This document shows, in pieces, positions 1 through 26,339 of a DNA stretch of 26,339 bases. Source of the stretch: Macrostomum lignano (Eukaryota). How positions within the stretch are numbered: the stretch's first letter is position 1; each line of letters opens with the position of its first letter. The notes under the pieces were generated by a model. It saw only the letters and a list, made by a program, of their open reading frames with translations. It was not told the DNA's origin and did not search any database. The stretch spans positions 1 to 26,339 of the forward strand of contig NIVC01001927.1 in the NCBI GenBank assembly GCA_002269645.1, given 5' to 3'. Made by a program: the position numbers and the translations under genes.

Positions 1-1169
1 TCCGCGATTCCGGGCGGCTGCCCGCTAAGGTCGACTCGGAAGCCCAGCTTCTCCATCAGTCTCTATCCACGATGTTGTCGCCGCCTGGCGCAACGAAGAA
101 CCGGTGCTGCATCGCCTTGTCGCCGTAGCGCACCTCCAGCTCGGTGACACCACTTAGCTGGATCGCAGTCCGCCGTAGGCACGCAGCTTCGTCGTAGTGG
201 GAGAGGTGACTGCACCTGAGATCCGATCGGCGGTCTGTCGGGACAGCAGCGACACCCTTGCGCCGCAGTCCACCATCAGGCTGACAGCGGTCCTGTCCGG
301 TCCGAGTTCCAGCGTCGCCCGGACCTCCCTGTCGCCACCTGGCACTGCGTAGACTGTGATCACCTCGTCCGCGGCATTGACAACAGCCTGCTGGCTGCGA
401 CAGCAACTCCGGAAGTGGTTTTTCTTGCCACAGGCGTCGCATGTCTTGCCCTTGGCCGGACAGGGGGCCGTCGGTCCGTGGTCTCGCCCGCAGCGTGTGC
501 AAGCGCCGCCGGGTTTGGCCGTCCTGCCAGCTGGTGCTGGGCGGTGCCTCCCCTTTGCAGCGACCTTCTGGCCCCTCGGCTGTCGGATCGATTGGACGGC
601 TGCCGTGCTCGAGGTTGATGGCGCCATCGCCTTGGCTTCTTTGGAGGCTTCCTCGATGGAGACCGCGATGCTGAGTGCTTTCGCCAGGTTGAGGTCCTCC
701 ACCTTCTCCGTCAGCAGCCTCTCTCGGATTCTGGGGTTACTGGTCTTCTCAGCCAGCTGGTCTCTGATGAGATCGTCCTGTATCGCGCCGTAGTTGCACA
801 GCTCCGTCAGCTCCCTCAGGGCTGCCACGAAGGTCTTGACGTCCTCGCCGGGTAGCTGCTGGCGCTGGCGGAAGCGATATCTGGCCACCATCACGTTGGG
901 CTTCTCGCCGAAAATCTTCTCGAGCTCCGCCTTAGTTGCTGCGAACGTGTCGTTCTCCTTGATTGCTTGGCGTGCTCGAGCAACCCGCTGACCTTCGAAT
1001 CCAAGCAGATGGAGCAGAAGGCTCCTCTTCAGCGGTTTCGCCTCTTCCTTCCCTTCGGGCTCCTTGAATTGGGCCGCCTCGTAATAAAATTCAAAGGCCT
1101 CAATCCATCGGCTCCATGGTACTGTCGGTTCGCCAGGAAGGGCGTGGGTGCAGGGATGCTAGCCGCCAT
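1..1169 (-). mobile_element. gag: Ty3/Gypsy (Mag/K02A2.6-like) LTR retrotransposon, internal region: gag with two Zn knuckles fused in frame to an aspartic protease; truncated by the window edge; three apparent 1-bp frameshifts
   Basis: ATG at 1169 lies directly after the PBS. After a shift near 1137 the frame reads PGEPTVPWSRWIEAFEFYY...LLLHLLGFEGQRV...ARYRFRQRQQLPGEDVKTFVAALRELTELCNYG...IRDQL, then CTRCGRDH-x5-C and CDACGKKNH-x4-C knuckles, then protease LMVDCGARVSLL...LRAYGG/TAIQLSG...NIVDRD/LMEKLGF. Frameshifts are near 1137, 169 and 58. Confidence 0.92.
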
Positions 1170-1180
1170 CCTCGTCGCCA
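1170..1180 (-). other. Primer-binding site (TGGCGACGAGG) of the Gypsy element
   Basis: TGG-starting motif 1 nt inside the LTR 3' end (...AACA) and immediately before the gag ATG. The primer tRNA was not identified. Confidence 0.75.
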
Positions 1181-1181
1181 A

Positions 1182-1406
1182 TGTTCTGTTGTTGAATTAA
1201 CGAACGCAGAAACAAGATAGATTAATTATCCGGGCGCCCAGTGGCACCAAAAGAGGGCTTGGCCAATAGGAGGGCGGCTCGTATATTTATGCACGCGGGG
1301 AAGGAAAGTTCTAGAAAGACCGGGGAAGGAAACTTCTGGAACTATGCGTAAACAAGTCCGCGGTGGAACTACCCCTACGCATCGCATGCCTTTGCAATAC
1401 ACAACA
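1182..1406 (-). mobile_element. 5' LTR (~225 bp) of the Gypsy element
   Basis: On the minus strand it begins TGTTGTG (1406) and ends CAACAGAACA (1182), giving TGTT...AACA inverted termini. A TATA-like ATAAATA lies near 1290 and the PBS follows directly. The partner LTR and TSD are outside the window. Confidence 0.75.
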
Positions 1407-2904
1407 GATAGCTTGAGGAAATATTACATTGAAAAGTTTTAAAATGTTACTTGAGAGAGTACATAATTAATGAATAAAAACGTGTAAGAGTTCTTCGCCA
1501 AGTCGAACAGCTCTTTGAGCCTTTATAGTTTACGAAGGCGTCACGAGTACGCTCGTAAATGTACGTTCAGGACCAAAAAGCTGCGTTAGGGTCTTTTATA
1601 AATTTCAATTTTATCAACTGAACACAAAATCTTTGTCCATCTTTTTTCGCCTGTTGCTAGCCTCGCTACGATTCTGCAGATTCGCGATCAGCTGACCAGT
1701 CTGGCTACCGACCTTGTTGCCATAGTTACCAGCCTCCGTGCTGGGCACTGTGACTGCCAACCTGTCAGAGGTGTCCAGTAGACTTCGTTCTGTTCCCCCT
1801 TCGGAGCCATGCTTAGCTGCTGTCTTTGGTTGGCCCTGAAATTGAGGTAAACTTCTAAAACTGTACCAGATACAAGCATGTACATGCGCCGAAATACATA
1901 TGCCATGTACGCGCTGTAGAGCTAACACTTACGCGTTGATCGTAGTTGGCTAGAAATCCCCACTGCTCATCTCTACAAAAAGGAATGCATGAATTTTCAT
2001 CATTGATTAATTTATGCATGCTAGTACATATGTCGTGCGCACAGCTAGCAGGCCCCAAAAGCCCCCAAAGGGTAACCAAGCTCGACAAATGACAGGAGCT
2101 CAACTTTTGGGCCTCTTGGACGCGGCATCTACCGGCCGAAGGCAAGGGTAGGGGGGCACTCACCAAGAGTCATAGGCGCCCACCATGATACCAAATGTTC
2201 GCGTCCCTAAAGCATGCTAAACTAAAGTATGCTAATATTTTCGAATCGAACTCGCCTCTGCCGATCAAGAAGCGCCTCGCGTATCAAATTTTGGCGCCAA
2301 ATTTCGTCGCGCAAAGCCGGATCAATCGCCATGGAAACTGCGACGCGAGATGACCAACTCGCAACTTGAGTCTTTAGAAGATTGAGTCTAGACAATGCTC
2401 CACGGTAGTTACTGCAGTGGGAGGGCAACATGCAGCTGCTTACTAGTTTTACAGTGCAGTCTGGTCGAACTAGAGGAGTGCAGCAACCAAACAGCTGTCT
2501 CTTAGCTACCGACTCCGCATCCAGTCGCATTGAAGCCACAACTGCTGTACAGGTACCCCATCGGGGGGGGGGGAGGATCAGGCGAATCCCAACAACAGCT
2601 CTTAAAGCTATAACGCTTCTTCCCCTCTGCCCAAAAGCAGATGTATTTAGCAGCGGAGAAGTCACGCAGACAGCCTATTGTTCTCAAACGGAATGGATCG
2701 ATATAGTCGCCTGCTCTCATCTCTAACCGCTGTCTGTCTGCATCTCTCTTACCCTCTCGTCTATCTCTCATCCCCCAAAAATTGTTTTTTTCCTATGCGA
2801 CACTTAATTAAATTGGAAATGGCATTTTTCATTTGGAATTTTTTCATTACCCCGCGGTTGGTGCGGGACTAGCTTGTAGACTGATGGAGTAAGGAGTGGT
2901 GCAG

Positions 2905-3265
2905 GGGGCCGTAGCCCAGCGGTAGCGCAGCTGCTCTGGTGTGCCAGCGACCCAGGCTCGATTCCAAGTGCAGTCACATTAATTTGGGGCTGAATTGGAA
3001 TCTCGGCTTGGCTCTGCTCGTGCAATTAACGGCCTTGAGAGCCAACCCCCCTAAGGCGCAGTGAAGTGTACATGCCTAACGATAATATAAAGTTAGGGCC
3101 GCTGTACACTCCTGTGTGAGTGTGTGCCTGCGTACGTATCCGCGCGCTTGTATGCCTGCTCAGGGGAGTCGGCAGAATGGGCAGTAATGCCTCTCGCCGG
3201 CTGTGTGCCTATGTCACTTAAAGTGCGCCAGGGTGCACACAACCCCCTGCCTCTAATAACAAAAA
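2905..3265 (+). mobile_element. tRNA-derived SINE, full length, A-rich tail, 14-bp target-site duplication
   Basis: Head GGGGCCGTAGCCCAGCGG (A box) ... GGCTCGATTCC (B-box variant); tail TAATAACAAAAA; flanked by identical AAGGAGTGGTGCAG at 2891-2904 and 3266-3279. Confidence 0.8.
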
Positions 3266-3405
3266 AAGGAGTGGTGCAGTACTGCTGCATGGGGCAAACT
3301 ATGCAATTGGGAATTATATTGCCTAATCATGGGGATTTCAGTAATTATTTTATTATATGTTTAGCCAAAAAACTTCATTAGACTTCCATACGGAACCTCA
3401 TGGAT

Positions 3406-3840
3406 AACTTCCAGTCTACAATCCTCCACTCGGCAACCTTCCAGTCTACAGTCCTCCACTCGGCAACCTTCCAGTCTATAGTCATCCAATCGGAAACCTT
3501 CCCAGTCTATAGTCATCCAATCAGCAACTTTCCTGTCTACAATCATCCGATCGGCAACCTTCCAGTCTACAATCATCCACTCGGCAACCTTCCAGTCTAC
3601 AATCATCCACTCGGCAACCTTCCAGTCTACAATCATCCAATCGGCAACCTTCCAATCTACAATCATCCAATCGGCAACCTTCCAGTTTATAGTCATCCAA
3701 TCGGCAACCTTCCAATCTACAATCATCCAATCGGCAACCTTCCAGTTTATAGTCATCCAATCGGAAACCTTCTAGTCTACAATCATCCAATCGGCAACCT
3801 TTCCGTCTACAATCATCAACTCGGCAACCTTCCAGTAGAC
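3406..3840. repeat. 30-bp minisatellite (AATCATCCAATCGGCAACCTTCCAGTCTAC), ~14 copies
   Basis: Tandem units read directly; the array ends ~470 bp upstream of the CLCA start codon. Confidence 0.95.
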
Positions 3841-4308
3841 GAAAATATTCATCCAGAAACCAATCCACTTTCCAGCATGTACCGTCCCCATCCAAAAGAT
3901 AAAATAGAGCTCAGCCCCTGCCTGAGCAATATTCGACATAGTACAAGCATTCCGTCAGTTCAAGGCAGGATGGAATCTAAAAAATAAAAAAGTTGAGCTC
4001 ACTCGGACAAAAATTTCTAGATAACCAATGATGTACACTCCTACCAGCATTGGTTTAGCAATACTCTCTATCTAGGAATGTTAAATTGCCTGCAGGAAAA
4101 ATTGCAAGTCTCAGAGCCAACTACTGCTGACTTTGTACGCTTTTTGTTTTAAAAATAAAATTCTTATCAATTCAAAAGTGTGGTTGCTCAAGCTTGCAAC
4201 ACACTTGAGAACATTTATTATCTTTAGTAGCTGCAGATATTTGAGACCATTGGTCTGCCTGAAAATATCATACTGCACCTGTCAGTTTGAAGTCTTCTGC
4301 TATTTCTG

Positions 4309-4479
4309 ATGAAGCTCATGAATTGTGAATTGATTTGGATTATTCTATCAGCGCTGCTGTGCTGCGGTCAGCTGGGATCATCCGGCATTGAATTGGGATC
4401 GGACGGCCGATTCAGCGGGATTCGAGTGTCCATCGATTCAGGCGTACCTGTCAACAGGACTGCGTTAGGGAAGCTGAAG
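4309..4479 (+). CDS. CLCA: CLCA-like protein, coding exon 1 (signal peptide and N-terminus)
   Basis: MKLMNCELIWIILSALLCCG (signal-like), then IELGSDGRFSGIRVSIDSGVP resembling CLCA IQLNNNGYEGIVVAIDPNVP. Donor AAG|GTGAGT, phase 0. Confidence 0.85.
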
Positions 4480-4649
4480 GTGAGTGAGGAATGCGATTCT
4501 TTGCAAATGACTGATGTAGATAATTAGGTAAATAGTATATGAAGATTAATTAGTCTGTCTAAGTTTTGTTACCGAGGTGAGGTGGGTACGTGAGGTGGCT
4601 AGGTGGGGTAGTGTATGTGCGATGGACTAATGGTTGAGGTTGGGGTGGC

Positions 4650-5186
4650 CTGAAGGTGGGTGGGCTGAAGATGAGGTGAGCTGAAGGTGCGGTGAGCTGA
4701 AGGTGCGGTGAGCTGAAGGTGCGGTGAGCTGAAGGTGCGGTGAGCTGAAGATGAGGTGAGCTGAAGGTGCGGTGAGCTGAAGGTGCGATGCGGTGAGCTG
4801 AAGGTGCGGTGAGCTGAAGATGAGGTGAGCTGAAGGTGCGGTGAGCTGAAGGTGTGGTGAGCTGAAGGTGCGATGCGGTGAGCTGAAGATGAGGTGAGCT
4901 GAAGATGAGGTGAGCTGAAGATGAGGTGAGCTGAAGGTGTGGTGAGCTGAAGGTGCGATGCGGTGAGCTGAAGATGAGGTGAGCTGAAGATGAGGTGAGC
5001 TGAAGGTGCGGTGAGCTGAAGGTGCGGTGAGCTGAAGGTGCGGTGAGCTGAAGGTGCGGTGAGCTGAAGGTGCGTTGAGCTGAAGGTGCGGTGAGCTGAA
5101 GGTGCGGTGTGCTGAAGGTGCGGTGAGCTGAAGGTGCGGTGAGCTGAAGGTGCTGTGAACTGAAGGTGCGGTGAGCTGAAGGTGCG
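4650..5186. repeat. 16-bp minisatellite (GTGAGCTGAAGGTGCG / GTGAGCTGAAGATGAG), ~33 copies, CLCA intron 1
   Basis: Tandem units with occasional ATGCG insertions. Confidence 0.95.
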
Positions 5187-5234
5187 ACGGGCTGTGCACT
5201 GAATAACAGAATCCAAATCAAAAAATTGTTCCAG

Positions 5235-5532
5235 ACAGCATTTCAGCTGGCTTCGGAACTCTTGGCCGTGTCCACGAAGCCCGTAATGAACGGCAGGAAG
5301 TCTTACGCTTTCGGCTCGGTGAAATTTCTGCTTCCGGACAGCTGGAGCAGCGCCGGATTGCCGAGTCGCTTTGGAACCAGTGGCAGGCAGGACGAGTTGG
5401 CGCACTTCCGGGTGCACAACGCACAGGATGGGAGCCAGGAGCCGTGGACGCCTCAGCCGTTGGGCTGCGGGAAGCCCGGCCTGTTCACCCTGCTGCCCTG
5501 GCCGGCTGTGACTACGCTGGACGAGGAGACTC
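5235..5532 (+). CDS. CLCA: CLCA-like protein, exon 2
   Basis: Acceptor TTGTTCCAG|, donor C|GTGAGT (phase 1). FGSVKFLLPDSW resembles FKNVAILIPETW; EPWTPQPLGCGKPG resembles EPYTEQMGNCGEKG. Confidence 0.9.
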
Positions 5533-5580
5533 GTGAGTGGCGAGACTTGCTCTCGATCTCGTACACCTCAATCGAATCTC

Positions 5581-5962
5581 AGGACTCAGTCTCACCTTAG
5601 GACTCAGTCTCATCTTTGAGCTGTCAATCTCACCTTAGGACTCGATCTCACGTTAGGACTCGATCTCTCACCTTAAGAACTCAATCTCACCTTAGGACTC
5701 GATCTCACCTTAGGACTCAATCTCACCTTAGGACTCGATCTCACCTTAGGACTCAATCTCACCTTAGGACTCGATCTCTCACCTTAAGGACTCCATCTCA
5801 CCTTAGGACCCAGTCTTACCTTAGGACTCCAAGTCTCATCTTTGAGCTCTCAATCTCACCTTAGGACTCCATCGCACCGTAGGACTCAATCTCACCTTCG
5901 GACTCGATCTCCCCTCAGGACTCAATCTCACCTTAGGACTCGATATCACCTTGGGACTCAAT
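5581..5962. repeat. 18-bp minisatellite (AGGACTCAATCTCACCTT), ~21 copies, CLCA intron 2
   Basis: Tandem units fill most of the intron. Confidence 0.95.
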
Positions 5963-6016
5963 TTCTGAGTGTCTGCCACAGCGAGCTACAGGGAAGCGGG
6001 TTTTCTGTTGTTTCAG

Positions 6017-6534
6017 TCAGCCGCGTCATCCTGCGCGAGTTCAGCCGGCTCCGCTGGGGCGCATTCGCCGAGTTCAACGGGCACGCCGGGCCGCACGGCT
6101 ACGTGAGCGGCAACCGGCTTCACCCGGTGCGCTGCTCGGCCGCCCTGAGCGGCATATTCGCTCACAACGAGACCTACGACAGGTGCAAAATCGACCGGGA
6201 GACGCTGACTTTGGAGCCTAACTGTAGATTCTTTCTAAACCCCGATCAGCCCACAGCCGAGGCGTCGCTTATGTACACCGTCTACATTGGCGCGGTGCGG
6301 CACTTCTGCGCCAGCGTCGGCCAAAGCGGCCTGGCGCACAACCCGGACGCGCCGAACCCGCACTACCGGCACTGCCCGGCCGGAGCCAGCGTGCGAGACG
6401 TGCTAGCGGGCCACGAAGACTTCCGGTTCGGGCCGGAGATAACTGACCCGGACACGAAGATCAACTTTACGGAGGTGACGCCGATAATCGATCGTCGACT
6501 TGTCGTAGTCATGGACGTGTCGCGGAGCATGCGG
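6017..6534 (+). CDS. CLCA: CLCA-like protein, exon 3 (degenerate metalloprotease motif, Cys-rich region, start of vWA)
   Basis: Acceptor GTTTCAG|TC, donor CGG|GTAAAA (phase 0). REFSRLRWGAFAEF corresponds to HEWAHLRWGVFDEY; also VRCSA, ASLMY, HNPDAPN and MIDAS VVVMDVSRSM. Confidence 0.93.
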
Positions 6535-7192
6535 GTAAAATCGCTGGGAAAAGGCCTTTTTAAGCACGCTCGTACTTATACATGAGGGTTGCAGGCTGCA
6601 GGCACCCTGGCCTGGCGCAACTCCTTCGACGACACTGTCCCATTAAAATGTTGAGGCAACTCTGCCCATTCCGCTGGCTCCTGAGAACAATACAAGCGCG
6701 CCAATGCTGTACGCGGCACAGCACTCATGCACACGCTAACACACTCTTTGTGCCTTGTGGGTTGGTCCTCGTGGGTGTGAATCGGCCAATTTTAGACAAT
6801 TGCTTTTGGCCATAACAGTCACGTATTGCCATTTAAAAGTGACAAAGACTCTTCTATTCATCCAAATGCTACGGGCTACACAATATTGCATAGAATTGTT
6901 CAGTCATTCTATCTTTTATGCGTGCTTGCCATGCTTAGAAGTGAAATCGCTTACTAATTAGTAGAAATTCAAGGATAGGAATTGAATACCTTGTCGTTCA
7001 TGCAGAACTCGCGGCTCTTAAAACAAAGAAGAGCAGCTGAACCAGAAGAACCAGCAAAAGTGCCCAATCTACTAAAATGCGACTCACCAAAGATCTCCCA
7101 AGGTCTATCCAGCTGAGGATGAATGCTACTGAATGGATCCTGGGAACCAGTACATCAAAATCAGACCCTCATATCGGTTACTTTCACTTCAG

Positions 7193-7420
7193 GGCCAACC
7201 GTTGGACAAGATGAAGCAGTCGATGCAGAACCTGTTGAGCCAGCAGCTGGCAGACGATGTGCAATGCGCCCTGATCTCATACTCCACGTCTGTGCACATA
7301 CTGGCACCGCTCAGGCAGCTCAACAGCTCGGAGGCTCGGCAAGCTCATTGGGGGCTGGTGAGGAGTCTGACTGCAAGCGGCGTCACCGCCACAGGCGATG
7401 CGATGGCAGCTGCCCTGGAG
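7193..7420 (+). CDS. CLCA: CLCA-like protein, exon 4 (vWA domain)
   Basis: Acceptor CTTTCACTTCAG|, donor GAG|GTAAAA, phase 0/0. CALISYSTSVHILAPLRQLNS...TASGVTATGDAMAAAL is vWA-like. Confidence 0.88.
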
Positions 7421-7699
7421 GTAAAAACATTACAATGGCATTGACGACGGGCCTGCAGCTCTTGCTGAGATTTACTCGTATGATCATGCGTAACTCGATT
7501 CCATCTCTATTTTTCGATTTAATGCTAGACGAATTTCATTTCTTATTTAAGTCCAGATTTTAAGGCGATCCAGATATTTACGATCCGTACTCCAAAATGC
7601 ACGAAATTTAAATCGATTTTATTAAGGCAGTTTCATAAACAACAACAACAATACAAGATACTGTTAAAATGTTTCAAGTGAAAAAAGATAGAACGGTCA

Positions 7700-7935
7700 C
7701 CAAATATGTGCCGTTGCGCTGTCGACTGAATGCAGCCAGCAGGCAGTCGACGAAATGCCGAGTGTGCACCTGTCCTCGCCGGTAGGGTGCCTGCAGCGTC
7801 AGCAACAGCATCCCCTGCACCAGCTGCTGGCAGTACAACTCGGCGGGGATGATGCGACCTGCTAGCTGGAGTCGCCGACGGTGCTTGGACGGACTAGACC
7901 GGCGGTACTTCACACTCGCAGCCAGCCAAGTCTTA
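7700..7935 (-). mobile_element. 5'-truncated RTE-like non-LTR retrotransposon fragment (C-terminal end of ORF) in CLCA intron 4
   Basis: HRRRLQLAGRII-AELYCQQLVQGMLLLTLQAPYRRGQVHTRHFVDCLL resembles the RTE-clade post-RT motif RRLRxAGH...LL....RRRGRP...Y/F-xD. A (TTG)n run at ~7637-7653 is a possible tail. Confidence 0.65.
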
Positions 7936-8023
7936 TTGGCCTTCAAAACTTTCTCTCTAAGCCTCTTGGGATTCCTACTTAATTATATTGAAGATGTGAT
8001 CTCCCCTTCATCTCCCACCGCAG

Positions 8024-8332
8024 CTGCTCGGCTGCAACCTGACTCAGCCGTCCCGTTCCAACACCGGCCAAGTCCTGCTGATCACCGATGGCGAGGAGAA
8101 CCACCAGTTGCGCTACAGCCTGAGCGACATCGTCCGGATCGCTGCTCAGACGTCCGTGACTGTGGACACTGTGGCCTTCGGCCGGCTGGCCGACACTCGT
8201 CTAGCCCGACTGTCCGCAACTACTGGAGGCACAGCGCACTTCTCCAGATTCCTGGGCCCCGTTAACGATATGGTGGAGAGTCTCGGACAGGTGGCCGGCC
8301 GAATGGCCGACAGTCCGGATGCCTGGGTCAAC
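8024..8332 (+). CDS. CLCA: CLCA-like protein, exon 5 (vWA C-terminal half)
   Basis: Acceptor TCTCCCACCGCAG|, donor AAC|GTGAGT, phase 0/0. GQVLLITDGEEN resembles SEIVLLTDGEDN; VDTVAFG...LARLSATTGG resembles IHTVALG...LEELSKMTGG. Confidence 0.92.
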
Positions 8333-8360
8333 GTGAGTACTAGCCGCCAGTAGCAGAGAT

Positions 8361-8521
8361 GGCCAGTAGCCAGTGGCCAGTAGCCAGTAGCCAGTAGCCA
8401 GTGGCCAGTAGCCAGTAGCCAGTGGCCAGTAGCCAGTAGCCAGTGGCCAGTAGCCAGTAGCCAGTAGCCAGGAGCCAGTGGCGAGTAGCCAGTAGCCAGT
8501 GGCCAGTAGCCAGTAGCCAGT
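8361..8521. repeat. 7-bp tandem repeat (GCCAGTA/GCCAGTG), ~23 copies, CLCA intron 5
   Basis: Directly visible. Confidence 0.95.
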
Positions 8522-8556
8522 CTGATTCCAGCCTTCACAATGCCCTTTCCACACAG

Positions 8557-8796
8557 CTGATTTCAAGCCAGCTCCGAAGCAGCCGCAACGCCACACCAGC
8601 GGCGCTCAGTTTTACCGTCGACTCTTCAGTGAGCGGCGCCGGTCTGCAGGCTTTCGTTATTGGCGCAGTCAGGCCGGCGCGGGTTCTGCTGCACCTGGCG
8701 CCAGTTGGCGACGCCCTCGACGCTGCAGTCGAGGAGGATCTGCAAGGCGATGTGCAACTGGGCAGCGGGCTGCTGCGGCTGAAAGGAAGAATTCGG
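8557..8796 (+). CDS. CLCA: CLCA-like protein, exon 6 (beta-sheet-rich domain)
   Basis: Acceptor CCCTTTCCACACAG|, donor CGG|GTGAGG, phase 0/0. LSFTVDSSVSG resembles GTVIVDSTVG. Confidence 0.85.
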
Positions 8797-8908
8797 GTGA
8801 GGAGCGACTCACCGTGCTGCTCAGCTCACAGGCTAGTCTAGCAATCCATTCTGTTCCTAAATCTAAAGATAGCCTTAGACTCTAGAATTATCTGTCAAAC
8901 ATAAGAGA

Positions 8909-9039
8909 CTCATGGGGGAATTTCTAAGACGTCAAGGTTCATGGAGGGAATTGCTGAGATTTCAAGGCTCATGAGGGAATCGATGAGATGCGAAGGCTCA
9001 TGGGGAATTGCTGAGATGTCAAGGCTTATGGGGGAATCC
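8909..9039. repeat. Degenerate ~29-bp tandem repeat (CTCATGGGGGAATTGCTGAGATGTCAAGG), ~4.5 copies, CLCA intron 6
   Basis: Units of 28-30 bp. Confidence 0.85.
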
Positions 9040-10041
9040 ATTGATTAGACTAGCAATCCATTAAGCTGTTTATCGAGTAGTTTATAGAATTACGGTATTA
9101 AAAGTACAAGATAATTACTCTAAGTAGCTTAACAAGCTGTAAACGCTGTACATTATCACTGTTAATCTGGGCAGGTAACTCGAAATCTAGTGTATTAACC
9201 AGAATGATTTTGATAAGCTTTCTACTCTCTATCCACCTATGCATGCACAACGCATTTCTGCCATAATTCAAGCCTTTAAATGCGGATAATTGCAGGAATT
9301 CCTATAGCAATGGCGTTGGAATGCAGCAAAAATTATTGCTTCTGCTATACAGCCTGTCCCCTGTTCTTCCCAGCTTCACTTTTTATCATCATCGCAAGCA
9401 TAAACTCGGACGGCCCAGGGCCGTTCCTTATCGAATTTGCAAGAACAGCCATATTTGCTGGCAATTATGATTATTTACCGAAACTCCTGCAGTTTTCACA
9501 TGCAAATCTTCTACCTGATAGCTATAGAAATTCTCGTTCAAGCGGTTGCTCGCCGTCTGCGGCCACACAAAAAGTGCATCGTGTCCTTACTAAATAGGCC
9601 TTCAGGTTCCTATAGCAACCATTTCCCATGACTTTGAAGTCCCAGCTCCTTGAAGAGTCAAGAGCATCTTTTAGCACGGGGCTCTGATCTCTGATTCTCT
9701 CTGGCGGTAAACCCATGCGGTCCCGTGAGAGTTGAGATCAGGTTGGCTGTGGTCTTGGGTTGGGAGTCGCAATGCCCTCCTTAGTCCTCGGGTTCGATGC
9801 CACAATAATTTTAGACTCGGAGACTGGCCCACACCGCCAAGGCACAGAGATTGTACACATGCGTGACGACGAGAAAGTGAGAGCCACTGTCCACCCTGTG
9901 TGAGCGTGTGCCCGCGTACTTTTTCAACTCAGCCTCCTTGCAAACTTTTCATGCTGACGGAGTAGAGCCCAAAAGCTTTATTTTCATGCTTAATCTCAGC
10001 TCAACCAGCTTGAACTCTTTTCCAACCGAACTCCAACGCAG

Positions 10042-10345
10042 CCGGGCCGGTGGAAGCTGTACGTGTCTGTGTTGCCCACTGCCAGCCAATCGGAGGCCGC
10101 CACGTCACTCTACCATTCTGTCCTGATCTCGGGCCAGCCGGCCGCCTCTGATTGGCCGCCAGTCAGACTAACCGGCTTTCTCAGCCAATTGGAGGCGAGG
10201 CTCGACTCGAGCAGCCGGCATTCGGTGCACGCGTACTTGCACCGCGGCTCCGCTGACGGATTCGTGCGTCCGGCCGAGCTCTGGGCCAGCGTCGAATCTG
10301 ACGATGGCACCGTCGCCAACTTTCAGCTGTTCGATCACGGAGCTG
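10042..10345 (+). CDS. CLCA: CLCA-like protein, exon 7
   Basis: Acceptor CTCCAACGCAG|, donor G|GTGAGT (phase 1). PGRWKLYV resembles VGTWKYSL; WASVESDDGTVANFQLFDHGAG resembles TALIESVNGKTVTLELLDNGAG. Confidence 0.9.
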
Positions 10346-10592
10346 GTGAGTGAAATCTGTGCAGCCTGGAGATTTTGCAAAGATTATTGATTTTTGAACA
10401 GCTCTGAACGGGGTTTCGCCATAGACAAATAAGATTGGAGCAACTGAAAAGCCACCGATGCCATTTTATTAAAACGGTAGCATTATTTGTACACGAAGAC
10501 AGTTTTCCTCACGTTTCACAGTCAATATCGTCTGCCTTGCAGTCGTCTGTTAGCGCAAATCGTAAAGCCAAACTCCGTGCACCTGTTGTCAG

Positions 10593-10871
10593 GCGCTGAC
10601 GTGTCACCCAACGATGGCATTTATTCTGCCTACCTGCCGCTGCACCGGATGTCCGGGCCGCCGCAGGACTACAGCGTCCGCCTGCGGAGCCTCAGCCCAG
10701 TTGACCGAGTCGCCTCCGCTGGCAAGTTCACCGTCACCGCGGTCGACTCAGTCGATTTGGCCCGTCTGCCGCCGACTCGCGTGACCGACTTCGGCTGCAC
10801 TGTCAATGCCACCAGCGGCCGGCTGCGGATGCGCTGGACCTCCGTTGGCGACCAGCTGGACAGTGGCGCTG
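10593..10871 (+). CDS. CLCA: CLCA-like protein, exon 8 (end of beta domain, start of FnIII-like domain)
   Basis: Acceptor CTGTTGTCAG|GC, donor G|GTGGGT (phase 1/1). ADVSPNDGIYSAY resembles ADATKDDGVYSRY; LPPTRVTDF resembles FPPGQITDL; MRWTSVGDQLDSG resembles LTWTAPGDDYDHG. Confidence 0.92.
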
Positions 10872-11099
10872 GTGGGTTCTGTGTGGATTGCGCATGGCTG
10901 CTGATTGGGCATTGTGTGTCTCAGTAGTCTCAGTAGTCATTTGTCTTTCGTGTCTGCGTGCCCTTCGATTCTACCTTGAAATTCTACTCTTACTTTTACC
11001 TCTATTTGTGTTGAAAACTTTTTTCCGATGGTGTCTCCAGTGTTTGTGTTGTCGGGCTGTATTCCTTTTATGTCTTCAAGAATTTTCTTCTGTGTCCTA

Positions 11100-11800
11100 T
11101 TATGTGTCTTTACCATGTGTCTTCCGGTCTTCCAATTGTTTCTTTCTGTGTTCTCGAGTCTTCCAGTTGTGTCTTCAGTGTGTATTTCTGTGTTCTCGAG
11201 TCTTCCAGTTGTGTCTTTAGTATGTGTCCTCCGGTCTTCCATTTTTTCCAAGGACTACTTAAGTAGATATATACGTTACTTTAGTCATCCTTGATTTTGT
11301 CTTTATGTATTCTCCATTCTTCGAATTGTGTCTTTAATGTGTGTTCTCCGGTCTTCCAATTGTGTCTTTATTTTGTCTTCCGGTCTTTCAATTGTGTCTT
11401 TAATTTGTGTCTTCCGTCTTCCAATTGTGTCTTTAATTTGTCTTCCGGTCTTCCAATTGTGTCTTTAATTTGTCTTCCGGTCTTTCAATTGTGTCTTTAA
11501 TTTGTGTCTTCCGTCTTCCAATTGTGTCTTTAATTTGTCTTCCGGTCTTCCAATTGTGTCTTTAATGTGTCTTCCGTCTTCCAATTGTGTCTTTATTTTG
11601 TCTTCCGGTCTTTCAATTGTGTCTTTAATTTGTGTCTTCCGTCTTCCAATTGTGTCTTTAATTTGTCTTCTAGTCTTCCAATTGTGTCTTTAATTTGTGT
11701 TCCTCGGTCTTCCAATTGTGTCTTTAATATGTGTCTTCCGGTCTTCCAATTGTGTCTTTAATATGTGTCCTCCAGTCTTCCAATTGTGTCTTGAATATGT
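11100..11800. repeat. ~32-bp pyrimidine-rich minisatellite (TCTTCCAATTGTGTCTTTAATTTGTGTCTTCCG[G]), ~20 copies, CLCA intron 8
   Basis: Variable-length tandem units, most homogeneous at 11320-11790. Confidence 0.92.
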
Positions 11801-11831
11801 ATCTGATTGTATCCGCCTGCCATCTCTCCAG

Positions 11832-12814
11832 CAAGCCGCTACTTGATTCGAGCATCCGCCAACCGCAGCCTGCTGGAGCTCGACTTCGCATCAGCAGACG
11901 ACGTAGGGGCGGCCGCCCAGCTGCCCTCGGTGCCCTCCGGGCAGCCCATGACGCTGGAAGTTGCAGCTGCCGACGAGCTGCCCAGCTACCCATCCGTCAC
12001 ATTCTACCTGGCAGTGCGGGCCAACAACTCAGCAGGCGTGCTCAGCCAGCTGTCCAATGTGGCTGCCGTGCAGCTGACCATGCCCGACAATCTGGCTGAG
12101 ATTGGCGTCGACGTTGGGGGCGAAAGCTCAACATCTAGCACAGAATCCAGCACGACATCTAGCTCAGAATCCAGCACGGCATCTAGTACAGAATCCAGCA
12201 CGACATCTAGCACAGAATCCAGCACGACATCTAGTACAGAATCCAGCACGACATCTAGCTCAGAATCCAGCACGGCATCTACTACAGAATCCAGCACGAA
12301 ATCTAGCTCAGAATCCAGCACGACATCTAGCTCAGAATCCAGCACGACATCTAGCTCAGAATCCAGCACGACATCTAGCTCAGAATCCAGCACGGCATCT
12401 ACTACAGAATCCAGCACGACATCTAGCTCAGAATCCAGCACGGCATCTACTCCAAAATCCCACACGACATCTAGCTCAGAATCCAGCACGACATCTAGCT
12501 CAGAATCCAGCACGGCATCTACTCCAAAATCCCACACGACATCTAGCTCAGAATCCAGCACGACATCTAGCTCAGAATCCAGCACGACATCTAGCTCAGA
12601 ATCCAGCACGACATCTAGCACAGAATCCAGCACGACAACAGGGCTGGATTCTAGTAAACACAGTCAGAGTTGGTGGTCATACATGGTAATTGTTTTGGCC
12701 CTAATTTTCGCACCTTCAATTGCAGCATTATTAGGGTTGTTCTTACTGTTTGTTCACTCGAAACTCCCGAGCAGAAGCCTTCATCTACGCAATAAAAAAG
12801 TATATCCAATCTGA
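11832..12814 (+). CDS. CLCA: CLCA-like protein, terminal exon 9 (FnIII end, Ser/Thr mucin-like stalk, TM helix, short cytoplasmic tail)
   Basis: Acceptor CATCTCTCCAG|CA (phase 1). ASRYLIRAS resembles AHKYIIRIS; FYLAVRANNSAGVLSQLSNVA resembles LFIAIQAVDKVDLKSEISNIA; TM ~12683-12754; stop TGA at 12812-12814. The exons sum to 3330 nt (1109 aa plus stop). Confidence 0.92.
12131..12634 (+). repeat. Coding 24-bp tandem repeat (ACATCTAGCTCAGAATCCAGCACG = TSSSESST) x21
   Basis: 21 in-frame 8-aa units counted, with variants ASTTESST and ASTPKSHT. Confidence 0.95.
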
Positions 12815-12874
12815 TTGCTACCTGATCATGGGATTCCTAAACTCACTATATTTTTTCTAGTCTGTATGTTTGTA

Positions 12875-12880
12875 AATAAA
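12875..12880 (+). terminator. Candidate polyadenylation signal AATAAA of the CLCA-like gene
   Basis: First AATAAA after the stop codon (60 nt downstream). Confidence 0.55.
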
Positions 12881-13039
12881 AGTGAATATTTTACTGAACC
12901 GTTTCTCGAAGTGCGAAAGCTCCGCAGAAAATCCAAAAGTCTGCCATGTCAGAAGTGAAAAAAATCTATCAGACAGACCCGATTATTTTAAATTTTACTA
13001 TTCTTTAACTGTATCATTGTTTTGTATTTGGAAGTCCTT

Positions 13040-14037
13040 TGTAGTGATCCGCTAGTTGATGTTAGGCGTCCCGCTTTGTCAGCAGTCTCCCTCGCCCTCG
13101 CCCTGGGTTGCTGTCTGCCGCTGGTCAGCTTCCCACCCCCCTTGGCCCGTCTGTTGCTCCCCTTGGCCTGTTCTGCCCTTCTGCGTCTCTGTTCTCAGCC
13201 CTCAGCTTCTCTGCTGTGGTCTGTCTCTGTTTCGTTCCCGTCCCGTTTTCCTCTGTCATGTGAGCAAGTCACATGACAGACTCTGCGTTCTTCGAGTCCT
13301 AAAGTGCAGTAAACATGTTTACTGCACTCGTTGGCCCTGTTTACCGGGAGAATCACGTGCTTTCGGACCCCTCCCTTCTCTAAGGAGAGGAGTGACTCAT
13401 GTTGCTAAAAATAGCAACTGAGTCACAGCCGCGTGTACCCTGGCCGGAGACCTCAAGTGACGTCAGTTCTAAAAATAGAACGAGTCACGAGGTCTTGCGC
13501 GCACTGAGACCCTGCCTCGAGATCTCAAGTGACGTCAGTTCTAAAAATAGAACAAGTCACGAGGTCTTGTGCGTGGGTGTTTCCCGGCTATAAATAGGAC
13601 CCCTCTCCCCTTGTTTCCGTCAAGGAATTGAATTGGCTTCTTATCTGCGGAGAATTCACTAAGATCCCGTGTGCGTCAGTGTCTAACTAAGTGCCCTTTG
13701 CGTACTGAATCCGTTTGTACTGGTCTGACTGAGACCCCACTAAAGCCCAAGCCTAAGGGAGGCTAACACTGCCTTCCCAGTCACCCCTGAGCCCGGCGGG
13801 GATCTGCTGATCAGGACGCCTTGTTCATTAATCTGCAAATCTGCACTAGGTGCTGTGTTCGTTGACTTCGTTATTTCGTTCCGACGGGAAGCTCACCTCA
13901 CCGAAGGCCGAGACCTGAAGGAACTGGTGGCAGCACTACCTACGCTACTGAGAGTTGAGAGAACTTCCCACTGAAGAGGCTCAAGATTAAGGTAATCCGC
14001 AAGGGCCTAAACCGGGAAGAAAACCCCATCTATTTCA
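13040..14037 (+). mobile_element. Probable solo LTR (998 bp, TG...CA, 4-bp TSD CCTT)
   Basis: CCTT|TGTAGTG at 13036-13040 and TATTTCA|CCTT at 14037-14041. Internal TATA box (TATAAATAG, 13589) is preceded by a 72-bp-period duplication typical of U3 enhancers. No coding remnant was found. Confidence 0.7.
13392..13597 (+). promoter_or_regulatory. LTR U3 enhancer/promoter: 4 MEF2-consensus sites, 2 AP-1 sites, 2 CRE sites, TATA box
   Basis: CTAAAAATAG at 13405, 13469 and 13541; CTATAAATAG at 13588 (overlaps TATA); TGACTCA at 13393; TGAGTCA at 13419; TGACGTCA at 13458 and 13530. Motif match only; function untested. Confidence 0.6.
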
Positions 14038-14089
14038 CCTTGCTGGTAAATTCCTAGTCTAAAAGTCTTTGAAGGAAGGAAGTCCTTGC

Positions 14090-14460
14090 ACCCAATATAC
14101 ACGCAGGCGTGAGGTGGGTTTCGTGAGGGTCGGAATGAGTCCCTTACCCCACAGGAAATTTTCAGCAATGTACATTCAATACTGCATGCGCGGGGCGTGA
14201 GGTGGGTGTCGGGAGGTTGAGAATGAGTCCCTTACCCCACTGATAATTTTCAGCAATGTACATCCAATACTGTACACATGGGGCGTGAGGTGGGTGTCGG
14301 GAGGGTTTGAATGCGTCCCTTACCCCACTGATAATTTTCAGCAATGTACATCCAATACTGTACACATGGGGCGTGAGGTGGGTTTCGTGAGGGTTGGAAT
14401 GAGTCCTTTACCCCACAGGTAATTTTCAGCAATGTACATCCAAAACTGTACACGCGGGAC
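14090..14460. repeat. 88-bp tandem repeat, ~4 copies
   Basis: GGCGTGAGGTGGG recurs at 14106, 14194, 14282 and 14370. Confidence 0.93.
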
Positions 14461-15040
14461 GCGGAGTGTGAGGTGGCTGTAAGGATAATTGGAGCCTGTC
14501 ATATAGTCTTGAATGTACATGTACGAACGTATGCAGTATCAATATAAAGACTCCGAATAATACAAAGTACGAAGGCGGAGATTAAATTTTCCTGATGGTA
14601 GAAAAGTGCCAATTGATTTCAGTGCGGTGGACAAAATCGGCTCCCGTGTTGTCTCGATAAATTATTAACAGAAGCCTATATCGCATTTAAGCAAAGTTCA
14701 AGGGTGTGAAGTTAATTCGATGCATTCTAAGGGGTGCTTGTGTCTTGTTTAAATAGCCTAGATGTAATAACATGTTATCCGATGGGACAGTGCCGCAGGT
14801 GAAGGATGCAGCATGCCCCATTATGTAGCCCTGTGGATGCCAAGTGTTATCTTCCCTACTTTTAGTGTAATTATTAGCGCTGGTAGGTGATAATTACATG
14901 TAGACTCTGACACATATCATTCTTTTACTGCGCTTTGTTCAAATAATACGGATTTAGAAGGAATAGAAGGAATTAAGAGCGAACTACTACGAGAAACAGA
15001 TTATAAATAAGATGGGAATACCAGAATTAAAAGTGAAGGG

Positions 15041-15081
15041 GAGTGAGAGTGAGAGTGAGAGTGAGATTGGGAGCGAGTGCA

Positions 15082-15120
<39 letters not shown>

Positions 15121-15219
15121 TTAGGAGCGAGTGCAAGAGTGAGAGTGAGAGTGAGAGTGAGATTAGGAGCGAGTGCAAGAGTGAGAGTGAGAGTGAGAGT
15201 GAGATTGGGAGCGAGTGCA

Positions 15220-15274
<55 letters not shown>

Positions 15275-15322
15275 CAACGAGATTGAGAGTGACAGTGAGA
15301 TTGAGAGTGAGGGTGAGAGTTG
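15041..15322. repeat. (GAGAGT)n compound microsatellite, interrupted four times by GATT(G/A)GGAGCGAGTGCAA
   Basis: Directly visible. Confidence 0.95.
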
Positions 15323-17203
15323 AGAGAGCAAAAGGCGAGCAAAAGGCGAGCTAAAAGTGGCAATAAGCAAACACGGGCAGAAAGCAAAAGTTGTATTTGC
15401 AAAGTTGAATAAAAGTTTTCAAAGATGCAAAACAGACCAGCAATGCGACTTCGGCGCTACCAGGAGCTCGTATCCTGCATTGCAGTGACGAAACTCTATT
15501 GGGAGTGGAGCATGCGGTGCTGTTTGTGTTTTTGGCGCAAATTCAAATTGACGCAGCGGCAAAATCAGCAGCCAGAGAGAGAGCGTGAGACAGAGAACAG
15601 AAAAATTGAAATCCCACGCAAGCGTGACAGGCGAATGGCGCAGGATGTCGGCTAGAAAATCAATCCTCATCACGATGTGTCGCGGCGGGGAAAGGAAGAG
15701 AGGCCGGCATGGCGGAATCCGTATGCAAGTCAAATCTCCAGTCTGGGCCAAAATCTCTCCATGCTCTGGCCGAGATCAAAATCGAGTCTTCAATTTTCTG
15801 CCAACAGGAATTCGGCTGACCGATTGGGGGCCGAGAGCAGCAGATGGACTGGCGGTTGTCTGCCCGCTAGCTGAAGTAGGCGCTGCTCACTTTGAGTACA
15901 ATGGCCCCCTGGGGCGCACGGGGCTCAAGACTGAAGAAATATTCTTTACTCACTCGCCAACTAAAATATTCGGTTGGTTTTTGAACGGTAAAGGAGTTTT
16001 AGCAGGATTGAATAAATCCCCTCTCAGGAGAAAGTTCATCTCAGTTATTTTTGTAGCGTCCCCCAAGTAGCCAGCGTCTGATCGCAGCTGATTAATATTC
16101 ATGTCAACTTTTAATGGAAATCTACACGATGTTAGAAATTATCTGAGCGAGCTCCGGTTGGCTTGCATTAATCTTTAAAACCAGTTAATTGTTGCCAAAA
16201 TGTACAGTTAGATGCACTGGGACTTATTCTGTTTGTTTCCTGGCATAGTCTGGTTTTGGACGAGCCATCCGGATGGCTGATCCTTCTGAGAGGGGGTTGA
16301 AACGGAAAAATTAAAACGGCTAAAAAGAGAGAAATCCCAAGGGATGAGGCTAAAACAGCAGGTCCACCTTGAGAACACTGAATTTAAATCTTGCCCTACA
16401 AGGCACCGCACCATACGGGAGCCAAGGTTTTGTTTTTACGGGGCTCAAATATTCGCACTGCAACGGTGGCAATTCAGCCGTGACCAAATTACGCATGCAT
16501 GTGAGCATGCTTAATGTTTTGTTTATCCAGTGCCATGCAGTTGCCCCGTGATAAAAGATGACATTGTGGACTTTTAAATGAGTATTTACTATCGGGCTGG
16601 CGTTCTTAGTCACTCGGGCCACCCCCGCAACGGGATGATGGTCAAAGGCTGGACGGGTCCTCACTGGCCCCCTTGCCCATGGCCTCAACCCCTACTGACG
16701 TTTTCACGACTCGGATCAACCAGTGGGTGGCATCCAAGCACAGGAAGAGGCGGACTAAGGTCCCGACTGTCGGCAGTCCCGCGCTGCCGTCCCCTGTCCC
16801 TCTTCCGTCCTCGGACTCAACATCAGGGCGGTAAGTAGCCTCCTTGGGACCACCCTTACCTTCCAAAGAAAAATCCGTAGTGAGGAATACCCATTCTGCC
16901 TCTTCGGTGTTGAGAATCTGCAATCGTCTTGCCTTTACTCAAGACAGGCTCGCCTTCCTCGGCCCAAACCTGGACCTCTCCGACGTTTTCAGGCCCAACA
17001 ATTTCTGCCATTTCCTCCGCTACCTAAGGGAGCCCCCCTTCTGAGAGAGAACTATTTCAACTTCCATTTGAAGCAGCAGGACAGTCGAAAAATGTCTTAT
17101 TCGCCATCGCACCCGATTCCAACTGCCTGTGGTCTGTGGGCGGCTGGAGTAGCCCATCTCGGGGTGTGCGGTATGTGCGATTTTGAGTGCGTAATTATCT
17201 TAA

Positions 17204-17953
17204 CCATAGTTCTATAGAGAGCGCGAGTTCTAGAGAGCGCGAGAGAGCGCGAGTTCCATAGACAGCGCAAGTTCTAGAGAGCGCGAGAGAGCGCGAGTTC
17301 CATAGACAGCGCGAGTTCCATAGACAGCGCGAGTTCCATAGACAGCACGAGTTCCATGACAGCACGAGTTCATAGACAGCAGAGTTCCATTGACAGCACG
17401 AGTTCCATAGACAGCACGAGTTTCATAGACAGCACGAGTTCCATTGACAGCACGAGTTCCATAGACAGCACGAGTTCCATAGACAGCGCGAGTTCCATAG
17501 ACTGCACGAGTTTCATAGACAGCAGAGTTCCATAGACAGCACGAGTTCCATAGACTGCACGAGTTCCATAGACAGCGCGAGTTCCATTGACAGCACGAGT
17601 TCCATAGACAGCACGAGTTCCATAGACAGCACGATTTCAATTGACAGAAAGTGTTTCATAGACAGCACGAGTTTCATAGACAGCAGAGTTCCATAGACTG
17701 CACGAGTTCCATAGACAGCACGAGTTCCATTGACAGCACGAGTTCCATAGACAGCACGAGTTTCATAGACAGCAGAGTTCCATAGACTGCACGAGTTCCA
17801 TAGACAGCACGAGTTCCATTGACAGCACGAGTTCCATAGACAGCACGAGTTCCATAGACAGCACGAGTTCCATAGACAGCACGATTTCAATTGACAGAAA
17901 GTGTTTCATAGACAGCACGAGTTTCATAGACAGCACGAGTTTCATAGACAGCA
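17204..17953. repeat. 18-bp minisatellite (CATAGACAGCACGAGTTC), ~40 copies, with a 250-bp higher-order duplication
   Basis: The variant block ACGATTTCAATTGACAGAAAGTG occurs at 17631 and 17881. Confidence 0.95.
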
Positions 17954-18215
17954 GATACGAGTACAACATATACAGCACACCTAAGCAATACTAAAAATGT
18001 AAGCAACTAGTTAACAACGTCTGTGAACTACGAGCGTATAATGTAAAACTTTGTAGTCTTTAATACTAACTCATCAATTCTTCTGCTACGTTTCGACCCT
18101 GCTTCTCATTGTTTCACTAACGGACGCTAGATTGACCTTTCTAAACTCAAGCCCAAGCCAGTCTCAGCAGCTCGAACGCGCCCCAATAAATTCCATCTAA
18201 ACTGATGCACTTCAG

Positions 18216-18431
18216 AACAATGAGAAGCGCGCGCCCGAGACCGCTACCGAGACCGGTGCAGGCAGCGAGGCAGCCAATCCTTGCCTAGCTGGGAAAGAGG
18301 AGGGGATCGCGGATCGGGACTTCGCTGGCCAAGGGTTGGCCATCGATTTAGCCTGGCTGACGGCGAGCACTGCGGGCTCAGGCCTGGCTGAGAGAGACAG
18401 AGAAAGTTGCGAGTATAGCCTGCGCTTACAG
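18216..18431 (+). other. Candidate upstream exon of the DEG/ENaC gene (216 nt, open frame, AG/GT bounded)
   Basis: GCACTTCAG|AACAATGAG...TTACAG|GTAACT; GC-rich; 72 stop-free codons. No homology recognised and no strong in-frame acceptor before 18575. Confidence 0.35.
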
Positions 18432-18574
18432 GTAACTGGTCGCATATTTTAACAAACCTGCATAGTAACAGGAGTTGATCGGGTCAGCACGGGAGATACG
18501 CTGTGTTTGGATAGCTTGAATATCAAGCTAGTTAAAGGAGCGAGAGATCAGGAAGGAGAGAGGCACAGCGGACA

Positions 18575-19447
18575 ATGGACCCGAAAAGCGATATGCTGGA
18601 GAGGGCGCTGGAGGAGGCGGACGATTCCGACTGGCGCACCGATCTCGGAGGCGACCCTGTTGAGCAGCGGCGGCAGCTAGGTAGTAAGTCGAAAAGCCGG
18701 CACAACTATCGCAGGCGGATGCTGTGCGCCAATTTGCAGAGCTTTGCGCACAGGACGTCCGCGCACGGGCTTGGCAGATTCTTCTCGCAGCAGGTGCCCT
18801 GGCTGCGGGGGCTGTGGGCTCTGGTGGTGTTCGGAGCCATGACTGGCCTCACGCTGCACACCTACAAGCAGATCAGCCTGTTTCGAGCCTATCCGGTGTC
18901 CAGCACGACCAGGCTGCTCACCAACCGGTTCACCTTCCCGGATGTGACATTCTGCGATCCGCTGATGAAGAAATTCTTTACCATAGGCTCCAGACAGCTG
19001 CGCAGCGACGTGAACAGAAACAATTACTTTGTGGCCAACTACATGCTGGGCTACCTGGTGTCGGATGAAGAACGAGACGACGAGGCCAGCAGCCGCGTCA
19101 AAGCCATCAAACTGGCCTACGCAACCTTTGAGCACGCGGTGCACACCTGGCCAAAGTTCAACATGACAGCCGCCAGCGCAAGGATATTCGACATGCTGCT
19201 GTACTGCCAGTACAATCAGGAGCGATGCACAGGTAAAAATTTCACAGTGTTCTACCACCGGGACTATGGCAACTGCTTCTCGTTCAAGGCTACTAACAGG
19301 TTTATTCGGTCCAGCGGAGTGGAGAAAGGCCTCGTCCTGGTATTGTACAGTCCCAGCGTCGACGTCAAGCAGAGCATCGACTATTACAGCGACACCGTGA
19401 CGACGGGACTGGAGACCGGCGGGCTCAGGGTGGCCGTGCACCAACAG
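18575..19447 (+). CDS. DEG/ENaC (amiloride-sensitive sodium channel/ASIC family) subunit, large coding exon (291 codons); partial, remaining exons not found in the window
   Basis: FAHRTSAHG (HG gating motif, 18755-18769), TM1 LRGLWALVVFGAMTGLTL, YPV, FPDVTFCD, MLLYCQY...C, YGNCFSF, GVEKGLVLVL, GLRVAVHQQ; donor CAG|GTGAGT, phase 0. Confidence 0.92.
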
Positions 19448-19922
19448 GTGAGTTCCTTAATTTCCTGACCCAGACTTTCCAGCCCTGTCTCTTTGATTCC
19501 TTCTTCCTTCCTGCCTTCGAGGACAACAATAATAGCTTGTAGCCGCAGAAACGTAATCTTTCAAAACGTTTCGTTCCCGACATCAGCTTTTGGACGGGAT
19601 CCCGTCCGAGCACTGAACTCAGTTCACTTGTGGTCAAAACTTTGTACGGCACCCGCAGTTGTCTGGTATCAGATTGTCGTTTGACCTCAGCGCGTGCAAG
19701 GATGCTGGCATTGTGCAGTGCAAGCGCACAATGAAAAATGACAATTGCGTACGCTCGTATTCATCGGACATTTGCCTTTGACTTTGCCTTTGACTATTCC
19801 TGTGTACACTCCTACTTGCTAACTTTTGGAAAACCCATGATGACAAAAGTACATCTGGGGTGTAGATGGGTGATAGTTTGGTTTGAGGGCCCTAAAGGGG
19901 CTTGATAAGGGACAATGACAGC

Positions 19923-20268
19923 TTGTGTCGATGGTTTTGGAGAAAGAAATGGTAGATTGTGTCTATGGTTTTGGAGGTAGACAATGGTAGATTGTGTCTA
20001 TGGTTTTGGAGGTAGACAATGGTAGATTGTGTCTATGGCTTTGGAGTCAGACAATGGTAGATTGTGTCTATGGTTTTGGAGGTAGACAATGGTAGATTGT
20101 GTCTATGGTTTTGGAGGCAGACAATGGTAGATTGTGTCTATGGCTTTGGAGGCAGACAATGGTAGATTGTGTCTATGTTTTTGGAGGTATACAATGGTAG
20201 ATTGTGTCTATGGTTTTGGAGGCAGACAATGGTAGATTGTGTCTATGGTTTTAGAGGCAGAAAATGGT
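19923..20268. repeat. 35-bp minisatellite (GGTAGATTGTGTCTATGGTTTTGGAGG(T/C)AGACAAT), ~10 copies
   Basis: Directly visible. Confidence 0.95.
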
Positions 20269-21414
20269 TAATTTTTCAGGAGTGGTGAAGAAAAGAGTGA
20301 CTGAAGTTAATCATTGCCTATAATAAAACCATGGGCCGTATGCAGAAAGCCTAGTCCAGACTAGCTAGTCCGGACTTGGGTAGTTCAGTCTATAGTCTAT
20401 GGTCTAGCTACCCTAGTTCTGCTATAGTAGACTGGTCTAACTTTGTGTTTCTGCATACCAAATCCAAGTCCAGACTAGCTTTTCAAGACCGGACTACCCT
20501 AGACAGAGCTACCCTAGTGAGACCCAAAGGCATCAGTGTGGAAGAGGTTAAGCACATTGTCTCATCAAATCATTTTTAGTAGCCGTACGTAAGGATTTCA
20601 AAGCTTTGAATAATGAGCGTACTGAGAGAGATGCTATGACCAATGCGTCCCTATGACAACAGTTGGTTTCTCAAAAAGGTGTTCTAACTCCTAAAATCTT
20701 TGATCCAATAAACAGTTGTAGAAGCAGCCGTGTTCAATTGCTCATACAAGTGCTCTTAATTACAAAACCTTCCTGACTAAAGCTGCATATATAGAGTTCG
20801 GTCATTAATTGGTGTTGTTAAAGTGGATAATCTGACGGGGAACACGATGGAACAGCGGACACTACTGACCCCAATGCAGCTGGGGGGGGGGCAGTCCTAG
20901 CTCACTCTCTCCCTGGCAACCTAATCGATGCCCGAGCTTTGAACCGAACTCCCAGTCGTAAAAACGTTTCAACTTGAAATTAGCGATTTCATTTACTCGC
21001 TTAGGAAGCGAGCAAGAGGGAGAAACACAAACTTAGCAAATTATCGTCACAAAATCGAAGCCTGTCGTGTTTCGCGGCAAATTTTATAACACAGCGTTTA
21101 CTGAGAATCGCATGCCGACTAAATTGTCGGCATTTGGCCGCAACAAGCGGATCAAACAGTGCCGGCACGAGCAGCAGCTCCCAGCATGATTGCTGCGGCC
21201 TCGGCTTGCCGACGCCGGCGCTTCCCAATGTCCGGATTGGAGGCCAGAATGCTGGCCTCACTGTCACGCCCCAATGCCTAATTTGACTTTTATTATGACT
21301 CAATGAATTTTTATGTACGCTCGTAGATTAACGCGAAACTTTCAAACAAGAACAAAATGTAGTTTTTTTAAGGCTGATCGAACCCCTTTCTTCCTCATGC
21401 CCAGTTTTCTGAAC

Positions 21415-21717
21415 AATAATAATAACTGAGTACACCTGACCAAATTGGGCCAGACGTGCAACCGACAGCTCAGCCGCAGCTATTGCGCGGTGCATCTGAA
21501 AGCTGCGTACGGCTGTTCAGTCCAAGGACTGGGGGGTCGCCACACACTGTCAATTCCATGTACCCCATCTGGCACCCATTTTACTGCTGGGTTAACTGAA
21601 GCAATGCAGAGTTTAGTGTCTTGCTCAAGGACAAAAATTGTTCTGACTGGGTTGAGATTCGAACCCCCGACCTTTCAGTCGTGAGTTCGACGCTCTTACC
21701 ACTAGGCTACAACCCCC
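21415..21717 (-). mobile_element. tRNA-derived SINE (~300 bp) with a conserved-type central domain and (TTA)n tail
   Basis: Minus strand: GGGGGTTGTAGCCTAGTGG (A box 21709-21699), GGTTCGAATC (B box 21665-21656), then TGTCCTTGAGCAAGACACT...ACCCAGCAGTAAAATGGGT, and tail TTATTATTATT. Confidence 0.8.
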
Positions 21718-22540
21718 TATTGTTCATAGTTTTTTAAAATCTTATTGGCTATTGTTTATTCTAAACAATAAACTTTCCAAATCTAAACTGAAATGCCATT
21801 GAAAAGCCTGTGTACAAGCTGTCAGGTACGAGCAGCTATGTTTTCACATTTTCATACTCATATACCATGCACAGCTGAGGCAGAAGGCCCCTGCACTCGT
21901 CAGTCGTGCAATTTCACGCTGCAAAATGCATCAGCGAGATTATTTTATTGTTAGATTAAAAGTACAATCCTATTTAATAGTCCAGTTTGGTAAGTAAAGT
22001 ACTGTATAATTACTAGGGGGGTATAAATCTTTTCCAGAAACAGACATAAAATAGTGTTTGTGCCGCAACCGGTTTGAACATAGAATAGACTCATAAGATT
22101 CATAATCGGATAAAGTCGCCGATTGTCTTGGGACGTATTTCTCTCCTGCTCTTTAATCTCATTCTTCTCCCGTAACCGTTCAATCCTTCTGATCTAGCGG
22201 TCCTGGTTGATCATCTTGCTAACCAGTTTGCGTGAGTAGTGAGCAGTCACTCAAATCCGCAGCCTAATCCGTTAGCCGTTTTCCAACAACTTTAATTGTT
22301 CCGATTGGCTTCCTAAAGACTTTTTAACGCCGCTGTCTGTTTCTCGATTTTGCCGGAGAAAAGCTGGCTGTGGAAGCGGAGGGCATAAATGAGTTAATTA
22401 ATTTGGAATTCTAAAATCCTAGGCTTATAATAGAGTGGGAATTACGAGATTTTAATTCAGTCATTTTAGCTCGTGCTGTCAGTCCATTGCGACTCTAGAT
22501 CGTAAAGTTTTAGGGCAGAAATTCCCCTAGTCTTGGTTGG

Positions 22541-23000
22541 TTGGTTGATGGATGGGACAAGTGGCCATAGACAGTTGGTGGATGGGACAAGTAGCCATAG
22601 ACAGTTGATGGATGGGACAAGTGGCCATAGACAGTTGGTGGATGGGACAAGTAGCCATAGACAGTTGATGGATGGGACAAGTGGCCATAGACAGTTGGTG
22701 GATGGGACAAGTAGCCATAGACAGTTGATGGATGGGACAAGTGGCCATAGACAGTTGGTGGATGGGACAAGTAGCCATAGACCATGGACAGTAGATAGGA
22801 CAAGTGGCCATAGACAGTCGGTACATGAGACAAGTAGCCATAGACAGTTGGTAGATGGGACAAGTGGCCAGAGACCATGGACAGTAGATAGGACAAGTGG
22901 CCATAGACAGTTGGTACATGAGACAAGTAGCCATAGACAGTTGGTGCATGGGACAAGGGGCCATAGACAGTTGGTGGATGGGACAAGAGGCCATAGACAG
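22541..23000. repeat. 30-bp minisatellite (GT(G/A)GCCATAGACAGTTG(G/A)TGGATGGGACAA), ~15 copies, partly a 60-bp dimer
   Basis: Directly visible; two variants alternate. Confidence 0.95.
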
Positions 23001-23815
23001 ACGAAAACCGGTAACTGAATGCCTTACTATAACTTTTGTCTGCGGTCAAGCGGTCAAGCGAGTAAGCGGCATCGAAAGTATTGGAGATTTCCAAGTTCAG
23101 CTAAAGCAGCAAAATTGTTGCAGAAATCGCACGGCACCTTCCTTTGGCCCAGCCAAAAGATTAATGGCATGCAGGTCCGGTCCCGCTTTGCGCAGGCCGC
23201 CGCAACGCAATCAACTATCTGTTTTGGGATAGCATTCGTGTACCAAGGAACGTGTAGTTAGATTAACATTTGCGAAGAAAACATTGGAAGCAGGTCCGTT
23301 GCCAAGGGCTTGCATTGCAGGCGGCATAGCCACCAGTGCAGATACTGATAGGTGGGGCAGACGGTCAGAACGTATGTGAGCGAAGCCGAGACGACTGGCG
23401 CTTGCACTTCCATAAATCAGGGGAAGTTAAGGCAAATAATTCGGTCGGTCAGAGTTATACACCAATTCATCGCGACGGACTGGAAACCCAATGCTGATTA
23501 CCCTAGTAATAGGCACTGTGTAGACTGTATTGAGTAGAATATAATGGAGATAAGAATATGAAATTGCAAAGTATAATACAATACATTAGACTCCAGTAGA
23601 ATTATAGGTAATATCAGAGAAAACTAAAACCCATAGTTCTAGTTGCACCTTGGTTTTATTGCTGGGTAGAGCTTGGTAGAGTAGAAATATTTCAAGAAAT
23701 AATGTTGAGTGAAGAAGAGTGGATAAGACTGAAGTACAAGCGCAGTAGAGTAGACTAAAATAGGTGAAGTAGAGTAGAGCAGAGTAGAGCCGAGTAGAGT
23801 TAAGTAGCTCGTAAA

Positions 23816-24222
23816 ATAGAGTAGAGTAGAGTAGAGTAGAGTAGAGTAGAGTAGAGTAGAGTAGAGTAGAGTAGAGTAGAGTAGAGTAGAGTAGAGTAGA
23901 GTAGAGTAGAGTAGAGTAGAGTAGAGTAGAGTAGAGTAGAGTAGAGTAGAGTAGAGTAGAGTAGAGTAGAGTAGAGTAGAGTAGAGTAGAGTAGAGTAGA
24001 GTAGAGTAGAGTAGAGTAGAGTAGAGTAGAGTAGAGTAGAGTAGAGTAGAGTAGAGTAGAGTAGAGTAGAGTAGAGTAGAGTAGAGTAGAGTAGAGAAGA
24101 GTAGAGTAGAGTAGAGCAGAGTAGAGTAGAGTAGAGTAGAGTAGAGTAGAGTAGAGTAGAGTAGAGTAGAGTAGAGTAGAGTAGAGTAGAGTAGAGTAGA
24201 GAAGAGTAGAGTAGAGTAGAGT
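23816..24222. repeat. (GAGTA)n pentanucleotide microsatellite, ~80 copies
   Basis: Near-perfect run, with a degenerate flank from ~23740. Confidence 0.98.
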
Positions 24223-24929
24223 GAAGTATATAAATGGGCCTACATGTGCCCAAGACAGTTCAGTCTGAACCAGCTTCCCCAAACAGGTAAGCAATTTCAG
24301 CAAGTGCAGCAAATCTCTTTACTGAAATCGTTGTGTTTGGTTGAAGGAAAATTCTAGAGAATTCCGCTGGACGATAAGCAAAAATAGATTAAAGTAAGTA
24401 GAACGGATTTAAGGCCAGCAACCAATCTCTGCAACACTATAAGCTATCTGCTGAGCCCTCAATGTGAGGATTGGGGGTACGGAACTCAGCCGAGCCAGAA
24501 GCAGGATCAGAATATTGCTAAAGCAACAGAAACTAACTTGAAATCGGCGGCCAGAAGAAGATTGGGAAGGGGGGCAGTGAAAGCAGCATGAAGGAAATGG
24601 AGAGAGAGAGAGAGGGGGGGAGAGAAAGAGAGGAAAAACAGCTGGGGTTTCGGCACAAAAAAATCAATCCCTTAAATGTGTCTTCCCCAGCGATCTACTC
24701 TCTACTATGGAGCGACCAGCCCATGGTGTCAGGTTGAGGTCCGAGCGCTCGTCCCTCGGTCTTCATTTATTATTTCTCGGCACGGAGGCGAGACTTTTGT
24801 CGGCATTTTTGGAGTTCGAGAGGCCGATGCAAGAGAGGCTGGGCAGTGTTTGGACAGTTTCATAGAAGTAGGAACAATTTGGCTTTTATACGTTTTGTTT
24901 ACTCAAATCATCCTTGATAAGACCTTTGA

Positions 24930-25098
24930 TGGCCATAGACAGTTGGTGAATTTAGGTACAAGTGGCCATAGACAGTTGGTGAATGTAGGTACAAGTGGCC
25001 ATAGACAGTTGGTGAATGTAGGTACAAGTGGCCATAGACAGTTGGTGAATGTAGGTACAAGTGGCCATAGACAGTTGGGGAATGTAGGGACAAGTGAC
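24930..25098. repeat. 33-bp minisatellite (GTGGCCATAGACAGTTGGTGAATGTAGGTACAA), ~5 copies; related to the 22.5-kb array
   Basis: Shares its first 20 nt and the terminal ACAA with the 30-bp unit. Confidence 0.93.
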
Positions 25099-26339
25099 AA
25101 CGAACATACTGTGTTATAGGTTGTGTTTAGTGGTTAATCACTTTTTGTTGCATATTTTGTCTGCACCTCAGATGATTCCTACTGTGTTTTCGCCACCATT
25201 GTCTAGTCTCTTCTTGTGGTTGTAACACACAGACTGCAGCTTCTTTCAAAAAAGCAGGTCGCGGGATAAGCTTTACTCTGCTCAGGTTCGAATAGATCTG
25301 CCTTCTTGCTCCGAGGCACAGTTAAGTACTAGTATATTGCTGTGTCAACATCAATAGGGAAGTGCTCCGACTCCTGTAGCTTTGTACGGTCCCTGTGTTT
25401 TGCATTGCTGTGTTGGAACATTTTCTAACACCAAATTTTTCACTCTGGGATCAGTTAAGGTCACAAAAATCAAGTGCTTCAATAGCTATGCTCGGTCCAT
25501 GGTTGCTGCATCATTTCACGAGTCAACACAGTGAGTCATCGCTTGGCCATCAATCATTAGCGACTCTTTTACTGCCCGCAAACATCGATTGTGACTTTGC
25601 TGTAGAGAGGGCTGCCGCAACTTCCAAAGACAGTCGATCCGCAGCCAGCATATTCCGCACAGCGAACCCGACTATTCTCATCGTCAGTAATGTACACCTG
25701 GGCGGTTGACCCTCCAAGTCGCAGGTCAATAGCGACTGCGCACGAAACGATCCCGAGAACTTTGGAGTGAGCCAGATGCGTTACCCGCTCGGAGCGACTC
25801 GTCACCCCTCAGGACCGTACGAATCCGGGGTAGCAATAAGTAGAAAAGCACACTTAATATTTTGAACCGAGAACAACCGAAGGACTTTAAGCGACCGATG
25901 TAAAAAAGCGAACAGGTCAAGCATGATGGCAACCCATGCAGCGGGCGCGCGACCGAGCACATGAGACCCTGCCTGCAGTAGCCGAGATCCAGCTTGATTT
26001 ACAGCCAATTCAACAGTGCAGCCCGCGGAGCCGTCCCCGGTCTCCTCAACTAAAGAAACTCGACTGGCTCTGTTTAACTGGCCTTCTGCCCTCAGCCCAG
26101 CTCAGGATTAATCATGCGGCCATGCCGGTCCTAATCGTGCTTCGCAGGCGGCATCTGGTTGCGATGCCGAAGGGGACCAGAAGCCGATCCCAAGGGGCCG
26201 CCCGCGGGCTGTCCCTCTGCAGCTCCTCCTCAGCTCCCTCACTTTTTCTCTGCCGCGTCTCTGTCTTCTCGGCTTCTGGCTTCTCTTGTTCCGTTTGGTT
26301 GGGCCAACTGTTCTGAGAGGAGCTGGGGTGAGAAAAGGA

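Follow-up and report, generated by a model that had tools for sequence, protein, structure and literature searches.

The 26,339-nt stretch of Macrostomum lignano DNA analysed here in full (contig NIVC01001927.1, hereafter the window) carries a full-length CLCA gene that has lost all three of its catalytic zinc ligands and also the loop at which CLCA proteins cleave themselves, and, as judged from its sequence, the product is almost certainly non-proteolytic and non-self-cleaving. We consider it reasonably likely that the gene is functional and intact and that its product, with a dead metallohydrolase (MH) domain and self-cleavage lost, serves as a non-enzymatic, membrane-tethered binding module. 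CLCA proteins have been studied as mucus-remodelling proteases and as chloride-channel regulators, and the share of their biology that needs proteolysis is debated. To our knowledge, naturally dead CLCAs have been recognized since 2013 and none has been characterized. The window gene offers a clean, full-length example, with ligands and loop lost and the structural zinc site and MIDAS kept. Taken alone it is an annotation-level result and indicates no new mechanism; taken with its relatives, it yields an evolutionary argument, open to testing, that selection on the catalytic site of CLCA proteins is maintained by self-cleavage.

Gene structure and protein architecture

The gene model, which was put together manually using splice signals and stretches free of stop codons, comprises nine exons on the forward strand (4309-12814) encoding 1123 aa, with GT-AG boundaries at 8/8 introns and consistent phases; exon edges were recovered by tblastn with six homologues. 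Exon 1 (4309..4479, +) contains the start codon, a signal peptide at aa 1-23 (4309-4377, assigned from the hydropathy of the N-terminus only) and the start of CLCA_N, and ends in the donor AAG/gtgagt. Exon 2 (5235..5532, +; acceptor ttccag/ACA, donor CTC/gtgagt, phase 1) encodes the N-terminal beta-sheet subdomain of the metallohydrolase-like domain and was matched at 5238-5495 by M. lignano P0003 and abalone P0016 in tblastn. Exon 3 (6017..6534, +), with the acceptor tttcag/TCA at 6016/6017 and the donor CGG/gtaaaa at 6534/6535, encodes the active-site helix, the Cys-rich C-terminal subdomain and the first VWA strand including the MIDAS DxSxS motif (6514-6528, +), and six homologues matched 6016-6552 over it (tblastn). 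The VWA domain continues through exon 4 (7193..7420, +), which holds MIDAS Thr394 (7385-87) and is placed by the 6PYO alignment and tblastn, and exon 5 (8024..8332, +), which holds MIDAS Asp427 (8087-89) within LITDGEEN. Exons 6 (8557..8796, +) and 7 (10000..10345, +; donor CTG/gtgagt, phase 1) encode the beta-sheet-rich region, the latter being matched by amphioxus P0004 at 10039-10347 (tblastn); possible alternative in-frame acceptors at 8572 in exon 6 and at 10009 and 10042 in exon 7 leave the argument unaffected. In exon 8 (10593..10871, +), sequence homologous to the CLCA inhibitory domain is followed by the beginning of the FnIII-like domain, and exon 9 (11832..12814, +; coding to 12811, TGA at 12812-12814) encodes the remainder of that domain, a mucin-like stalk, a transmembrane (TM) helix and a tail. 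P0002, a transcript-derived sequence, matched 11831-12121 in exon 9, and its residues continue without a break over the junctions of exons 4/5 and 8/9 (tblastn). Neither a second CLCA copy nor an alternative, His-bearing exon 3 was detected in the window by tblastn, and the window gave no match when scanned for tRNAs and against Rfam.

The encoded protein belongs to the CLCA family. CLCA_N (PF08434) was identified with exon 3 alone (E=3.5e-19) and, in the spliced protein, from aa 33 onwards at 2.2e-25 (90.1 bits against a cut-off of 25.6; profile positions 6-260 of 266), and it is directly followed by a VWA domain (PF00092, 61.3 bits, aa 318-477) in which the complete MIDAS (D323, S325, S327, T394 and D427) falls in conserved columns. 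The VWA domain aligned with the crystal structure of the human CLCA1 VWA domain, 6PYO (E=2.7e-8), the DxSxS, T and D positions coinciding, and CLCA1 VWA crystal structures were the only matches of the full protein among PDB sequences. Pfam fn3 gave no match in the spliced protein; the FnIII-like domain is recognizable by its signature W-T-A-x-G-D-D-x-D-x-G-T-A-x-x-Y-x-I-R, present as RWTSVGDQLDSGAASRYLIRAS and aligning with human, amphioxus and mollusc sequences. These domains, together with the signal peptide, the Cys pattern, the Met-turn and the second-zinc residues described below, bear out the original prediction of a CLCA gene, which both Pfam scores and the family architecture support. 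Downstream of the FnIII-like domain, a 24-bp tandem repeat of 21 copies (12122-12637) encodes a mucin-like stalk of 172 aa that is 81% Ser/Thr, and this is followed by a single TM helix (12671-12754) and a 19-aa cytoplasmic tail. The product is predicted, with fair confidence, to be a type-I membrane glycoprotein with a catalytically dead MH domain.

Substitution of the catalytic zinc site

The degenerate zinc motif REFSRLRWGAFAE lies at 6034-6072 (+) inside exon 3, where the codons read CGC GAG TTC AGC CGG CTC CGC TGG GGC GCA TTC GCC GAG, so that the RExxR...A reading and the codons given in the original prediction were both right, in an exon that matches the Pfam CLCA family PF08434. The human CLCA1 numbering used here follows an N-terminal sequence that we take to be correct, 24/24 residue identities agreeing with the cryo-EM preprint. 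In human CLCA1 the catalytic zinc ligands are H156, H160 and D167 (bioRxiv 10.1101/2025.10.18.683246). In a 137-sequence MAFFT alignment, with conservation calculated over 135 homologues, these His, His and Asp columns are conserved at 91%, 89% and 84%, respectively, and are occupied in the window protein by R163 (6034-36), R167 (6046-48) and A174 (6067-69), with E164 kept between the two Arg. Compared with the active-protease motif HExxHxxxGxxD(E)Y, the window motif reads RExxRxxxGxxAEF, leaving only the Glu and the Gly; the Tyr of the DEY motif (human Y169) is replaced by Phe176 (6073-75). The motif residues kept in the window gene are E164, R169, G171, F173 and E175. Thus, the comparison with metazoan CLCAs, proposed as a check on the original prediction, showed all three ligand columns substituted and these five residues kept.

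Outside the motif, the MH domain retains its structural elements. C196 (6133-35), M242 (6271-73), C254 (6307-09) and H264 (6337-39), all on the forward strand within 6133..6339, correspond to human C187, M238, C250 and H255 in columns conserved at 94-99%, and human C187, C250 and H255 bind a second, structural zinc (bioRxiv 10.1101/2025.10.18.683246). The residues C135, C196, C213, C226, C254, C276, M242 (the Met-turn), H264 and E175 are all present. The claim that the ORF, splice sites, LRWG turn, Glu and cysteines had been retained therefore held in both the gene model and the alignment. AlphaFold2 modelled the exon-3 fragment with confidence (mean pLDDT 86.8) and put the active-site helix in its place, at residues 2-13. 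Foldseek of this fragment model against the PDB yielded noise only (best E=2.2), and exon 3 had no match in a set of PDB sequences from which the full-length CLCA1 cryo-EM model was absent.

The loss of both His and the Asp had been said to require several substitutions. This was supported, since at least four base differences separate the site from a His/His/Asp site, three of them non-synonymous (CAY to CGY twice, GAY to GCY) and one synonymous (CGY to CGG), though each amino-acid replacement (H to R, H to R, D to A) is a single nucleotide step. A base-calling or assembly artefact at the motif is extremely unlikely given these differences within 36 bases, the lack of any indel, the clean ORF of the surrounding exon and the comparable decay in independent relatives. 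Restoration of His by A-to-I RNA editing was also considered and rejected on first principles, as editing makes CAC read CGC-like and not the opposite.

That the protein still acts as a metalloprotease, taking up zinc through other residues (e.g. H181 or H185) and cleaving in trans, is very improbable. Such activity would draw on the retained E164, Gly-turn, Met-turn and active-site helix and on two His placed 5 and 9 residues past E175, and active CLCA1 orthologues are known to tolerate Asn as the third ligand (bioRxiv 10.1101/2025.10.18.683246). However, not one but three ligands are gone here, Arg and Ala are unable to ligate zinc, and the DEY Tyr is lost as well, when in CLCA1 single E to Q changes, like mutation of HExxH, already abolish cleavage. 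The 'PH' His after the motif is moreover a clade-wide feature (GPHAF in P0001, GPHFY in P0002, DPHFY in P0005) that HExxH-bearing relatives share, and hence does not compensate for the lost ligands.

Relatives and loss of the cleavage loop

When 1.84 billion cluster representatives were searched exhaustively by phmmer with the translated exon 3, 193 homologues were recovered at E<=0.001; a word-indexed protein search, insensitive by comparison with these 193, found none with either exon 3 or the spliced MH domain as query. The representative search contained no cluster closer than ~50% identity, so that none of the relatives described below can be called an orthologue. Full-length identity to the nearest of them is ~32-36%. 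They comprise M. lignano CLCA paralogues (UniRef A0A1I8F7L8/A0A1I8FB37, A0A1I8GWG2 and A0A1I8G1G6) and P0002, which is the Logan contig SRR30276804_57662. P0001 and P0003 from M. lignano share 49-51% identity with the window gene in exon 3 and carry the motif HEFAH...N; both are visibly frameshifted predictions, which weakens what can be drawn from them. P0002 (YEFGQ...P) is 32% identical over 878 aa, and its contig of 2973 nt is intron-less and transcript-like, with UTRs flanking a single uninterrupted 907-aa ORF that includes a C-terminal hydrophobic anchor. P0117 and P0131 (L[FY]xxQ...S) and P0005 (HEWGH...D), all from M. lignano, complete the clade.

In a neighbour-joining (NJ) tree, built on a divergent alignment, the window gene grouped with P0001/P0003 with 87% bootstrap support, and the values were 77% on adding P0002, 92% on adding P0117/P0131 and 94% on adding P0005, against 0% for a grouping of the window gene with the sea-urchin RExxR protein. 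Several members of this clade have degenerate zinc sites, none of them of the RExxR...A type apart from that of the window gene. Because P0001/P0003 and P0005 keep HExxH, the clade must have seen at least three separate losses of the zinc site, each to a different pair of residues (R/R, Y/Q and L/Q) that all lie one nucleotide change away from His. All substituted members score low with Pfam CLCA, at 26-145 bits vs 202-264 bits for invertebrate HExxH members, whereas Pfam VWA scores (50-63 bits) are alike in both; the change in constraint therefore concerns the protease domain and leaves VWA untouched.

The original prediction did not mention a deletion in exon 8, which offers the best explanation for the loss of the zinc site. 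About 45 residues are missing at 10679-10708 (RLRSLS/PVDR), and the alignment gap of ~45 residues sits exactly over human GGVNAARRRVIPQQSGA/LYIPGWIENDEIQWNPPRP, spanning human G680-P714 plus flanks, so that the window protein has no autocleavage site. In human CLCA1 this segment holds the G694/A695 bond at which autocleavage occurs, together with the beta6-beta7 extension by which the active site is plugged. The distance from the DG(I/V)YS motif to the FnIII signature is 79 aa in the window protein and 78 aa in P0002 vs 123 aa in human and 107-135 aa in 38 other homologues. A missed exon is excluded because the gap falls inside the continuous ORF of exon 8. The deletion is common to the window gene, P0002, P0003 and P0117, with P0005 representing the long form. 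A protein without the catalytic metal site and without the substrate/inhibitory loop would have no means of cleaving itself.

The sister M. lignano genes that keep HExxH also lack the loop, indicating that the protease is not automatically dispensable once the loop is gone; these proteins may cleave other substrates.

Functional gene or decaying gene

The original prediction described the gene as dead but selected. The first part stands, with all three ligands lost; the second was overstated, as selection is indicated by the open frame and the codon bias only. The coding frame has 0 stops in 1123 codons compared with 41 and 33 in the other two frames, introns average 5.5 stops per 100 codons, and GC3 is 0.757 vs an intron GC of 0.463. 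These values point to purifying selection, and the gene is probably functional rather than decayed. A dN/dS estimate was abandoned because synonymous sites are saturated (relatives reach at most 51% identity in the best exon and ~32% overall); the databases searched contained no orthologue close enough for it, and among the closest relatives DNA sequence was at hand for P0002 only.

A young pseudogene or neutral drift, in which the dead site is the first visible damage and no stop has yet arisen, would fit several of these observations. The MH domain is strongly diverged, scoring 90 bits vs 200-260 in active invertebrate CLCAs and with 20/66 columns of >=80% conservation changed, which might also reflect decay still under way. 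A 15-billion-protein collection yielded neither an identical nor a nearly identical protein or transcript, and the locus is repeat-rich and adjoins a retroelement fragment. Against this, 1123 codons have stayed open across eight GT-AG introns with a strong GC3 bias despite ~32-36% identity to the nearest relatives, and the coding minisatellite has stayed in frame over all of its copies. The 46/66 conserved columns that are kept include every conserved Cys, M242, C196/C254/H264/E175 and the MIDAS, and a related dead form, P0002, exists as a full-length transcript-like contig. With the open frame, GC3 bias, cysteines, Met-turn and second zinc site all preserved, a decayed pseudogene appears quite unlikely.

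Proposed function and the arginine pair

For a functional gene with a dead MH domain, the following sequence of events may be envisaged. The canonical CLCA protease would act chiefly on its own inhibitory loop and thereby unmask the N-terminal MH-VWA module; the N-terminal CLCA fragment is known to interact only once self-cleavage has occurred. If the ancestor of the clade lost the loop, the MH-VWA module would have become constitutively unmasked and the catalytic residues unneeded, and drift could then have taken these to residues a single step from His and Asp. Raised above the cell surface by its mucin-like stalk, the window protein would bind a partner via the metal-dependent VWA/MIDAS, with the dead cleft as a scaffold or extra docking surface. 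This partner could be a channel, by analogy with TMEM16A for CLCA1, or else a ligand in the matrix or in mucus. No TMEM16 gene is present within the window.

A more far-reaching version, which we put forward tentatively as an outside possibility, treats the clade as a natural experiment showing that its own loop is the essential substrate of the CLCA protease, the zinc site having decayed at least three times once the loop had been deleted. Here the Arg pair of the window protein would replace the charge of the zinc, and the open, non-cleaving cleft together with VWA/MIDAS would serve as a receptor or channel regulator, tethered to the membrane and constitutively active. In our literature search, joint loss of the cleavage/inhibitory loop and repeated decay of the site within one clade was not found described, nor was any paper pairing CLCA with the term pseudoprotease.

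The original prediction had the two Arg filling the metal site and creating a basic pocket. In this view the Arg pair could itself be adaptive, with guanidinium groups at the zinc position pairing with E164, which would stabilize the cleft, and forming a basic pocket for an acidic or glycosylated ligand, with no cleavage. Substituted CLCAs as a class are already known, and the window gene adds an example to them. HExxH was reported in only 72% of CLCA_N domains, the other 28% lacking it, with frequent H1 to R replacement and at least five independent losses of the site in Metazoa, and in substituted zincins Arg/Lys occur more often than expected at either His position; the role of the inactive CLCA_N forms was reported as unknown (Lenart et al. 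2013, PMC3650047). A later paper states that a single study exists on HExxH distribution in CLCAs. Substitution of the site is therefore not novel as such, and in our census of 150 cluster representatives 122 had HExxH with D, N or E as the third ligand and about 22 were substituted. Among substituted representatives, Arg occupies H1 in 6/~13 and Arg/Lys occupies H2 in 8/18, and RExxR with the Asp lost recurs in two entries, Diadema setosum XP_072166784.1 (REWGRLRWGLFPEF) and an ENA fragment, neither of which groups with the window gene. Other substituted forms include those of Ciona XP_018672742.1 (RExxK), Symsagittifera XP_063727354.1 (RExxH) and Amia XP_066577810.1 (RLxxT). The enrichment of Arg, its recurrence outside the clade and the retention of E164 are in favor of such a pocket, but H to R is a single transition that mutational bias can explain, and the closest dead relatives carry Y/Q and L/Q. 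Relaxed constraint would explain the different His replacements within the clade no less well than design, and an adaptive role for the Arg pair is on balance unlikely.

Comparison with characterized CLCA proteins and other systems

The domain order of the window protein (signal peptide, MH or CLCA_N domain, VWA with MIDAS, beta-sheet-rich region, FnIII-like domain) is that of human CLCA1, with which it also shares the Cys pattern, the Met-turn, the second-zinc ligands, the general-base Glu and the LRWG Gly-turn; its MH region is ~28% identical to a vertebrate representative. It differs from human CLCA1 in the replacement of H156/H160/D167 by R/R/A and of Y169 by F, in the absence of the cleavage/inhibitory loop, and in being anchored to the membrane on a long mucin-like stalk, whereas human CLCA1 is fully secreted. 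Mammalian and avian CLCA2, CLCA4 and gCLCA1 resemble the window protein in being type-I proteins whose FnIII-like domain is followed by a C-terminal TM helix and a short tail (PMC9007345), but they have an intact HExxH motif and the canonical cleavage site and shed an N-terminal product, whereas the window protein has neither motif nor site. With Arg at both His positions, the window gene belongs to the substituted CLCA_N class of Lenart et al. 2013, in which H1 to R and H5 to K/R are typical, although it is an orthologue of none of the census examples, and the other substituted members that could be measured (P0130, P0150 and P0108) keep a cleavage-loop region of 111-115 aa where the window clade has deleted it. 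Catalytically inactive ADAMs, the best-studied analogy cited in that work (PMC3650047), likewise keep a metzincin-fold ectodomain as a non-enzymatic surface module, their HExxH being replaced and their roles being in adhesion rather than proteolysis; they belong to another metzincin family and have a disintegrin/Cys-rich domain instead of VWA, making this a functional analogy only.

The window as a whole combines GC-rich exons with introns full of minisatellites, and the CLCA locus lies in repeat-rich DNA beside a retroelement fragment. A neighboring channel gene is indicated by one weak match among those listed, to an amphioxus sequence at 36% identity.

CLCA paralogues in M. lignano and in holostean fish

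A CLCA expansion is present in M. lignano, and its members (including the homologues P0117, P0131, P0001/P0003 and P0005) are of mixed type. One member carries HEWGH..DE together with a long cleavage loop and is apparently active; others show HEFAH..N or L[FY]xxQ..S, both kinds being loop-less. Two UniProt models of M. lignano CLCAs, A0A1I8F7L8 and A0A1I8FB37, look frameshifted. The nearest full-length relative of the window protein was the transcript contig L001 (Logan SRR30276804_57662), with the motif YEFGQ..P. Degenerate sites were also found in CLCA paralogues of two holostean fish, RLxxT..S in Amia ocellicauda XP_066577810.1 (P0041) and YTxxI..S in Atractosteus spatula MBN3318801.1 (P0085), annotated as ‘CLCA3A-1’ and ‘CLCA1 regulator’, so that vertebrates too have CLCAs that are dead as judged from their sequences.

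Repeats in the window and base composition of the CLCA gene

Exon 9 of the CLCA gene contains a coding minisatellite on the + strand (12131–12637; 21 copies of a 24 bp unit, 90% match) that encodes (E-S-S-T-T-S-S-S)n with the frame kept throughout, and this stretch of the window protein is likely to form an O-glycosylated mucin-like stalk. Mini- and microsatellite arrays were unusually dense in the window, with periods of 5–97 bp and 4–96 copies, and were located at 3408–3836, 4650–5186, 5581–5962, 8362–8521, 11318–11804, 14106–14453, 15041–15326, 17286–17953, 19911–20268, 22544–23000, 23744–24222 and 24930–25096. CLCA introns 1, 2, 5 and 8 hold one array apiece, the others lying in flanking DNA, and several of the window's satellite arrays give rise to long spurious ORFs on both strands. 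The non-repeat CDS of the CLCA gene had a GC3 of 0.757, in sharp contrast to an intron GC of 0.463, a difference in composition that is a useful signal for exon-finding in this genome.

Neighboring frames

Upstream of the CLCA gene, a 334-aa open frame on the – strand (157–1158) weakly matches PNMA/Gag-like and aspartyl-protease sequences (E = 2e-4 and E = 9e-3, respectively, both short of the threshold) and is probably an LTR retroelement fragment. A channel gene of the DEG/ENaC/ASIC type has its first coding exon, a large one (18575–19465; Pfam ASC PF00858, E = 1.3e-27), about 5.8 kb 3' of the CLCA stop and on the same strand (+); the encoded sequence begins MDPKSDML... and includes the FAHRTSAHGL motif and a first TM segment. 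The sole database match to this exon in an index-based protein search was an amphioxus protein sharing 36% identity.
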